A DNA stretch of 64,000 bases. It comes from a virus. Numbering within the stretch: the first letter of the stretch is position 1; the number at the start of each line of letters is the position of its first letter. The translations under genes and the position numbers were made by a program. Positions 1-64,000 of this stretch are shown here, one piece after another. The stretch lies in the IMG/VR virus record IMGVR_UViG_3300033145_001746, positions 34,857 through 98,856 of that record, one strand, 5' to 3'. The notes beneath the pieces are model-generated. The model had not been told where the DNA came from and searched no databases. It saw nothing but the letters and a program-made list of their open reading frames with translations.

Positions 1-90
1 GGCAGATAATACAATATCTCCCACCTTAATGTTTTTAATTTCTCTTTTAGTTCCATCTGCCATCCATATCATTGTGTCTGGCGCAAAACA
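1..90 (-). mobile_element. Intein N-terminal splicing block (partial) in the putative portal
   Basis: CFAPDTMIWMADGTKREIKNIKVGDIVLSA is a typical intein block A start (C-F-xx-T-x-I-x-M-A-D-G...I-x-V-G-D-x-V). Confidence 0.85.
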
Positions 91-606
91 CCAGGCATTA
101 ATTGTAATGCGGTCACGCGGCAAATTGAGATTTGCCATTGTAAATAGCGGACTATATACTTCTGGGGCAAGTCTCTCAACATTTCCGCCAGCACTTGTGC
201 CTGCGGCTCCACCAACAGATCCTACTGACGCAGCGTTTTTTTGAAGTTCGTACATCGCCTCGGCGTCAGCAGTCTTCATAAACGACTCGCTGTGAGCAAT
301 GGCACCTACTGCTGTTTGACTTTGTCCTCCGCTGATAACGTTTGCCCTTCTTTTCCTATCATCAAGGGCTTTTTCTCCGGATGGCACCCAGGCACCACGG
401 TTTAAATTCTCAGCATCAGCTGCGGCGTTTGGCTTTGTTTGTATATTTTGGTTTAACTTACTGCCCGCATAACTTGACCCTTCTTTTAAAAATCCCTGTT
501 CGATCTCACTTGATATGACCTCTCTTCTAAGTTCTGTCACATGAGAAACTCTCTTTGGGGCAACTCTTATTTTACTATCGTCTCTTCCGCCTCTTCTTTT
601 TGTCAT
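1..606 (-). CDS. Probable portal protein, N-terminal part, interrupted by an intein (runs off the window; not in the ORF track)
   Basis: Manual translation from ATG at 606: MTKRRGGRDDSKIRVAPKRVSH...ERLAPEVYSPLFTMANLNLPRDRITINAW|CFAPDTMIWMADG... It lies directly downstream of terminase large. The portal call rests on synteny and my recollection of the LNLPRDRxTINAW motif in large-phage portals. Confidence 0.55.
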   Translation of the reverse strand, partial: MTKRRGGRDDSKIRVAPKRVSHVTELRREVISSEIEQGFLKEGSSYAGSKLNQNIQTKPNAAADAENLNRGAWVPSGEKALDDRKRRANVISGGQSQTAVGAIAHSESFMKTADAEAMYELQKNAASVGSVGGAAGTSAGGNVERLAPEVYSPLFTMANLNLPRDRITINAWCFAPDTMIWMADGTKREIKNIKVGDIVLSA

Positions 607-615
607 TTACTACCT

Positions 616-2463
616 CTATATATTTTTAGGGACATACGCAAGGACAGGTCTTGGAAATAGCGTACCTCGTGGCACATTTGGATTTACTTTAAAACCGCGC
701 GTCTTGTCAAACTTATAAGCCAAATAAGCATATATTAAAGCCATAAGTCCATCATTTTGTACCTTACCTTTTATGTATGTCTGATGTGGCTGACCGTATC
801 TCAACACAAGCTTACTCTCCATAGAACAACAGTGTTTTACCAGCCATGCAATCTTTTCATAACTAGCCCAAGGAAATCGTATCTTTCCTTTTCTTAACAT
901 ATCAAACATTTCACCAATGATTCTATCTTTTTCGACCACAACTTCTAACTCATCTCTGTTATATTTGATCCCACCAGAAACTGAACCAGCACTTCTGACA
1001 GTTCTATATTTCTCACCATACTTCTTTTTAAGCTCGTTGGACAAATCTTCCGCAAAACCAATGTCGCCCATAGCACTTCGGACACCATACAAGCGAAAAG
1101 CGTTATCGACAAAATCCTTTTTACTATCCAAATCCAACACCTTTAATTTTTCGGCAAACTCTATCTCGAATCTTTCTTCATGATCTACGGACAATATAAC
1201 TCCGCAAGAAAAAGATTGGCCTCTTTTAATATTATCAACATCGGGCTTACCGCCCCAGTCCATCCCAAGATATACAATTTTCTCACCCTGGCCAATGTGT
1301 TTCGACACTGCTCTATCTGGATCTCTACACATGTTATATATTTCTTCAAATGTAATTGGAAGACCTTGACCTGAGTGAAACTCTCCCAAAACTTCGTTGT
1401 TGAAAATCATTTCAGAGTTTCTGGTATTATTTTCAGGTTTTTCTCTAATAATTACTTCTTTATAAAACTCAGGAATGAAAAGCTGATTAAAGTGGAACCC
1501 CACATACTTAGCATCTTCTTTACCTGGTGTTGGGAGCCACTTACCTCTTTCTACTGCCTCTACTTTATCCTGTTCGTGACCACAGCTTGGACACTTAACA
1601 ACGTTTTCGTATAGCCAAATGTCATCTTCCCAAGCAGTGGAGCCAGGAGTGTATAAGAGGAAATAGTTTTTACAGTCCGCACACTTCAAATAGTACCTGC
1701 GTTGATCTGATTCTTCCCACATTCCATGAAACATAGTTCCTTTTTGCCTGGGAGTTCCAAAATATACCTGTACTCCACCAGGCTGCGGCCCGTGCTGGGC
1801 ACGCGTCAAACACTTGATGGTCTTTGCTATGGCCACTTCGCTCATATCCTGAACCTCATCGAAGAAGCATACATCAAATGTTCTACCAAGTACTCTTGTT
1901 CCTTCATTACCTATAGATTCACACCACAGAGTATTTCCATTTTTGAACTGCTTATATCTCAATGCGTCCGTTGCGTCACGAGCCGAATCCTTTTGCGCAG
2001 CTATATATGGCTTGATTTTTCCAGGAGATCTTCCGTCGGTGAAATCTGCTATCTGTATAGACTCCATAATCATTTTTTCCAGCTTATCCTTAGCAAAACT
2101 ATGCATCATTTCTAGCTGTGGAAACGCATGGATAACTCTGACGGGAGCCACATTATTAACGCCATAAAGACCACTGGCAACCATATGTAACTCCATTGCT
2201 GAAGCCATTGTGGTTGCCCCAACCTGTCTACCTTTAACTATAACAATAGGCTTTCCTGCATCAGACATTGCAGAAACAGTTATATGTCGGTAGACATCTG
2301 CGATAAATTTCCATCCATTACCCGTAAGCCTAAAAGGTTTCCCATCGAGAGTTAAGAAAGTCTCGGCGAACGTAACGGGGTCAACTTTCATCAACTCTCT
2401 TTTTAAAGAATCAAAACTATTTTCTGGTTTCCACTCATCAAGGACATGTTTAGTTTTTAACAA
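616..2463 (-). CDS. terL: Terminase large subunit (GpA-like, with Zn ribbon)
   Basis: Walker A-like KGRQVGATT, Walker B FFDEVQD, motif III GTP, CxxC...CPxC zinc ribbon, nuclease LGMDWGG and C-terminal NDGLMALIYA. Confidence 0.9.
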   Translation of the reverse strand: MLKTKHVLDEWKPENSFDSLKRELMKVDPVTFAETFLTLDGKPFRLTGNGWKFIADVYRHITVSAMSDAGKPIVIVKGRQVGATTMASAMELHMVASGLYGVNNVAPVRVIHAFPQLEMMHSFAKDKLEKMIMESIQIADFTDGRSPGKIKPYIAAQKDSARDATDALRYKQFKNGNTLWCESIGNEGTRVLGRTFDVCFFDEVQDMSEVAIAKTIKCLTRAQHGPQPGGVQVYFGTPRQKGTMFHGMWEESDQRRYYLKCADCKNYFLLYTPGSTAWEDDIWLYENVVKCPSCGHEQDKVEAVERGKWLPTPGKEDAKYVGFHFNQLFIPEFYKEVIIREKPENNTRNSEMIFNNEVLGEFHSGQGLPITFEEIYNMCRDPDRAVSKHIGQGEKIVYLGMDWGGKPDVDNIKRGQSFSCGVILSVDHEERFEIEFAEKLKVLDLDSKKDFVDNAFRLYGVRSAMGDIGFAEDLSNELKKKYGEKYRTVRSAGSVSGGIKYNRDELEVVVEKDRIIGEMFDMLRKGKIRFPWASYEKIAWLVKHCCSMESKLVLRYGQPHQTYIKGKVQNDGLMALIYAYLAYKFDKTRGFKVNPNVPRGTLFPRPVLAYVPKNI

Positions 2464-3335
2464 AATTTCTCCAAATAAATATAAAATTCTTCTTTATTAT
2501 ATTTATACCCTTTACTTAAATTATCTTTAACCTTAAGCCATTGGTGGTTTTCCGGGGCAAAGCAAGCCTTTACGTGTAGTAAATTATCAAAGTCAAAGGC
2601 AGATAACGGAAAAATGTGATCTATATGATAGTCGGACCTAGCACCTGGACGTGGCCCAAGGTGTTGAATTATATTTTTGTAATCTATATCATATTTTCTA
2701 GAAGACATTATTTTACCAGTATTCGAGTATTGAGTAAAGGCTGCGCGCACCCTTTTTCTTAATGTTTCCGTTATATAAAACTTTTCGTTGTTTTTCATTT
2801 TATATTTATAGTTACAACACATACACATTGGTCCAGATTCTATCCTTTTCCATACTTCCATAATTCTATGGCACATATGACATTCTTCTAGTGGTGTTTT
2901 ATAACATATAACACAAATTGGCTTTTTCTCTTTGTTTCTTACGTTAACTTTTCTTATTTCTCCACATATAAAGCATTTTTCTCTTGGCTGTTTATGTTTT
3001 GCGTAACACTGTGAACACAACACATCTTCAGAATCATAAATTACTGATATTTTATTACATTTTAAACATTTCTTTTTAGGCTGAGCACAATTCTTATAAC
3101 ATTTTTTACATATCACCAAGCCGTTTAGGTAAGTTTTAACTATGTTTACTTCACCGCAAACACTACATTTTTTGCTGGGCGGCACATAACATTTAGAACA
3201 TAATTTTTTTCTTAATATTGCTATTTTTCCGCACTTCAAACAAACCTTTTTGGGCGGCCTATAACATTTTCCACAAACTGGAGGATTTTTAGTTTTTAAA
3301 GATCTATCTTTTTTACACTTAACACATTGAGTCAT
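2457..3335 (-). CDS. Putative HNH homing endonuclease with tandem CxxC repeats (family A, copy 1)
   Basis: Many CxxC..CxxCY repeats followed by HLGPRPG..DYHIDHIFPLSAFDF...PENHQWL...DNLSK. Confidence 0.75.
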   Translation of the reverse strand: MTQCVKCKKDRSLKTKNPPVCGKCYRPPKKVCLKCGKIAILRKKLCSKCYVPPSKKCSVCGEVNIVKTYLNGLVICKKCYKNCAQPKKKCLKCNKISVIYDSEDVLCSQCYAKHKQPREKCFICGEIRKVNVRNKEKKPICVICYKTPLEECHMCHRIMEVWKRIESGPMCMCCNYKYKMKNNEKFYITETLRKRVRAAFTQYSNTGKIMSSRKYDIDYKNIIQHLGPRPGARSDYHIDHIFPLSAFDFDNLLHVKACFAPENHQWLKVKDNLSKGYKYNKEEFYIYLEKFC

Positions 3336-3337
3336 AA

Positions 3338-4261
3338 TTAAACAATAGTTGGAGGCTCATTAAATACTTCCTTGTTGCCGTCATCATCATCTGGCTGAAT
3401 AACAGCCATATACTCGCCGGCATGGTCATCACCATCGTCATCCATCTCTTCTCTATACTCTTTTAAACATTCTTTGATGAAGTTAATTAATTTCTTATCA
3501 GTGACATCTATGTTTTCTGGCCTCTCGTTTCGAAGCATAGTTTGTATGGCAGGAACTTCTATATGTCCACCTCGTGTGCGACATACGTTCCTGATAAAAA
3601 TTTCAAGCTTTGGGTGCTTCTTAAATACTTCTAGATCATCTTTAACTTCCTGTAATTCCTGAGCACGTTTTGATATATGAAAAGAAGCATGTTTCTCTTC
3701 CGGATTTTTAGCTAGAGTTTTAATCCGCTCATCAATAGCTTGGGCCGCTTTCACATTGCCTTCAGCATCTAACTCGTCTGCCAAAGCTATAAGACTAAGT
3801 ATTATAGCTGATTTCTTATCAACCTTCTTCTCAATCTTCTTTTCGGCGTCGGCCAGCTCATCATAATAGTCTCCACCCTCTTCACCTGCAAAGTCCTCAG
3901 ATTCTTCTAGGTGGTCTTTTGTGATCTCTTTTGCGACTGCCGGATTTTTTGTATGTTCCATCTCCACGACAGTGCCCTTGTCCATCTGCTCTTTATCATA
4001 TTTCTCATCGGGTTGACCGGCGGCTAGGCCACCTGGGATGTGATCCTTAGCAACCTTCTCAATAGCATCAAGACCAACGCGCTCGCGAAGCTCGCTTACG
4101 CAATTCTCCACAGAGTCTACATTGCTCTTGTTCTTGAAAAGATTTTTTATATCGTCAAAGGTGTTTGCGCCCTTTTTAAGCTCGCTATCTGCAAACCCCC
4201 TAAGCCAATCTGGCAAGTTTGCTGCGCGTGCATATTCGCGATCATCGCTAATCTTGGTCAT
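3338..4261 (-). CDS. Putative internal virion protein with a DUF5661-like domain and the LDxxG helical module
   Basis: GTVVEMEH...AKEITKDHLEE...YYDEL resembles DUF5661 (from memory); LIALADELDAEGNVKAAQAID module. Start chosen at MTKISDD (ORF track extends to 4294). Confidence 0.5.
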   Translation of the reverse strand: MTKISDDREYARAANLPDWLRGFADSELKKGANTFDDIKNLFKNKSNVDSVENCVSELRERVGLDAIEKVAKDHIPGGLAAGQPDEKYDKEQMDKGTVVEMEHTKNPAVAKEITKDHLEESEDFAGEEGGDYYDELADAEKKIEKKVDKKSAIILSLIALADELDAEGNVKAAQAIDERIKTLAKNPEEKHASFHISKRAQELQEVKDDLEVFKKHPKLEIFIRNVCRTRGGHIEVPAIQTMLRNERPENIDVTDKKLINFIKECLKEYREEMDDDGDDHAGEYMAVIQPDDDDGNKEVFNEPPTIV

Positions 4262-4319
4262 TTGTAAAGTTCTCCAAATAGTTTTTAAATTCATCTACAT
4301 CATATTTAGTACCCTTCGA

Positions 4320-5156
4320 TTACGCATTATATGCCGATTGCCACTCGCCAAATCCTTCGTCGCGAGAAGGATCTTCGCTATCTCCTACTCTCAATCTGTC
4401 CTTGAAAATTGGATATCCAAAATCGGCAAGGATGGCGAGAATTTCGAGTTGCTCGCGATCATCCATCTTATACTTCTTGGTGGCCTCAGAATAAAGCTCT
4501 TCCATATTTCGTCCACCAGACACTGTTCCGTTAATTAGAGAACCTACAATAGCTCTCTGGAATGGCGTGATAACCATCTGAATTCCATTAAAGTGTGGAG
4601 CTGTGGCTTCTTTAGTCATGCCGTCAAGAACATCTTCCCCTCGCCTGCGCTGTTGCCTGCGAGTCTTTCTCATACTTGACATACCATGTAGGGCGTCTTC
4701 TAGCTGATCAACGACCGTTTCTATGAACTTTCTAGCTTTATCGAGCCTATCAACGTCCAAAGTACCATCATAGTCGCCTCTGAGAGCATGCGAGCAATGT
4801 CCGTCCAATGATTTCCATTGTCCAAGACTTCTTTCCATAAGGGATTGATTTCCCCTAGCTTTGGACATATCAGGAATTCTAGCCATTTCAACCTGGAGAA
4901 AATCCATAAATTCCTTTACATCTTTCGTGTTTCTCCACCCTTTTGGCTTTTGATCATCAGCAGGAGCATCTTGTTGCTGTGGCAACGTTACTTTATATTC
5001 GTTGTTTGGAGGCTCCACAGGTGCCTCTGGAAATATAGGAAGTTGCTCTTCTTTTTTCTCTGGAATATCAAGCGCCCCCTCTTCTGCGACACAAATAATT
5101 TCCCTTTCCAGTTGCTCATTTTCTGCAACAGCGAAGAGTTCTTGTTCTTTACTCAT
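4320..5156 (-). CDS. Hypothetical protein (head cluster)
   Basis: Long ORF with SD (GGAGG) in an operon; acidic N-terminus; no recognised family. Confidence 0.7.
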   Translation of the reverse strand: MSKEQELFAVAENEQLEREIICVAEEGALDIPEKKEEQLPIFPEAPVEPPNNEYKVTLPQQQDAPADDQKPKGWRNTKDVKEFMDFLQVEMARIPDMSKARGNQSLMERSLGQWKSLDGHCSHALRGDYDGTLDVDRLDKARKFIETVVDQLEDALHGMSSMRKTRRQQRRRGEDVLDGMTKEATAPHFNGIQMVITPFQRAIVGSLINGTVSGGRNMEELYSEATKKYKMDDREQLEILAILADFGYPIFKDRLRVGDSEDPSRDEGFGEWQSAYNA

Positions 5157-5373
5157 TGTTTAAATCCTCCGTTATACGGACTACTCCGTTACTACCATTT
5201 GATAAAATCTTTTTTATACGACTTATAACCCTAGATTGCATTCTAATAAGATTCATGATTTCCTCATCCAGGGCATTTATATAGAAGCTATTAAAGGAAC
5301 TTACAAGGACCTCTTCCTCGTCAACTTCATATTCTTCATGCTCAATAAGAGCTGGCTTGGCATTAGTGGTCAC
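5149..5373 (-). CDS. Small hypothetical protein
   Basis: GTG start preceded by GGAGGAG; fits between neighbours. Confidence 0.6.
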   Translation of the reverse strand: MTTNAKPALIEHEEYEVDEEEVLVSSFNSFYINALDEEIMNLIRMQSRVISRIKKILSNGSNGVVRITEDLNNE

Positions 5374-5385
5374 TATTCTCCTCCG

Positions 5386-5829
5386 CTATTTGGAATTCCC
5401 AAGCTTTGACCATAAGGTGATAAGATCACCAAGTCTTTCTGTCATAAGTTTTTGAGAATTTATTAGATCTGACATTTTATCTAGCACTGCTTTCTGTCCA
5501 GATTCAGACTTATCTATAGAATCTTCTAGTTCATTTGATAAAGATTTTAAGGCACTGTCAGCATTTCGAAGCAGAACCAACATTTCGCCAGGAACATACC
5601 ACTTAGGAACACGATTATCATCATAAACAGAGTGAAGCTCGTCTAAATGCTTAATGAGAGCATTAATATTTTCTAGTTTTCGTGCCTGTTCAACAGTTAA
5701 ACCAATGGCCACAGGCGCTATATCTTTGCCATTCTTCTTGCTTTTATCAACAAAAAACCCAACTACCTTAATCAATGTCCATACTAAACCCACAAATAAA
5801 GCAGTTAACGCCGCACCACCAAGCTCCAT
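5386..5829 (-). CDS. Membrane-anchored coiled-coil protein (holin-like architecture possible)
   Basis: N-terminal hydrophobic helix AALTALFVGLVWTLIKVVGFFV followed by basic residues and a heptad-rich body. Confidence 0.5.
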   Translation of the reverse strand: MELGGAALTALFVGLVWTLIKVVGFFVDKSKKNGKDIAPVAIGLTVEQARKLENINALIKHLDELHSVYDDNRVPKWYVPGEMLVLLRNADSALKSLSNELEDSIDKSESGQKAVLDKMSDLINSQKLMTERLGDLITLWSKLGNSK

Positions 5830-5832
5830 GAT

Positions 5833-6723
5833 TTATACTCCTTTTAAATAAGATTCAACAACCTTCATGTCTATAAAATCGTTGATTTTTCTACTTTTTC
5901 TATTTTTTGTGTTCGGAACAAACCATTTATATTCATAGCATTTTACGGGACAAAACCCTATTATGTTTAGCAGTTTTTCGCGTTCCTTTCTGGATATGCC
6001 AATAATACTTTCGTTATAATGAACACTTAAAATCCCTAAATCCTTTTTAAGCCTATATCTTAAGAATTCTGTTTCATTATATGTAAATCCTTCTGTATGG
6101 AGTACACATCCTCCTCCAACTTTATTAATAGATCCATCTCCTATATACCAGTGTAATAAGGCTTTCGGAGTTAAGTGTAAGTTTTGTGGCACTATTTTTA
6201 TAAATTTTCTATTGCTAAAACCCATCGGCTTTTTAATATTAAAATCTTTATTGATTTTATACCAAACTCTATATATGTTGCCAAGTTCCATTGTATTTAA
6301 AGTGGCAAAAGACCAAGTATGGTTATTAGACTTACCACAAGGTTTTCTTCTATAAAGTTTATCACCAACTATGGGAACGCTATTATTCCTAAACAAATCC
6401 ATTAAATATATGGCCCAATTTTTCTTGTCAAAACCGACAGATTCTCTAAAAGATCCTTGATTTTTATATACTATTAAACCACCATCTCCCAACATTTCAC
6501 CATCTATAATTTCTACAAGTTCTTTTGATAACACAGTAGATCTTTTCTTTCCCGCTTCTACACAATCTGACATATTTTTGGGCTTTAAGCCCATTTTTTT
6601 AAGTCTATAAGCAACCAGATCTTCACTACAATTTAATTTTTCGGCTGTTTGCCTCCTGTTTAGACCCAATTTAAAATAAAAGTCATATACTTGTTCATTT
6701 ATTATATCATTTCTTCTTGGCAT
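5833..6723 (-). CDS. LAGLIDADG-type homing endonuclease with N-terminal HTH
   Basis: Two motifs, IDGEMLGDG and LLHWYIGDG, plus LHTEGFT. Start MPRR at 6723 overlaps the upstream stop (TAATG). Confidence 0.85.
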   Translation of the reverse strand: MPRRNDIINEQVYDFYFKLGLNRRQTAEKLNCSEDLVAYRLKKMGLKPKNMSDCVEAGKKRSTVLSKELVEIIDGEMLGDGGLIVYKNQGSFRESVGFDKKNWAIYLMDLFRNNSVPIVGDKLYRRKPCGKSNNHTWSFATLNTMELGNIYRVWYKINKDFNIKKPMGFSNRKFIKIVPQNLHLTPKALLHWYIGDGSINKVGGGCVLHTEGFTYNETEFLRYRLKKDLGILSVHYNESIIGISRKEREKLLNIIGFCPVKCYEYKWFVPNTKNRKSRKINDFIDMKVVESYLKGV

Positions 6724-7523
6724 TATAACCACTTATATTCATAACATCTTACTGGGCTTAATCCAATTATGTCTAGCATCTTTGCTTGTTCACGTTTAGT
6801 TATGCCTATACAACCTTCTCTAAAATGAGAAGTTAAAATTCCCAAGTCCTCTTTTAATTTAACTCTTAAAAACTCTATTTCACCATATGTAAAACCATTA
6901 GTACATAATCTTGCTCCACCATTCTTCTTGTTACTGCCATCCCCAATATACCAATGTAATAAACAAGTTGGCGTTACAGTTATGTCCGTCGGGATTATTT
7001 TTATGTATTTGCGGTTCGAAAAAATACGAGACTTCATATGGTCAAAATTTTCATTCTTAATATACCATTTTTTATGTAAATCTCCCAGTTCTATTGTGCT
7101 CCTTGTGTTAAATTGCCATCCTGGCTTATCACGCCTATAATAAATGGCATTTTCCTTTATTGGTATGTTATTATCTACAAATATATTATAAATATGAATG
7201 AGCCATTCTTTTTTATCGAACCCAACACCTTCAGAAAAATACGCCTGAAATCCTGTTGGAGAATTTAAATGTCCGTCACCTAATAATTCACCATCTAATA
7301 TATCTAGTAACTTTTTGGACATCGGCACGCTAACCTTCATACCATCGCGCACATGTTCCGACATTGATTTGGGTTTTAAATTAAAACCCATTTTTCTGAT
7401 TCTACCCCTTATTAAATTTCTATCACAATTTAATATCTTTGATACTTTAGAACAACTTAAATCTTTTGTAAAATAAAGATTAAATACTTGTTTGTCAGTT
7501 ATATCATCCCTTCTTCTTGGCAT
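6723..7523 (-). CDS. LAGLIDADG-type homing endonuclease, tandem paralogue of 5833-6723
   Basis: LDGELLGDG and LLHWYIGDG, LCTNGFT; aligns end to end with its neighbour. Start MPRR at 7523 (TAATG overlap). Confidence 0.85.
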   Translation of the reverse strand: MPRRRDDITDKQVFNLYFTKDLSCSKVSKILNCDRNLIRGRIRKMGFNLKPKSMSEHVRDGMKVSVPMSKKLLDILDGELLGDGHLNSPTGFQAYFSEGVGFDKKEWLIHIYNIFVDNNIPIKENAIYYRRDKPGWQFNTRSTIELGDLHKKWYIKNENFDHMKSRIFSNRKYIKIIPTDITVTPTCLLHWYIGDGSNKKNGGARLCTNGFTYGEIEFLRVKLKEDLGILTSHFREGCIGITKREQAKMLDIIGLSPVRCYEYKWL

Positions 7524-8164
7524 TATAATTTCTTCCTTGGATTCCATTTTTCTGCCAATTCGTATGCTTTAGCGGAATCTGTTCTATCGTTTTCATATTT
7601 TTGTCTATAATTTGATAGAGTTTGTACTAAAACTAATTGTTCTTCAGTTGTTAGTGGCTCTCCGCTTTCTAATTTTTTATTTATCGGTATCATTTCTTTG
7701 TTTTCTGAAACTGCCTGCTTAATAATTTCAATACTATGGCTACCAACTAATGAAAACAACCCTTGGAAAAGATTGCGACTTTCGTTGTTATCTGCGTAGA
7801 AACCAAGTGGAAATGCATATAATCCGTCTAATCCTATTCCGCTAAATGTCTGTGCGTATAGCGGACTAGCATTAAAAGTAGGAACGCTCATTCCTGCTCC
7901 TGTATCTCCAAAATCACAGTTAACGGCATCCTTTTTCTTTATAATATTAGACGCATATAGACATCTCGCGCCGTCCTTGTAGTGTATATATACTCTTTTA
8001 TTTGCTAATTCAACCTGTTCTTTTTTATCCTCTTCAACAGACTGAGTAGGACACATATTAGAAACGGAATCTCCAGCATTTTCACATGCAGTTATAATAG
8101 GCAGCCCAAATGGGCAACCCCTAACACCATCTTCGTCTTTGCGGATCAGCGCACATTTCTCCAT
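7523..8164 (-). CDS. Cys-rich hypothetical protein
   Basis: ORF in operon with CPFGLPIITAC and further Cys; no recognised family. Confidence 0.65.
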   Translation of the reverse strand: MEKCALIRKDEDGVRGCPFGLPIITACENAGDSVSNMCPTQSVEEDKKEQVELANKRVYIHYKDGARCLYASNIIKKKDAVNCDFGDTGAGMSVPTFNASPLYAQTFSGIGLDGLYAFPLGFYADNNESRNLFQGLFSLVGSHSIEIIKQAVSENKEMIPINKKLESGEPLTTEEQLVLVQTLSNYRQKYENDRTDSAKAYELAEKWNPRKKL

Positions 8165-9294
8165 TATTTTCTACCTTTTCTCTTTTTGCGGCGCCCCTTA
8201 GACTTTTGTAACAGTTTCCAATAGTTAATAAAGTCTTTAACAGCTTTTGCTGCCGCTCCGCTCAAATCATCGGCGTCTTGACTTTCTCCTCTATATTTTT
8301 TCAAATACTCCGTGATTGATTTAAACTTTTTCAAGCCCTCATCTGAGTATAGGTGCGGCTCATCAGGGAACTTGCTAGTATCATCTGGACCTACAGGCAC
8401 AAAATGTGCTTCTATGATGGTGCTTTTGTCAGGAGAACTCTCATCCAACAATATCTTTGCCTCATCTTTAGTAAGAATTTTAAGCACTTTTTCAATAAGT
8501 TCTCTAGCTTTAATACGCTCCTCGTCGGTTGGCGGAATCAACGAATCCACTGTTTCTTCAACGCTTGGAATAAATGGCTCATCTTCTGCTGCCATTTCTG
8601 GGGCTTCCATTTGAGCCAAATAATTGTAAAATCTACCTACGGCAGTGTTTGCAATATGTTCTGCCATATTATAGAACAATTTCTTATATTTGCTGTATTT
8701 AGGAGTTCCCTTAAACTTAAATAAGCTACGGATCATTGCTTCCATATTGTCTTTTTTAATTTCATAATCTACAAATTGGTCAAGAACCTTAAGATTTATG
8801 TCAATGTTATTGTGAATAGTTTGCCACTTGAATTGCTCCGCACTTTTAGCAGAGGCAAGGCTCTCTCTTATATATGTAGTAGCGTTAGCTCTAGCCTTGC
8901 GTTTCAAAACATTAGCCCATTTTGTGATGGCAGAATCAATAGTATCTGCAGCCACTTTCTTTTGCATAGAATGTCTTCGCTCAGAAACTTTGCTCCATAG
9001 CAAATTCCTTTCTTTTTCTGTATCCTTGCGCCAGACGATCCAATCAGAAATACCACCAGGAAATTTTTTCATAAACTCAGACATGCTGCCATAATATGGA
9101 GAATTCTCCCAGCCGCCATAATCCATATTAGTTCTAAATGGATTTGGAGTAGTCCCATCATTGACGGGTTCATAATTCGCACATTTTTTAACATATGCGT
9201 TAAACTGAACACACAGTCTAGCCAATCCAACCGAATCGCCAGAGGCATCTAAGGTTTGTGCCAATTTTAACATCCTAGTAAAGGAATTAGACAT
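8164..9294 (-). CDS. Putative internal virion protein (partial LDxxG module, K-x-A sites)
   Basis: N-terminal MLKLAQTLDASG; KKCA and KKVA sites; internal repeat-like (F/Y)xS(M/I)xE(F/Y)xKK; basic C-terminus. Confidence 0.5.
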   Translation of the reverse strand: MSNSFTRMLKLAQTLDASGDSVGLARLCVQFNAYVKKCANYEPVNDGTTPNPFRTNMDYGGWENSPYYGSMSEFMKKFPGGISDWIVWRKDTEKERNLLWSKVSERRHSMQKKVAADTIDSAITKWANVLKRKARANATTYIRESLASAKSAEQFKWQTIHNNIDINLKVLDQFVDYEIKKDNMEAMIRSLFKFKGTPKYSKYKKLFYNMAEHIANTAVGRFYNYLAQMEAPEMAAEDEPFIPSVEETVDSLIPPTDEERIKARELIEKVLKILTKDEAKILLDESSPDKSTIIEAHFVPVGPDDTSKFPDEPHLYSDEGLKKFKSITEYLKKYRGESQDADDLSGAAAKAVKDFINYWKLLQKSKGRRKKRKGRK

Positions 9295-10071
9295 TTACAT
9301 CTCCTGACTATCGAGCAGGTGTTGTACCATACGGTTTTTTGCTATTTCCAAAGTCATTAACCTGCTCAAGGGAATTATTGGAAGCAATTTATATTCAGCC
9401 AACATATCCAATGCTTTTTTAGCATCGATATTAAGCATTTGATTCACTTGTTTTTTTACATGTGCTAGAGCTAAATCCTTAATTCCACCTCTATATTTTA
9501 TCATTGCCTCTTCTAGTTTAGGATTTATACTTAAATTAAACTGTAAAGACAACTTTATAGCTCTGAGAATTCTTCTAGCATCATGGCCAATAGTCAATTC
9601 TGGGTCAACTGGGGTTTGTAGAATCTTATTCTTTATGTCGCTCATCGCACGGCCAGTCGCATCTATCGGTGTTTTACTTAAATCCATTGGTTGTAAAAGC
9701 GTGTTGATTGTGAAATCTCTACTATATAGCTCCCTCTGTATTTTAGTGGGATCGGTTATTCCGATCTCCGAAAGATTCTTTTTAATATCGGGAAGGTTAA
9801 AATTGTTTGAAAAATCCAACCTTATGTTTTTAAAATCTACAGATGAATGACCATCATTGTACGCTCTAAAGTGGGCTTCAGGCCACTCTCTACTAACAGC
9901 CATCGCCAAAGCAAAAGACCCATTGTCACCTGTCGTGATATCTACATCCTTGATTTCTTCGGCGACACCAAATTCTCTATCTCTTGGTAAACCACCTACA
10001 ATATAAGGTGTAGATATTCTATGTTCTTTTGCTATTCTGTCTAACGATCTCAGCAGGTCGGATAATTTCAT
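9295..10071 (-). CDS. cca: CCA-adding/poly(A) polymerase family nucleotidyltransferase (short, head+neck only)
   Basis: YIVGGLPRD...DVDIT (DxD), SRDFTINTL, DATG...DI, HDARRILRAIK are class II nucleotidyltransferase motifs. Confidence 0.85.
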   Translation of the reverse strand: MKLSDLLRSLDRIAKEHRISTPYIVGGLPRDREFGVAEEIKDVDITTGDNGSFALAMAVSREWPEAHFRAYNDGHSSVDFKNIRLDFSNNFNLPDIKKNLSEIGITDPTKIQRELYSRDFTINTLLQPMDLSKTPIDATGRAMSDIKNKILQTPVDPELTIGHDARRILRAIKLSLQFNLSINPKLEEAMIKYRGGIKDLALAHVKKQVNQMLNIDAKKALDMLAEYKLLPIIPLSRLMTLEIAKNRMVQHLLDSQEM

Positions 10072-11134
10072 CTATTCTCATAAGCGATAAGACATAATAG
10101 CATCCCGATTCAGATAAATTAAATGTCTTGGCTATACTTTTAATCGCAGCTCCATTATTTTTAAGTTTTAAAATTTCATTATTTCTGGCAGTAAATATTC
10201 TTTTTTGTATCTTATCTTGTCTGTAAGCCTTCTTTGTTTTAAGAAAGCTATAAAATTTATTTTTCTTTCTATTTAAAGCTAAATCATTTATATCTTTATA
10301 AAGCCATACAAATATTTTTTCCGCATAACTAGAGCCTTTCCTTATAATATGTCTACGATTGTCATATGTACACACATTACATTTTATATTCAAACACATA
10401 TCAATAGCATTACACAGATCATTTATTTGACCTGCCGAGCCAGATGTAATTGAAAAACATAGTTGTAATCTAGATTTGTTCCAACATATTGTGCCATCTC
10501 CATCAAAATAGCCTCTTATATAGTGTCTTATCAACGACTTAGGTAATTTTGGCATAGTTATTGTCATAGATTTATTAGGATATATATTAAAATTATTTTT
10601 AAGATCTGTGGCCATTAGTTTGGAACAGACCGTGATTCCAACAATGTTTTTCGGCTTTGGACTTATTGGCTGATTTCCTCCAATAGCCGACAAGAATTTT
10701 GCCAAATGTTGGGCATCTCTTTTTTGTAAACCAACACCAATCGAGTTTTTGTAAACATTTCCGTCAGCAGCTAAAAACCCGGCCCAATAGCAACTTTCAA
10801 CAGAAAACTTATTAAAAAACCTTTCATTAAAAAAATATTTTCTGGTGCCGTGCCTGTAATTTATACTATATTTCTTTAATATATTATATACAGTTTTAAT
10901 ATTTATATTATATGTTTTTGCTACATTGAGTGCCGAACAACCAGACATATATTTTTTTATAAGATTTTTTTTGTTGTCGTCATTTAATGTAGCAGTTCTA
11001 GATATAATATTATATTCTTTTAATATGTGATATATAACACGTCTATTAATATTAAATTTGAGAGCAATATCGTTAACACAATGGTCGGATCTGTATAGCA
11101 AACAAACTTCTTCTTTTTGTTGACTTAAAATCAT
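10019..11134 (-). CDS. LAGLIDADG homing endonuclease with HTH repeats
   Basis: YWAGFLAADG and YIRGYFDGDG motifs; N- and C-terminal HTH-like segments. Confidence 0.9.
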   Translation of the reverse strand: MILSQQKEEVCLLYRSDHCVNDIALKFNINRRVIYHILKEYNIISRTATLNDDNKKNLIKKYMSGCSALNVAKTYNINIKTVYNILKKYSINYRHGTRKYFFNERFFNKFSVESCYWAGFLAADGNVYKNSIGVGLQKRDAQHLAKFLSAIGGNQPISPKPKNIVGITVCSKLMATDLKNNFNIYPNKSMTITMPKLPKSLIRHYIRGYFDGDGTICWNKSRLQLCFSITSGSAGQINDLCNAIDMCLNIKCNVCTYDNRRHIIRKGSSYAEKIFVWLYKDINDLALNRKKNKFYSFLKTKKAYRQDKIQKRIFTARNNEILKLKNNGAAIKSIAKTFNLSESGCYYVLSLMRIDEIIRPAEIVRQNSKRT

Positions 11135-12624
11135 TATTCTTTAACTTCAAACACTTCTTCTTCTATAGGTTTTTTTTCTGTTAGCTCTTCCAAATCTACA
11201 TTAGGAGGCGCGGTTTTTTCTTCTTTAAGACCGCCTTTTAGTTTTTCTACAACCTTATTAAGTCTGGTACCCACATATATATTTAATTCTAAAGCCTTCG
11301 CGATTGCTTCTCCTAGTTCCGGAAAATGAGAGGCTATGTTCATGGAATCTAGCATCATATCAGCCTTGGCAAGACCACGCACAAAACGCCTCTCGCTGAG
11401 TTCTCTACTTAGTGGCTCAAGAACTTCTAGGACATCCTGTACCGTTTTGCCAGAAAATGGGTTGTCGTCATCCTTTGGTTCTTCTATGGGCTCTTGCTCA
11501 ATAGGCTCCTCTTCTGTTACAGATGGTGGCTCTTCGGATGCTGGCAACTCATCACCGGCACCTGCTGGCGGTTCCATACCTTCCATCTCTTCTGGTGGAG
11601 GCATACTTTCTCCACCCATATCACCAAGACCACCTAGCTCTTCCGATGCAAGGTCGGCGTCTGGTTTGCTGTCATATTCACGACCACTTAGTGCCTGATC
11701 AATTTGTGAAGCTAGATCTCCAGGAGGTGCGGCAATTTTCTTTAACACCTCAGCTCCCTCCGAAAAACCGCCGCGCTCCCAAATATTGGCAGTACGAATG
11801 ATACAGTCAGAAATCATGGAAGCAGTATTAACCATCATTACTTCCCGCTTTAAATCTGACAAAGCCTGATGAAGTCTATTATAAGAACTAGTTGTAAGTG
11901 CTAAGCGAAACTTATATAGGAGTCTCTCAGCAGCGTTAAATCTACTTATCAGAGCTTCTTTAATGTCTCGCTGAGTCTTCTCTTTCTTTTGTTTTACCGC
12001 TTTTGGGGTCAATGTTTCTAGTGGCGGCATAACTCTAGGTGCTAAAGTTGGGACTTCTAAAGGAGCAGCCGTTACTGTGACGCCGTATTTTTCATGGTCT
12101 TTGGCTTCATAGTATTTTGACCAAGCTCTAAAATCAAGTTTCTCCATGGGAGTCCATTCCTCCATAATTCTTTTACTAGCATCTTCTCTGCTTTCTCCAC
12201 CTCTCATTGATGCGTAAATTTCTCCAAGTGCCTTAACCCACTTATTTACATCTCTTCTGGTCTTTGCGTTTGACTCGTGAACGCCCATAGTATTAGGATA
12301 TGCTAGCTTGTGCTTAAATAATTGTTTAAGGGCCATAAATACTGCTTCTCTAATTTTTGTTAAATCAATGTCATTTGTGCTCTTTAAGTTTTTGAATGAT
12401 ACGGACACTACGTTTTTCCTATCACCAATCTTAGGGTATCCAAATTCATGACACAGATCGTCGCAGAAGTTATCTAAATAGAAAAGCAGGTTCCGCTCCC
12501 TGTCATTGCCAACACCCAGGTCTGACATTCTAGCCGCGTCATCATAAACGAGTTGCTGCAGATCAGGTGTCATACCTGTATCGGACATATTCACCATTAG
12601 GTCATCAACGTAATTAGTCGCCAT
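11134..12624 (-). CDS. Putative head/scaffold-associated protein
   Basis: Long ORF with an acidic Pro/Glu-rich linker, a degenerate module IIRTANIWERGGFSEGAEVL and KKIA/HKLA sites. Confidence 0.5.
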   Translation of the reverse strand: MATNYVDDLMVNMSDTGMTPDLQQLVYDDAARMSDLGVGNDRERNLLFYLDNFCDDLCHEFGYPKIGDRKNVVSVSFKNLKSTNDIDLTKIREAVFMALKQLFKHKLAYPNTMGVHESNAKTRRDVNKWVKALGEIYASMRGGESREDASKRIMEEWTPMEKLDFRAWSKYYEAKDHEKYGVTVTAAPLEVPTLAPRVMPPLETLTPKAVKQKKEKTQRDIKEALISRFNAAERLLYKFRLALTTSSYNRLHQALSDLKREVMMVNTASMISDCIIRTANIWERGGFSEGAEVLKKIAAPPGDLASQIDQALSGREYDSKPDADLASEELGGLGDMGGESMPPPEEMEGMEPPAGAGDELPASEEPPSVTEEEPIEQEPIEEPKDDDNPFSGKTVQDVLEVLEPLSRELSERRFVRGLAKADMMLDSMNIASHFPELGEAIAKALELNIYVGTRLNKVVEKLKGGLKEEKTAPPNVDLEELTEKKPIEEEVFEVKE

Positions 12625-13363
12625 TTTCTACTTTAATCTCCTCAATGTGAACTTCAAGAATATTTTTCGTGTTGTCACGCATACTACTCAAACTCTCCTC
12701 TTTCTTTGGAGAATATGCTAAGCCATCCATCCTGGCACTAAGTTTATCATAAAACTTAAGAGCTAGAACTGGACTCATTTCACCCATAACTTCTCTAACA
12801 GTTTCTCTAATCACTGCCATCTGATCTTCAATGACTGTGATATTTATGTTTGTTTCTGTAGTTCTATCAGCTATTCTGTCAACATATTTGGCCCATTGCT
12901 GAATGGTAGTAGTCCAACTGGCAAAATATTTATGCAGATTTGCTTCTTCGTTTATAGAAAGATCTCCGTTTGCAGATTTATTAAATAGATCTTCAACTCT
13001 AGCCTTAACCAAAACAAGAAGTTCTCTGAGCTGTTGAGGTATGTCAACGTGTAAATCAATAGCTTCTTGTAGCTTTTCCTGATAAGCTGGTATTCTCTTG
13101 AGTTGAGTTTCTTCTTTTTTGATTTCTTTAAGTTCCTTTTTTTCTTTAGCTAAAAGCTTTACTTCTTCAAGAGCTTTGCCTTCTAAACTTAACTTTTCCT
13201 TTCTAAATTTTTGTAATGTAGGAACTGAAACCCATAACTTCTTATTATTGGGTTGAAGCTCTCTAATAGCTTTGGCAACTGCTCTAACTCCTTGTCCTTG
13301 AGTCAACATTCGCACAATGGTATTTCTATCTGGATGAGACAATATTTTTTTAAAAGAAGACAT
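12614..13363 (-). CDS. HTH + coiled-coil protein (terminase small subunit-like possible)
   Basis: N-terminal HTH-like IVRMLTQGQGVRAVAKAI...VSVPTLQKFR, then helical oligomerisation-like region. Start at MSSFKK after AGGTGG. Confidence 0.4.
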   Translation of the reverse strand: MSSFKKILSHPDRNTIVRMLTQGQGVRAVAKAIRELQPNNKKLWVSVPTLQKFRKEKLSLEGKALEEVKLLAKEKKELKEIKKEETQLKRIPAYQEKLQEAIDLHVDIPQQLRELLVLVKARVEDLFNKSANGDLSINEEANLHKYFASWTTTIQQWAKYVDRIADRTTETNINITVIEDQMAVIRETVREVMGEMSPVLALKFYDKLSARMDGLAYSPKKEESLSSMRDNTKNILEVHIEEIKVENGD

Positions 13364-13455
13364 TAACCACCTAAACCTAAAATGCCCGCACAGATACTCA
13401 TACACCTGTTGTGTAAAGTTCGAGAACCTATACGGGCGAATAACACTTTTTTCAC

Positions 13456-14466
13456 TTAGTTCATTCTATTCAAAATTGACTGGCGACTATCATATATTCT
13501 CATTGGAATGCCACCATAATTTGTTGTAGTTGGGGTTTGTGCCGCCACGCTCCCGCCCGGAACTCTCTGTCCTTGATAATTTTTATATCCCGCCTCATAG
13601 TTATATATTCTACCATCAATCGGACATTGATATGTCCGCTCAGATACGCGGAATGTTTGTACTCCAATATGATCGGGACAATATCTTGTTGATAAAGATC
13701 CTTCTCGCGGCTGTTGTATGGGCTCCACAACTTCTATTTCTTGTCCTATCTTTCTGGTTCGTGGAATAAAGCCATAATTTGCCATCTTCAATATGGAGCG
13801 ATCAACCTTACTTGCTAGTTTGTGAAAACCTTTATTATCCAAATAGCTTGCTAGTCGCAACATTTCTTCAGAATCACCGGCACCAGTAGATTTTAAACCT
13901 GCTAGAGCACCGGATATAGCTTTGTTCAACCTAAAGATCTTGGCTCTAAGTTGTTTCCTATCATATTCATTCATTTGGGCCATCTGGGACCAATTAAGGA
14001 GCGACATTTGCGCTTCTTCTAATTCCTGTAAAACATTCGGTGTCAAAGCTGCTTTCTTGGAGAATTTAGCATGTTGTATTGAACGGGCAATATCATCAAC
14101 ACAATCCGCCAACATATGCTCACCAGCCTCATCTAACTCGCCAGCAATCTTTACAAGTTCCTGTGTAGTAGAAGCTATCACAAGCCCTGGTTTAGCGACC
14201 GTCACTACCTGTGTTTTAAATGTGTTGATCAAATTACCAAGTCCAGCAACAGTTTGAGAAACTCTTACCATATGCTGATGAATATCTTTTCTCTCTTTGG
14301 GGCTTAAAAAAGAGCGGTTGACTCCGTTTCTTCCACGCACAGGCTCCGAATTAATCTTGCCAATATAGTTTCTTAGATCACCGACATATTTGCTCAATGC
14401 GTAATGAGTATGAACTAATCCATTTAAGACGATTTTTAAAGAATTTACTACCTTGGCATCAGCCAT
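13456..14466 (-). CDS. Putative internal virion protein with two LDxxG modules and C-terminal CPxH..CP motif
   Basis: LVKIAGELDEAGEHMLADCVD and MLRLASYLDNKGFHKLASKVD; LSTRYCPDH...YQCPIDG. Confidence 0.55.
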   Translation of the reverse strand: MADAKVVNSLKIVLNGLVHTHYALSKYVGDLRNYIGKINSEPVRGRNGVNRSFLSPKERKDIHQHMVRVSQTVAGLGNLINTFKTQVVTVAKPGLVIASTTQELVKIAGELDEAGEHMLADCVDDIARSIQHAKFSKKAALTPNVLQELEEAQMSLLNWSQMAQMNEYDRKQLRAKIFRLNKAISGALAGLKSTGAGDSEEMLRLASYLDNKGFHKLASKVDRSILKMANYGFIPRTRKIGQEIEVVEPIQQPREGSLSTRYCPDHIGVQTFRVSERTYQCPIDGRIYNYEAGYKNYQGQRVPGGSVAAQTPTTTNYGGIPMRIYDSRQSILNRMN

Positions 14467-14468
14467 CT

Positions 14469-16148
14469 TTAGTCACCTACCAATACTTTTGCTGTGCTGA
14501 AAAATGCACCATCTGGATCGTCAGTCGTTTTATAGGTTGATTTTCTATGATAAACTCCGTTTGCGTCTCTAACCAAAGCATGAGCTGGTAAACCAAACTG
14601 CTTATGAATTGGATAAATCGAATTAGGAGATTGTACGAATTGGTCAGCATCGTCAAAGGATTGCTTTAGGCTCTCCCCTGATTTCTTAAGTCCAGCAAGC
14701 ATTGCGTGATAATCAGCAACTACAGTACGATATGTATCTTCGTCAAAACGATTAGCAATTACTTCAAGAGCTTCATCACAGGTATCAAAATCATTTTCAG
14801 AAGCAGAGCGAACCATAGTGTTTTTCAGTTCACTTAGATTCATACTATGAAGAGCACTGTCTCGGCAAACAGCAACATCTATTGTTCCGGCGTCTCGCAT
14901 TGCGATTGCGTGTATACTTGCTGCGTCAAATTTAGCAACATAATCACCCTTAGCAAATACGGCTGGTAGTAGAGGAGCATTACCATTCATCTCAATAGGA
15001 ACCTCTATGCTGAATTTTCCTTGTGGAGTATTCAGAATGGCTTCACAAATAAAGCCATCGTGAGTGGCAGAAGCCACTCGGATCTGAGATCCTTTAAATC
15101 CCATAGAGCCAAGCTCTGCTATAATCATTCGTTTTGCGAGTCGCACAGTGGCCTGCGGATAACCTACAGCAGCTTCCATTACACTTTCCTCTAGATCGGA
15201 GGCAACTACTTTAAGTTCTTTTGGAATAGGTGCTATAGGAATTTCAACATCTCTCATATCATCTTTTTGGTCAGGCAGATTGGCAAAAAGACCTGGTCCT
15301 GAAACGCCTTCGCTTCCATTGTCTTGAGGCAGGGTTGACGCCAACTTAGAAAAGTTTTCGTCGGAAACACTTTGTTTATCAGCTTTAATAGCTAGGTCAA
15401 GCGATTGTAGTACAGCTGACACGTTAGGAAGGCAATCCTGACGCATAGCAGCTTCTTCTAAATACGCCCCAAGGTTTGTGGCTGTAAGAGTCTCAAATCT
15501 ATTACCAGCAACAAAAATACTTGGGAACTTGGTTCCTGTGGACTCTGTTGGGATATAGACTCTAACAGCTCCTCGGTTTGTATCGAGATCCGCAGCAAAT
15601 ACTAGGAACCTAGAGTTTCCACCAGCAATCCGAGTTCTCGGATTAACAACGCCAAGAGTCTGTAGTTCATGCTCAACTCTTTGTTTAGCACTCGCAGCGA
15701 GCTGTGGATCATACTTGTCAGAGGCAGCTTCAAATAGCTGATCAAATCCGCTCTTTACTTCATGATCAACGCCATAATCAATTGCGTCCTGTGTAGGATC
15801 ATCTCTAAGTCCATTGATGTATTTCGTGTTTGTAACATCAACTTGACCAGGAAGGTCTGAGACCAGAAGGTCACCCAATACCTCTCTAAATCGAGTCCCA
15901 CTGGCGTTAAGGCCAACAAGCTCGTTGTAGAGTTTATCTACATCGCCTTGGCTAATTAACGCCCTTGGATCTTTACTACAAACCCGTTCAATTACGCTAG
16001 CAACCGATTTGATTACAATATCCTGAGGATGATCCCCAGCTGCCTTTTGTAATCTTTCATTAAGATCGCCAATCACATAGTGTTTGCCCTGCTCTAATTT
16101 AGCTAGCAAAAGTTCTGCCTGACTTTTGAGAGCGCCAAAATTAGTCAT
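14469..16148 (-). CDS. Large head-cluster protein with an internally duplicated alpha/beta domain
   Basis: Two similar segments (AKQRVEHELQTLG...LDTNRGAVRVYIPTE...FPSIF and AKRMIIAELGSMG...LNTPQGKFSIEVPIE...LPAVF). Start at MTNFG after GGAGG. Confidence 0.65.
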   Translation of the reverse strand: MTNFGALKSQAELLLAKLEQGKHYVIGDLNERLQKAAGDHPQDIVIKSVASVIERVCSKDPRALISQGDVDKLYNELVGLNASGTRFREVLGDLLVSDLPGQVDVTNTKYINGLRDDPTQDAIDYGVDHEVKSGFDQLFEAASDKYDPQLAASAKQRVEHELQTLGVVNPRTRIAGGNSRFLVFAADLDTNRGAVRVYIPTESTGTKFPSIFVAGNRFETLTATNLGAYLEEAAMRQDCLPNVSAVLQSLDLAIKADKQSVSDENFSKLASTLPQDNGSEGVSGPGLFANLPDQKDDMRDVEIPIAPIPKELKVVASDLEESVMEAAVGYPQATVRLAKRMIIAELGSMGFKGSQIRVASATHDGFICEAILNTPQGKFSIEVPIEMNGNAPLLPAVFAKGDYVAKFDAASIHAIAMRDAGTIDVAVCRDSALHSMNLSELKNTMVRSASENDFDTCDEALEVIANRFDEDTYRTVVADYHAMLAGLKKSGESLKQSFDDADQFVQSPNSIYPIHKQFGLPAHALVRDANGVYHRKSTYKTTDDPDGAFFSTAKVLVGD

Positions 16149-16209
16149 TTGTTGTTGCCTCCAGTTTATTTTCATCAGAATCTTCATTTATATTTAAAAT
16201 CTCCAGATA

Positions 16210-17085
16210 TTATCTGGTTTTGTTAGTTAGTTTCGCTTCCAGAGCTGCCAAGACAGGATCATCGGCCAAATCACCAGGCTTTCCGCCCATATCAATTCCG
16301 CCAAGAGGATCATCACCAATATCAAGATTTATAGTGGCATCTTCTTTCTTTGTTTTAACCTGCTCAGTCCACTTTTTAGCAAGCTCATTTGGTTGCTGTT
16401 TCTTTAATTCCTGCTGCCTCATGTATTTTGTTTGACTTGGAGTTGGATATACTTTGGCCTCACCAGGGACTATAAGAGGCATTGCCAGAATTTGTGGAAG
16501 TAGATCAGCAAGCAGCATTTTATCATATCCAGGAATTACAGAAGACTTATCGTCATGAGACATGGTTTTCCACTGCTCAACCTTCTGCTTTTGTTCGGGA
16601 GTATAATCTCCAGCATCCTGCTCGTCTTCATACATGCCAAAAATACTCTGTAAAACATCCTTTTTTTCTTTAGGAAGACTCCCAATTAGGGCCTCAACAA
16701 ATTTCGCATCGGAAGCTAGCTTCCTGAAAATAACGCCCTGAAGAACTTTTCCATCTTCAGGGGTTTCAGCGCCATGATCGGCAGCATCTATGCGTTTGAT
16801 AGGAACATTTTTATAAGTGATAGTAAAATGGGCACACTTTTTGTCGGCCATCACTGACCAATCCGACTCAACCTCTATCTCATCATCTGGCAAAGAATAA
16901 GTGCGTACAAGAAAATCGCCATCATCTGCTGATTGTACTTGCCATAGATCCTCTGCTTCATCTCCCTTTAAACGAAATAGGTCAAACGCTACTCTAATCA
17001 TTCTATGTTCATTTCCCTGTACAGGAAGATGATTGTTGTCCATCATTTTTGCTATGCCAGAAAAATCTATTCCGAATTTATCCAT
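16210..17085 (-). CDS. Hypothetical protein (first long gene of the head cluster)
   Basis: Long ORF with GGAG upstream; RVA, KKCA and RKLA sites. Confidence 0.65.
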   Translation of the reverse strand: MDKFGIDFSGIAKMMDNNHLPVQGNEHRMIRVAFDLFRLKGDEAEDLWQVQSADDGDFLVRTYSLPDDEIEVESDWSVMADKKCAHFTITYKNVPIKRIDAADHGAETPEDGKVLQGVIFRKLASDAKFVEALIGSLPKEKKDVLQSIFGMYEDEQDAGDYTPEQKQKVEQWKTMSHDDKSSVIPGYDKMLLADLLPQILAMPLIVPGEAKVYPTPSQTKYMRQQELKKQQPNELAKKWTEQVKTKKEDATINLDIGDDPLGGIDMGGKPGDLADDPVLAALEAKLTNKTR

Positions 17086-17203
17086 ATTGTCTCCAAGATT
17101 TAACTATATGTATTACTTTATTTATTGTTGCTATACTAACATGAAAACTATCAGCTAAATTTCTTTGCGTAATATTTTCAACTTTGTAAATACCAGATCT
17201 CAT
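17078..17203 (-). pseudogene. Internally deleted GIY-YIG homing endonuclease remnant (41-aa mini-ORF)
   Basis: MRSGIYKVENI joined directly to TQRNLADSFHVSIATINKVIHIVKSWRQYG*. This is a GIY N-terminus fused to a C-terminal HTH; the SD GGAG is retained. Confidence 0.65.
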
Positions 17204-17237
17204 TAAAATATTCTCCAATATCACATAAATATCAATG

Positions 17238-17246
17238 TATTAATAG
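17238..17246 (-). promoter_or_regulatory. Candidate phage late promoter CTATTAATA
   Basis: The same motif recurs 29-54 nt upstream of start codons at four intergenic sites; this copy heads the structural cluster, just after a terminator. Confidence 0.5.
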
Positions 17247-17440
17247 AAAATGACAAGTAGATGGTAGACACAACGCACTTGCTGAAAAGAAGAAGAGAAC
17301 ATATCGTATCACTTTAACTATCTAAATGTATGATATATTAGCAGAAAGCGACGTAAATTAATGAAATCATTGAAATGACGCGCCGAGTCGTATGTGAAAA
17401 TAGGCCGACTACCCCGATTATTTTACTAATACATTAAAAC

Positions 17441-17476
17441 AAAAAAAGACCCTGGAGCGCGGAGCCCCAGGGTCTT
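17441..17476 (-). terminator. Rho-independent terminator ending the replication-side operon
   Basis: Minus strand AAGACCCTGGGGC-TCCG-CGCTCCAGGGTCTT followed by a T run. Confidence 0.85.
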
Positions 17477-17483
17477 GATTAAA

Positions 17484-17711
17484 CTATACGATTTTTATCA
17501 TCTTTTGCACATTACTGTCATGTTTATATACTACTCTTACCTCGTCAATTTTCTTTTTTTCTTTGCCAACTTGAACATAAAAAAATTTCATGCCGAGCAC
17601 CTTTGCTATTATAACTGGAATATATTGATCCTCGTTTATATATAGTAGTATATCGCTTGCCGTATTAAATTTAAAAACTTCCTTTCCAGATACTAGCTCT
17701 ATAATAAGCAT
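17484..17711 (-). CDS. Small hypothetical protein
   Basis: ORF abutting its upstream gene and ending just before the terminator. Confidence 0.55.
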   Translation of the reverse strand: MLIIELVSGKEVFKFNTASDILLYINEDQYIPVIIAKVLGMKFFYVQVGKEKKKIDEVRVVYKHDSNVQKMIKIV

Positions 17712-17713
17712 TA

Positions 17714-17959
17714 TTATTGGTTTGTTTTCTCCTCAATATATTCAGACTCATCTTCCAAAGCGATTTTAGTCGGATCCATTTCATCCCAAAAAACTTGGAA
17801 ATCGACTATCTCTATGTGGCCCGATACCACATAACAGTGCTCTTCTTTAATGACTTGACTAGAAATAACGCTCTTTAATGCCTCGCGATCAAAAAAGTGC
17901 CAAAACTCTGTAGTACCAAGGTTACCTCGTAACACAAGGGTATAAGCTTCCTTTGTCAT
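17714..17959 (-). CDS. Small hypothetical protein
   Basis: TAATG-coupled to the upstream gene. Confidence 0.6.
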   Translation of the reverse strand: MTKEAYTLVLRGNLGTTEFWHFFDREALKSVISSQVIKEEHCYVVSGHIEIVDFQVFWDEMDPTKIALEDESEYIEEKTNQ

Positions 17960-18921
17960 TAATTTCCATTCTTTCGGCAGCCACGATATATTATAATATC
18001 TGTTGCTCTCGACAAATGATAAGAAACCTTACCATATGTGAACCCCATTCTATCAGCCACCTGTTGATATGTCATCCCACTATTATATAACTGTTTCATT
18101 TTTAAAATATTATCCTTTAAGTTCTGCTTTTTCAGATCAATACAGCGTCGGATCTCTATTGCCTTATAATATTTATTTAATTTCCTGATAAGGCAAAAAT
18201 TAACATCGACGTGTTCGTATAACCACTTAAGTATTGTTTCAGCCCTTTTTCTACTATAATTTATAGTATAATATGTCGTATCATACCCTTTACATTTCGT
18301 TAGAGTGATGTTAGCATCTATAGATAACCTCTTGTAAATAACATCTCTTATCCATTCTATCATAGATTTGGCTCCGCCAACGACGCTAATTCCAATACCC
18401 TTATCTGGCGTAAAATAAATGCAGCCGTCTCCGTCTACATATCCGCGAATAAAATTTTTTTCTAACTCAATTCCACATATATTGGGTGGTAGAAGAGTTA
18501 GAGATTTTTTAGGCGTAATATTATAATATTTCAGCAAATCTAATGTAATTTGTTTTGATCTAATACAAAAACGGGCCGAAGTGCCCCTTATCCTTGCCTT
18601 ATTGTTTGATTTTAAAAATGCGAAAAATTTATTTAAATGATTAAAATCACCTTTTTGAAGGGCTATTTTTAAAAAATGTTTATAAACACAACCATCTGCG
18701 GCGATGAATCCTGCCCAATAACATGCGTTTGTTGTAACATCAGAAAAAGATTTATGGTCAAGGGCATATTTTCTTTTAATGTTATGCTTTGCGCAAAACG
18801 CTTGTAGTTTAGATCTTCCACATCCTATGACTTCAGCCGCTCGTTGAAGACTTTTAGTGCTGTTATAAATCTTATTGACTTCAAATATGTTTAATGACTT
18901 GGTATGTTTAGCAACAGTCAT
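17959..18921 (-). CDS. LAGLIDADG homing endonuclease
   Basis: YWAGFIAADG and FIRGYVDGDG; C-terminal HTH (MTYQQVADRMG). Confidence 0.9.
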   Translation of the reverse strand: MTVAKHTKSLNIFEVNKIYNSTKSLQRAAEVIGCGRSKLQAFCAKHNIKRKYALDHKSFSDVTTNACYWAGFIAADGCVYKHFLKIALQKGDFNHLNKFFAFLKSNNKARIRGTSARFCIRSKQITLDLLKYYNITPKKSLTLLPPNICGIELEKNFIRGYVDGDGCIYFTPDKGIGISVVGGAKSMIEWIRDVIYKRLSIDANITLTKCKGYDTTYYTINYSRKRAETILKWLYEHVDVNFCLIRKLNKYYKAIEIRRCIDLKKQNLKDNILKMKQLYNSGMTYQQVADRMGFTYGKVSYHLSRATDIIIYRGCRKNGN

Positions 18922-19352
18922 TCTCCACGCAATGTTTCCATTTTCTTAAGGATTTCCAACACTTTCTCATCTTTAGCACACACCTTCTTCAGTTTTTTAA
19001 TTGCTCCACCATAACGTTTTTTGCCATTAGCGTAATCTATATTGCCCATCAATAATTTATGTACCGTTGTCTGATGAATGCCGAGTTGTTCCGCTATCTG
19101 TATTTGCGTCAAACCTTGAAGTCTAAGCGTAACTACTTCGCACTGCCTCTCGGTTAAATTAGTGCTGATAATACGTAAGACTTCTTTCATTAGCTGTTGT
19201 CTCAATTCGTAAAACTTCTCGGAATATTTAGCCAAGTTGAGCTGTGCGCCCAAACTTTCGACCAATGGAAAATCGCTAAGGACAGTGGGGTCCACAGCTA
19301 TCTCAACAATTTTATACTGGTAGCTGTCAGACTTATTTTTTTTACGAGCCAT
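18918..19352 (-). CDS. Sigma-70 region 4 / LuxR-like HTH protein
   Basis: LTERQCEVVTLRLQGLTQIQIAEQLGIHQTTVHKLL; no region 2 visible. Start at MARKKNK. Confidence 0.7.
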   Translation of the reverse strand: MARKKNKSDSYQYKIVEIAVDPTVLSDFPLVESLGAQLNLAKYSEKFYELRQQLMKEVLRIISTNLTERQCEVVTLRLQGLTQIQIAEQLGIHQTTVHKLLMGNIDYANGKKRYGGAIKKLKKVCAKDEKVLEILKKMETLRGE

Positions 19353-19371
19353 GCTCCACACCTCTGAAGTT

Positions 19372-20142
19372 TTATTCCCACAGGGGTTTAATATTGCCAT
19401 ATTTTCCCTTAGAATTTAAAATTGACATAAGTTCTTGAACAGAATGTTCTCTAAAATAATCATCTATGTCACCTACATTATTAGGAAAAGGGTTAGTTGC
19501 AGATAAAATAATTCCATCATATTGCTTCTTCTCGACAATATTGTCAGCTCGCTGTTGTGCTTCAACTTCATTGTCAAAGAGTAGTACGATATTATCTGTA
19601 TACCTTGAAAGAAGAGCAATGTGTCTTGTGGATAAATATTTACCGCATACCGCTACAACATTCTCCATTCCATGTTGATGAGAGGCTATAACATCAAAAT
19701 AGCCTTCAACCACATATGCTGTACCACTACGCAAAATGCTTTCTCTTGCATAGTTTAAGCCAAAAAGATGATTACTCTTTTTGTATATAGTATTCATATA
19801 TTTAGGAATGGCCTTCTTTGTTCTGTCAGTCTCTGATAAGAGAGTTCTGCCACCCAACGCTATATAATTTCCATATGTATCTTTAATTGGTATTATAAGA
19901 TTCTGAGTTTTAAATCTACTATATGAGGCATGATAAATAATGTCTAGTTCTCTAAGTTTTTTAGGATCTTCTATGTCAAATAGCTCTCGCAAATCTTGTG
20001 GAAATAGTCCTATTTGAAACTTATCAATGAATTCTTTTGTTATTAGCCTTTTTTCGAGTAGATATGCCATCACCTCCTCATCTCTGAGGAGGTGATTATG
20101 GCAAAATCCTGCTACTCGTGCAAAAATCTTACTTGCACTCAC
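19372..20142 (-). CDS. dnaG: DNA primase catalytic core (TOPRIM) lacking the Zn-binding domain
   Basis: YL..R.I, IIPI.D..G..IALGGR, PKYMNT, KS..LFGL, VVEGYFDV, LLFDN, DID. Confidence 0.9.
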   Translation of the reverse strand: MSASKIFARVAGFCHNHLLRDEEVMAYLLEKRLITKEFIDKFQIGLFPQDLRELFDIEDPKKLRELDIIYHASYSRFKTQNLIIPIKDTYGNYIALGGRTLLSETDRTKKAIPKYMNTIYKKSNHLFGLNYARESILRSGTAYVVEGYFDVIASHQHGMENVVAVCGKYLSTRHIALLSRYTDNIVLLFDNEVEAQQRADNIVEKKQYDGIILSATNPFPNNVGDIDDYFREHSVQELMSILNSKGKYGNIKPLWE

Positions 20143-20147
20143 TGTAT

Positions 20148-20477
20148 TTATTCCTTTTCTTCTTTTGCTAAATGAAGCTTAAGGCCATGTAAAAATGCAT
20201 GACTTATCGCAACCTGTGTGCTACAGGTTTTACAGTGTGCCTTACCATCTTCTACAAAAAGCTCTCTGTGCACTTTACATGTTTGGCACAGAGCCTGAAA
20301 GGGCTTATTCATCTTGTTACGAAGCACTTGTCCCATGCTACTTAGAGCTTTCTTTGCAAATGGAGTAATGTTCTTAATGGGGTTTCCACATTCCTCACAT
20401 ATAACCTCTCCAGTATCTCTATTTAACTTGGCCTCACTTGTCTGATTACAGCCCTTAGTTGTACAAACTATAAGCAT
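20148..20477 (-). CDS. Zinc-ribbon protein
   Basis: CTTKGC, CEEC, CQTC and CKTC pairs. Confidence 0.65.
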   Translation of the reverse strand: MLIVCTTKGCNQTSEAKLNRDTGEVICEECGNPIKNITPFAKKALSSMGQVLRNKMNKPFQALCQTCKVHRELFVEDGKAHCKTCSTQVAISHAFLHGLKLHLAKEEKE

Positions 20478-20480
20478 TTC

Positions 20481-21629
20481 CTATTCCTCCTCTATATTTG
20501 ACGCGACCACATCGGTCCACGTTTCTATATTTTCTTCTTCATCCAGTTTCTCTGGTACTAAAATTCCAGATTCCTTTGCTTTTACAACTTCACTAAGAAT
20601 ATCGGCGGCTAGATTGTTTTTCTTTATAGCTTCAAAAAAGTTATCTTTTCCAACATATTTTTGGTCGCCGTAAACATATGTACGATTGTTCGGTCTTTCA
20701 ACTACACCATACTTAATTCCTAATATACCTATTTCCATACATCTATCAACAACGCCCTTGGTATATTGTATTCTGAACTCACACTTTCTTTTAGGTGGAG
20801 CTACTTTATTCTTGTCAATTCGAGCCATTACAACATGACCGATCGGCACATCCTTTTCTGCCCCAATTATCTGGGAGTCTTTATTTGCACGCATAGTGAA
20901 ATGAACCATCATAGAACAATGGTGATTCCATGCTGCTCCACCTGGCGTCTGCTCTGGGTTTCCATAAAGCTGCCCAGGATTTGTGCGAACTTGATTGATT
21001 GCGATAAACATAACTCCCGTTTCACTTAGCAAAGGAATAATTTTACGCAACTCAGGTGGCAGGAACCTAGCCATAAGAGCCATGTTACTTTTACCAGATC
21101 TACTAGCAACTTCTAGTGGCGGAGCTATTGCGGCCACGCTATCCAATACAATAATGCCTAAGCCCGTTGCGTCAGCTCCACCTCTTTCTTTAACAATATC
21201 CAGCAATCCTGGTTTTGCCTTTGGTTTTCCTGGTTCTTTATGTGGCACGCCACACAACTTCTCAAAAATCTCTGCTCCATTATTGGATCTTAGAACCCTA
21301 AGTTTTGCGGGACTTGTATCCACCCCAAGCATTTCTGCCCATCTTTTATCAAAGCTACACTCCGCATCAATGAAATACGCCCAATTCTTGGGATCTTTAC
21401 CTTGCCACTCCTTAATAGCCATTAAGCTCATAAGTGTCTTTCCACTACTTTGCTTGCCAGCATATTGAACTAATCTTCCTCGTGGGTTCCCCCAAAGTCC
21501 CAGAATATCATCTAATACATGACTTCCAGAAGATAATGTTTCTATCGCCTCTATTTCTGCCATGCCATCATCGCCATAGAGTTTTTCCATTTGTATCCAA
21601 ATAGACTCTTGGCTAGTTTGTTTCGCCAT
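20481..21629 (-). CDS. recA: RecA/UvsX recombinase
   Basis: PRGRLVQYAGKQSSGKT, FIDAE, VLDSVAA, INQVR, GNPEQTPGG, KNKVAPP. Confidence 0.95.
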   Translation of the reverse strand: MAKQTSQESIWIQMEKLYGDDGMAEIEAIETLSSGSHVLDDILGLWGNPRGRLVQYAGKQSSGKTLMSLMAIKEWQGKDPKNWAYFIDAECSFDKRWAEMLGVDTSPAKLRVLRSNNGAEIFEKLCGVPHKEPGKPKAKPGLLDIVKERGGADATGLGIIVLDSVAAIAPPLEVASRSGKSNMALMARFLPPELRKIIPLLSETGVMFIAINQVRTNPGQLYGNPEQTPGGAAWNHHCSMMVHFTMRANKDSQIIGAEKDVPIGHVVMARIDKNKVAPPKRKCEFRIQYTKGVVDRCMEIGILGIKYGVVERPNNRTYVYGDQKYVGKDNFFEAIKKNNLAADILSEVVKAKESGILVPEKLDEEENIETWTDVVASNIEEE

Positions 21630-22596
21630 CTTCTCCTCCTTTTAAAGTGGTATCAAGCTTTTTTAACAAGCTCTTTTGTTCCACTGTAAGTTTGTTCGGT
21701 AGCTTAACATTTATTCGAATAAGGTGGTCGCCGCGATTGTTGAACGGATCTTTCATCCCAGCTCCACGTATTCTAATCATGTTTCCTGGTTGACAAGTAG
21801 GTTTTACCTTTAAATTCTTGTCTCCAGATATTGTCTTGACTATTACATCTCCGCCTAACATTGCGGTGAAGATATCAATGGTAACACTACTTTGTATATC
21901 CATCATATTTTCTAGTAAAATAAAATCTTTATGCGGCTTAAAAAGCACAATTACATTCAGATTATGTTCTATGGTAAGTACCGTTCCATAGGCTATGCCT
22001 GGAGGAATACTTACTGTAATTTGCTTAGAAACTTTTTTGCGACCAACGCCTCCACAATCTGTACATGATGCCACAATTTCTTTCCCAAATCCACGGCACT
22101 TTTTACATGTAGTAATCATGCGTACAGCACCCACTTGGCTACCGATTTGTCCAGATCCTTTACAATTCTGACACGGAGTAGCTGGCTTAAACTGAACCCC
22201 AGATCCTTGACAAGTGCCGCACTCTAAATTTCCACCTACATCAAGTTTCTTTATACAACCATTAAACGCTTCTTCCATAGAGATAAGAATTTTTCCAGTT
22301 CTTATCTCATATCTGTGATGGGTCCTTCTACCAAAAGGACCTGAACTAAAAGCTCTCTTAAACAAATCATCTATATTAATGTTGATCTGTCCAAAATCCT
22401 CCATTGGAGGTTTCCAGTTATTATTTTTGAGCGTTTCATATGCGGCAGCTATTTCTTTAAACTTATCTTCAGCATCACCTTTATTATCTTGGTGACGATC
22501 TGGATGCCATTTCAAAGCAAGTTCTTTATAAATCTTTTTAATATCTGCTTCTGATGCGTTTGGCTCCAAGCCTAGAATCTCACAAGGATCTTTCAT
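21613..22596 (-). CDS. dnaJ: DnaJ chaperone
   Basis: J domain with HPD, four CxxCxGxG repeats, C-terminal substrate-binding region (GxGM...GD). Confidence 0.95.
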   Translation of the reverse strand: MKDPCEILGLEPNASEADIKKIYKELALKWHPDRHQDNKGDAEDKFKEIAAAYETLKNNNWKPPMEDFGQININIDDLFKRAFSSGPFGRRTHHRYEIRTGKILISMEEAFNGCIKKLDVGGNLECGTCQGSGVQFKPATPCQNCKGSGQIGSQVGAVRMITTCKKCRGFGKEIVASCTDCGGVGRKKVSKQITVSIPPGIAYGTVLTIEHNLNVIVLFKPHKDFILLENMMDIQSSVTIDIFTAMLGGDVIVKTISGDKNLKVKPTCQPGNMIRIRGAGMKDPFNNRGDHLIRINVKLPNKLTVEQKSLLKKLDTTLKGGEDGETN

Positions 22597-23210
22597 TTTA
22601 CAGTTTCCTTATATATTATATCCAGAGCACTCGCCCATCCTGTCGCTATGCCATCGCCTTCGTCATAGGTCTCATCTGCTACATTGCCTTTAGTATTTAA
22701 AATATTCTCAAATCCAGGTTCTAGCTCGGCTCTAATTATATCTGGTAAGTCAGTCTTTGCGATTTTATTAACCACACTGTCACAATGATTCTTTATAAGC
22801 TTTCTAATGGTTTGAACTGGATAAAACTTTACATCTGCGTTAGAGTGTCTATACGCCGACAAGGCTATAATTCTATTAAAAATTGCCAGTGTAGTAATAG
22901 TTTTAGCCCCAGATCTTCCTTTCATAAAAAGTAAAATATCTTCTATAGCTATGAGAGTTGGATCAAAATCTTCGCAAATCTTTCCAACTCTTTGATAAAC
23001 ATCATCCAATCTATGTATTAAAGGGTTCTTACTATTAAGCGGCTTCAGATGACCGTGTGCAACCAAGGATGGCTTGTCTCTGGTGATTGTTACAAGCCCC
23101 CATCCAACTGTGCTAGAACTACAGTCAAGTCCAAGAACTCTCGTTTTAGCCGTTTTATATCTACGACGAGGAATCTTTACCAACCTCTCTTTTGGTTTTT
23201 TCTTCGCCAC
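22593..23210 (-). CDS. ruvC: RuvC-like Holliday junction resolvase
   Basis: VLGLDCSSSTVGWG, IAIED and DEGDGIA give the acidic catalytic tetrad. Confidence 0.8.
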   Translation of the reverse strand: MAKKKPKERLVKIPRRRYKTAKTRVLGLDCSSSTVGWGLVTITRDKPSLVAHGHLKPLNSKNPLIHRLDDVYQRVGKICEDFDPTLIAIEDILLFMKGRSGAKTITTLAIFNRIIALSAYRHSNADVKFYPVQTIRKLIKNHCDSVVNKIAKTDLPDIIRAELEPGFENILNTKGNVADETYDEGDGIATGWASALDIIYKETVK

Positions 23211-23211
23211 G

Positions 23212-23838
23212 TTAATTTACCTCTATATCTTGTTTATAATAGTCATCTAACATGCTAAGAAAAAAGCTGAGTTTATGACCAACAAAACCTATGTCTTTAT
23301 TATTTTTCTTTTCAAACTTCATACATCTAAATGCTATGTCAGCCATATCATCTTTTCCTTCTTCTGACATAGCATCACTAAAATCTTGCCACGAGCCATT
23401 ATATAACTGATCTCTTAACGCCGCTAATTGTTCTGGGTATATGTCAACAACCTCAATATCACCAAACATCGAAATATCTAATATGCTGAAATCTAATTGT
23501 CTAGTAAACTCTTTAGTAAACTCTTTTATTTCAGATAAACATGCGTGAATTCTTTTAAGATATTTATTTAAAGACTTCACAGATGGCAACACAGTGCCAA
23601 TTAAGAAAACCATGTTGGGATCATCTTCACCGCCAAACTTTGGCGGCGAACATCCAAATCCATGTCTGTGACCAATATCCATTATTGTAAATACTAGTTT
23701 TTGGCTTATATTATCTCTATCGAAAACCACTTTAGCTTCAAGCCTTGGAGGTTTCGAAGACACATATAATACTTTAAAATCTTCCAGCTCAATAACGTCT
23801 ACGCTAACATCAGCAACAGTATTTTTAGCCATTTTCAC
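23212..23838 (-). CDS. Hypothetical protein
   Basis: Long ORF in operon; no recognised family. Confidence 0.65.
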   Translation of the reverse strand: MKMAKNTVADVSVDVIELEDFKVLYVSSKPPRLEAKVVFDRDNISQKLVFTIMDIGHRHGFGCSPPKFGGEDDPNMVFLIGTVLPSVKSLNKYLKRIHACLSEIKEFTKEFTRQLDFSILDISMFGDIEVVDIYPEQLAALRDQLYNGSWQDFSDAMSEEGKDDMADIAFRCMKFEKKNNKDIGFVGHKLSFFLSMLDDYYKQDIEVN

Positions 23839-23848
23839 CTACGAGAAT

Positions 23849-23899
23849 AACCAGCGGGCTCCGTAGACCGCGTTTAGTATTTGGAGCCCGCTGGTTTTT
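23849..23899. terminator. 14-bp GC-rich inverted repeat downstream of ssb (terminator or stabilising hairpin)
   Basis: AACCAGCGGGCTCC-N20-GGAGCCCGCTGGTT. A T run follows on +, and a weak U-tract (TTATTCT) on -. Confidence 0.55.
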
Positions 23900-23904
23900 A
23901 TTTA

Positions 23905-24597
23905 TTACAGGTCTTCGTCTCCGAAATCGAAAGTGTCGTCTTCGATAGTTGGCTTAACGCCAGCTTCTGTATTAGTGACGGTTTTTGTGCCAACAGCGTA
24001 CTGTTGACCGGCGGGAGTTGCCCCATTTCCGCCTACCGGCGCACCCATCTTCTCTGCCACTTCCTCAGGCGTAGAAGGCTGGGTAAACTTGGAAATATCC
24101 ACTCTTTCGAGAAAGTTCTCAACGAGAGTTACTTCTTCTGCGGTTATATCCTTCATTTTCGGACTACCCATAACAGTATAGAGAGGTTGTGTTCCCTTAG
24201 GGCCACGCTTGACATTGATATCATATGCCATAATCTCTCCCCAGCTATGCTTAATCATTTCTCCCCAATCTGGAGAAGCGACATAGTCCTTTACACCCTT
24301 GTAGATCTGGCTTCCAATCTCAAGGATTTTTGTCTGACCGCTTTTGCGATCAATTACTCCTAAATACCAGCGAGTTTGAGCTTTAACTCCGGACCTGCAC
24401 AAAGGACAATCGTTAATTGCGCATCGGATTTTACGGTTACTACCGGTTGCATCCTTGGTCCAGTGTACGACGAATTGAAAAGGATTGGTTACAACCCTTA
24501 CATTATTATTTCCTTCCACTAGATTCATGAAATCATTTGGGCCTGAAACGTCTCCGTCATCCCAGCTTGCTAGCTGTCCATATTTTACTTCGGCCAT
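23905..24597 (-). CDS. Phage single-stranded DNA-binding protein (gp32-like)
   Basis: Aromatic-rich OB-like core, HW...CAINDCPLC Zn-like motif, acidic tail DDTFDFGDEDL, strong SD, in a recombination cluster. Confidence 0.7.
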   Translation of the reverse strand: MAEVKYGQLASWDDGDVSGPNDFMNLVEGNNNVRVVTNPFQFVVHWTKDATGSNRKIRCAINDCPLCRSGVKAQTRWYLGVIDRKSGQTKILEIGSQIYKGVKDYVASPDWGEMIKHSWGEIMAYDINVKRGPKGTQPLYTVMGSPKMKDITAEEVTLVENFLERVDISKFTQPSTPEEVAEKMGAPVGGNGATPAGQQYAVGTKTVTNTEAGVKPTIEDDTFDFGDEDL

Positions 24598-24714
24598 TTT
24601 TGTATCCTCCTAGGATTCCCTTGGTGCTCGTTGCACATAGTCGGGATGTTAAGTTGCGATGTAATTTTGCCAAAACCAACATTTTGACTTCTTCAACGAT
24701 ACATCTAACGCGAT

Positions 24715-25275
24715 CTATATTAATGATATAATTTTAATAATTTCGACTTGTCTTTTTGGTGGCAATAATTTGAAAAAAGGCCAATCATAAAGAAACTTAT
24801 CATTTTTACTACTATTACACAGCCTACAAACTGGTACTAAATTTCTTTTATTATGTTGCCCACCCTTACTTAATGGTAGAATGTGATCCACTGATCTATT
24901 TATCTTTGTTAGTGGAACTCCACAATAAATACACCTCCAATCACATAACTCCATTATATCTTTCCATTCTGCTGTGGAAATCTCGGAACTTCCTATAATT
25001 TTTAATCTTCTGGCACGACTATTAGTCGATATATTTGGATTTTTTAAGTAGTATTGCCGCTTTTTCCTAGCAAGTTGTTTTTTATTATTTATATTATACT
25101 GTCTGTTTTTTTCAGCAATTTGCTCTTTATGTCCTAAATAATACTGCTTTCCATATTCAGATATCTTTTCTTTATTATCTTCTCTATATTGTGTTTTATA
25201 CTTAAATATCTTTTCTTTATTATTTTCTCCATATTGCTTTTTGTATTCAGCAATTTGTTTTTTAGTCTGAACCAC
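24715..25275 (-). CDS. HNH endonuclease
   Basis: CIYCG...VDHILPLSKGGQH...NLVPVCRLCNSSK; N-terminal QYxxxNKEKI repeats. Confidence 0.9.
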   Translation of the reverse strand: MVQTKKQIAEYKKQYGENNKEKIFKYKTQYREDNKEKISEYGKQYYLGHKEQIAEKNRQYNINNKKQLARKKRQYYLKNPNISTNSRARRLKIIGSSEISTAEWKDIMELCDWRCIYCGVPLTKINRSVDHILPLSKGGQHNKRNLVPVCRLCNSSKNDKFLYDWPFFKLLPPKRQVEIIKIISLI

Positions 25276-25587
25276 TTAACGCGGTCTATACATTAAATTT
25301 TTAATGTGATCTATATTATTTATCGGTATCATTACCGAACAAACTTCGTTTGTAGCTATCAAATTATCGAGAGCTTTGGTTCTGGGGAAAATATGGGTCA
25401 GGTTACAGATCCAAAAGCCTGTTAAGTCAAGCATCCCCGTTGCTGGCGAGCGACCTATATCTACTTTTTTCATAACAATGAAAAAACGCTCTTCTCCCTT
25501 AGCCGTTAGCTTTTTCATGGCTATAGCATAGAACGGGGGTTTCTGCTCTATACCGACATGTATATCCATATTAAAATTTTCTACCAT
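25276..25587 (-). CDS. Hypothetical protein
   Basis: ORF in operon. Confidence 0.55.
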   Translation of the reverse strand: MVENFNMDIHVGIEQKPPFYAIAMKKLTAKGEERFFIVMKKVDIGRSPATGMLDLTGFWICNLTHIFPRTKALDNLIATNEVCSVMIPINNIDHIKNLMYRPR

Positions 25588-26105
25588 TTTCGTTCACCAT
25601 AAGTTTTTTCATCATCGGAACTTCCAGCAGTTTGTGAAAAACCAGATGCTCTTTGATGTTTATACTCTCCTCTAAGACGTTCTTTCATATATTGATGTGC
25701 TTTTAAAAACCAATCGTGCCGATGATCAAAATTCTTTTTTACGACATAAGCTTCATTATATCTGTTTTCAGCATCAATGAAGTCTTGATGGCTTTCTGAA
25801 TACGCCTCTCTATCACGTACAGTTGTGTAGCCCTGATCTCTGGCAGCTAGAAATAATCTTTGCTTGATTGTATTTCTACTTAACTTAGTTCTAGCCTCTA
25901 ACAATGTTAAAGTAGATAAAATTTCACTACACCTATCAGCTGCTCTAAGATATCTGGCCGCCAGTTTCTCTGCATTTGGAATATCCAAATTGGCATCTCT
26001 GGGCATAGAGTGTGCCAACTCAGTAAACTCCATTATATCAATTGATAATGGATTAAAATTATCCAGATCCAAGGCTTGTCTAAACGTCAGTGCTGCTTCG
26101 CTCAT
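25581..26105 (-). CDS. Helical hypothetical protein (UvsY-like recombination mediator possible)
   Basis: Coiled-coil character with TVRDREAY; near ssb and recA. The function is inference. Confidence 0.4.
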   Translation of the reverse strand: MSEAALTFRQALDLDNFNPLSIDIMEFTELAHSMPRDANLDIPNAEKLAARYLRAADRCSEILSTLTLLEARTKLSRNTIKQRLFLAARDQGYTTVRDREAYSESHQDFIDAENRYNEAYVVKKNFDHRHDWFLKAHQYMKERLRGEYKHQRASGFSQTAGSSDDEKTYGERKW

Positions 26106-26373
26106 CTTTCAAGCTCCTAACCCAACTTTCCATGCGCCTCAAACGCTGGTTGATCATAAGATTTTGCAAAAACAGAATGGCAGCCCAAGCCACTTCTTTA
26201 CCAAGTGGCGGGCGAATTACTGTAATACAACCCTCTAAATCAACATCAAACATATCGTGGAACATATTTTTACCAGAATATGTTCCATTCGTAAAACTTT
26301 TAACAAGTTGGTTATAATATTTAAATTCTTCTTTTGTTATCTCAACTTGCTTGAAATCTATAATTTGAAGCAT
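26080..26373 (-). CDS. Hypothetical protein
   Basis: TGATG-coupled ORF. Confidence 0.6.
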   Translation of the reverse strand: MLQIIDFKQVEITKEEFKYYNQLVKSFTNGTYSGKNMFHDMFDVDLEGCITVIRPPLGKEVAWAAILFLQNLMINQRLRRMESWVRSLKDERSSTDV

Positions 26374-26987
26374 CAGTCGCTCCTGCGGAAAGATCCTTCG
26401 CCACCACCTTCCATGGCCCTTCTTTGTTTAGCCAATCGAGCCACACGCTCTCTTTCCAAGAGGGGGCTGGATGCTCCCTCACTAAAAACAGAATCAACAA
26501 TCGGCATATCTTCCCCTTCAAAACTAGAGTCCGGGAAAATCTCTGAAGCTTCAGCCTGTAGCTGATCCACCATTTGATACTTATCCCTAACGGCATTCTC
26601 CATAATCTGCTCTCTTTCTCGATCAGAGACGCCTTCTGGGACTTGTGGGGCCACGACGTTACCACCTTCTTGCTGCTGCATGGCTCTTTGCATCGTACTT
26701 GGAGGAGCCACCTTATGTTGTGATCTTGGAGGATTATGTACTACCGCCTTCGCCGTAATAGTGTCTCTAGCCAGAGCAAGGTCGTACTTAGCTACTATGG
26801 CTAAAGCTATTTTGTGAGCCGTATCTTCCCTCACCGGAGCCTCTGCCAAAATAGTTCTTCCAACATCCTCTATAAGGGCCATAGATTCTTCATCCATGAT
26901 ATTGCCACCACAATAAGGGCACTCATTGCGGGCCATGGCATGTTTGAATGTTGAAAGAATGTCGGCCCCACATGATACACACTGCAT
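26373..26987 (-). CDS. Zn-ribbon hypothetical protein
   Basis: MQCVSCG...CPYCG; SD GAGG. Confidence 0.65.
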   Translation of the reverse strand: MQCVSCGADILSTFKHAMARNECPYCGGNIMDEESMALIEDVGRTILAEAPVREDTAHKIALAIVAKYDLALARDTITAKAVVHNPPRSQHKVAPPSTMQRAMQQQEGGNVVAPQVPEGVSDREREQIMENAVRDKYQMVDQLQAEASEIFPDSSFEGEDMPIVDSVFSEGASSPLLERERVARLAKQRRAMEGGGEGSFRRSD

Positions 26988-27021
26988 ATTAAATTACCTC
27001 TCTACCTACTAATTTAGTTCC

Positions 27022-27030
27022 TATTAGTAG
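27022..27030 (-). promoter_or_regulatory. Candidate promoter CTACTAATA (with inverted CTACTAAT copy at 27006-27013)
   Basis: Lies 35 nt upstream of the ATG at 26987; same motif as the other three sites. Confidence 0.45.
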
Positions 27031-27041
27031 ATTGTCAAGAA

Positions 27042-27983
27042 CTATTTTCCCCATTTGTAAATTATATTATATCCATCTCTTTCTAGGTCTTCAATTCTTG
27101 ATAAAGTGTTATTATATAATTCTCCAAAAGATTTTTTATTTATAGGATTTATATCTTTTGGATCAAACATTTTTGGGTTGCCGTGCCAAAAATCTCCGAA
27201 ATATTCGTATATAGTATTACTTTCTGGATCATAGGCGTCCACTATATATCTATGATTATTACACTTTATCATAATTTCTCTATTTTCATATGGAATGCTC
27301 AGCTTATCTAACCATCTAGAACCAGAAATAGAAACAGGAGATTTCGCACATTTCGGACATCCATGTTTTTCGCGCGAACTAATAATAGCAGACCACTCAT
27401 ATTTACAGTTTTTACACAACCACCAAACTTTTTTGTGACTTTTCGAGGTAAAATTATCTGGCCCCAATTCATTTTTATTATAATTCCATTCTGTGGCTAT
27501 ATGTGGCAACAGCGCTGCTAGTGAATTAATTCTAGTCGCCACCTTGCCATTACATGCTGGGCAACCACTTCCGCTGTATCTGTGGATTATTCTAGTTTTC
27601 CACTTATAACTACACTTATTACATACCCACCAAACCTTTTTATGGCTACCACACATTATTTCTTTTGGGCTTTCACTATTACGTTTATAGTCCCATTCAC
27701 TGATAAGTTGTGGGTTTTTAAAAGCTAAACAGTTATTATCATTAACTATTTTGCCGGCACACGAAGGGCAACCATTGCCATTAGCCCTGTTTAACACTTT
27801 TGCTTGCCATTCGTATTTACAGTTTTTACACAACCACCAGACTGATCTGCCACTTTTTGCGAACGTGTTAGATGGCTTATATTTTTTATTCTTGTTTGGG
27901 TGCCACTCTTTTGTTAGTTCTGGATAAACTACTTCTAGACACCTATTTTTATTAGGAAATCTCATAGATAATTTACCCTCCAT
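27042..27983 (-). CDS. Putative homing endonuclease: DUF4379-like Zn-ribbon repeats + Vsr/PD-(D/E)XK-like domain (family B)
   Basis: Three EW..KN...S.KKVWW.C..C..EW...GCP.C repeats, then VDAYD...IYEYFGDFWHGNP. Confidence 0.75.
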   Translation of the reverse strand: MEGKLSMRFPNKNRCLEVVYPELTKEWHPNKNKKYKPSNTFAKSGRSVWWLCKNCKYEWQAKVLNRANGNGCPSCAGKIVNDNNCLAFKNPQLISEWDYKRNSESPKEIMCGSHKKVWWVCNKCSYKWKTRIIHRYSGSGCPACNGKVATRINSLAALLPHIATEWNYNKNELGPDNFTSKSHKKVWWLCKNCKYEWSAIISSREKHGCPKCAKSPVSISGSRWLDKLSIPYENREIMIKCNNHRYIVDAYDPESNTIYEYFGDFWHGNPKMFDPKDINPINKKSFGELYNNTLSRIEDLERDGYNIIYKWGK

Positions 27984-30900
27984 AAACCTTTTCTAATTTT
28001 CTAAGCATTAAGGTCTTAACTCCATTAAAATCGCTTACTTGGCAAGTTGCTCTCAATGGCCTGCCGATTCCAATTACTTTTTTGGCCATTTTGTATTGAT
28101 CAGGCCACACAGTAAGTTCTGTTTCTGCCCCAGCAGTATCTTCAACCAAATATTTCATCATCATTTGACCAATATATTTACCGGTTTTTATCTTAAATTC
28201 TCTCAAGAAAGCCTTAGCGATTACCTCTACAACCACCTGCTGTCTATCTGGAAGCATTCTGAGTCTAGATATTGCCGTAACATTATATCCTGTGAAGAAT
28301 CCTGGAAACATATCATTTATAGATCCAGAGACAAGCTCTCCCAATACTTCTTGTTCATGTCTCAACATTTCCTGTTTCGACCATTCTTGTCCTGGTATAC
28401 TGGCTGGGAAATCTTCAAGAGCCATTTCCTCAGACTGATACCCATCTTTTTTAAGGCTCTTTTTCAAAAAGACATTCATCTTGTCTCTTACTTTTTTACC
28501 CTCATCATGGACACCCTTGCGAGAAAGATGAAAGGAATCAAAGCAGCCGGCCTTGGCCAGAACCTCTAGCTTCGTTTTATTAACGATTCTAGCATTAACT
28601 CTAAACAAAAAGTCTTTAAATGATGAGAATGGCTGATTTTCTATCAACTGCTCAAGAGCTTTAACTCCCATGCCTTTAACGGCAGCTAGGCCCATTACAA
28701 TAGTTTGCTCATCTAAGACTTCATAGCCAGCGCTACTTTTATTGATGTCTGGTGGAACAATCTTAATTCCCAAACGCCTACATTCCGCCTTGGCCATATT
28801 TATCTCATCTTCTCTATTGAGACCACCCTTAGAAGTTTTGACCTTCAAATAGGCTGCTAAGAAGGCTGCAGGGTAATAACACTTAAGATATGCTGTTATA
28901 TACCCATTAATCGAATAGAACACCGCATGAGAGTTGGCAGACACCACTCCACCATCTAAAATATAATTGTGGTTTTTATCATCAATTTCCACATAATAAG
29001 TATCGTGTAAGCCCAAATTTTCAACAGTTTGTATAGTAGTATAATTTTCTTCAGCCTGTTTTCTATACAAAGTGGTTCTAGGATGCCAATCTTGCTCTCC
29101 GCTAAAAAACCGCTCTAATCTAATACGCTTGCGAGGTAAAAACATCATAGGTTTTTCATAAAAATATTCATATATCTTTTTAACATCATTTTTTGCTCTA
29201 AACCAAAGAGAATAAGAATTGCCACTCTTTAATACGCCTACATCAAATAATCCATGAATATTGCTATGTAAGTGATCTTTAATGATTTTTAGCATATTAT
29301 AAGGACCCCTGAACCCCAAATTAACTCTAGGTCCCTTATAGTTGTGTACACACACACTTCCATCTCCATCAAAATATCCCAACAAAAAGTGTTTAAAAAG
29401 ATGGTCAGGTATGTTGTGTAAATTAATAGGTTCAGTATTTTTATTTCTAGGTATCCCTAGTTTTTGTAAATTATGGGCCAACTCCATAGAGTTAACTGTC
29501 GCAATCATAGTTCTGGAATTATCTCTATATCTGCTACGCAATTGCCAATTTTCAATACCCAAAAATTCATATAATTTTACCAAATGTTTGAAATCATGGG
29601 TAGATATTTCAACGCCAAGTTTTGTTTTAGATACAGAACCATCGGCAGCTATGAAACCAAACCAGTAGGCGGCAACTTCGTTATCAATTTTATCAAACAT
29701 AAATTTCGGTTTTGTATAAGAATTATAACTTTTTTGAACAGTTTTATATAAAGATCCATAGCCGTTTTTATTTTTAATCCAATCTACGTTATTAACTGGA
29801 ACCTTTTTAATCGGCAATGCTTTGCTAACTATCTCTGATAACTCTTTATATCCAAAAGGAGTTAAAAATTTATGATTAGGGGTAACATTAACGATTCCCC
29901 CATCTTCAAATACTATCTTCCATACCTCCATTTTACGATCCGTTTTACCTATTTCTTTTATTTTCGTGACAATATTTTTTTCAGTATCTTTGTTTAAAGA
30001 TAAAACCTCGTCCCCTTTTTTAAGCTGCCTTAACGACTTCCAACCAGACTCTGTTAGTAAAAAGTTCAATGATTTCAGGCACTTATTGAATCCATATCCT
30101 GAAAATTTCTCTACCACTTTATCCCACACTTCTTTAGAAGCTTCGTAGTCAGTGCCATGTTTCTTCATCATTCCCTCGATGAAGTCAACTTCTAATTGTA
30201 GAGCTAGTTTTGGATCTTTACCTTTTAGTTTCGTAAGTTTACGCAGTCCGTCTGCTTTGTTGAGGTCCCATCCTGCTACATCTTTGGCAACATCCATAAG
30301 TTGCTCTTCCATAATACATAAACCATATGTATGTGCTACACTCCTCTTCAAACTAGGATGTAGATACTCCACTTTTTTAACGCCAAATCTACGATCGATA
30401 TATTCTTGTCTTTCATGTTTAGATGACGGCCTACCAAGGGCATTTATGGCAGCAATATCCAAGATATTATTAGGACGAATTTTTTTACAAAGTGACACCA
30501 TCATACTAGACTTTCCTAGTTGGAACACACATTTTGTATGACCCTGTTGAATCATCTTATATGTTTCTTTATCATCAAGAGGAATATTCTCCATATGTTT
30601 AGGAGCATTTTTAATTCCTAATCTACGGACATTTTTCAAAGCCTCATCGATAATATCTAAGGTAGAAATAGCTAAAAAGTCCATTTTAACCAAGCCGTTA
30701 GCTTCACAACGGTTTTTTTCATATTGTACAGCTATTGTACCATTTTTATCAATGCGTAATGGCGCAAACTCAACAATGGGGACATCAGATACTACCATTC
30801 CTGCGGCGTGGGTAGAATACTCTTTTGGCATTCCAATGATTCTAGTAGCGTGTTCTATAAGCTCTGGTGCCAACTCCGCAAATTCTCGCAATTTAGGCGA

Positions 30901-33801
30901 CGCTTCAAGAGACTTCACAATAGATCTTTCATTTTCAGGGATAAGATTCTTAATAGTTTCTGCCACTCTAACCGAATTCTTGTATCTTTCATCATCTGTA
31001 TTGCCCTTAATTAAATTGGGCAAAACGCTTCGCATAGATCTAATAAGATCTGGGATGACAGTCTTAGGTGTATATGTATTGATGTTCGATACTTGGGCAC
31101 AATGAGCATGTCCATATTTGTTTCTAACATATTCTTGAACAGCATCTCTACCCACGGAAGTGAAATCCGTATCAATATCTGGTAAATCTGTTTTATATGC
31201 GTTTTGAAACCTCTCGAATAAAAGGTTGTATTCAATTGGGTCTACGCCATGAATACCTAATAAATATGCGACCATGCAGCCCCCTACACTATTATGTGCC
31301 GCAAAATTTTGAGTAATATAAGAGTGGTCTTCATTTACTTTAATATCATAAACTTTATCGTGCCCTGCAACTTCAGTTATTTGCTTAACTTTAGTAAAAT
31401 ATCCATTATCTTGTGTGAACCTCGCTGTTTTGTTGGTTTCTAGTCCAGTAAAATGCAGTGCATAGGATTTTTGATGATTTACTATTTTGCCATTATATAA
31501 ACTAGTCTTGGGTTGAGTTATGACAACAGACGAAGGAATTTTCAGATATAAGAGTGCTTCTTTGATCTCTAATACCAATGCTAAACTAACTGTTCTGATA
31601 ATTTCTACACCTTGTTTAGTAGTATGTCCATCAGCATGTTTATAGCCCAGCATAAGGGCTAGTAAATTTTCTTTGCTCAGATTTCTAAAATTACACAAGT
31701 GTTTCGTAAACGAACTGTTTTGATAATTTTTAAATATACTTTTAAACAAGTTAACCAATATTTTATCAAATATTTGGATTTGGACAGCATTTTCTTTTTT
31801 ATTGTAGACCTCACTTTTAAAGCCTAGATTTGAAAAGTATGATGTTATCCTTTTAATGCCATAAATATCTTTTTTATGTAAAGAAAAACCTATATAGTAA
31901 GAATTTCCATGTTCTGAAATAAAACCGTCTCCAATCCATCTCCCTAAAACATAAAACCAATCTTTATCTTGAAGAATAAATCTTTCATATGTGCGTTTTT
32001 CTACATTTTTTCGGTTTTTCCAATCGTCAAAGGAAACTTCTCCTAAATAAGTAACTATTTTTTCAATAGAGTGCGGCGACGCTTTAGTTTTCCCATTTTT
32101 TATGTTGCTAACAGTTTTAATTTGAAGCCCAGTATGTTGCGAAACCTGTATAATAGAATACTTATTTGATAATTTTATATTTTTAGAAATATTAGTATTA
32201 GAAACTTTATATCTTATTCTACTATTTTGTGTAAAATCGGCTAAATCGATAGGAGCCGTTGGCCTTATTTCTCTGGTTGGCCAAGGCATAAAAAGCAAGT
32301 TTCCTAATTTTAACTCATCTGCGCGAATCCATTCGGGATCCTCATTAACATTGCGTGTACCAAATAACTCATGATTTTTAGTAAAAACAAGGTCATTGAA
32401 CTGAAAATCTGTTTTAACACGCAGCAAATGTTCTTCTGGCAAACAATTATATTCAAATGTGTTGGAAACACTAGATATTCTTCCAGTATGTGTGTAGACC
32501 TCGTCACCAATATTAATTTTATCTATGTTTACAAACCCGTTTGAAGTTAAAATCTTTGTTTCTTTAATCGTACAGCCACGACCCACGCCAACCAAAATGC
32601 CATGTTCTTTAGCCCATTTAATAAAATCTGCCGTAACCAACATATAAGAAGAGAAATTGTTTCCTTCAAGGATCTTCAATTCCTTTTTAACTCGTTCCCA
32701 CCTCTCCTTTTTTTTGTCTGGCTCCATATGGCTAAACTTTTCCTTAAAGCCTTGTATCACTTTATAGCGCATGTACTTCATATCTAAAGACATTTTCTCT
32801 GGCATCTTTACAGTTTTACACCATTTTATAAATACATCTGCATCTGGTTCTTCGCGAGGATTAAATATTGGTAAGTGATTACCAATAGTCTCCATGTAAT
32901 CAGGTGGATCACATTGGTTGGAAATGTCGACAGTACTACGTAATGCTAGGTCAGCAACGGTAGACCCGTGATGTTTTTCTATAAACCTATATACTTCATC
33001 CCCGCCTTTAAAATAGAACTCATCTGATCTATCTATTCTATAGCCATATCTTTCAGGATCATCAACACGCTTTTTAGCATTTATAGCCATAAGAATATCA
33101 TGAGTCTTGTCCCATTTACTTGTCATGTAGTGAGTATCTACTCCAACTACGATTGAAATGCCTAGTTTCTGACCAAGATTTATGAGCTGTTTGTTGAGAA
33201 AAACTTGATCTATATAATCATCTTTCAACGCATGTGGTTGGATTTCCATATAAAATCTATCACCAAAGATTTTCTGTAATCTCTGAGCAATTTCAGTGGC
33301 TCTATCATAATCTCCATTATAGATTGGCTCAGCTAATATGCCACCACTACATGCGGTAGTAACAATTAAACCTTCTGAATATTTCTCTAATACATCCCAA
33401 CTTATTCTTGGGAAAACTCTTCCCATGCTGACCACATGATGTTGAAACCCTATATAATTTAATTTAAGCAGGTTTTTATAGCCCACTTCGTTTTGGGCCA
33501 AGACAATCATATGCTTTCTTTTTTCGGTTTTCTTTCTCTTTATTTTAGCATTTGGATCTATTGGCAAGTAATCATACGAATGTACAAAATATATTTCGCA
33601 CCCTGGAATAAATTTCACTCCAGTTCTTTTATATGCCTTAAAAGCATCATAATGGCAGGCAAGTGTGCCGTGATCTGTAATAGCCAAAGATTTTTGACCC
33701 ATTTCTTTAGCGGCATTAAACAAATCGTCTACATCTGCCAAGGAATCGAGCATCGACCCAAGATTTGAGTGACAATGAATATTAACAAATTCTCTAAACA
33801 T
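27973..33801 (-). CDS. dnaE: DNA polymerase III alpha subunit with two inteins
   Basis: PHP domain (HCHS, TDHG, GCE), GRG|S, PDIDTDF, STHAAG, KMDFL, GFNK|SHA, C-terminal OB fold. Confidence 0.97.
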   Translation of the reverse strand: MFREFVNIHCHSNLGSMLDSLADVDDLFNAAKEMGQKSLAITDHGTLACHYDAFKAYKRTGVKFIPGCEIYFVHSYDYLPIDPNAKIKRKKTEKRKHMIVLAQNEVGYKNLLKLNYIGFQHHVVSMGRVFPRISWDVLEKYSEGLIVTTACSGGILAEPIYNGDYDRATEIAQRLQKIFGDRFYMEIQPHALKDDYIDQVFLNKQLINLGQKLGISIVVGVDTHYMTSKWDKTHDILMAINAKKRVDDPERYGYRIDRSDEFYFKGGDEVYRFIEKHHGSTVADLALRSTVDISNQCDPPDYMETIGNHLPIFNPREEPDADVFIKWCKTVKMPEKMSLDMKYMRYKVIQGFKEKFSHMEPDKKKERWERVKKELKILEGNNFSSYMLVTADFIKWAKEHGILVGVGRGCTIKETKILTSNGFVNIDKINIGDEVYTHTGRISSVSNTFEYNCLPEEHLLRVKTDFQFNDLVFTKNHELFGTRNVNEDPEWIRADELKLGNLLFMPWPTREIRPTAPIDLADFTQNSRIRYKVSNTNISKNIKLSNKYSIIQVSQHTGLQIKTVSNIKNGKTKASPHSIEKIVTYLGEVSFDDWKNRKNVEKRTYERFILQDKDWFYVLGRWIGDGFISEHGNSYYIGFSLHKKDIYGIKRITSYFSNLGFKSEVYNKKENAVQIQIFDKILVNLFKSIFKNYQNSSFTKHLCNFRNLSKENLLALMLGYKHADGHTTKQGVEIIRTVSLALVLEIKEALLYLKIPSSVVITQPKTSLYNGKIVNHQKSYALHFTGLETNKTARFTQDNGYFTKVKQITEVAGHDKVYDIKVNEDHSYITQNFAAHNSVGGCMVAYLLGIHGVDPIEYNLLFERFQNAYKTDLPDIDTDFTSVGRDAVQEYVRNKYGHAHCAQVSNINTYTPKTVIPDLIRSMRSVLPNLIKGNTDDERYKNSVRVAETIKNLIPENERSIVKSLEASPKLREFAELAPELIEHATRIIGMPKEYSTHAAGMVVSDVPIVEFAPLRIDKNGTIAVQYEKNRCEANGLVKMDFLAISTLDIIDEALKNVRRLGIKNAPKHMENIPLDDKETYKMIQQGHTKCVFQLGKSSMMVSLCKKIRPNNILDIAAINALGRPSSKHERQEYIDRRFGVKKVEYLHPSLKRSVAHTYGLCIMEEQLMDVAKDVAGWDLNKADGLRKLTKLKGKDPKLALQLEVDFIEGMMKKHGTDYEASKEVWDKVVEKFSGYGFNKCLKSLNFLLTESGWKSLRQLKKGDEVLSLNKDTEKNIVTKIKEIGKTDRKMEVWKIVFEDGGIVNVTPNHKFLTPFGYKELSEIVSKALPIKKVPVNNVDWIKNKNGYGSLYKTVQKSYNSYTKPKFMFDKIDNEVAAYWFGFIAADGSVSKTKLGVEISTHDFKHLVKLYEFLGIENWQLRSRYRDNSRTMIATVNSMELAHNLQKLGIPRNKNTEPINLHNIPDHLFKHFLLGYFDGDGSVCVHNYKGPRVNLGFRGPYNMLKIIKDHLHSNIHGLFDVGVLKSGNSYSLWFRAKNDVKKIYEYFYEKPMMFLPRKRIRLERFFSGEQDWHPRTTLYRKQAEENYTTIQTVENLGLHDTYYVEIDDKNHNYILDGGVVSANSHAVFYSINGYITAYLKCYYPAAFLAAYLKVKTSKGGLNREDEINMAKAECRRLGIKIVPPDINKSSAGYEVLDEQTIVMGLAAVKGMGVKALEQLIENQPFSSFKDFLFRVNARIVNKTKLEVLAKAGCFDSFHLSRKGVHDEGKKVRDKMNVFLKKSLKKDGYQSEEMALEDFPASIPGQEWSKQEMLRHEQEVLGELVSGSINDMFPGFFTGYNVTAISRLRMLPDRQQVVVEVIAKAFLREFKIKTGKYIGQMMMKYLVEDTAGAETELTVWPDQYKMAKKVIGIGRPLRATCQVSDFNGVKTLMLRKLEKVYGG
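28933..30081 (-). mobile_element. DnaE intein 2 (383 aa, LAGLIDADG-type) at FNK|SHA
   Basis: Starts CLKSLNFLLT, contains TPNHKF, WFGFIAADG and LLGYFDGDG; ends GVVSAN followed by Ser (penultimate Ala instead of His). Confidence 0.92.
31291..32574 (-). mobile_element. DnaE intein 1 (428 aa, LAGLIDADG-type) at GRG|SVGG
   Basis: Starts CTIKETKILT, ends YITQNFAAHN followed by Ser; internal LGRWIGDG and GYKHADG. Confidence 0.92.
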
Positions 33802-34122
33802 TTATTTCCTCTTATTCAGTTGCTCTACATATTTGATAAGAGCCGTTTCAAACACAGCCAAAAACTGTGCTTTGTTAGGCTTTTTTAAGGCAAACCTGAC
33901 TTCCTTTAACCTTTTTACTCCTGTTATAGCAAAGTCGGGATTCTCTATTTTAAGCAGGCAAGTCTTATTAAACGAAAAAGCTGGTTTGCCCATATGTGCT
34001 AGACATGCTATTATTTCGTTACCCAGTTTAACTGGTAGTCTATATACATATGCATTGTGTCCACAAGAACAATTTTTTGGAGATCTTTTAACGATTCCAA
34101 GCTTTTTTAACTTTTTATCCAT
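33802..34122 (-). CDS. Basic hypothetical protein
   Basis: ORF abutting the dnaE start. Confidence 0.6.
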   Translation of the reverse strand: MDKKLKKLGIVKRSPKNCSCGHNAYVYRLPVKLGNEIIACLAHMGKPAFSFNKTCLLKIENPDFAITGVKRLKEVRFALKKPNKAQFLAVFETALIKYVEQLNKRK

Positions 34123-34128
34123 TTTGTA

Positions 34129-34509
34129 TTAATCTGGTCTCTGCATAGTTAATTCAACGTCCTGGTTCTCTCCAGAATGGATACCCAAGGCTCGGACCAG
34201 ATCTCCATCCCCTTCGTTATCTCTTCCAGCTTCTAATACCACTTTAATCTTATCTTGCTTCACAGTAAAATTACTAACAGTTAATTCATGTGCGCTAGTC
34301 GTCACAGCTGTATGTGAGTTTCTTAATGACGCACTTATCGTCGATGAGTCAGCCGCCGTCGCATGGAGTTCTAGTGACTCTAAAACGTCTGAGATGTCGC
34401 CGTCTCCAGCTCTAATATCATCCTTACTTGCTTCTAATACTACTTTCACGCTATCTTGCTTAACCGTAAAAGTAGCAATGCCAAATCCTTGTACTACTCG
34501 TGTTGCCAT
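34129..34509 (-). CDS. Hypothetical protein with an internal duplication
   Basis: FTVKQDSVKVVLEASKD / FTVKQDKIKVVLEAGRD; SD GAGGTG. Confidence 0.7.
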   Translation of the reverse strand: MATRVVQGFGIATFTVKQDSVKVVLEASKDDIRAGDGDISDVLESLELHATAADSSTISASLRNSHTAVTTSAHELTVSNFTVKQDKIKVVLEAGRDNEGDGDLVRALGIHSGENQDVELTMQRPD

Positions 34510-34519
34510 TTTTTCACCT

Positions 34520-35920
34520 CTATCCTAGTGGGTTTTCGGGAATTTCATAAGTATCATCAGCTTCCACCGATACTTCTTCTCCCTTAATTGTTATATGAGC
34601 CTGCGATAAAATCATGTCCATTACTTTCTTATGTTTCAAAATGCCGAACACAGCATCCAACATCCCCTCTTCTCGTAGTTTCTTTTGTAGTATAAGCTTG
34701 CTCACACCTTTAAGCTCAGCTTCTTTTTCTAGCAGACCATCAAACTCTTCCTGTGTTACTCTAATTCCTGGCTCCGCATCATATACAGCATCTAGTATGA
34801 ATGTTCTTTTTACATTTCTTACTGCCATTTTCTTTATATGTTCAAGTATCTGAGCATCTGGACTTTCCATATTGAGCTGGGCAAGCATATATTTTTCTTC
34901 ATCATCAACCCAACTAAGGGGAACCTCAAAAGCATGTAGATCGAGAAGCTTATCAACTATAATTTCTTTTAACGACTCCTGTTCTTTCTTGGAGGCTTCT
35001 TGCTCGGCACGCTCTTTAAACACCTTCATTAGATCTTCGAGTGAAGGAGCCTGCATTCTTTCAACAAATTCTTCATCTGTAGGATCCGTCACAGTTATAA
35101 TAGAGTTGATGGCAACGTGTACATCTGCCTCTACACCCGCATGTTCTTTAAGTTGCTCTGGAAGAGTAATTTTCTCTATGAGAGAATCGCCAGCTTTTCT
35201 ACCAACAAGGTTTTCACCAAAAGGTGGTTCCTGTCCAGCACGGATCTCAAACTTGTGATCGTCGCCAGAAGATATCACCTCTTCTCCTACTTGTACTGAG
35301 AACGTTACTGAAACAATAGATTCTAGAGCTACTATATCTGCTTCAACTTCGGTCACATGTTGCCTTTTCGCATCTGTCACATAAGCTTCGATGATTTGAT
35401 CTCTATCTACTGTTTCTTTTTCAAGTTGAAGACCAACATATCCAGTTGGCGCAATAGATGGCTTGATTTCCAAAGTGATGTCACATGAAAAAGTACCATC
35501 TATGTGGAACTCTGCATCGTCTACTTTCGGTTCATTTAAAGCATGAAACTTGTTTTCATAACAGGCATGTAGATATCCCTCTTGAGAAAGCATACTTGAC
35601 GCCGCTTTTTCTATATCTTCTTTACAATATGTTTCAACCAGAGCTTTTGGAGCCCTTCCACGTCTAAAACCTTTAATTGATGTTTTTTTACTAACGGACG
35701 CGGCGGCCTTATCAAAAGCCATCTTCACAGCATCTGTATCAAAAGTTATGTGTATTTTTCTGTTAAGACCCTCCAATTCTTCGACAGTAGCAACATGGTG
35801 CCATTCTTGTACTTCTTCTCGTATATCTTCTGCCACCACTTCTTTTTTAACCTCGCCAAGAGGCTTTGGCAAATGTTTGCCGGTTCTCTTCTTAGTTTTG
35901 CTTCTCTTCTTAACCATCAT
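34520..35920 (-). CDS. tig: Trigger factor (ribosome-associated chaperone)
   Basis: Signature IKGFRRGRAP; N domain, FKBP-like middle domain (FGENLVGRKAGD) and SurA-like C domain (FEVP...V.DE). Confidence 0.88.
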   Translation of the reverse strand: MMVKKRSKTKKRTGKHLPKPLGEVKKEVVAEDIREEVQEWHHVATVEELEGLNRKIHITFDTDAVKMAFDKAAASVSKKTSIKGFRRGRAPKALVETYCKEDIEKAASSMLSQEGYLHACYENKFHALNEPKVDDAEFHIDGTFSCDITLEIKPSIAPTGYVGLQLEKETVDRDQIIEAYVTDAKRQHVTEVEADIVALESIVSVTFSVQVGEEVISSGDDHKFEIRAGQEPPFGENLVGRKAGDSLIEKITLPEQLKEHAGVEADVHVAINSIITVTDPTDEEFVERMQAPSLEDLMKVFKERAEQEASKKEQESLKEIIVDKLLDLHAFEVPLSWVDDEEKYMLAQLNMESPDAQILEHIKKMAVRNVKRTFILDAVYDAEPGIRVTQEEFDGLLEKEAELKGVSKLILQKKLREEGMLDAVFGILKHKKVMDMILSQAHITIKGEEVSVEADDTYEIPENPLG

Positions 35921-37962
35921 TGCTCCTTAAAAATTTGGCCTGTTTTATTTCGGGCTAACTCAGCTCTTTTCCTCCAAGAGTCCCAAAATAAAGAATCTGA
36001 ATCTCCAGTCATCTCTTCGTTGAGAATTCTATTTATAATACTTTGTAATATCATAGACCTAAGTCTGATTATTCTTTGTATGGGCGCATGTGTCGGATGT
36101 CCTGACATAATCAAAGCTTCTACTTTCACCTTATCTCCAGGAATTAATATAGAGTCTTTAGAAAGCCTAATAGACTGCCAATCATAAGAGTTCACGCTGT
36201 TAACATGATTGTAGTACCTATCCGATGTTTTATAAATACTATATATCTTTACCATTCTTGGTGTATGTGAACTTGTCTTTGATCGTACCCGCGTTTTGTT
36301 TGCTATGCGACCGTTACTATCAACGCTGGACACAAAAGTTATTTTAGGACCACCTGAAAATTTTGGCCGGCAACAAAACCAACTTAAATCTTTTAAGTCT
36401 TTAGTATTTGGATCTATTTTATGTAGCTTATGGATGTTATTTTCTATCATCTTAAACCACTCTTGTAGAAACGAGAAGTGTATAGCAGCCTCAGAACCTC
36501 TATGCGTGTTGGTCATTTTCTTAGTGGTTTGACCAGGATAGCGAGCCTTTTCTTTTTCGGTCATATTTCTTTGATAAGAGGACCAACCGAAAAAATATCT
36601 ATCTGCATCACGTCTATATCTCATCATCCAAGAAATTGCTGCCTTATAAAATAGCCAAGTCATGAAACCTGAAGAAGATTTCTTATTGGTTCTAGACATT
36701 TGTATGATAACTTCACCTATCAATAAATTCAGACGTTGAGCAGAAACAATCTTACTAGATGGATCATCTTCTGATGTGGTTAAGTTATCCTTAAAAGTTC
36801 CAAGGCTCCGCTTATCTTGATTAATCCAAGAATCTAGCTTATTAATCTCTCTCTTCATCCAAATAGAAATACTTGGTAATCCAGTCAGATGACCGGATTT
36901 ACCCTTGAAGCCAGATTTCATTCCGAGTGCTGACTTCGGAGTAAAATTAGTGTCGCAGAACGGACATGTCAAGGGCAAATTGTACAGCGTTTCTGGTGGC
37001 TCTTTAAAAGATTGAGTATCCTTAGTTAAAGAAAACTTTTTAAGTGCCCCACTTAGTTTATATCTACTTGGATCGAATGTACTATAATCTACACAGGTTA
37101 GGGGCACAAATTTTCCTTCGCATTTGTCATTAGGACATATACAGGTGACACCTATAAAATAAGAAAAACTATTTGCTTTCTGGCTCAACTTTTCAGTCTG
37201 TGCGGCTTCTATAAAATTTCCCTGAGCTTTAAGGTTACATACATTTAATAACAGGTTTTTTTCTAAATCCTTACATCTTGGACACTCGTACTGTTTATCA
37301 GAGTGCCACACTAATGGAGTTTTATAACTTATGACCTTATTAGAGGCCAAGCAATATGGGCAGGCTAGTACAGATACAAATTTATATCCAAGGTCATTTC
37401 CAACTTCGCGGATGGTCTCGTTCTTTATAGACTCTATTATATATCCGCCTGGTTTTTTAAGAAAACTTGTTTTGGCTCTCCACTTCCCAGTTAAATAAAC
37501 TTCTAGTGATGAACCAACTTTCTTAGAGACCTTAACTATACGAGACTTACCAAAGGTCGTGTTCTCGATACCTCCCACAATCTTAGCATCTCTTTTGTCT
37601 TGTGTCGTAAATAATGGAAACAAAACAGAACGATGTATTGAAGAACGCCACTTTACTCTGTCAAACCAAGTTTTCCCAAAAAGTAAAACAGCATTGGGAA
37701 GGATCCAGTTATTGTATAAGTCAGTATTTGATAATATAGTTTCCCAGTTATCTGGATCTCCAATAATACGATTAAACTCATCCACAGAATCTATTTTGTC
37801 AAACACTTTCATGTTCAACACTTTCTGCGGGACGGGCCAACTGCCGTTATTTGGTGAAGTTTGTTCTATAGCCCTTGCCTTTTCCTCTTCAAAAAGGAGT
37901 TCTTCCGGTTCAAGATCGGCAGCATGTTTGGCGAGCCAGTCTTTAATTTGCTCGTCTGTCAT
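35917..37962 (-). CDS. Large multi-Zn-finger hypothetical protein
   Basis: CPYC, CPRC, CPNDKC and CPFC motifs; next to a sigma factor. Confidence 0.65.
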   Translation of the reverse strand: MTDEQIKDWLAKHAADLEPEELLFEEEKARAIEQTSPNNGSWPVPQKVLNMKVFDKIDSVDEFNRIIGDPDNWETILSNTDLYNNWILPNAVLLFGKTWFDRVKWRSSIHRSVLFPLFTTQDKRDAKIVGGIENTTFGKSRIVKVSKKVGSSLEVYLTGKWRAKTSFLKKPGGYIIESIKNETIREVGNDLGYKFVSVLACPYCLASNKVISYKTPLVWHSDKQYECPRCKDLEKNLLLNVCNLKAQGNFIEAAQTEKLSQKANSFSYFIGVTCICPNDKCEGKFVPLTCVDYSTFDPSRYKLSGALKKFSLTKDTQSFKEPPETLYNLPLTCPFCDTNFTPKSALGMKSGFKGKSGHLTGLPSISIWMKREINKLDSWINQDKRSLGTFKDNLTTSEDDPSSKIVSAQRLNLLIGEVIIQMSRTNKKSSSGFMTWLFYKAAISWMMRYRRDADRYFFGWSSYQRNMTEKEKARYPGQTTKKMTNTHRGSEAAIHFSFLQEWFKMIENNIHKLHKIDPNTKDLKDLSWFCCRPKFSGGPKITFVSSVDSNGRIANKTRVRSKTSSHTPRMVKIYSIYKTSDRYYNHVNSVNSYDWQSIRLSKDSILIPGDKVKVEALIMSGHPTHAPIQRIIRLRSMILQSIINRILNEEMTGDSDSLFWDSWRKRAELARNKTGQIFKEQ

Positions 37963-38520
37963 TTATACCTTCCTTGCTTCCTTTAACTTTCTTCTTATGG
38001 CGCGTGTAAGGCCCCATGGAGTAAAATTTTCGTCTTTCGCAACATCGGCTATCAAGTCGCCACTAACGAAAATGCGTAGCATAATGCTCTTCCATCTATC
38101 ATCCCAACTCTTTGTGCGTTGCTCAAGTTCAATTTTAAAGTCCGGATTTGGACAGAAATCAGCTTCATCGTATATTATCGCAAATTCTGTTCTGCCTCGA
38201 ATACTTTTGCGACATCCATCAATGGCCCTATTTCTTCCTACGGTCCATAAAAAAGTAGATAGTTTTGCCCCATATTTTGGGTCATATTTTACTATAGCTT
38301 CTAACATAGCAAAAGAAATATCTTGCTTCAAATCTTCGAGATCCCATCTGGCGGCGACAGACCAACTACAATTGTCGCGCGCAAGCATAGATATATGAAC
38401 TTCCATTTCTTGAAACACTTCAGCAAACCCGGTCCCATCTGATGTATCTATATAAACAATTTTATCATTCACGGCCACATTTCCAGCAAACCGCCCTTTT
38501 TTAGTATTAATAGTTTTCAA
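37963..38520 (-). CDS. Sigma-70 family sigma factor
   Basis: Region 2 DLKQD...EAIVKYDPKYGAKLSTFLW...NRAID; region 4-like IADVAK. The start codon is uncertain. Confidence 0.8.
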   Translation of the reverse strand: MKTINTKKGRFAGNVAVNDKIVYIDTSDGTGFAEVFQEMEVHISMLARDNCSWSVAARWDLEDLKQDISFAMLEAIVKYDPKYGAKLSTFLWTVGRNRAIDGCRKSIRGRTEFAIIYDEADFCPNPDFKIELEQRTKSWDDRWKSIMLRIFVSGDLIADVAKDENFTPWGLTRAIRRKLKEARKV

Positions 38521-38526
38521 GTGTTC

Positions 38527-39291
38527 TTACCAGGTGTTAAGACACGGACTTTTAAAATCACACCAATCGCATAGCCTAGTAGGCTTTGCTATCCATCTTT
38601 CTTCATCCGTGATGCGCTGGGCATATTCAACGAGGGATTTCTTTTCTTTTAAGACATCTTCCTTATTGAAGTCGTAAGAGATTAGCATTCCGCCAAATCT
38701 CATCATAACATATGAACCTCTAAATTTATCTACGTCAGGATATTGATCTAAGAGGTAGATGCCGTATGTTCTAAGCTGAAAAGGTTCCATATACTTTGGG
38801 TTCTTATTAGTTTTGTAATCTTTAATATGAAAGGTTCCGTCTTCATCCATGTCAAGTCTGTCAACATAACCCCTTACACTAAATTCTTTGGAAAGAGGTA
38901 TGTTAAAGTCTGCTTCGAGACTAATTATCTCTGATCCAATTCCGTCAGACTCCATTCGTTTAAGGTAATCTGCCAAAAGATCTCTAGCTTCGACTAGCAC
39001 GGACTGTACGATGGAGACGCCTCTTTCTTTTTTCATAGCTTGGCGCTGCTTTTGGAAAGACTCTTTCATCATTTTCTTCAAATTTAAAGAGCCCCTATCC
39101 TTATCTATTTTAAAATTTTCATGAAAATATTCTAGTGCGCCATGTACTAAAGTTCCCAGATCAAAGTGGAGCCACTCTTTTCTGGGAAGTTTTTCTATAT
39201 AATTATAATAATATTTCCGAGGACATTGAAGATAGGTTTTAACTCTGGATGCGGACAACACCAGTGTGATATCTTTCATTTTTTTTGACAT
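38527..39291 (-). CDS. PD-(D/E)XK RecB/Cas4-like exonuclease
   Basis: LSASR...CPRKY, GTLVH..LE, RGYVDRLD, IKDYKT, QL..Y, CDWCDFKSPC (four Cys). Confidence 0.9.
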   Translation of the reverse strand: MSKKMKDITLVLSASRVKTYLQCPRKYYYNYIEKLPRKEWLHFDLGTLVHGALEYFHENFKIDKDRGSLNLKKMMKESFQKQRQAMKKERGVSIVQSVLVEARDLLADYLKRMESDGIGSEIISLEADFNIPLSKEFSVRGYVDRLDMDEDGTFHIKDYKTNKNPKYMEPFQLRTYGIYLLDQYPDVDKFRGSYVMMRFGGMLISYDFNKEDVLKEKKSLVEYAQRITDEERWIAKPTRLCDWCDFKSPCLNTW

Positions 39292-40307
39292 TTATATTTC
39301 CTTGTAGACTCATTAAGTTCATCTTTATTGTATTTTGCGTTTTTACTGAGATTATCCTCTTTTTTAAGCCACTGGTGATTTTCTGGAACAAAGGCTAATT
39401 TTACTTGCTCTTCAATGTTAAAATCGAAGGCTGATAATGGGAAAATATGATCTATATGATAATCTTCTCGATTTCCGGGACAGGGCCCAAGGTGTTTAAC
39501 TATAGCGCCATAATCAATGCCATATTTTTTAGAAGGCTTCATTTTTCCATTTTTAGAATATGACTTAAAAGCCTGACCAACTCGACACCTAAGCAGCCCT
39601 TTTAAACGAGAGGCCTCATTATTTTTTCTATAAAACCTAACAAAGCATATATGGCAAAGTGCGCCGTGGTTATAATCATATCCATAAGTGTGTTTCATTT
39701 TTTTACAATCAACACAAATGCGTTTCGGAGTCTTATAACAAGAAATACAAATTGGCTTATTATTTTCTAACTTATTTACTTCTTTATTCTTTCCACATAA
39801 AGAGCATATTTTTTTTGGCGGCCTGTAACATTTTTTACATACAACACCATTTTCATTTCTTAAATACACTTCTTTAACTTTATTACAAATAATACAGTTT
39901 TCTTTTTTGCCTTTATAGCAAGTTCCGCAAACAGGCTGGTCATTTACATAGACATTGACCTTTTTATTTCTACCACAGACAGAACAATTTTTAGGCGGTG
40001 ATTTATAGCACTTACTGCAAATCTTTTTATTTCCTTCAACTTTGCGTATAATTCCAAGACGATTACATAAAGAACATATTTTTTTAGGGGGAGAGTAGCC
40101 AATTTTGTTACAACGACCGCACAGGACTTTGTCATCTATATTTTTTTCAATAATTTGTATTTTTCCGCAAATAGAACACATTTTTTTCTTTGCGTGGTGC
40201 TTTTTATAACATCTGTCGCAAATAGGTGATTTATCTGCCGTTCTTTTTTCAACTCTCCTAATCTCGCCGCACTCAGAACACAGCTCTTTTTTTCTTACTC
40301 TAATCAC
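39276..40307 (-). CDS. HNH endonuclease with CxxC repeats (family A, copy 2)
   Basis: About seven Cys repeat units, then HLGPCPGNREDYHIDHIFPLSAFDF...PENHQWL. Confidence 0.75.
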   Translation of the reverse strand: MIRVRKKELCSECGEIRRVEKRTADKSPICDRCYKKHHAKKKMCSICGKIQIIEKNIDDKVLCGRCNKIGYSPPKKICSLCNRLGIIRKVEGNKKICSKCYKSPPKNCSVCGRNKKVNVYVNDQPVCGTCYKGKKENCIICNKVKEVYLRNENGVVCKKCYRPPKKICSLCGKNKEVNKLENNKPICISCYKTPKRICVDCKKMKHTYGYDYNHGALCHICFVRFYRKNNEASRLKGLLRCRVGQAFKSYSKNGKMKPSKKYGIDYGAIVKHLGPCPGNREDYHIDHIFPLSAFDFNIEEQVKLAFVPENHQWLKKEDNLSKNAKYNKDELNESTRKYKCQKK

Positions 40308-41056
40308 AAGTTTTCTCTAAAATTGTTTTTGACATTTAATTTTCCTATATAATTTGTAAATTCTTTCTTATCATATTTCGCACTCTTTATAAGATTATCT
40401 TTCTTTTCGAGCCATTGATGATTTTCTGGAGCAAAAGCTAATTTTATTTGTTCTTCACAATTAAAATCAAAGGCTGATAGTGGAAAAATATGGTCAATAT
40501 GATAATTTTCTCTCTCTCCTGGACACGGGCCAAGATGTTTTATGATAGCTTCATAGTTGACGCCATACTGAGAAATCTTTTTCTTTTTAGATTTGATAGC
40601 ATTTATAAAACGACTCCTTAATATACATCTTATTCTATAATTGGAATCTGTATTATATCGATGGTTGTGTAAACATTTTTGACAGAATCTTACTTTTCCA
40701 TCAGTTTTCTTTATTACTCTAATATCTCCACAAATAGTACACTTACGAAGTGGCCTTTTATAACATTTTTGACAAAGTGGTTTTCCGTTATTTTTAGACC
40801 AGATAGGGGAGTTTTCCCCGCACTTAAAACACCGATTTTTAGGAGGATTGTAGCAGGAACTACAAATTAACTTATTACCAATAATTTCTTTTATAACTTT
40901 AACTTCTCCACATTTTGAGCATATTTGTTTTGGACGAATATATTGTTTATAATAATTCTTCACATATTGTCTATGATTACATTTACTACACTTGCCAAAG
41001 CTAGAACATTTTTTAGTTATAAATTTGGTTCCACCGCATTCAACACATTTTTTCAT
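40304..41056 (-). CDS. HNH endonuclease with CxxC repeats (family A, copy 3)
   Basis: About four Cys repeat units, then HLGPCPGERENYHIDHIFPLSAFDF...PENHQWL. Confidence 0.75.
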   Translation of the reverse strand: MKKCVECGGTKFITKKCSSFGKCSKCNHRQYVKNYYKQYIRPKQICSKCGEVKVIKEIIGNKLICSSCYNPPKNRCFKCGENSPIWSKNNGKPLCQKCYKRPLRKCTICGDIRVIKKTDGKVRFCQKCLHNHRYNTDSNYRIRCILRSRFINAIKSKKKKISQYGVNYEAIIKHLGPCPGERENYHIDHIFPLSAFDFNCEEQIKLAFAPENHQWLEKKDNLIKSAKYDKKEFTNYIGKLNVKNNFRENL

Positions 41057-41959
41057 CTATATCGCACTTCTCTTATTGTAAACCCATTTAAAAACTATTG
41101 CCGGTCCAACTGCTGTTCTTACCCCAACATTTTTGGGCACAGTCTCTGGGTCAAAACTTTGAATACTTTTAATCCAGCGGGTTTCATTATGGTTAAAATA
41201 ATAGGAAACAGAAGTCCCTGTATTATAATTATAAAGAGTTCTAACATGGCCACCAGACACATAAGGCTGTGGTTCGTACATGGTTTTTCCTTGTAAATAT
41301 TTGGTTATATCATGCGTACTGCCCCAGGGACGATTGATTGGATATATCGACTGATCTTGATAGCCATCCCGTCCATCCATGGTAATGTATAGTGACTTAG
41401 GATTGAAATATACATTATTATTGTTGGGAGAGCTAGCATCTGTGTCAACTGCTGATGCTTTATCCAATTGTTCTTGTGGCACAGGGCCAAGTAGCAGTAA
41501 AGTCCCGGGACTAGCAACTGGCAACCCGGTTCGCGAATATTTGAGTTCCAAATCCACAAGTTCATAATCTGAAGACCTAACTGGAACAATTACGTCTCCC
41601 CTAGAATCTGGGCCATATCCATCTGTGAGGACATTATCTACGCCATAAGCATTTACTGCGATACCTATTCCAAGATCTTCTGTACGCCTTGGATAGGTGA
41701 GTTCTGTAGAATCTGTACTATAAAAAATATTAAGTGTGCCACTATCAACTCCACTTATCGCAAGTGCTCTCAGTCGCACAGAAACGGCGGTCGGCATCTC
41801 TATTGGCTCTACATAGACCTCAGAAAAAGCAGTGGGCTCAGTTCCATCCACGGTATAAAATATCGTAGACGGAATATTAGTTACAAGTTTCACAGCTTGT
41901 GGTATTCCAGATATAAGTTCTACGGATGATCCAGTAGCAGTAATTGTAATGACCGCCAT
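41057..41959 (-). CDS. Protein with an N-terminal FN3-associated/chitobiase C-terminal-like domain, possibly virion structural
   Basis: IFYTVDGTEPT..S..Y..PI motif. Confidence 0.55.
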   Translation of the reverse strand: MAVITITATGSSVELISGIPQAVKLVTNIPSTIFYTVDGTEPTAFSEVYVEPIEMPTAVSVRLRALAISGVDSGTLNIFYSTDSTELTYPRRTEDLGIGIAVNAYGVDNVLTDGYGPDSRGDVIVPVRSSDYELVDLELKYSRTGLPVASPGTLLLLGPVPQEQLDKASAVDTDASSPNNNNVYFNPKSLYITMDGRDGYQDQSIYPINRPWGSTHDITKYLQGKTMYEPQPYVSGGHVRTLYNYNTGTSVSYYFNHNETRWIKSIQSFDPETVPKNVGVRTAVGPAIVFKWVYNKRSAI

Positions 41960-41976
41960 TAAAAAATATTCTCCTT

Positions 41977-42153
41977 TTATTTTGGTTCGGGTTCCCTATA
42001 AGTAACTATAAAGACCCCTTCTTCTAGTTTCTTCCACCTACACATATCAATAAATTCTAACAGCTTGTGGCCACTGAGTTCCTTATACCAAAAATCCACA
42101 GCTTTTCTGACAGCCCTACGCTTGTTTCGTGCGCTGAATACTTTAACGAGCAT
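41977..42153 (-). CDS. 58-aa hypothetical protein (not in the ORF track)
   Basis: MLVKVFSARNKRRAVRKAVDFWYKELSGHKLLEFIDMCRWKKLEEGVFIVTYREPEPK*; strong SD GGAGGTG; fills the gap exactly. Confidence 0.65.
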   Translation of the reverse strand: MLVKVFSARNKRRAVRKAVDFWYKELSGHKLLEFIDMCRWKKLEEGVFIVTYREPEPK

Positions 42154-42154
42154 C

Positions 42155-42177
42155 GTGCACCTCCATCAGGGGTGCAC
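42155..42177 (-). promoter_or_regulatory. Hairpin sequestering the SD of the 58-aa gene
   Basis: GTGCACCCC-TGAT-GGAGGTGCAC immediately before the ATG. Confidence 0.45.
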
Positions 42178-42221
42178 AGTGCCTTAATTATCGTACACCC
42201 AACATACTCATAGGTAAAATG

Positions 42222-42779
42222 TTATCTTGCCGTTCCATCTATTCCTCCAAAAGCTTCTAGTTGGCGATATATAATATCAACTTGTGAGTGAAGTTGTTCT
42301 AAATTTCCGCTATTATCTATAAGTGGATAACCTAAAAGTGATATCAAGCCTATGCCACGAGTTTCTTTGAGGTGTGTATCTCCATCAAAATCTTGGCTCC
42401 AATCTCTTATGACTAACGCAATATAGGCTCCAGCATCTTTTATTGCCCGCAACTCCATATTTGTTCTTATATCTGATACTACAGCTGGTTGTCCAAAACT
42501 CCGTATAGCTTCAATAATAGGATCTATGAAAAACATATAGCCATGTTCGCCCTTCATCCTAGCGCTATAAGCCCAAAGTCCGTCTCTCCATGTTTTTTCT
42601 TTTTCCGTGCCCCTAGATGCCTTAAACTTATCTTCATCTATTCCTATCGAAGAAAAGTAACTATTTTTAATCTCGTCGGCGAACGCAAAACGCTTAACTC
42701 CATGTTTTTCAACGAGAAATTTGGCTACTTCATCTTTCCCCGAAGCGGGGGCTCCGATCAATCCTAATATAACATTCAT
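42222..42779 (-). CDS. Deoxynucleoside monophosphate kinase
   Basis: GLIGAPASGKD, FAFADEIK, VVSDIRTNME. Confidence 0.85.
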   Translation of the reverse strand: MNVILGLIGAPASGKDEVAKFLVEKHGVKRFAFADEIKNSYFSSIGIDEDKFKASRGTEKEKTWRDGLWAYSARMKGEHGYMFFIDPIIEAIRSFGQPAVVSDIRTNMELRAIKDAGAYIALVIRDWSQDFDGDTHLKETRGIGLISLLGYPLIDNSGNLEQLHSQVDIIYRQLEAFGGIDGTAR

Positions 42780-42814
42780 TCTAACTCCTCTAAATAGCAG
42801 AAAATTGATAGGTT

Positions 42815-45016
42815 TTACTGTCTTAGTATACTTCCAGCGGGGCCTTTTTGAATAGTTATAATGTTTTCAAACTTTTCTTTCATTGGTTCGCTATGGGTAA
42901 TAACCAGAATTTTTAAGTCTTTTGATAGTACGTGTATGATATCTGATAAGGTTTCAATGCCCTGTTTATCCAGAGCCTGATCTACCTCATCAAGCAGTAA
43001 AAACTTCACATTACTGCCTACTCGTCGCATTAAAAGCTGACTTAGGGCTAGTCTAAGTGCTATAGAGATCCTTACCTGCTCTCCGCCGCTTAGATCTTCA
43101 AAGTCAAGAATCGCACTACCAATTGAGATGGTAATATCAAAATTCTCTTTCCATGCCCCAGAAGCAGTTTGTTTTTGAGTTATAAAGTCAATAGTCATTG
43201 GATCGCTACAAATCTTCTTCAAAACAGAATTAGTGTATTTCTTTAAGTCTTCTGTAACGTTTTCCATAATGATTGCTTGAATACCATCTTTTCCAAAAGC
43301 TTTTGTCAAATTGGAATATATGTCAGCACTGGTCACAATCTTATCTCTCTGGTCTATAATAACTTGTCTCTCAGAAATTCTCCTTTCAAGTTCTTCTGAG
43401 TATCCTTCTAGGTGTCCTAGCTGTACGCTAAACTCTACCATTTCTTTTCGTATGCTATCAACTCTCAAAATGGTATTATTTCTATCAACAATAGCTTCTT
43501 CCAGTTCCTGTTCTACCTTACCACTCTTGCTGTGTAAATCTATAAGAGACATTGCCCGTTCTTTTTCTTTCTTGAGTTGCCCCCACTTCTCAACAAGCTC
43601 TATAATCTCTCTTTGTATAACTTCATTTCTTCTAATAGAATCTGTCTTAACAGACGCCCTTTTAGATATTATAAGTCTCTTTCTTTCTACTTCTACCATA
43701 GACTTGTAAGAACGATCAATCATAGATCGTTCTTCTTCAATTAGTATATCCAATTCAACTATAAGTGCCTGCTCTTTTTCTATCCTCTTTAGAATGAAGT
43801 TTTCTTTACTTTTTCTTCTAGCCATTACACTTTTGGGATTACTAACTTCCAACAAACAAGTAGGGCACTCTTTCCCTGGTTCTAAGAATCTAAGATTCTT
43901 TAAATCAAGTTTCAACTGGAATAGGTTCTGATTGTGGCTTAGTCTTTTATCCCTGTTAGCGTCAAGAAGGGCTTGGCCGCACCTAGAGTCGAGAACGGAT
44001 TCTTTAGATAATTCAATAAACATCTTAACGGCTTCATCTCTTTGTTTGGAGGACACTAGCATAACATCTTTTAGCAGAAGCAAAATTTGCTTTTCAAGCT
44101 CTGCGCAATCCTGATCAGCATTAGCTATATGTGCATTGTTAAGCTTTACCTCTCTTCGGAGATCATCCTTGCGAGCCTTTATTTCTTTAGCTTTAGTAGA
44201 TATCCTTGTACGCTCTTCCTTAACCTTTTTAACACTCATACTATTACTTGAGGCCATAGAAACTTCTAGTTTAGAAACGATTTCCTTCTTTTTCCTTAAA
44301 GTATTTTCTACTATAGCAATATTACCTCTCAGCTTTGAGATCGATTCTTTCGCTTCTTTTATCTTCCCGTCGTTTTCAGCTTTCTTGACGTCTATGTTGC
44401 CAATAAATTTAATTCTTTCTTCTAAAACATCTGTTTGAGAAGTTAAATTCTTCTCTGTGTCCTTGGCCGCTTTTTGAAAATCGTCCCATATCCCTATTTG
44501 TAGAACTTCTTTAAGTATCTCTTTTCTTTTAGCTGTGCTTGCCGCAGCAAATCCAGAGATATCGTTTTGTCTGAAGTAGTTGGAATTGACAAATGTATCA
44601 TCATTCATGTTAATAATTTCAACAATTTTACGATTTGTCATTGTGGCGGTGTCGCATGTTAAACCGTCTGATTCCCACTTATCCTTGAATTTTTTATAGA
44701 AAATAACATCCGTGACTCCCGACTTTTTGTTAGTTCGTCTCTGAATCTTATATGTGTCATTATTTGACTTAAATTCAAATATAACTTTACAGGAGGCTTT
44801 TCCTCTTTTAACAACCTTATTCTTATTTGTAAAGCGGCTTTTGCCATAAAGAGCCCACCTCATAGCATCAAAAATCGCGCTCTTTCCCACACCGTTAGAG
44901 ATATCTGGATTTCCACTGTGTGCGCCAACTAAAAGTGCCACGTTAAACTGTGTAAAGTCTAACACCGAACATACATGAGATATAAAGTCTTCCATTGATA
45001 ATTTAAGCGGAATCAT
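42815..45016 (-). CDS. sbcC: SbcC/Rad50-like ATPase
   Basis: NGVGKS Walker A, coiled coils, CPTC hook, LSGGEQ signature, LLLDEVD, VITH. Confidence 0.95.
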   Translation of the reverse strand: MIPLKLSMEDFISHVCSVLDFTQFNVALLVGAHSGNPDISNGVGKSAIFDAMRWALYGKSRFTNKNKVVKRGKASCKVIFEFKSNNDTYKIQRRTNKKSGVTDVIFYKKFKDKWESDGLTCDTATMTNRKIVEIINMNDDTFVNSNYFRQNDISGFAAASTAKRKEILKEVLQIGIWDDFQKAAKDTEKNLTSQTDVLEERIKFIGNIDVKKAENDGKIKEAKESISKLRGNIAIVENTLRKKKEIVSKLEVSMASSNSMSVKKVKEERTRISTKAKEIKARKDDLRREVKLNNAHIANADQDCAELEKQILLLLKDVMLVSSKQRDEAVKMFIELSKESVLDSRCGQALLDANRDKRLSHNQNLFQLKLDLKNLRFLEPGKECPTCLLEVSNPKSVMARRKSKENFILKRIEKEQALIVELDILIEEERSMIDRSYKSMVEVERKRLIISKRASVKTDSIRRNEVIQREIIELVEKWGQLKKEKERAMSLIDLHSKSGKVEQELEEAIVDRNNTILRVDSIRKEMVEFSVQLGHLEGYSEELERRISERQVIIDQRDKIVTSADIYSNLTKAFGKDGIQAIIMENVTEDLKKYTNSVLKKICSDPMTIDFITQKQTASGAWKENFDITISIGSAILDFEDLSGGEQVRISIALRLALSQLLMRRVGSNVKFLLLDEVDQALDKQGIETLSDIIHVLSKDLKILVITHSEPMKEKFENIITIQKGPAGSILRQ

Positions 45017-46212
45017 CTCTTTCTCTCCTTGATTATCTTACTTCCAATGGCCTTCATCTTTTCTCTCATATTAGGATCTTCAACTAAATCCAAATAGTCC
45101 AAAAATGACCCTAGAGGATCCTTGCGTTCCGTTATGCTGGATTTACGCAACTGCCTTTTTGTAATTACTTGTGTATGAATATTTATACAGTTATGAACTT
45201 TCAACTCATCTTGTGTAAATGTCTCTATCATATTTTTATCTAAGTCATAAAGAGACTTTTCATTTATAAATATATGAATTCTTATTATAGACCCAACCAT
45301 CTCGTTTTTCTTTGAAAACTCTTTTAAATACTTAATACAGTTTTTAGTTACTTTGACACCACTTTTAAGAGATGATTGATCAATAGTAATGTCATGGATA
45401 GGTCGAACTGGTAATTTTTCAAAACAAAACGATATGTCATCTTTTTCTGTATTAATCACAAGGAAATATTTTTCGTGTTTCGCATCACCAAAATTTTTCT
45501 TCTCCATAGACCCTATATAGGTAATGAGCGGACTCTTTTTAATGATTTGGTGTGGATGTATGTGTCCCATTATCGCGCCATCTAACTTCTTAAACATGCT
45601 TGGGGGAAGAACGACTTCTCCTCCATGTCCTTCTAGAACGTTATTCCCCAACACAGTTCCCTGAAACATGAAGTGCCCCACCAATATCTTTGGGCCTTGT
45701 GCGATGCTACTGACTTCATATTGTAACCTATCTTTAAGTTTGCTTACAGCTTCATCATTTGTTTTACAGTCCAACATTCTTCTTGTCCTAAAAGGAAAAA
45801 ATATCACATTAATGACGTCTGGACTTCCATCGCTACATATTACACTACCTATATCAGTATAAATATGTACCTTTGGTAATTTAAGTTTTCTAAGCACATC
45901 AATAGTTGTAGCTCTTTGTGCCTGTATAAGATCGTGGTTACCAATAACAATATGTGTATGTATCCCAGTTTCCGACAATCTATGTATCTTTTCAGAAAAC
46001 AGGCTAAGTTCAGAGGCTGATGGCCTACGATACTCGAAAATATCACCAGTGAGGATGAAGTGCCGCACACCTGCACTTATCATGTAATCTACAACATAAT
46101 CAAATGTGTTGGAGAAATCAATAAGTCGGGTGTTAAGCTGTTTTTGAGTATCGATTTTACCTAATGAGTAGCCTCCTCCAAAATGTGTATCACCAAGTAT
46201 AACTATCTTCAC
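45013..46212 (-). CDS. sbcD: SbcD/Mre11-like nuclease
   Basis: GDTH, GDIF, GNHD and GHIH metallophosphoesterase motifs; adjacent to sbcC. Confidence 0.95.
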   Translation of the reverse strand: MKIVILGDTHFGGGYSLGKIDTQKQLNTRLIDFSNTFDYVVDYMISAGVRHFILTGDIFEYRRPSASELSLFSEKIHRLSETGIHTHIVIGNHDLIQAQRATTIDVLRKLKLPKVHIYTDIGSVICSDGSPDVINVIFFPFRTRRMLDCKTNDEAVSKLKDRLQYEVSSIAQGPKILVGHFMFQGTVLGNNVLEGHGGEVVLPPSMFKKLDGAIMGHIHPHQIIKKSPLITYIGSMEKKNFGDAKHEKYFLVINTEKDDISFCFEKLPVRPIHDITIDQSSLKSGVKVTKNCIKYLKEFSKKNEMVGSIIRIHIFINEKSLYDLDKNMIETFTQDELKVHNCINIHTQVITKRQLRKSSITERKDPLGSFLDYLDLVEDPNMREKMKAIGSKIIKERKR

Positions 46213-47342
46213 ATTGTCTCCTTAAACGTTTTCCAGTCCATTTCCCACATAAATATAACTTTATAACCGAACTTATCTAATGTTTGGAGTTTTTCTAACG
46301 TATTTAAATATAATTTGCCAAATGTGGTTTTAGTAATCGGATTAATATCATTAGTGTTATATACTTTTGGATTACCGTGCCAAAAATCTCCTAAAAATTC
46401 ATAAACTATATTATTGTCTTTATCTAAACCGTCAACTCGATATGTTTTCTTGCCACACTTTATTGGCTGTTCTCTTAGCGAAATACCTAAACCATCAAGC
46501 CATAAAGATCCAGATTTTGATATAGTTTTTGAACAATGTGGGCAACCATTGCCTCTTACTCTGCTAACAATTGAAGCTTGCCATTCATGATTGTTTTTAC
46601 AAATCCACCATACTTTTTTATTGGATCCAGATGTAAACTCATTATATTTGGTAATATTTCTATAATTCCACTCTTTTAATAACTCGGGATGAGTTGTTTC
46701 TAAGCAATTGTCTTTACAAACCTTTTGATTGGAACAATACGGGCAACCCCTATTTTTTGTTGCCCTGTTGCTTAAATTTGCTTTCCATTCATGTCCGTTT
46801 TTACAAATCCACCATATCTTTTTTCTTGATCCAAAACTAATTTCTTTCGATGTTATTTTATTTTTTAGTGGGTGCCATTCTTTTGATAACTTTGGATGCG
46901 TATTATATAAACAATTCTCTTTAGTTAGAAAACGACCTGAACAATATGGACATCCTGCCTTTAATTTTTGATTGGTTCTACTATAAATATGTGCTTCCCA
47001 CTCATGGCCCTTATCACAAAACCACCACACTTTTTTATCAGCTCCAAAACTTACTTCATCGGGCCTTATAATATTTTTTCTATAATTCCACTCTTTTAAT
47101 AACTCGGGATGAGTTGTTTCTAAACAGTTGTCTTTACAAACCTTTTGATTGGAACAATACGGACATCCTCTTCCTTTTGATAATCTACTATTTCCAGATG
47201 CCTCCCACTCATGCCCTTTTTCGCAAATCCACCATATTTTTTTACTAGTCCCAGCTGCTATTTCGCTCGGCTTCACCACATTCTTTTTATAATTCCATTC
47301 CTCCATTAAATTTGGAAAAGATGTTATAACTTTTTTTACCAT
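46209..47342 (-). CDS. Putative homing endonuclease: DUF4379-like repeats + Vsr-like domain (family B)
   Basis: Four EW..KN...KK.WW.C..GHEW.A...GCPYC repeats (partly identical at DNA level), then VDGLD...VYEFLGDFWHGNP. Confidence 0.75.
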   Translation of the reverse strand: MVKKVITSFPNLMEEWNYKKNVVKPSEIAAGTSKKIWWICEKGHEWEASGNSRLSKGRGCPYCSNQKVCKDNCLETTHPELLKEWNYRKNIIRPDEVSFGADKKVWWFCDKGHEWEAHIYSRTNQKLKAGCPYCSGRFLTKENCLYNTHPKLSKEWHPLKNKITSKEISFGSRKKIWWICKNGHEWKANLSNRATKNRGCPYCSNQKVCKDNCLETTHPELLKEWNYRNITKYNEFTSGSNKKVWWICKNNHEWQASIVSRVRGNGCPHCSKTISKSGSLWLDGLGISLREQPIKCGKKTYRVDGLDKDNNIVYEFLGDFWHGNPKVYNTNDINPITKTTFGKLYLNTLEKLQTLDKFGYKVIFMWEMDWKTFKETM

Positions 47343-47343
47343 A

Positions 47344-47997
47344 TTACGTTTTAATTTTACCTCGATTATTAATGCTTTTCATAACCTTTTCAGATAAATC
47401 TTTCGCATATTCCCAATCTTCGTGTCCTACATTAGAAAGGAATTCATCTACTTTGGCACCAACTTTTTCAATCCATTTAAGTTCTTTTTTGAAATTTTTA
47501 GAGCCAGCAAACCTTGTAATATGGTTTCTCATAACTGCGCTAATATCAAATAAGTATGGTTCTATTGTTTTAGATAGGTCAAAAGATGGTATAAATTCTT
47601 CAAGGGCATCTAACTGGAGTTCATCCCATTTTCCATCTTTGTCGATTAAACCTATCTCTTTGCCCAGTTTTTGTAGAGCCACTAACGGTGGCGTGCCGTC
47701 TATTAAGCTAACAAAATCTATGACGGTTCCACTGGTATTACACGCAAAACAAAAAAATGAATTCGTGCGGTCTGAAATGAACAATGAGGGAGTTCTTTCC
47801 TTGCCATCTGTTCCCTTACCTCTATGAAAAGGACAATGACTTCTATGAGTAAATTCTTGACCCGTTATTTTGGGTTCCAGGCGAAGGCCATACTTTCTCA
47901 TTAACTCTACAATGGGCATTTTAGAAATGATGGCATTTCTAAATCTCCAAGCCCTATTTGGATCTTCTCCTAAAAAGCCCATATCTTTCTCCACCAC
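47344..47997 (-). CDS. Stand-alone primase CHC2 zinc-binding domain protein
   Basis: CPFH...ERTPSLFI...FFCFAC...GTVIDFV...AL..L. Confidence 0.85.
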   Translation of the reverse strand: MVEKDMGFLGEDPNRAWRFRNAIISKMPIVELMRKYGLRLEPKITGQEFTHRSHCPFHRGKGTDGKERTPSLFISDRTNSFFCFACNTSGTVIDFVSLIDGTPPLVALQKLGKEIGLIDKDGKWDELQLDALEEFIPSFDLSKTIEPYLFDISAVMRNHITRFAGSKNFKKELKWIEKVGAKVDEFLSNVGHEDWEYAKDLSEKVMKSINNRGKIKT

Positions 47998-49034
47998 GGC
48001 CTTTTTGCCGTTACATTTGCTAAAACTTCTTGTTCAGATATAAAGGAGCCTTTAAATCTTTTGAAGTTATATTCTGCACAATTTATTATAGCATCACCTT
48101 TGCCTGCCAACCTCTCGGCACCACCTCTGTCTAGGAGCACCCTACTATCCGTGGCAGAACTAACTTGGCAACTTAATCTTGCAGGAAAGTTAGCCTTAAT
48201 TAAGCCAGTTACTACGTCTACTGATGGTCTCTGTGTTGCTACCACCAGGTGTATCCCGCAGGCTCTAGATTTTTGTGCCAACCTACATACAAGATCTTGA
48301 GTTCCTTTCTTAGATGCCATCATAAGATCGGCCAACTCATCAATAACTATAACTATGTAAGGCATCGTATCCTTATAAGTTGTAATGTCTCTACATCCGG
48401 CTTTTTCTAACTTGGAGAACCTTCTCTCCATTTCGTCTATCAAGTTCCTTAACAGTTCTGTTGCATCATTCACAGTACGAGCTACTTTCCCATATAGCTG
48501 GGGAAGTTTATTGTAATATGAAAATTCCACACGCTTCGGATCTATAAGCGCAAAATTAATATAGTGTTTATTTAACAATAGACTATTTATTATGACCTGC
48601 AACATAATGGATTTGCCAGAGCCTGTGGCTCCACCAACTAACAAATGTGGCATCTTCGCAAGATCCACTATAAGCGGTGATCCATCTCTACATTTCCCCA
48701 AGGCTAAAGGCAACTTTGCATCGGAATCTAGAAATTCTTTATTATCAAGCATATCATTGAAAAAAATAGTTTTTGGTTCGGAGACCATGATTTCCATCCT
48801 AATTATGCCCTTTTTTGTTATGGGATAAATTAGGGGCTCGGAAAGAGCTTTCAATGAAAGTGCGATTTCTTTTCTTCGATTATCAATTTTCCTAAAAGTG
48901 CCGCCTGGCTTCAAAATTATGTCAAATGTTAAAAAAGTGTTATCTAATTCAGATTTACATTGTACAATTTCAGCTTTGATCTTGTGCTGTGTAAACAGTG
49001 TGTTAAGAGATTTAATTGCTTCATCCCTTTCCAT
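47970..49034 (-). CDS. ftsK: FtsK/SpoIIIE motor domain protein (no N-terminal TM, no gamma domain)
   Basis: MPHLLVGGATGSGKS, IDPKRVE, IVIDELADLMM, RLAQKSRACGIHLVVATQRPSVDVVTGLIKAN. Confidence 0.92.
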   Translation of the reverse strand: MERDEAIKSLNTLFTQHKIKAEIVQCKSELDNTFLTFDIILKPGGTFRKIDNRRKEIALSLKALSEPLIYPITKKGIIRMEIMVSEPKTIFFNDMLDNKEFLDSDAKLPLALGKCRDGSPLIVDLAKMPHLLVGGATGSGKSIMLQVIINSLLLNKHYINFALIDPKRVEFSYYNKLPQLYGKVARTVNDATELLRNLIDEMERRFSKLEKAGCRDITTYKDTMPYIVIVIDELADLMMASKKGTQDLVCRLAQKSRACGIHLVVATQRPSVDVVTGLIKANFPARLSCQVSSATDSRVLLDRGGAERLAGKGDAIINCAEYNFKRFKGSFISEQEVLANVTAKRPWWRKIWAF

Positions 49035-49043
49035 CTATCTCCT

Positions 49044-49214
49044 TTATTTAAGTTCTCTACGTATCCTTTCACATAATTCTTTTAATAGTCCGTAGGTTTG
49101 CGTTGCTTGCTTATCTTGTGTGCCATGAAGCTTACGATAACAGAATTGATATGTCGCCTCTTCGCTATCCAGCTCAACCAATATCTTAGCAATCACCGCG
49201 TCATACTTTACCAT
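49044..49214 (-). CDS. 56-aa hypothetical protein (not in the ORF track)
   Basis: MVKYDAVIAKILVELDSEEATYQFCYRKLHGTQDKQATQTYGLLKELCERIRRELK*; SD GGAGG; fills the gap. Confidence 0.6.
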   Translation of the reverse strand: MVKYDAVIAKILVELDSEEATYQFCYRKLHGTQDKQATQTYGLLKELCERIRRELK

Positions 49215-49802
49215 TTAATCCTCCACAGATATCTTAATTCCCAACTTTTTGGCCTCTTCTAAAAGATATTGTTTATGTAGCTCTACTTGATCATCAACAT
49301 CTTTCTCTTCGACTACTGGACTTTCACCTTCTAATACAGCCACTCTATCGGATAATTTCTTCACTTCATATGCTAGTTCGTTTCCAGCGTTTCTTAACAG
49401 AAGGCTCAGCCGCGCAGCAAACACGCTTAAACTTAAAACACCCTCGTTTTGTCCAGCGTTAATTCTATCGACAGTTATAGCAGCACGAATAAGTTCATCT
49501 ATAACTCTGTTTTCATGTTCTTTTTCCTTGCTAGAACTGTTGGATGATAGGGTCTTGATGCGAAGCAACTTACTGAATTCTTTCATAGTTCCAACTAATT
49601 CCTGCTTAGCGTTGTTTAGTTGTGATATAAACTTAATAGCGTCTTCTGTAGGAGGTTCTCTCTGTTCAGCAGAAACATCTGGTTGTACGTCACTTATTCT
49701 TCGTGGCCTTTCTGGTTTTGGTTTTTCTGGTCTTGGAGCCTTTGATTTTAGTTTTACACCCCTTGCTGGCCTTATCTGATCCAGCTCTTTTTTGTCTGCC
49801 AT
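49215..49802 (-). CDS. Hypothetical coiled-coil protein
   Basis: Start MADKKE after GGAGG. Confidence 0.65.
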   Translation of the reverse strand: MADKKELDQIRPARGVKLKSKAPRPEKPKPERPRRISDVQPDVSAEQREPPTEDAIKFISQLNNAKQELVGTMKEFSKLLRIKTLSSNSSSKEKEHENRVIDELIRAAITVDRINAGQNEGVLSLSVFAARLSLLLRNAGNELAYEVKKLSDRVAVLEGESPVVEEKDVDDQVELHKQYLLEEAKKLGIKISVED

Positions 49803-50355
49803 GTTTAATAACCTCCATAAGGATTGGAATATGTTTATCCATTTTACTACATTTATCACAGGGAGAAAAGTTATATTCGTTGCTAAACAATCTAAAAATA
49901 CATGATATGTTGTTTACATATTGATGTGTACTGGTACAAAAGAAGTATTGAGGTTCCACAAGCTCGCTAATCTTTTCAGCGTGCTCAAACAATAATTTCT
50001 CACCAATCTTGTCCCTTATACTCTTCTCAACATCCTTCTCTTTTCTAAGTTTTTTGCGCTCTTCTCTGGCCGCGCGTTTCAAAGAAACGTCTTCCTTCTT
50101 TCTTTCTCTTTCTTTCTTTTTGGTAAGCTTTTCTCTTTCTAGTGCGTTCTTTTGACGCGTAGCCCATTTTAGCCATTTGGTGTCTGTTCTCGCCAACTTT
50201 CGCATTTTCTTTAGCGCAGATAATGATGGAAACTTAGGAAGACGCTCCTCTATTAAAGCGAGCCTATCCTTATAGTTGTCCGCATCTTTCCAACACTCGT
50301 ACAATACGTTAAGCTGGACTTTAGTAAATTTTCTCGTTTTATTTTTTTTCGCCAT
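49690..50355 (-). CDS. Basic hypothetical protein with a Cys cluster
   Basis: Lys/Arg-rich; FFC...SC...CDKC. Confidence 0.6.
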   Translation of the reverse strand: MAKKNKTRKFTKVQLNVLYECWKDADNYKDRLALIEERLPKFPSLSALKKMRKLARTDTKWLKWATRQKNALEREKLTKKKERERKKEDVSLKRAAREERKKLRKEKDVEKSIRDKIGEKLLFEHAEKISELVEPQYFFCTSTHQYVNNISCIFRLFSNEYNFSPCDKCSKMDKHIPILMEVIKHGRQKRAGSDKASKGCKTKIKGSKTRKTKTRKATKNK

Positions 50356-50432
50356 GCTTTCTTCAATTTACGCTATGCTGCAAAATCGACATTTCGTCGA
50401 TCGGCAGTTGAAATTATTGATTTTTTGCGATT

Positions 50433-50876
50433 TTAAAGGTTTTCTTCGGAAAGTTTTTTATTGATTGAGATTTCGAGATCTTGTAAACTTTGGTTAGAAT
50501 GCTCAGAATTAGGGTCATTGAGAATAGCCCAACTTATTATGTGTAATAGCTCGTGTACAAAAGCACTTCTAAAAATTCTACCTCTCCATGCTACTTTACA
50601 TAGAGTTGTACTTATAGTGATTCCACTATAAATTTGGTCGTTATGTACAACAACCGTATTTAGTTCTCCTGTACTAGGACGTGGAGCAATATTATTCCAC
50701 CACTCGATAGTTACTACTTTAACTGTATCACGAACCTTATTTTCGTCAAACTGTTTTTTACATTCATCTACAAAAATCTTTAGGGCATTAGAGTGGTCGT
50801 CATCAGATGGTAGACCAGGAATTTTACGCCTATCGATTTTAAGACCTTGAGATGTTTTAGGTTTTCGAAAACACAT
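50433..50876 (-). CDS. Putative zincin-like metalloprotein
   Basis: FVHELLHII (HExxH) with a downstream His (SEHS). Confidence 0.45.
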   Translation of the reverse strand: MCFRKPKTSQGLKIDRRKIPGLPSDDDHSNALKIFVDECKKQFDENKVRDTVKVVTIEWWNNIAPRPSTGELNTVVVHNDQIYSGITISTTLCKVAWRGRIFRSAFVHELLHIISWAILNDPNSEHSNQSLQDLEISINKKLSEENL

Positions 50877-51241
50877 TATCTATATGACCTTATAGTACAG
50901 CGAATACGCTCTTTAAATGGCGCTCTAGAAAAACCCTTTACTGTAAAAACGGCATCGTTTCTGGCTTTTACAAATTGAACCTTTGTACCAAACAGTACTC
51001 CGTCATCGATAAATATACACTTAACTTTCACATCAACATCTCTATATTTTTTATTAATAACTCTTAAGGTTATTGCTCTTAAACTCGGAACGGCATTATT
51101 TGGTGTGCTGTTCATCCATAAATAAGAGGGGTCTAAATAGATATCATCTTTAACTGTACTGTGGTCAAACGCTGGTCCGTGAGCACAAGCCACAAAGGCA
51201 AACATAATAAGTGCGCAAAGACTGATTAATAATTTTTTCAT
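50876..51241 (-). CDS. Lipoprotein
   Basis: MKK + hydrophobic core + lipobox FVAC. Confidence 0.7.
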   Translation of the reverse strand: MKKLLISLCALIMFAFVACAHGPAFDHSTVKDDIYLDPSYLWMNSTPNNAVPSLRAITLRVINKKYRDVDVKVKCIFIDDGVLFGTKVQFVKARNDAVFTVKGFSRAPFKERIRCTIRSYR

Positions 51242-52366
51242 TTAATCCTCCGTATTAGCAACTCGCAGAGCATCTCTTATATAAATAGCTGCTAATGTTA
51301 TTTCTTCCTCTGTATTAAATCGTCCAATTCCTATCCTTAAAGATCTATATATTTCTTCTTCTGGAATAGAAACTGCTTTAAGAACATATGATTGTTCGTT
51401 ATGAAGAGACATACACGCGCTGCCAAAAGATACAGCAACATATGGCTCTAAATCTGACATAAAAACGTCCATGTTTGTACATGGAACTGCTAAACTTACT
51501 GTGTTGGCAACAGCGTGCGAAAAATTATGTATGGTTATGTCGGGCACCATTTCTTGAAGACATTCACAAAAAACTTTCCTCAAGTTTAAAATTTTACTAT
51601 TTACTAAATCATGTTCCTTGGACATGATCTCACACGCTTTTCCAAATCCAACTATACCAGGAACGTTCTGGGTTCCAGGTCTTAAACCAAATTCATGAGA
51701 AGTGCCAGGAAACAAAGGTACTATTTTATCAGGATCTGCTACATATAAGGCTCCAACACCTTTGGGCCCATAGATTTTATGTGCAGAAAATGAGGCAGAG
51801 TCAACTTTAGAATCCTTAACATCTATTTTAATTTTACCAAGTGCTTGGGCCATATCTGAATGAACAAATGTATACCATGGCACCACACCTTTAACGGTTC
51901 TAACTGGCTGGATAGTTCCTATTTCATTATTAACCTTCATAATAAAAACGCCACAAATGTCACTATCTGCCGTATCCAAAAGATGTCTGAAGTCGTTAAG
52001 GTCGACCAGCCCATCTGATTTAGTTATTATTGTATCTGCGTGCCAATTGTCTTCTAGAGCAACTTTAATAGAGCTATGTTCAATGCCGCTAGAAATAATA
52101 TTTCCACCTTGAGATACTATTTTATGAAGAACTATATTGTTAGACTCTGTGGCACCACTTGTAAAAATTATTTGGTCTGGCTCAGCATTAATAAGGGCAG
52201 CAACTTGTTCCCTAGCTGTTTCTAAAGCCTCTTCTGCTTGCCAACCGTATCTATGAGTCCTGCTAGAAGGATTCCCATAACATTCAGTCAAATATGGCAT
52301 CATGGCTTCAAGAACACGAGGATCTATACGTGTTGTGGCGTGATTATCTAAATATATTGACTTCAT
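51242..52366 (-). CDS. iscS: Cysteine desulfurase (IscS/NifS group I)
   Basis: IYLDNHATT, YGNPSS, FTSGATESNN, NNEIGT, SAHKIYGPKG (PLP Lys), GSAC (catalytic Cys). Confidence 0.93.
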   Translation of the reverse strand: MKSIYLDNHATTRIDPRVLEAMMPYLTECYGNPSSRTHRYGWQAEEALETAREQVAALINAEPDQIIFTSGATESNNIVLHKIVSQGGNIISSGIEHSSIKVALEDNWHADTIITKSDGLVDLNDFRHLLDTADSDICGVFIMKVNNEIGTIQPVRTVKGVVPWYTFVHSDMAQALGKIKIDVKDSKVDSASFSAHKIYGPKGVGALYVADPDKIVPLFPGTSHEFGLRPGTQNVPGIVGFGKACEIMSKEHDLVNSKILNLRKVFCECLQEMVPDITIHNFSHAVANTVSLAVPCTNMDVFMSDLEPYVAVSFGSACMSLHNEQSYVLKAVSIPEEEIYRSLRIGIGRFNTEEEITLAAIYIRDALRVANTED

Positions 52367-52372
52367 AACTTC

Positions 52373-53659
52373 CTATAATGCTTCTGTACTTAAAACTCCA
52401 GTTGGAGCTACAACTAACTTCCACATAGAACCATCCGAAGCAGTTAATTTTACATAACTATACCCATCTTCAGTAAGTCTGACACCTATTCCATATTCAT
52501 CCATATAATGTAGATCATTATATCCATCTATTTGTTTGACGTGTAACATACCTTTCAAAGGAATTGGGGTCGGATCAGAAATACTGTTGAGCGTTAAATA
52601 ACCGTCAAGTTCTAATGCCTCAGCACCAGAGGCATCTATAACTACAGCACCGGTATCTGCTGTAATAGTTCTTCCAGAGCCCGCGCCGGCCTCATCATAA
52701 GCTTGATCTAATGACACAGTATGTGGATTCACAAGATCGGCAAGATGATCTTCCACATCATTTCCAAGGTCTCCAATATAACCGTCAACCCCAGCAAGAT
52801 GAGCTGTAAGTTCATCAACATTAGTAACTTCACCTGGAGAAGTTGTGGGAACATAGTGAGTAGGAGTAAAATCTATATCAAGTATATCACCGTCTATCTC
52901 ATCTGTTCCACCTCTTATATGAGATGCGTCATGATCTACATTAGCATATCCATCTAACTCAGATCTATCAAATAATGTGGCGTCCGTGATTGCCACATTA
53001 AGTTCGGCAAGAGTGCCTGTACCAAGGTTATCTATATCGGTAGCGTGTGGATTCACAAGATCAGCCAAATGATCTTCTACATCGTTTCCAAGATCTCCAA
53101 TATATCCATCAACACCTGCTAAATGTGCTGTTAATTCATCTACACCAGTAACTTCACCTGGGGAAGTTGTGGGAACATAGTTAGTAGGAGTAAAATCTAT
53201 ATCCAAAACATCGCCGTCTATCTCATCACTGCCTCCGCTAATATGAGATGGAGCATGAGCTGCGGGAGCAACAACATTGTTATCAATAGCCAGAAAAGCT
53301 TCATGTAAAGAACCAGACCATCCTGTGGTATTTCCACTCTCATCAAAGTTATCTTCTTCACCGGTAGCAGGAATGCGCATACTTAAATTAGCAGTTCGAA
53401 CTGCTCCAATTGCTATATCAGTAATGGCACCATTTACTGTAAGCCTTATTCTATATGATCCTACAATATCTGGGGTAAATGAAGAAGTCTGAGCAGTGGG
53501 AGTCGCTAAAGTTGACGCAGAACCTGGTGGCACAGATAAGAGTTCCCAAAGTCTAGAAATTGCGCCCGTTCCAGCATCATTTAAATTAACTAAAACGCCA
53601 GTGCTCAAGTCACTTCGACTACCAGATGCACCATTGATTTGAATTACGGCTGTGGCCAT
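52373..53659 (-). CDS. Putative virion fibre/decoration protein with a PKD-like N-terminal domain and a 71-aa duplication
   Basis: WELLSVPPGS...FTPDIVGSYRIRLTVN; two HxxSHIxGGxDEIDGD...HLADLVNPH repeats; recurrent DGY; preceded by the promoter motif. Confidence 0.6.
   Translation of the reverse strand: MATAVIQINGASGSRSDLSTGVLVNLNDAGTGAISRLWELLSVPPGSASTLATPTAQTSSFTPDIVGSYRIRLTVNGAITDIAIGAVRTANLSMRIPATGEEDNFDESGNTTGWSGSLHEAFLAIDNNVVAPAAHAPSHISGGSDEIDGDVLDIDFTPTNYVPTTSPGEVTGVDELTAHLAGVDGYIGDLGNDVEDHLADLVNPHATDIDNLGTGTLAELNVAITDATLFDRSELDGYANVDHDASHIRGGTDEIDGDILDIDFTPTHYVPTTSPGEVTNVDELTAHLAGVDGYIGDLGNDVEDHLADLVNPHTVSLDQAYDEAGAGSGRTITADTGAVVIDASGAEALELDGYLTLNSISDPTPIPLKGMLHVKQIDGYNDLHYMDEYGIGVRLTEDGYSYVKLTASDGSMWKLVVAPTGVLSTEAL
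52721..53257 (-). repeat. Two ~213-nt coding repeats (52721-52933 and 53045-53257)
   Basis: Nearly identical peptides, 324 nt apart, with synonymous divergence. Confidence 0.85.
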
Positions 53660-53704
53660 TAATTTGATCCTCCTGCCAAAACTATAGATGTTTTCTATAA
53701 TAAT

Positions 53705-53721
53705 TACTAATATATTAGTAG
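53705..53721 (-). promoter_or_regulatory. Candidate late promoter CTACTAATA within the perfect palindrome TACTAATATATTAGTA
   Basis: About 54 nt upstream of the ATG at 53659. Confidence 0.5.
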
Positions 53722-53780
53722 ATATGGTCAGGATGGATCAGAGTCTACACATCGATGTTTGCCGCTTCACTATAATGTTT

Positions 53781-54499
53781 TTAGGATAAATTATATTTAA
53801 TGGTCATTTCTTTTTTAAAACGATTCATTTCCTCTTCTTCAAATTTGGCACTTTTCTTTAAATTATCACTACTTAGGAGCCACTGATGGTTTTCTGGCGC
53901 GCAGGCTATGCGAAATTCTTTTGAATCGGATAAACAAAAGGCACTTAGCGGGAAAATGTGATCAATATGGTATTCAGATAATTTCCCTGGACATTTGCCG
54001 AGAAAGTCAACAATTCCATTAAAATCGATGTATAGGTCCTTATAAATCTGGATGTTTTATAGCAAGACTCGCAGAGAGGGTTGTTTTTTCCTGTTTTAAT
54101 TATCTTTACTTTATTACACTTGTTACATTTGTGTCTATTTTCTTTTTTGTAGCATTCAGGACAAATAGGGCTATTTCCTCTTCTTTTAGCAACTGGCGAT
54201 AACTTCCCACAATTAACACATTTCTCCAAGCACATTTCATATCTGCAAGAACCACAAAACTTTTTATCTCCATCACGTTTTTTGATAGGTTTTATTTTTT
54301 TACAGATAAAACAAACATCTTTTTTCCTATTACATTCTTGACATATTGCTTGTCCATCTATTCTAGCATTTACTGTTCTTATATTATTACATTTTATACA
54401 TTTTTCTTTGTTTTTCTTAGAATAGCAATTAAAACACAAAATACCATTTTTACTAGCCGCTACTCTTTTGTTTTTGAAACAAACAGAACATATCGCCAT
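53781..54499 (-). pseudogene. Frameshifted family A HNH endonuclease (copy 4)
   Basis: Cys repeats in frame 0. The -1 frame from ~54050 reads YKDLYIDFNGIVDFLGKCPG..EYHIDHIFPLSAF...APENHQWL...DNLKK to TAA at 53781. The linker helix of the paralogues is missing. Confidence 0.8.
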
Positions 54500-54509
54500 A
54501 CGTACTATA

Positions 54510-57500
54510 TCATATATCTAATCTCCCAGTTTTATTAAAATTTTGGTAAATAAATTCTTTTCTGGCCTTTATATTAGAGCCCATTAATACATTAAAAATC
54601 TTGTCAGCCTCTACATAATTATTGATTGTGACTTTTAACAATGTTCTAAGTTCTGGATTCATAGTAGTTTCCCATAATTGAAGACCAGAAAGTTCTCCCA
54701 ATCCCTTAAATCTCTGCATGTTAATAGATTTATTCTCTAAATTATACTTTTTTGAAAATATTTTTAACTCTCTATCACCTTTTAAGTAATAAGACTTTCC
54801 TCGCATATTAACTTTATACAGGGGCGGACAAGCAATATATATATTCCCGTTCACAATAAGTTGTGGCATTTGCCTGAAGAAAAACGTTAACAATAACGTG
54901 CGGATGTGGGACCCATCAACATCTGAATCCATACATAGTATAATTTTACCATATCTGAGCGCAGCCAAATTTAATGATTTTCCAATACCTATTCCAATTG
55001 CTGTGATAAGATTTGTAAGTTCCTCATTATCCATCAAGGCTTTAAATTCTTTTTTCTCAATATTTAGCACCTTACCACGAAGTGGCAAAATAGCTTGGAA
55101 TCTCCTATCTCTACCCTGCTTAGCTGAATTATGTACAAATATTCCAGATGCCAGCGCAAAATTGTGAGTATCTGGAACTTCTAAATCATAAACATCTGTT
55201 TTTCCTTTTAATTTAACGATTTTTGTTATTTTATGATTATGACATTTTAAGGCATCCATCATATCGCTTTCATTTCCATCAAAATATCGTTCCAAAAATG
55301 TTCTTTTACTTAATACTGACTTATCTTTATGTTCAATTCTTTTCTTATCGAACAAATCTATTGAATTATGTTCGTCATAGACTTTTCTCATAAAATCAAT
55401 AGTTTTTCTATAATACGTTGCTTTTAAGGCTTTCTTCCTTTTCCTGCGAAATTCGTCAGTCCACTGTTCCTTTGTTTTTTCACGTCTCCAATTTAACAAT
55501 TCGTCGTTAGCCCATTGTTCTTTAGCTTTTTGTCTATGATGTTCGACCGCTTCTGGATGCTCTTTAAAATATTTCAGTTTAGATTCGCTCATTTCTTTTC
55601 TATGTTCATCGTTTTGCCAATATTTTTCTGCAGCTTCTCTTAATTGTTGGTTATTTTGTTTTCTATATTCTTCATTACTGTAATAAAACTCTAACCATTT
55701 TTCTCTCATATATTTTTTATAATCTTCGTCCTCCCACTGTTTTTTAGCTCTTTCAGATAGCATTTTAGACATTTCTGGAGTTGACATTATGTCACTCATT
55801 TTTTTTCTAAACTCGGGGGTTTGCCTCAAAATCCTTAACTTTTCAAGTACCTCTGGAGTACGCAAATTTAAATCTGCCATTTTACGATGTAGTTCTAAAT
55901 GATCGTCTTTAAGCATTCTAATAATGTTAGATGGATTATTATTTAATTTATTAAAATCTAAATGGTGTCGATGTTTTCCAAAAACTTCACCATACTTTTT
56001 AATATCTATATTATATTTATCTGCCAATACGTGTGTAAAAACCCACCTATTTTCGATATTTTCCCAAACCATTTCATATCCTTTAATTGTAATACGATTC
56101 TCGCATTTGGATAATTTTTTATATAATGGGAATATACTATCGCCTTCAGATAGGTATTGTATTTCTTTATATGATCCATCTATCAACATAAACAAGTGGT
56201 CGGGGGTACAAATAATTTTATGTCCATTATCAAGTGTAACCTCTATAACTTCTTGATTTGTATCAGTTTTTCTTGGATTTATTATTGGTTTAATACATAT
56301 TTTTCTTTTACTATTAATAGAATAACAGTAATTTTGAACTCCCTGTTTATGTTCTACTATAAGTTCTTTAAAAGACAACTCTCGTCCATCAGTTAGTAAA
56401 ACTTTGGTATCTCCAGAAAAGCAGCCCCCGGCTGACGAGCCTTCAACTATGAACAACTCACACAAATCTGGATCCTTTTCTTGGCAGTCTGCGAGTTTAC
56501 CTGGCAAAACACCTGCCCCACTCGACATAACAGATTTCCTGACTGCCTCACGTGCCTTCTTAGCTGCTTCACGAGCCTTCCAGGCGTTCACACACCTTGA
56601 GACAATCTTCTTCGCTATAGACGGGTTCTGCTCCAAAAAAGATAGTAGGCAACTAGATACCACATTTTCTACGGGTTGTCTTGCATCTTCAGAAACAAGC
56701 TTATGCTTTACCTGTGAATCAAATTTGGGGTCAGGATGCCTAATACTCACAACTGCAGCCAAGCCCTCTCTAATATCTTCCCCAGAAAGAGAAATCTTCA
56801 ATGATTTCGGCAAGTCAGACGCCGCAATAAAATTATTTATTGTTCTGGTCAAACCAGCTTTAAACCCAGACATATGGGAGCCGCCCTCTGGATTAGGAAT
56901 ATTATTGGTATAATACTTACAAATCTCTTTATCTACAGTATTGCCCATCCATTGTAGAGCAACATCTACTGTTACCTCTCCATCATTTTTATTTATAACA
57001 GACTTCGCAAATGTTATTGGCGGAGCCAGTAAGTCTCCTTTCGAAAGGTGCCGGATAAATCCAGACATGTCGCTCTCGCCACCAAAGATTTCTTTAGTTT
57101 TACGGATTTCATCAACAAATTCAATTGTTAAACCCCTACAAAGAAACGATAGTTCCATTAATTTGTTTTTTATTATCATTGGATCGAACTTTGTAATATT
57201 TTTAAATATGGTTAAATCTGGCCCAAACCTTATAAAGGTTCCTGTCGCCTTCCCTCTAGCCTTCTTTTCGGTAAGATCTTCAACTTTTTTGCCTTTGGCG
57301 AAAGCCATTGAATATTCTTTCCCATCTCTCCTTACAACCACTTTAAGGCGAGATGAAAGAGCATTTACTACGGAGGCACCCAATCCGTGTAGGCCGCCAC
57401 TAACCTTATAGTTAGTTTTATCAAACTTGCCCCCAGCATGTAGAGAAGTTAAAATTACTTCTAGAGCAGACATTTTTTCCTTTACCATTCTATATATCGG

Positions 57501-57731
57501 AATTCCACGACCGGTGTCGCCGACAGATGCTGAGCCATCTTCATGTAAAGTCACAGTTATTTTATCACAATAACCAGCTAAGTATTCATCGACGCTATTA
57601 TCTAATATTTCCATAACCATATGGTGTAAGGCTTCGTTATTATGGAGGTTTCCTATAAACATGGAAGGAATTTTGCGAACAGCGGCTAAACCTTCTAATA
57701 CGGTAATTTTATAATCATCTTGCTTCATCAT
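54510..57731 (-). CDS. gyrB: DNA gyrase/type IIA topoisomerase subunit B with intein (641-aa extein)
   Basis: EILDNSVDE, DTGRGIP, LHAGGKF, GGLHGLGASVVNALS, LPGKLADC, VEGSSAGG|SAKQGR, PLRGK, DSDVDG, RFKGLGE. Confidence 0.95.
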   Translation of the reverse strand: MMKQDDYKITVLEGLAAVRKIPSMFIGNLHNNEALHHMVMEILDNSVDEYLAGYCDKITVTLHEDGSASVGDTGRGIPIYRMVKEKMSALEVILTSLHAGGKFDKTNYKVSGGLHGLGASVVNALSSRLKVVVRRDGKEYSMAFAKGKKVEDLTEKKARGKATGTFIRFGPDLTIFKNITKFDPMIIKNKLMELSFLCRGLTIEFVDEIRKTKEIFGGESDMSGFIRHLSKGDLLAPPITFAKSVINKNDGEVTVDVALQWMGNTVDKEICKYYTNNIPNPEGGSHMSGFKAGLTRTINNFIAASDLPKSLKISLSGEDIREGLAAVVSIRHPDPKFDSQVKHKLVSEDARQPVENVVSSCLLSFLEQNPSIAKKIVSRCVNAWKAREAAKKAREAVRKSVMSSGAGVLPGKLADCQEKDPDLCELFIVEGSSAGGCFSGDTKVLLTDGRELSFKELIVEHKQGVQNYCYSINSKRKICIKPIINPRKTDTNQEVIEVTLDNGHKIICTPDHLFMLIDGSYKEIQYLSEGDSIFPLYKKLSKCENRITIKGYEMVWENIENRWVFTHVLADKYNIDIKKYGEVFGKHRHHLDFNKLNNNPSNIIRMLKDDHLELHRKMADLNLRTPEVLEKLRILRQTPEFRKKMSDIMSTPEMSKMLSERAKKQWEDEDYKKYMREKWLEFYYSNEEYRKQNNQQLREAAEKYWQNDEHRKEMSESKLKYFKEHPEAVEHHRQKAKEQWANDELLNWRREKTKEQWTDEFRRKRKKALKATYYRKTIDFMRKVYDEHNSIDLFDKKRIEHKDKSVLSKRTFLERYFDGNESDMMDALKCHNHKITKIVKLKGKTDVYDLEVPDTHNFALASGIFVHNSAKQGRDRRFQAILPLRGKVLNIEKKEFKALMDNEELTNLITAIGIGIGKSLNLAALRYGKIILCMDSDVDGSHIRTLLLTFFFRQMPQLIVNGNIYIACPPLYKVNMRGKSYYLKGDRELKIFSKKYNLENKSINMQRFKGLGELSGLQLWETTMNPELRTLLKVTINNYVEADKIFNVLMGSNIKARKEFIYQNFNKTGRLDI
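55128..56423 (-). mobile_element. GyrB intein (432 aa) with HNH endonuclease, Ssp GyrB-like
   Basis: CFSGDTKVLLTDGRELSF...CTPDHLF...HHLDFNKLNNNPSNI...VYDLEVPDTHNFALASGIFVHN|S. Confidence 0.93.
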
Positions 57732-58612
57732 TTACCCCATTTATATATAACGTTATATCCATCTTGTTCTAGTATGTTAATTCTTTCCATGGTATCTTCA
57801 TATAGATCACCAAATCTTTTTTTATTTTTTGGATTTATATCATCTGGATCATATTTATCGGGATTTCCATGCCAAAAACTTCCTAAATATTCATATATGG
57901 TATTGGTAGTAGGATCATAGCCGTCAACGACAAAGGTTCTATCCTTGTTTTTAATAATGAAACCATATTCCAAAGATTCTATATTTAATGTTTGTAGCCA
58001 TATTTTCTCGACTCTAGAAGAATTAGAATAAGCACACCTAGGACAACCATTTCCTTGGATATGAGAATTTGGTTCTTGGACAAAAACTCCGTGTTTTGGA
58101 CAAACGATTTTGATTTTTTTATGAGCATTGCGATATTCTACAAGGGAATAATCATATTTATCGCCATGTTTTATAATAGCCCTATTAACAAAGTCTCCTT
58201 TAGTTGATCTAAACAACATTGATAATTTGTCCGGCACACAATAACGACAACCTTTTCCGTTTAAATGGTGTACTGGTGTTTGCCGAAAAACTCCGTGTTT
58301 TGGACAAATAATTTCTATCTTGGTTTTGCTATTTTTATATGTAACTTTAGAATAATCGTATTTATATCCGTGTACTTCAGTAGCCCTCATAATAAATGAC
58401 TTTTTTGTAGACTTATCACGACCTCCACATTTTATACATCCCTTGCCACATAAGTGAGAATCTGGAACTTGTATAAATATTCCATGAATAGGGCAAATGA
58501 TTTCTATCTTGGTTTTGCTATTTTTATATGTAACTTTAGAATAATCGTATTTGTATCTATGTAAAATGTGTGCACGATTAATAAATATCTCAGTTGTTAA
58601 CTTTTTAGGCAT
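57728..58612 (-). CDS. Putative homing endonuclease: DUF723-like repeats + Vsr-like domain (family B catalytic domain)
   Basis: Three YDYS.V.Y.N...KI.I.CP.HG.F.Q.P..H..G.GC..C repeats, then VDGYD...IYEYLGSFWHGNP. Confidence 0.75.
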   Translation of the reverse strand: MPKKLTTEIFINRAHILHRYKYDYSKVTYKNSKTKIEIICPIHGIFIQVPDSHLCGKGCIKCGGRDKSTKKSFIMRATEVHGYKYDYSKVTYKNSKTKIEIICPKHGVFRQTPVHHLNGKGCRYCVPDKLSMLFRSTKGDFVNRAIIKHGDKYDYSLVEYRNAHKKIKIVCPKHGVFVQEPNSHIQGNGCPRCAYSNSSRVEKIWLQTLNIESLEYGFIIKNKDRTFVVDGYDPTTNTIYEYLGSFWHGNPDKYDPDDINPKNKKRFGDLYEDTMERINILEQDGYNVIYKWGK

Positions 58613-58777
58613 TCATTGGTCACCCGAATTATCCTCATCCGTTGGCGGAAGGTCTTCATAGATACAGTAGTCGCCATTAAGCCAATGATACAAGTCCACA
58701 TCTTTACAAAGACGAGAGCAAAACGGGAAGTGCTTAGAGTTATCATCCCTGTCGGCCTTACAAATTGGGCACTTCAT
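58613..58777 (-). CDS. yacG: YacG-like DNA gyrase inhibitor (54 aa; not in the ORF track)
   Basis: MKCPICKADRDDNSKHFPFCSRLCKDVDLYHWLNGDYCIYEDLPPTDEDNSGDQ*. It has CPxC-x13-C-x3-C spacing with PFCSxxC and DLxxW, then an acidic tail. TAATG-coupled to the upstream gene with GAGGAG upstream; its stop abuts the next ATG. Confidence 0.88.
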   Translation of the reverse strand: MKCPICKADRDDNSKHFPFCSRLCKDVDLYHWLNGDYCIYEDLPPTDEDNSGDQ

Positions 58778-59169
58778 TACTGCTCCTCATTAAACTTTTT
58801 CAACATATTTTCAACTTGCGACTGTTTAAGAAAAACAATTTCTCCGCCATTTGGTCCTGTCTCGAAAGAAGCGATAAAATATTTTTCTAACATATGCTTA
58901 ATAACACAATATAGGTCGTAATCATATCCGTGCCATCGACCGCCACCTGGCAGAGTCTCAAGCACCTCTTTTCTCATTTTATCGATGGAGATCTCTTTAT
59001 TATTTGATGTTAAATATTTTTTAGAAATATGTTTCGGGCCTAATTCGCCTATTTTAATAAGGGCTGTAATACTATCTTTAGCAGCCTTATCAACATCAAG
59101 ATTTCGTGGTATCACAGCAACAAACGAACTACTTGAACTGTTACTTACAAATCCATTTCTTATTTTCAT
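58777..59169 (-). CDS. MKIRxGFVSNSSSSS-leader protein 1
   Basis: N-terminus MKIRNGFVSNSSSSSF. Confidence 0.75.
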   Translation of the reverse strand: MKIRNGFVSNSSSSSFVAVIPRNLDVDKAAKDSITALIKIGELGPKHISKKYLTSNNKEISIDKMRKEVLETLPGGGRWHGYDYDLYCVIKHMLEKYFIASFETGPNGGEIVFLKQSQVENMLKKFNEEQ

Positions 59170-59177
59170 TTTTATTC

Positions 59178-59375
59178 CTATCCAAATATTAGTTTAATTA
59201 ATTTTTTTGCCGTTTCGTTTCTAGTGTTATAATCATCGAATGGAGAGCCATGTTTGTCATATAACAACATTGCTATGTTACAAATATACACCCATTTCAA
59301 ATCAGGATCCGCGTCAAATTTATCCTTCATAATTTTTCGCGCATTCGAGAACACATTACTATTGAGAATTTTCAT
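59178..59375 (-). CDS. Small hypothetical protein
   Basis: Start MKILNS overlapping the rnhB stop, with GGAGGGAG upstream. Confidence 0.6.
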   Translation of the reverse strand: MKILNSNVFSNARKIMKDKFDADPDLKWVYICNIAMLLYDKHGSPFDDYNTRNETAKKLIKLIFG

Positions 59376-60118
59376 TCTCCCTCCTTGAAACCAAATGGAA
59401 TCTGTTTCCACTTATTCTTTTTCGCTTCCTTCCAAAGAACATAGTCAGATTTCGCTGACGCCGCTGATCGTATGGCTTCTGAGGCGAAATAGTCCTGTGC
59501 TGTCTTACCATTCTTTACCATCATTAAGTATTCTTTATGACGGGACAGGCAGTATTTGAAATACTCAAACTTGTTCCTGTGAAGATCAGTGGGTCCATGA
59601 AGTATAACTCCATTACGATGCTTGGGGGAATAATATCCAGCATTATTCTCCCAGTCATAATGGCTATACTTATCCTGCTTGGTTAAGTCGGCCATCATAG
59701 TGTCTCGTTTAACTTTAGCTAGAATTGAAGCCGCTCCTACTTGCCAGAACTTAGCATCAGCTTTAATGACAGCTTCTTGCGGTATGTCTAGGTCTGGGAT
59801 CTCGAATTTACCATCTACTATAACTTTCGAAACTTGAACACCATTAGCAACAAGTTCTTCTACCGCACGCTTCATCGCCTCATACTTGCTCCAATGAATA
59901 TTGATTTCCTCTATTCTCTCTACAGATGATGTTGCGAAAGCATGAGGCAATATTCTTGAGAGTGTAGGGAAAAGAGAATTTCTTTTCTTTTTGCTTAGCT
60001 GCTTGGAATCATTAACACCTTCTATTTTGTTCTGACCCTTTTCCACGGCAACCGCACATACTAGGACTGGTCCTGCTATGGACGCACAACCTACTTCGTC
60101 AACATATACTTTACTCAT
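59372..60118 (-). CDS. rnhB: Ribonuclease HII
   Basis: VDEVG...AGPV, DSKQLS, IVDG, KADAK...AASILAKVKRD, NAGY. Confidence 0.93.
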   Translation of the reverse strand: MSKVYVDEVGCASIAGPVLVCAVAVEKGQNKIEGVNDSKQLSKKKRNSLFPTLSRILPHAFATSSVERIEEINIHWSKYEAMKRAVEELVANGVQVSKVIVDGKFEIPDLDIPQEAVIKADAKFWQVGAASILAKVKRDTMMADLTKQDKYSHYDWENNAGYYSPKHRNGVILHGPTDLHRNKFEYFKYCLSRHKEYLMMVKNGKTAQDYFASEAIRSAASAKSDYVLWKEAKKNKWKQIPFGFKEGE

Positions 60119-60731
60119 CTAAAAATTCTCCTATCTTCTCTATAATTTTATCTTTACTAGACGCATCTCCGAGCATATTGTCTGCCCACGGTCTTCCGGC
60201 ATGTAAAACATCCCAATCTGGCTTCGCTTGATAAAATCGAGTTCTCCCTACATGATGGTTTCCAAACCCATCTATAACACAGTTCCAAAGAGGCTTATGT
60301 TGTCTGATAAGTGCTGCCTCCACTGAGGAAACCAAATCACCATCTAGAATCATGTACTGATATTTAAAATCATTGGGATCTAAATTTTGTGCTTGTGCTA
60401 TACTATTAGCATGTTCCTTAATTCGTTTCCATAAGTTGTAAGATTCTTTGGTTGACTTCCTTCCCTTTCGCCACCCGCTGGGCACAGCTTTGCCCACATA
60501 CATAGGTTTCGTAGAAAAATCTATGTCATGCTTTTTCTCTAAGTTTTTATACAATTCCAATTCGCCTATGTAGTAGAGAACATAGACTCCACAGCCTGAA
60601 AACTTGGATCTAATTGGTAAAGAATAGGTGGGGCTTTTCTCCAAAAAGCTGATAGCTTTTCCTACAACTTTTTGGAATTTGTTAGAAGGAAATCTGTGAG
60701 AATCTCTTTTAAAAAAAGAGAATAGACTCAT
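60111..60731 (-). CDS. Eco29kI-family GIY-YIG restriction-type endonuclease
   Basis: GVYVLYY...PMYVGKAVP.G.RKG, RI.EH, EAALI...PLWN..IDGFGNH..G, WD.LH.GR.WA. Confidence 0.85.
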   Translation of the reverse strand: MSLFSFFKRDSHRFPSNKFQKVVGKAISFLEKSPTYSLPIRSKFSGCGVYVLYYIGELELYKNLEKKHDIDFSTKPMYVGKAVPSGWRKGRKSTKESYNLWKRIKEHANSIAQAQNLDPNDFKYQYMILDGDLVSSVEAALIRQHKPLWNCVIDGFGNHHVGRTRFYQAKPDWDVLHAGRPWADNMLGDASSKDKIIEKIGEFLDE

Positions 60732-60752
60732 TTACACCTCTATCGGTATTTC

Positions 60753-60968
60753 TTAGACTCCGCAGGCAGGCGTTTCTCTGCCTCTATTATCATACGGTCC
60801 TCTCGGATCTCGTGATCCTCCAGAAAATGTGAAGTCAAATTCTAGCTTCCCTTCTTCTAGAAGGCGCAAGAACTTTTCCCAGTTTTCATCAATAACATCA
60901 GCCGCTTCGTGATTTCCTTCTTCATCGAGTCGATCTGCGAAAGCGACCAGTAAATGTCGATTTTTCAT
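60753..60968 (-). CDS. Small protein consisting mostly of the LDxxG module
   Basis: MKNRHLLVAFADRLDEEGNHEAADVIDENWEKF...; SD GGAGGA; promoter motif 29 nt upstream. Confidence 0.7.
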   Translation of the reverse strand: MKNRHLLVAFADRLDEEGNHEAADVIDENWEKFLRLLEEGKLEFDFTFSGGSRDPRGPYDNRGRETPACGV

Positions 60969-60996
60969 AATGTATTCCTCCACTTATATCCATAAT

Positions 60997-61005
60997 TATT
61001 AATAG
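60997..61005 (-). promoter_or_regulatory. Candidate late promoter CTATTAATA
   Basis: Same motif as at 17238, 27022 and 53713. Confidence 0.5.
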
Positions 61006-61008
61006 TAA

Positions 61009-61070
61009 TGCCTCCCGCCCCAATTGGTCAAGCTACAGCACTTAGGAGGTACTATTTGGGGCGGGAGGCA
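61009..61070. other. 15-bp GC-rich inverted repeat with an anti-SD-like loop on the coding strand
   Basis: TGCCTCCCGCCCCAA...TTGGGGCGGGAGGCA; the minus-strand loop contains ACCTCCT. Confidence 0.7.
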
Positions 61071-61076
61071 AAGCGT

Positions 61077-61309
61077 TCACATAAATTTTTTCATATATTC
61101 CTTAAACTCTTCTTTGTTGTATTTATCACTCTTAATTAAATTTTCTTCTTTTTTAAGCCATTGATGGTTTTCTGGAGCAAAAGCGACTTCTATATGTTTG
61201 GGATTTGTAAGATTAAAGACATACTGGAATAATATGATCTATATGGTAATCTTTAAATCGTCCAAGACATACTCCAATATAATTAGAAATTTTTTGATAA
61301 TCTATATTA
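61077..61309 (-). pseudogene. Truncated, frameshifted family A HNH remnant (copy 5)
   Basis: NIDYQKISNYIGVCLGRFKDYHIDHIIPV / frameshift / FNLTNPKHIEVAFAPENHQWLKKEENLIKSDKYNKEEF...*. Confidence 0.8.
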
Positions 61310-61756
61310 TTGATAGATTTTATCTTTAAACTCTTTATAATTTGTAAATTCTTCTGAAATAGATTTCAAAACATCTTCTTTCAGAAAACCCATTTTCCAG
61401 CGATAATACGCTAATTCATCTTCTTTAGATAATTTTTTGAAGGAACAGATAGGACAATATTCTTCTGGTATTTCATATCTACCTTCATCACGGGCCTCGT
61501 CTTTAATGTCATAGTCATATCCATGATCGTTTTCTACATCACCATATTTTTCAATATATTCTTTAATATACTCTTCAAAAAATGGCTCTAGGTTGGGATT
61601 ATCGGCACAGTCGTCATGTATATAGTGGCCATTTTTACATTGCCACATTTCACACTCTCTCAATGATATATCTCTTCCAGCTTCTATACATCCACAGGCA
61701 GAGCATATAAAAGAAGAGGTACTACTATTGCTCACAAAACCTGTTCTTATTTTCAT
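61307..61756 (-). CDS. MKIRxGFVSNSSSSS-leader protein 2 (Cys-rich)
   Basis: MKIRTGFVSNSSTSSFICSACG...CKNGH...CPIC. Confidence 0.75.
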   Translation of the reverse strand: MKIRTGFVSNSSTSSFICSACGCIEAGRDISLRECEMWQCKNGHYIHDDCADNPNLEPFFEEYIKEYIEKYGDVENDHGYDYDIKDEARDEGRYEIPEEYCPICSFKKLSKEDELAYYRWKMGFLKEDVLKSISEEFTNYKEFKDKIYQ

Positions 61757-62235
61757 TAGTCTCCCTCAATTATTTCAATGGCACCAATTTTCAGGGCGCG
61801 CTGGAAAATGGTGTTGGCCGCTTCATCATGATATCCAACTTCAATTCCAATAACTGTTCCTTCTACGGCAGCTATTTTATCTCTACGATTGCGAACATCT
61901 TGTAAATTTGTATGGGCATATACAAGATGTTCTTTAACTGTAGTTGTACTATCCCAGAAACGATTGCTTTCTGGAACCTCATTCGGTTCCATTTGCGCAT
62001 AGTCCTTTATTTCTTTTTCATAGCGCCGTATTTGAGAATCTATGTCGCCTAGAATATTTTCTTTAGAACTATACTGTAGGCTGGTATCACCACAAGCATC
62101 GGAAGTCATACTAAAATAGTCTTCTATATCTAGATCACTACGACCACAATGTGGACAAACATCATTTTTATCACGAACGCAAATTATATAACTACTTGAG
62201 CTACTATTACTTACAAACCCAGCTCTAATTTTCAT
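61756..62235 (-). CDS. MKIRxGFVSNSSSSS-leader protein 3
   Basis: MKIRAGFVSNSSSSSYII...CPHCG. Confidence 0.75.
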   Translation of the reverse strand: MKIRAGFVSNSSSSSYIICVRDKNDVCPHCGRSDLDIEDYFSMTSDACGDTSLQYSSKENILGDIDSQIRRYEKEIKDYAQMEPNEVPESNRFWDSTTTVKEHLVYAHTNLQDVRNRRDKIAAVEGTVIGIEVGYHDEAANTIFQRALKIGAIEIIEGD

Positions 62236-62446
62236 TATCTTCCTTTCTAAGTATTACATAACACACAAACTCGTTATTTACATTTAGTGTCAAACAATTC
62301 CCTGACTGTAGTGCTTCTAAGTTTGTTGTTGTAATTTCATGAGTTTCAGTCGCCCAAAGCCAATTATACTCGCGCTCTTTTGTATGTTCTTCTCCATCTA
62401 TTATGGGGAAGAAATCTTTTCTTAGTATAATCCGTTTCTTGTCCAT
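62225..62446 (-). CDS. Small hypothetical protein
   Basis: ORF in operon. Confidence 0.6.
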   Translation of the reverse strand: MDKKRIILRKDFFPIIDGEEHTKEREYNWLWATETHEITTTNLEALQSGNCLTLNVNNEFVCYVILRKEDNEN

Positions 62447-62449
62447 TAT

Positions 62450-62893
62450 TTAAATTCCTGTAGAACCAAAGCCGTCATCTCCGCGATCTGTATTATCTAG
62501 CTGACTTACCACCGAGATAGTGGCTTTGGCAACTGGTGTCAAAACAATCTGTGCTATTCTGTCGCCATGATTTACGGTAAACACCTGGGCACCAAAATTA
62601 ACTAGAATGACTCCAAGTAACCCTGTGTAATCGTTATCTATTGTCCCAGGAGAATTCAATACCGTTACACATTTTTTAAGGGCTAGACCAGATCTTGGAC
62701 GCACTTGAAGTTCAAACCCTTCTGGAACTCCAACTCGTAAACCAGTATCTATAAGTTTATGACAGCCTGGATAAATCTTTTCAGATTCATCTAAACACGC
62801 AGCTATATCCATTCCTACTGCTCCAGAAGTTTCATATTTAGGAACTTTTGCTTTCGAGTTTGCTTTTTGAATTTTTAACACTGGATTTAACAT
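62450..62893 (-). CDS. dut: Trimeric dUTPase
   Basis: GMDI, RPRSGLA, NSPGTID.DY.G, GDRIAQ, RG..GFGSTG. Confidence 0.97.
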   Translation of the reverse strand: MLNPVLKIQKANSKAKVPKYETSGAVGMDIAACLDESEKIYPGCHKLIDTGLRVGVPEGFELQVRPRSGLALKKCVTVLNSPGTIDNDYTGLLGVILVNFGAQVFTVNHGDRIAQIVLTPVAKATISVVSQLDNTDRGDDGFGSTGI

Positions 62894-62905
62894 AATATCA
62901 CCACA

Positions 62906-63322
62906 TTAACTAACGCTGGAAGCAAAATTTCTGGCGGCTTGTTTTGCTTGGTCTATTACTTGTATTGTAACACTACCATGTTTTGTATAGGGAGTGCTAG
63001 TATCACTTGTAAAACGTTCTTCAAACAACTTATCACCAAGCCCAAAACCACATATGGCTCGATGTGACCAGCCATAATATTTTTGGTCTTTTTCACAAAA
63101 CCCGATAGAACATACGCAGTGTTCTGGTTGGCTCTTTTCAGGCTTAATTCCACGTTTCCTGACTATATAGTTGGCCATTCTAGAGTCTCCTATATAATCT
63201 CCTTCTGGAGTATAATATGCTTTTATCTTTGTTGGCTCATCATCTTCATTTTGACGCCATAATTCTGTTCTAATTTCGTATCCTATCTTATATTTCCTTA
63301 TATTTACAATCTCTTTAAGCAT
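62906..63322 (-). CDS. Conserved-looking phage hypothetical protein
   Basis: IGF...QKYYGWSHRA..GF..GD motif; no function recognised. Confidence 0.65.
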   Translation of the reverse strand: MLKEIVNIRKYKIGYEIRTELWRQNEDDEPTKIKAYYTPEGDYIGDSRMANYIVRKRGIKPEKSQPEHCVCSIGFCEKDQKYYGWSHRAICGFGLGDKLFEERFTSDTSTPYTKHGSVTIQVIDQAKQAARNFASSVS

Positions 63323-63977
63323 GATTTTTGTCTCCTCTTGTTATATAAATCATATTGTGGCATTGATGAAAATCAATATTATGACATTGTACAACTACAG
63401 AATCGTATGGCCATGATAACGAAAAGGGCTTATGTTTTACTTCCATCCACTTTCCATAATGATATCGCACAGCGTTTAAAATCGTCCCCACATCTCTCGC
63501 TGAAATGCCGCAAATGTCTTCTGCTGCCGACATAACATTAAATTCCTGGACAAGTATAAGTAGCTGCCTATATCCTATTTCTGGATGCTCGGATGTAGTT
63601 TTAAAAGCACCCAGCAAATCTTGATCAATATGCTTTTCGTCTATCATTTCTTGTGTTATTTTATATTCTTGACCTTCTACCCCACACCTCCAACCATCGT
63701 GAAGAATAATGGCAGATATTAGTTGATCTTTTTGTCTTTGAGCCCAATGCTTTTCAAACTGATGATCACATACTTGTCTAGACATATATAGACAAGCAAC
63801 AACATGATCTAGTAGGCTTTCGCCAGCTCCGTGAGTAAGTCTGGTTGTAGAAGCTGGTAGTGTCCAAAAATATTCAGGTAGCCTTACTAAAGCGAATTCG
63901 GTAAACCTTCTAATAGGCTTACTCTTTATTCTTTCCAAATGTGCTTGAAAAATCGCAATTTTGTCCTCATCAACCAT
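63315..63977 (-). CDS. HD-domain phosphohydrolase
   Basis: PAS...LLDH, AIILHD, EHP, YHYG, ID. Confidence 0.75.
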   Translation of the reverse strand: MVDEDKIAIFQAHLERIKSKPIRRFTEFALVRLPEYFWTLPASTTRLTHGAGESLLDHVVACLYMSRQVCDHQFEKHWAQRQKDQLISAIILHDGWRCGVEGQEYKITQEMIDEKHIDQDLLGAFKTTSEHPEIGYRQLLILVQEFNVMSAAEDICGISARDVGTILNAVRYHYGKWMEVKHKPFSLSWPYDSVVVQCHNIDFHQCHNMIYITRGDKNHA

Positions 63978-64000
63978 AAATTCTTCTGCCTCGTGTCCAA

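Follow-up and report, generated by a model that had tools for sequence, protein, structure and literature searches.

A conserved yacG-gyrB module in a gyrA-less clade of huge uncultured phages and a possible gate on a hybrid phage-host gyrase

Why would a virus carry a YacG-like gyrase inhibitor in the same gene run as the gene for a gyrase B subunit? The locus that raises this question lies in a 64,000-nt stretch of viral DNA (hereafter the window; IMG/VR record IMGVR_UViG_3300033145_001746). A sequence-only reading of it had noticed a 54-aa open reading frame (ORF) with YacG-like motifs upstream of gyrB, and had proposed that the phage either shuts down host gyrase while supplying a resistant GyrB, and thus a gyrase of its own, or tunes its own topoisomerase. 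We find that a clade of huge uncultured phages without gyrA has a conserved gene module that opens with yacG and runs to gyrB. The YacG identity and the linkage to gyrB are supported on closer analysis, but the resistant GyrB and the substitution of an entire gyrase are not.

The ORF at 58613..58777 (minus strand) carries the motifs first seen in it, with predicted zinc ligands C3, C6, C20 and C24 (CPIC, 13 residues, CSRLC) followed by FPFCS, DLYHW and an acidic tail. On sequence grounds it can be confirmed as a genuine member of the YacG family and not a chance ORF. Pfam YacG (PF03884) matches it over profile positions 1-51 of 52 with 49.1 bits (E 4.7e-13), against a curated gathering cut-off of 25.5 bits, and in a six-frame search of the genome the profile scored 47.6 bits at yacG. 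The NCBIfam equivalog cut-offs for YacG are not reached (NF002362, 45.2 bits vs 79; NF001638, 28.1 vs 83), thus the phage protein is a divergent member that does not earn the name by equivalog rules. The ORF is kept in related viral records. An alignment of 77 family sequences shows no variation at C6, P18, D28 and W32, and the Cys at C3, C20 and C24 is retained in at least 90% of the relatives; in one relative (L003) the third zinc-ligand position is Asp. W32, which follows D28-L29, is the equivalent of E. coli Trp40, and I39, a position occupied by I, V, F or L in other clade members, that of E. coli Ile47. The tail (PPTDEDNSGDQ) has no Trp; a tail Trp is kept in the relatives G003 and G005. 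An AF2 model (pLDDT 87) predicts a two-stranded zinc knuckle and then a single alpha helix at residues 22-33. When this model was compared with the PDB by Foldseek, E. coli YacG took the first five places, with 1LV3 (probability 0.33) behind four 4TMA chains (probability 0.97-1.00, TM ~0.6). The E-values are weak, as expected at 54 residues.

The genes around yacG, all on the minus strand, are tightly packed. Upstream, in a conserved run, lies a 130-aa ORF (58777..59169) with an N-terminal MKIRNGFVSNSSSSSF leader, a leader family also found upstream of yacG in G003, G005 and G013. This ORF ends in TAATG, with one base common to its stop and the start of yacG. The TGA stop of yacG directly abuts the ATG of a gene for a free-standing homing-type endonuclease (294 aa, 57728..58612), the end of which overlaps the start of gyrB by 4 nt. 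Thus yacG does belong to the gene run of gyrB, with the endonuclease placed between them. The endonuclease contains repeated DUF723/DUF4379 zinc-finger modules (Pfam) and matches phrog_681 and phrog_559, both "endonuclease" (E ~1e-45); of its homologues, that of L003 precedes yacG, that of G003 lies between mazG and gyrB, and that of G004 precedes gyrB. Two conserved anchors bound the module. Upstream is an RNase HII gene (59372..60118; Pfam RNase_HII, 122 bits), which also precedes yacG in L003, L004, G003, G004, G005, G006 and G013. Downstream is the gene for a protein that starts with MATAV-IQING (52373..53659), and homologous N-termini are found directly after gyrB in L004, G002, G003, G004, G005 and G006. 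The MATAV protein matched no family and nothing in PHROG; its N-terminal homologues open long repeat proteins in relatives that are tail-fibre-like by appearance only. The phage's own replication genes also form a large set, with a UvsX-like recombinase and SbcCD beside a DNA polymerase.

The gyrB gene (54510-57731, minus strand) encodes a 1073-aa precursor that includes a 432-aa intein. Four Pfam domains and NCBIfam NF004189 (766 bits, cut-off 740) match it; TIGR01059 stays under its cut-off (761 vs 882), with a match interrupted by the intein. The N-extein (residues 1-436; 56424..57731, minus strand) comprises the GHKL ATPase, the transducer and the first TOPRIM strand (Pfam HATPase_c and DNA_gyraseB) and ends in EGSSAGG, and the C-extein (residues 869-1073; 54510..55127, minus strand) comprises the remainder of TOPRIM together with the C-terminal tail domain (Pfam Toprim and DNA_gyraseB_C). 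The intein between them (residues 437-868; 55128..56423, minus strand) has Cys1, a C-terminal His-Asn and a +1 Ser, is matched by Intein_splicing (PF14890, 72 bits), TIGR01445 and TIGR01443, and resembles DnaE inteins of known structure (PDB); in its middle, an HNH-like motif (HHLDFNKLNNNPSN...H) was recognized by eye only. Its site is the TOPRIM motif EGxSAGG|S, with predicted splice junctions EGSSAGG|CFSGD and FVHN|SAKQG, and an insert also interrupts the GyrBs of G005 and G004 at this position. Most of the deviation in the TOPRIM motifs to which the sequence-only reading had drawn attention is therefore the intein interrupting them. What remains of it is D426S and the change of IIIMTDADVDG to IILCMDSDVDG, with E424 and D498/D500/D502 intact. 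The equivalents of E42, N46, D73, K337, E424 and D498/D500/D502 are invariant in nine clade GyrBs, as are the C-terminal motifs in the phage GyrBs, and the equivalent of Y109 is conserved in the phage GyrB. Judged from these residues, the spliced protein would keep every catalytic position.

In 11 viral records of one huge-phage clade (the window, L003, G001-G007, G013 and G018) gyrB is preceded by yacG on the same strand at a distance of 0-5.5 kb, with GyrB identities that reach as low as ~47%; the conservation of the pair in related huge phages is thus borne out. A 13-nt overlap joins the two genes in G005, and elsewhere they are parted by mobile DNA (homing endonuclease, restriction-modification cassette or MazG-like gene). 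Because the whole stretch from RNase HII to the MATAV protein is syntenic in the clade, the 11 records are not independent events. The viral gyrB loci retrieved with 10-kb flanks include 10 with yacG but without gyrA, and another 12 in which gyrA directly follows gyrB and yacG is missing. Viral records lacking gyrB can encode YacG as well, among them G011 and G016, both rated complete; a phage YacG can thus be of use where host gyrase is the only target it could have. No yacG was seen in G017, an orphan-gyrB record rated 63% complete. A characterised phage YacG together with a phage gyrase gene was not found in the literature searched, in agreement with the sequence-only reading, which named none; the conserved position of yacG upstream of gyrB in a gyrA-less clade of huge phages is new.

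The absence of gyrA bears directly on what this phage could do with its GyrB. Neither Pfam PF00521 nor E. coli GyrA found a match in G000-G007 or G018, and GyrB was found once per record searched for it. In G002, a 441.9-kb record that is rated 100% complete and whose ends overlap by 126 nt, a tblastn search across all 441,904 bases gave a best E-value of 1.5 for GyrA vs 0 for GyrB. Most records being fragments, the absence is firm for a single complete genome and for another three records that are rated 66-84% complete. A phage of this clade thus cannot substitute its own gyrase, and at most one subunit would be replaced. For the same reason YacG is more likely to be a controller of a mixed phage-host enzyme than a simple means of disarming the host.

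The proposed resistance of the phage GyrB can be judged at the YacG docking pocket, which was defined on GyrB in an E. coli co-crystal (PMC4083091) and the whole of which falls within the C-extein. In E. coli YacG, mutagenesis has shown that Trp40 and Ile47 matter, Trp40 being essential for GyrB binding and inhibition; Ile47 contacts GyrB H505, L509, F777 and L780, and Trp59 in the C-terminal tail docks between the GyrA winged-helix domains (PMC4083091). Since removal of residues 52-65 barely changes binding and inhibition (PMC4083091), the tail Trp is not essential to the action of the family. In the window GyrB the pocket differs from that of E. coli by M461 to L and Y515 to F, with H505, L509, F513, R516, Q517, F777 and L780 kept. 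All pocket residues are conserved or conservatively replaced in 9/9 aligned phage GyrBs, with the Trp pocket (L/M461, L509, F513, R516 and F777) and H505, Q517 and L780 intact in every one. F513, R516, Q517 and F777 are the GyrB-type states, the YacG-insensitive E. coli ParE having L, K, H and M; topo IV is insensitive to YacG (PMC10886550). Relative to E. coli GyrB the phage proteins show Y515F, K447R and a missing D481 contact residue, and D426 is S in the window and N in two relatives. F515 and the loss of the D481 position are also found in GyrB homologues of YacG-bearing planctomycetes, and hence they are not signatures of resistance. The phage pocket states fall inside the range of GyrBs from YacG-bearing bacteria, and no position was identified at which the nine aligned phage GyrBs part from GyrBs of the YacG-sensitive type. 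The phage GyrB thus appears to carry no sign of YacG resistance. Since the pocket residues are common to many bacterial GyrBs, the intact pocket indicates no evident resistance and is not proof of the intended target.

We give about even chances to what we consider the best explanation, that the phage GyrB pairs with host GyrA and that the phage YacG reversibly gates the resulting enzyme. Once the intein has been spliced out, GyrB would be a catalytically complete subunit, able to work only by assembling with the host GyrA dimer into a hybrid gyrase. By homology with the E. coli protein, the co-expressed YacG would insert its helix and W32 into the hydrophobic TOPRIM pocket of the phage GyrB and, once docked, would hold the hybrid enzyme off DNA, as in E. 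coli. The direction of its action would then be that of a reversible brake or safety catch on a phage-controlled enzyme, not that of a weapon against the host alone. Phage YacG may bind host GyrB too. A purely anti-host inhibitor would probably be blunted, because a GyrB with an intact pocket, expressed from the same gene run, would be expected to soak it up. Of the two possibilities raised by the sequence-only reading, the tuning of the phage's own topoisomerase fits the data better than the takeover of the host's. An extra gyrB^R subunit is able to work with the housekeeping GyrA. In novobiocin producers gyrB^R sits alongside a sensitive housekeeping gyrB^S, a precedent for an unpaired extra gyrB (PMC6804068).

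The same intact pocket weighs against a selective subunit swap, the earlier takeover proposal recast for a phage without gyrA, in which YacG would block gyrase built on host GyrB while a YacG-insensitive phage GyrB takes over host GyrA and brings supercoiling under phage control. The product of an orphan gyrB inevitably competes with host GyrB for GyrA, the YacG of gyrB-less viral records must target host gyrase, and the phage peptides Igy and Gip do inhibit host gyrase (PMC10886550). The departures of the phage GyrBs at positions 515, 447, 481 and 426 could be read as insensitivity, but the Trp pocket and its neighbors are GyrB-type and not ParE-type, two of the departures recur in the planctomycete homologues and no position was seen to set the phage proteins apart, and we regard such a swap as unlikely. 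With the gated hybrid enzyme as the preferred reading, a further question is its purpose. YacG might park the hybrid or host gyrase off DNA under toxin attack, as a guard against gyrase poisons, although we think this quite improbable, and the same holds for the attackers envisaged (CcdB/ParE-type toxins of the host or a competitor, microcins or quinolone-like compounds) and for the benefit of avoiding double-strand breaks in a long infection. Bacterial YacG is described as induced by gyrase-damaging stresses and as guarding cells from gyrase poisons, with gyrase kept off DNA (PMC10886550, in its account of Biswas et al. 2023). The phage's large replication set, and the variation in the clade at GyrB positions linked to drug resistance (D426 = S/N, R136 = H/K), are compatible with a guard. 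However, neither toxin nor defence genes are linked to the yacG-gyrB module, and a guard differs from the gated hybrid in purpose only, with the same molecular action, so that sequence cannot separate the two.

The synteny of the clade also allows for no functional coupling, YacG being a general host-modulating early protein that acts on host gyrase and its adjacency to gyrB being inherited. Synteny extends to the flanks (RNase HII on the upstream side, the MATAV protein on the downstream side), all yacG-gyrB records come from a single GyrB clade, and the space between the two genes is freely invaded by mobile elements. On the other side, the order and strand of the pair are kept across the full range of GyrB identity despite these repeated insertions, the genes overlap in G005, and yacG never accompanies loci of the gyrB-gyrA type in the sample fetched; independence of the two genes is in our view very improbable.

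Compared with known systems, the phage protein belongs to the same family as E. coli YacG (PF03884; 1LV3, 4TMA) by HMM and predicted fold, and shares its four-Cys zinc site, the P-F-C and D-L-x-x-W core, the pocket-inserting Trp and the hydrophobic residue seven positions on. It differs in a linker between the Cys pairs that is two residues shorter and without Trp18, and in a short, acidic tail without Trp59. Among cellular proteins, YacGs of alphaproteobacteria and planctomycetes come closest to it (~50-55% identity). E. coli yacG lies in coaE-zapD-yacG, far from gyrB, whereas the phage gene is linked to gyrB. YacG-like genes have been annotated in the P. aeruginosa prophage vB_PaeP-D14I (PMC10449497) and in the Stromatodesulfovibrio provirus SNV1 (bioRxiv 10.64898/2026.08.12.739948), with host gyrase as the proposed target. 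As here, these are virus-carried homologues proposed to act against gyrase, at the level of annotation only; the passages of these two sources that concern them mention no adjacent phage gyrB, whereas in the huge phages yacG and an orphan gyrB are parts of one conserved module.

Igy (LUZ24) and Gip (CGP3 prophage) are also small proteins of phages, and they reduce gyrase activity without poison-type damage (PMC10886550). Their families are unrelated to YacG, Gip binding GyrA and Igy being a proposed DNA mimic, and their phages have no gyrase subunit. The gyrB^R of aminocoumarin-producing Streptomyces is likewise a second gyrB without its own gyrA beside the housekeeping gyrB (PMC6804068), but it is a cellular self-resistance gene in an antibiotic biosynthesis cluster and has no YacG partner. 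The phage GyrBs show no consistent coumarin-resistance signature at R136: the window retains the Arg, L003 has H and G003 has K. Other large phages have genes for type IIA B subunits, among them phage G (GyrA and GyrB), Rak2-like phages and T4 (gp39/gp60/gp52) (PMC12484599, PMC6102473). All of these encode the A subunit too, whereas the present clade has gyrB only.

Read from its sequence, the locus appears to place a true YacG in a new setting, and it predicts a hybrid gyrase composed of phage GyrB and host GyrA. The 54-aa ORF at 58613-58777 on the minus strand carries all the features that the sequence-only reading had listed (CPIC, 13 residues, CSRLC, then FPFCS, DLYHW and an acidic tail), and its assignment to the YacG family holds, with a full-profile match to Pfam PF03884 that scores 49.1 bits (cut-off 25.5). 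By sequence, the PDB entries that match it best are those of E. coli YacG, namely 4TMA (chain I) and 1LV3. An AlphaFold2 model based on 77 family members (pLDDT 87) shows a zinc knuckle and one helix, and the five best PDB matches in a structural search with this model are all E. coli YacG. The NCBIfam equivalog cut-offs are not reached, thus the phage protein is a divergent member. An 80%-identical protein (P0001) is encoded on a 1.6-kb contig. Across 11 phage YacGs, residues C3, C6, P18, F19, C24, D28, L29, W32 (the equivalent of E. coli Trp40) and Y37 are invariant and the Ile47 equivalent is hydrophobic throughout. The tail of the window's YacG has no Trp and two relatives have one; in E. 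coli YacG the tail Trp reaches GyrA, yet the tail is dispensable (PMC4083091). The YacG of the related stretch L003 (7499-7663) has its third zinc-binding Cys replaced by Asp (FPFDKEIC), with the remaining motif including the Trp intact. Another candidate, the high-GC phage HNH endonuclease L002, was rejected as a YacG, since the DLxxW motif is absent even though its zinc ribbon contains FCSRLCK.

Relatives were collected by protein-guided searches, by a degenerate DNA pattern for PFCxxxCxxxDLxxW run over IMG/VR, and by a GyrB-profile scan. The synteny is borne out: in 11 viral records (the window, L003, G001-G007, G013 and G018) yacG precedes gyrB in the same orientation at a distance of 0 to ~5.5 kb, and identity to the window's GyrB is 47-65% among them. 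The spacer varies by phage, being a MazG-like gene, a homing endonuclease or a cytosine-methylase/NgoPII-type restriction cassette, and the G005 pair overlaps by 13 nt. The flanks are conserved too (RNase HII and MKIRNGFVSNSSSSSF-leader proteins on the upstream side, a long repeat protein on the downstream side), which makes the linkage old, yet it counts as one evolutionary event rather than eleven. Among the IMG/VR pattern matches (L012-L046; records G008-G012 and G014-G016), ~29 out of 35 are true YacG ORFs. Many come from viral or proviral records that lack gyrB, and two gyrB-less viral records with YacG are rated complete. Several high-GC matches of alphaproteobacterial type may be host genes at provirus edges. 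In L032 the match forms the end of an open frame of 614 aa.

The genes are packed as tightly as first described. One base is common to the TAA of the preceding ORF and the ATG of yacG, the yacG TGA is directly followed by the ATG of the endonuclease gene (57728-58612, minus strand), and this gene shares 4 nt with the start of gyrB (54510-57731, minus strand). The 294-aa endonuclease is of the free-standing homing type (phrog_681/559; DUF723 plus DUF4379 zinc-finger repeats) and is considered a mobile insert because the position of its homologues relative to yacG and gyrB changes from one relative to another. Members of this family, also found at L003:6405-7502, L050:4950-5675 and L051:4085-5143, combine 2-4 repeats of a ~70-aa zinc-finger module (KYDYSKVxY...CPxHG...) with a C-terminal GYDxxxxxxYEYxGxxWHG domain, and their slot differs phage by phage as for a mobile homing element. 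The 1073-aa gyrB product holds a 432-aa intein (55128-56423, minus strand) after EGSSAGG, with Cys1, a terminal His-Asn and a +1 Ser, in which an HNH-like motif and Lys/Glu-rich helical repeats take the place of a LAGLIDADG domain. Inserts at the same EGxSAGG|S site measure 283 aa in G005 (L052:3310-6129) and 196 aa in G004 (L051:5147-9244), and G004 has a second insert of 535 aa immediately before the DxDxD motif. Related phages have putative inteins at the same gyrB site, one of them with a second. Small, otherwise dissimilar proteins that share the MKIRNGFVSNSSSSSF N-terminal leader are grouped just upstream of yacG in several clade members (window 58777-59169, minus strand, plus ORFs further upstream; three consecutive at L050:6258-7527; L052:2778-3146). 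An Eco29kI-family restriction endonuclease gene (60111-60731, minus strand) overlaps the start of the RNase HII gene, and the cassette between yacG and gyrB in G002 (L049:4585-7720) comprises two C5-cytosine methylases and an NgoPII-like endonuclease. A protein made almost wholly of CxxC pairs (multiple zinc ribbons) adjoins the module, downstream of gyrB in the window (53945-54499, minus strand) and upstream of yacG in L003 (5148-5945); its sole family match, to the Pfam double zinc ribbon (DZR), is weak and below the cut-off.

The parent IMG/VR record, of which the window covers bases 34857-98856, spans 98.9 kb and is 24% complete (CheckV). All genes of the window are on the minus strand, and because they include a terminase large subunit, a 1942-aa DNA polymerase, SbcCD and a UvsX-like recombinase, the window is considered part of a large tailed phage that brings replication genes of its own. 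Matches to endonuclease and ribonucleotide-reductase PHROGs inside the polymerase ORF (27973-33801, minus strand) suggest that this gene also holds at least one intein or inserted domain. Against 50,697 phage records, neither megablast with the locus nor tblastn with YacG gave a match, and the best tblastn match of the phage GyrB in phage records reached only ~52% identity across most of its length; several of the top rows look like bacterial gyrB deposited under phage names. No PHROGs family matches the phage YacG. Judged by these comparisons, no cultured phage resembles the window. GyrB gave no clue to the host: in bacteria whose YacGs are most similar, GyrB identity to the phage protein is just 46-52%, not above that of E. 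coli.

Searches with Pfam PF00521 and E. coli GyrA detected no GyrA in G000-G007 and G018, and PF00204 detected exactly one GyrB per record among those searched. Record G002 comprises 441,904 bases, with a completeness rating of 100%. In a tblastn of the whole of G002 the best GyrA match had E = 1.5 versus E = 0 for GyrB, and an overlooked divergent gyrA was rejected there, as tblastn at E up to 100 and scans for the HPHGD, AAMRYTE and KSARxVG motifs came back empty. At the ends of G002 (L053-L076), the last 126 bases repeat bases 20-145, and nearby sequence recurs inverted in the first 19 bases; the IMG/VR label is "linear". The start looks like an assembly artefact at a closed circle or a terminal redundancy, and the repeat supports a closed assembly, short of proof. 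Among the viral gyrB loci examined with 10-kb flanks, yacG is present and gyrA absent in 10, whereas 12 others have gyrA immediately downstream and lack yacG. Phage G and Rak2-like phages encode both gyrase subunits according to the literature searched (PMC12484599, PMC6102473).

The phage GyrB looks like a working B subunit in need of an A subunit. ATPase residues E42, N46, D73 and K337 (E. coli numbering), the TOPRIM acidic residues and the C-terminal motifs are kept in all nine aligned clade GyrBs. In the E. coli YacG-GyrB co-crystal, Trp40 occupies a pocket of M461, L509, F513, F777 and R516, with further contacts at Y515, Q517, H505, L780 and D481 (PMC4083091). The phage GyrBs have L or M, L, F, F and R at the five pocket positions and F (Y in one), Q, H and L at 515, 517, 505 and 780, and they lack the D481 position. 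E. coli ParE, whose enzyme escapes YacG inhibition (PMC10886550), has V, L, L, M, K, V and H at 461, 509, 513, 777, 516, 515 and 517, and the phage pocket is of the GyrB type throughout. In bacteria with the most similar YacGs, the GyrB homologues vary within the same limits; F515 and absence of the D481 position are found there as well. The suggestion that the phage GyrB resists YacG is thus not upheld: because the pocket is GyrB-type throughout and within the range of YacG-bearing bacteria, the alignment of the nine clade GyrBs, ParE and these bacteria holds no resistance signature. An intact pocket is no proof of its use by YacG. A complex prediction of the window's GyrB (N-extein 380-436, C-extein 869-1073) with YacG and Zn scored 0.07, 0.70 and 0.07, values that count neither for nor against binding. 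As for the reported TOPRIM deviation, most of it is the intein, and a true substitution, D426S, remains. In the alignment of the window, L003, G003 and G005, D426 is replaced by S in the window and by N in G003 and G005, R136 by H in L003 and by K in G003, and K447 by R in all. These are positions known from E. coli drug-resistance mutations, with D426S and D426N within the quinolone-resistance region, outside the Trp pocket.

The most economical reading, to which we would give an even chance, is that the phage GyrB assembles with host GyrA and that co-expressed YacG binds the intact pocket of this GyrB, gating access of the hybrid enzyme to DNA. Novobiocin producers offer a cellular precedent for an extra unpaired gyrB, their gyrB^R (PMC6804068). 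A YacG-competent GyrB expressed alongside would be expected to titrate a purely anti-host inhibitor. Against gating, the YacGs in gyrB-less viral records, including the two rated complete, could have only the host enzyme as a target there. Selective takeover, in which YacG would be aimed at host gyrase while the phage GyrB is insensitive, appears unlikely, as no resistance signature was found. Protection from gyrase poisons by the phage YacG seems rather improbable. That yacG sits beside gyrB by mere inherited synteny is less probable still.

The hybrid enzyme could also be taken further, as a tentative possibility, to a two-gene capture of an essential host enzyme. This clade of megaphages would supply only the gyrase B subunit and YacG, with phage GyrB displacing host GyrB on the host GyrA dimer and YacG acting as the switch that enables the swap, either by silencing host-GyrB complexes or by keeping phage GyrB inert until assembled. 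Supercoiling would then pass to phage control without a whole phage topoisomerase.

If the hybrid enzyme is real, phage YacG would control a phage-host gyrase, which would be a new viral hold on host DNA topology, and the clade would offer natural YacG/GyrB pairs for the study of recognition at the TOPRIM pocket, which is also an antibacterial target site (PMC10886550). The prediction is directly testable with purified proteins. In the literature searched we found no paper on YacG linked to a phage gyrB, as had been supposed, nor on a phage clade with gyrB but without gyrA. To our knowledge, all YacGs characterised so far are chromosomal and regulate the gyrase of their own cell, and few phage proteins touch gyrase, namely Igy and Gip. 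YacG-like genes are known from a Pseudomonas prophage (PMC10449497) and a Desulfovibrio-type provirus (bioRxiv 10.64898/2026.08.12.739948), where they stand at the level of annotation only.
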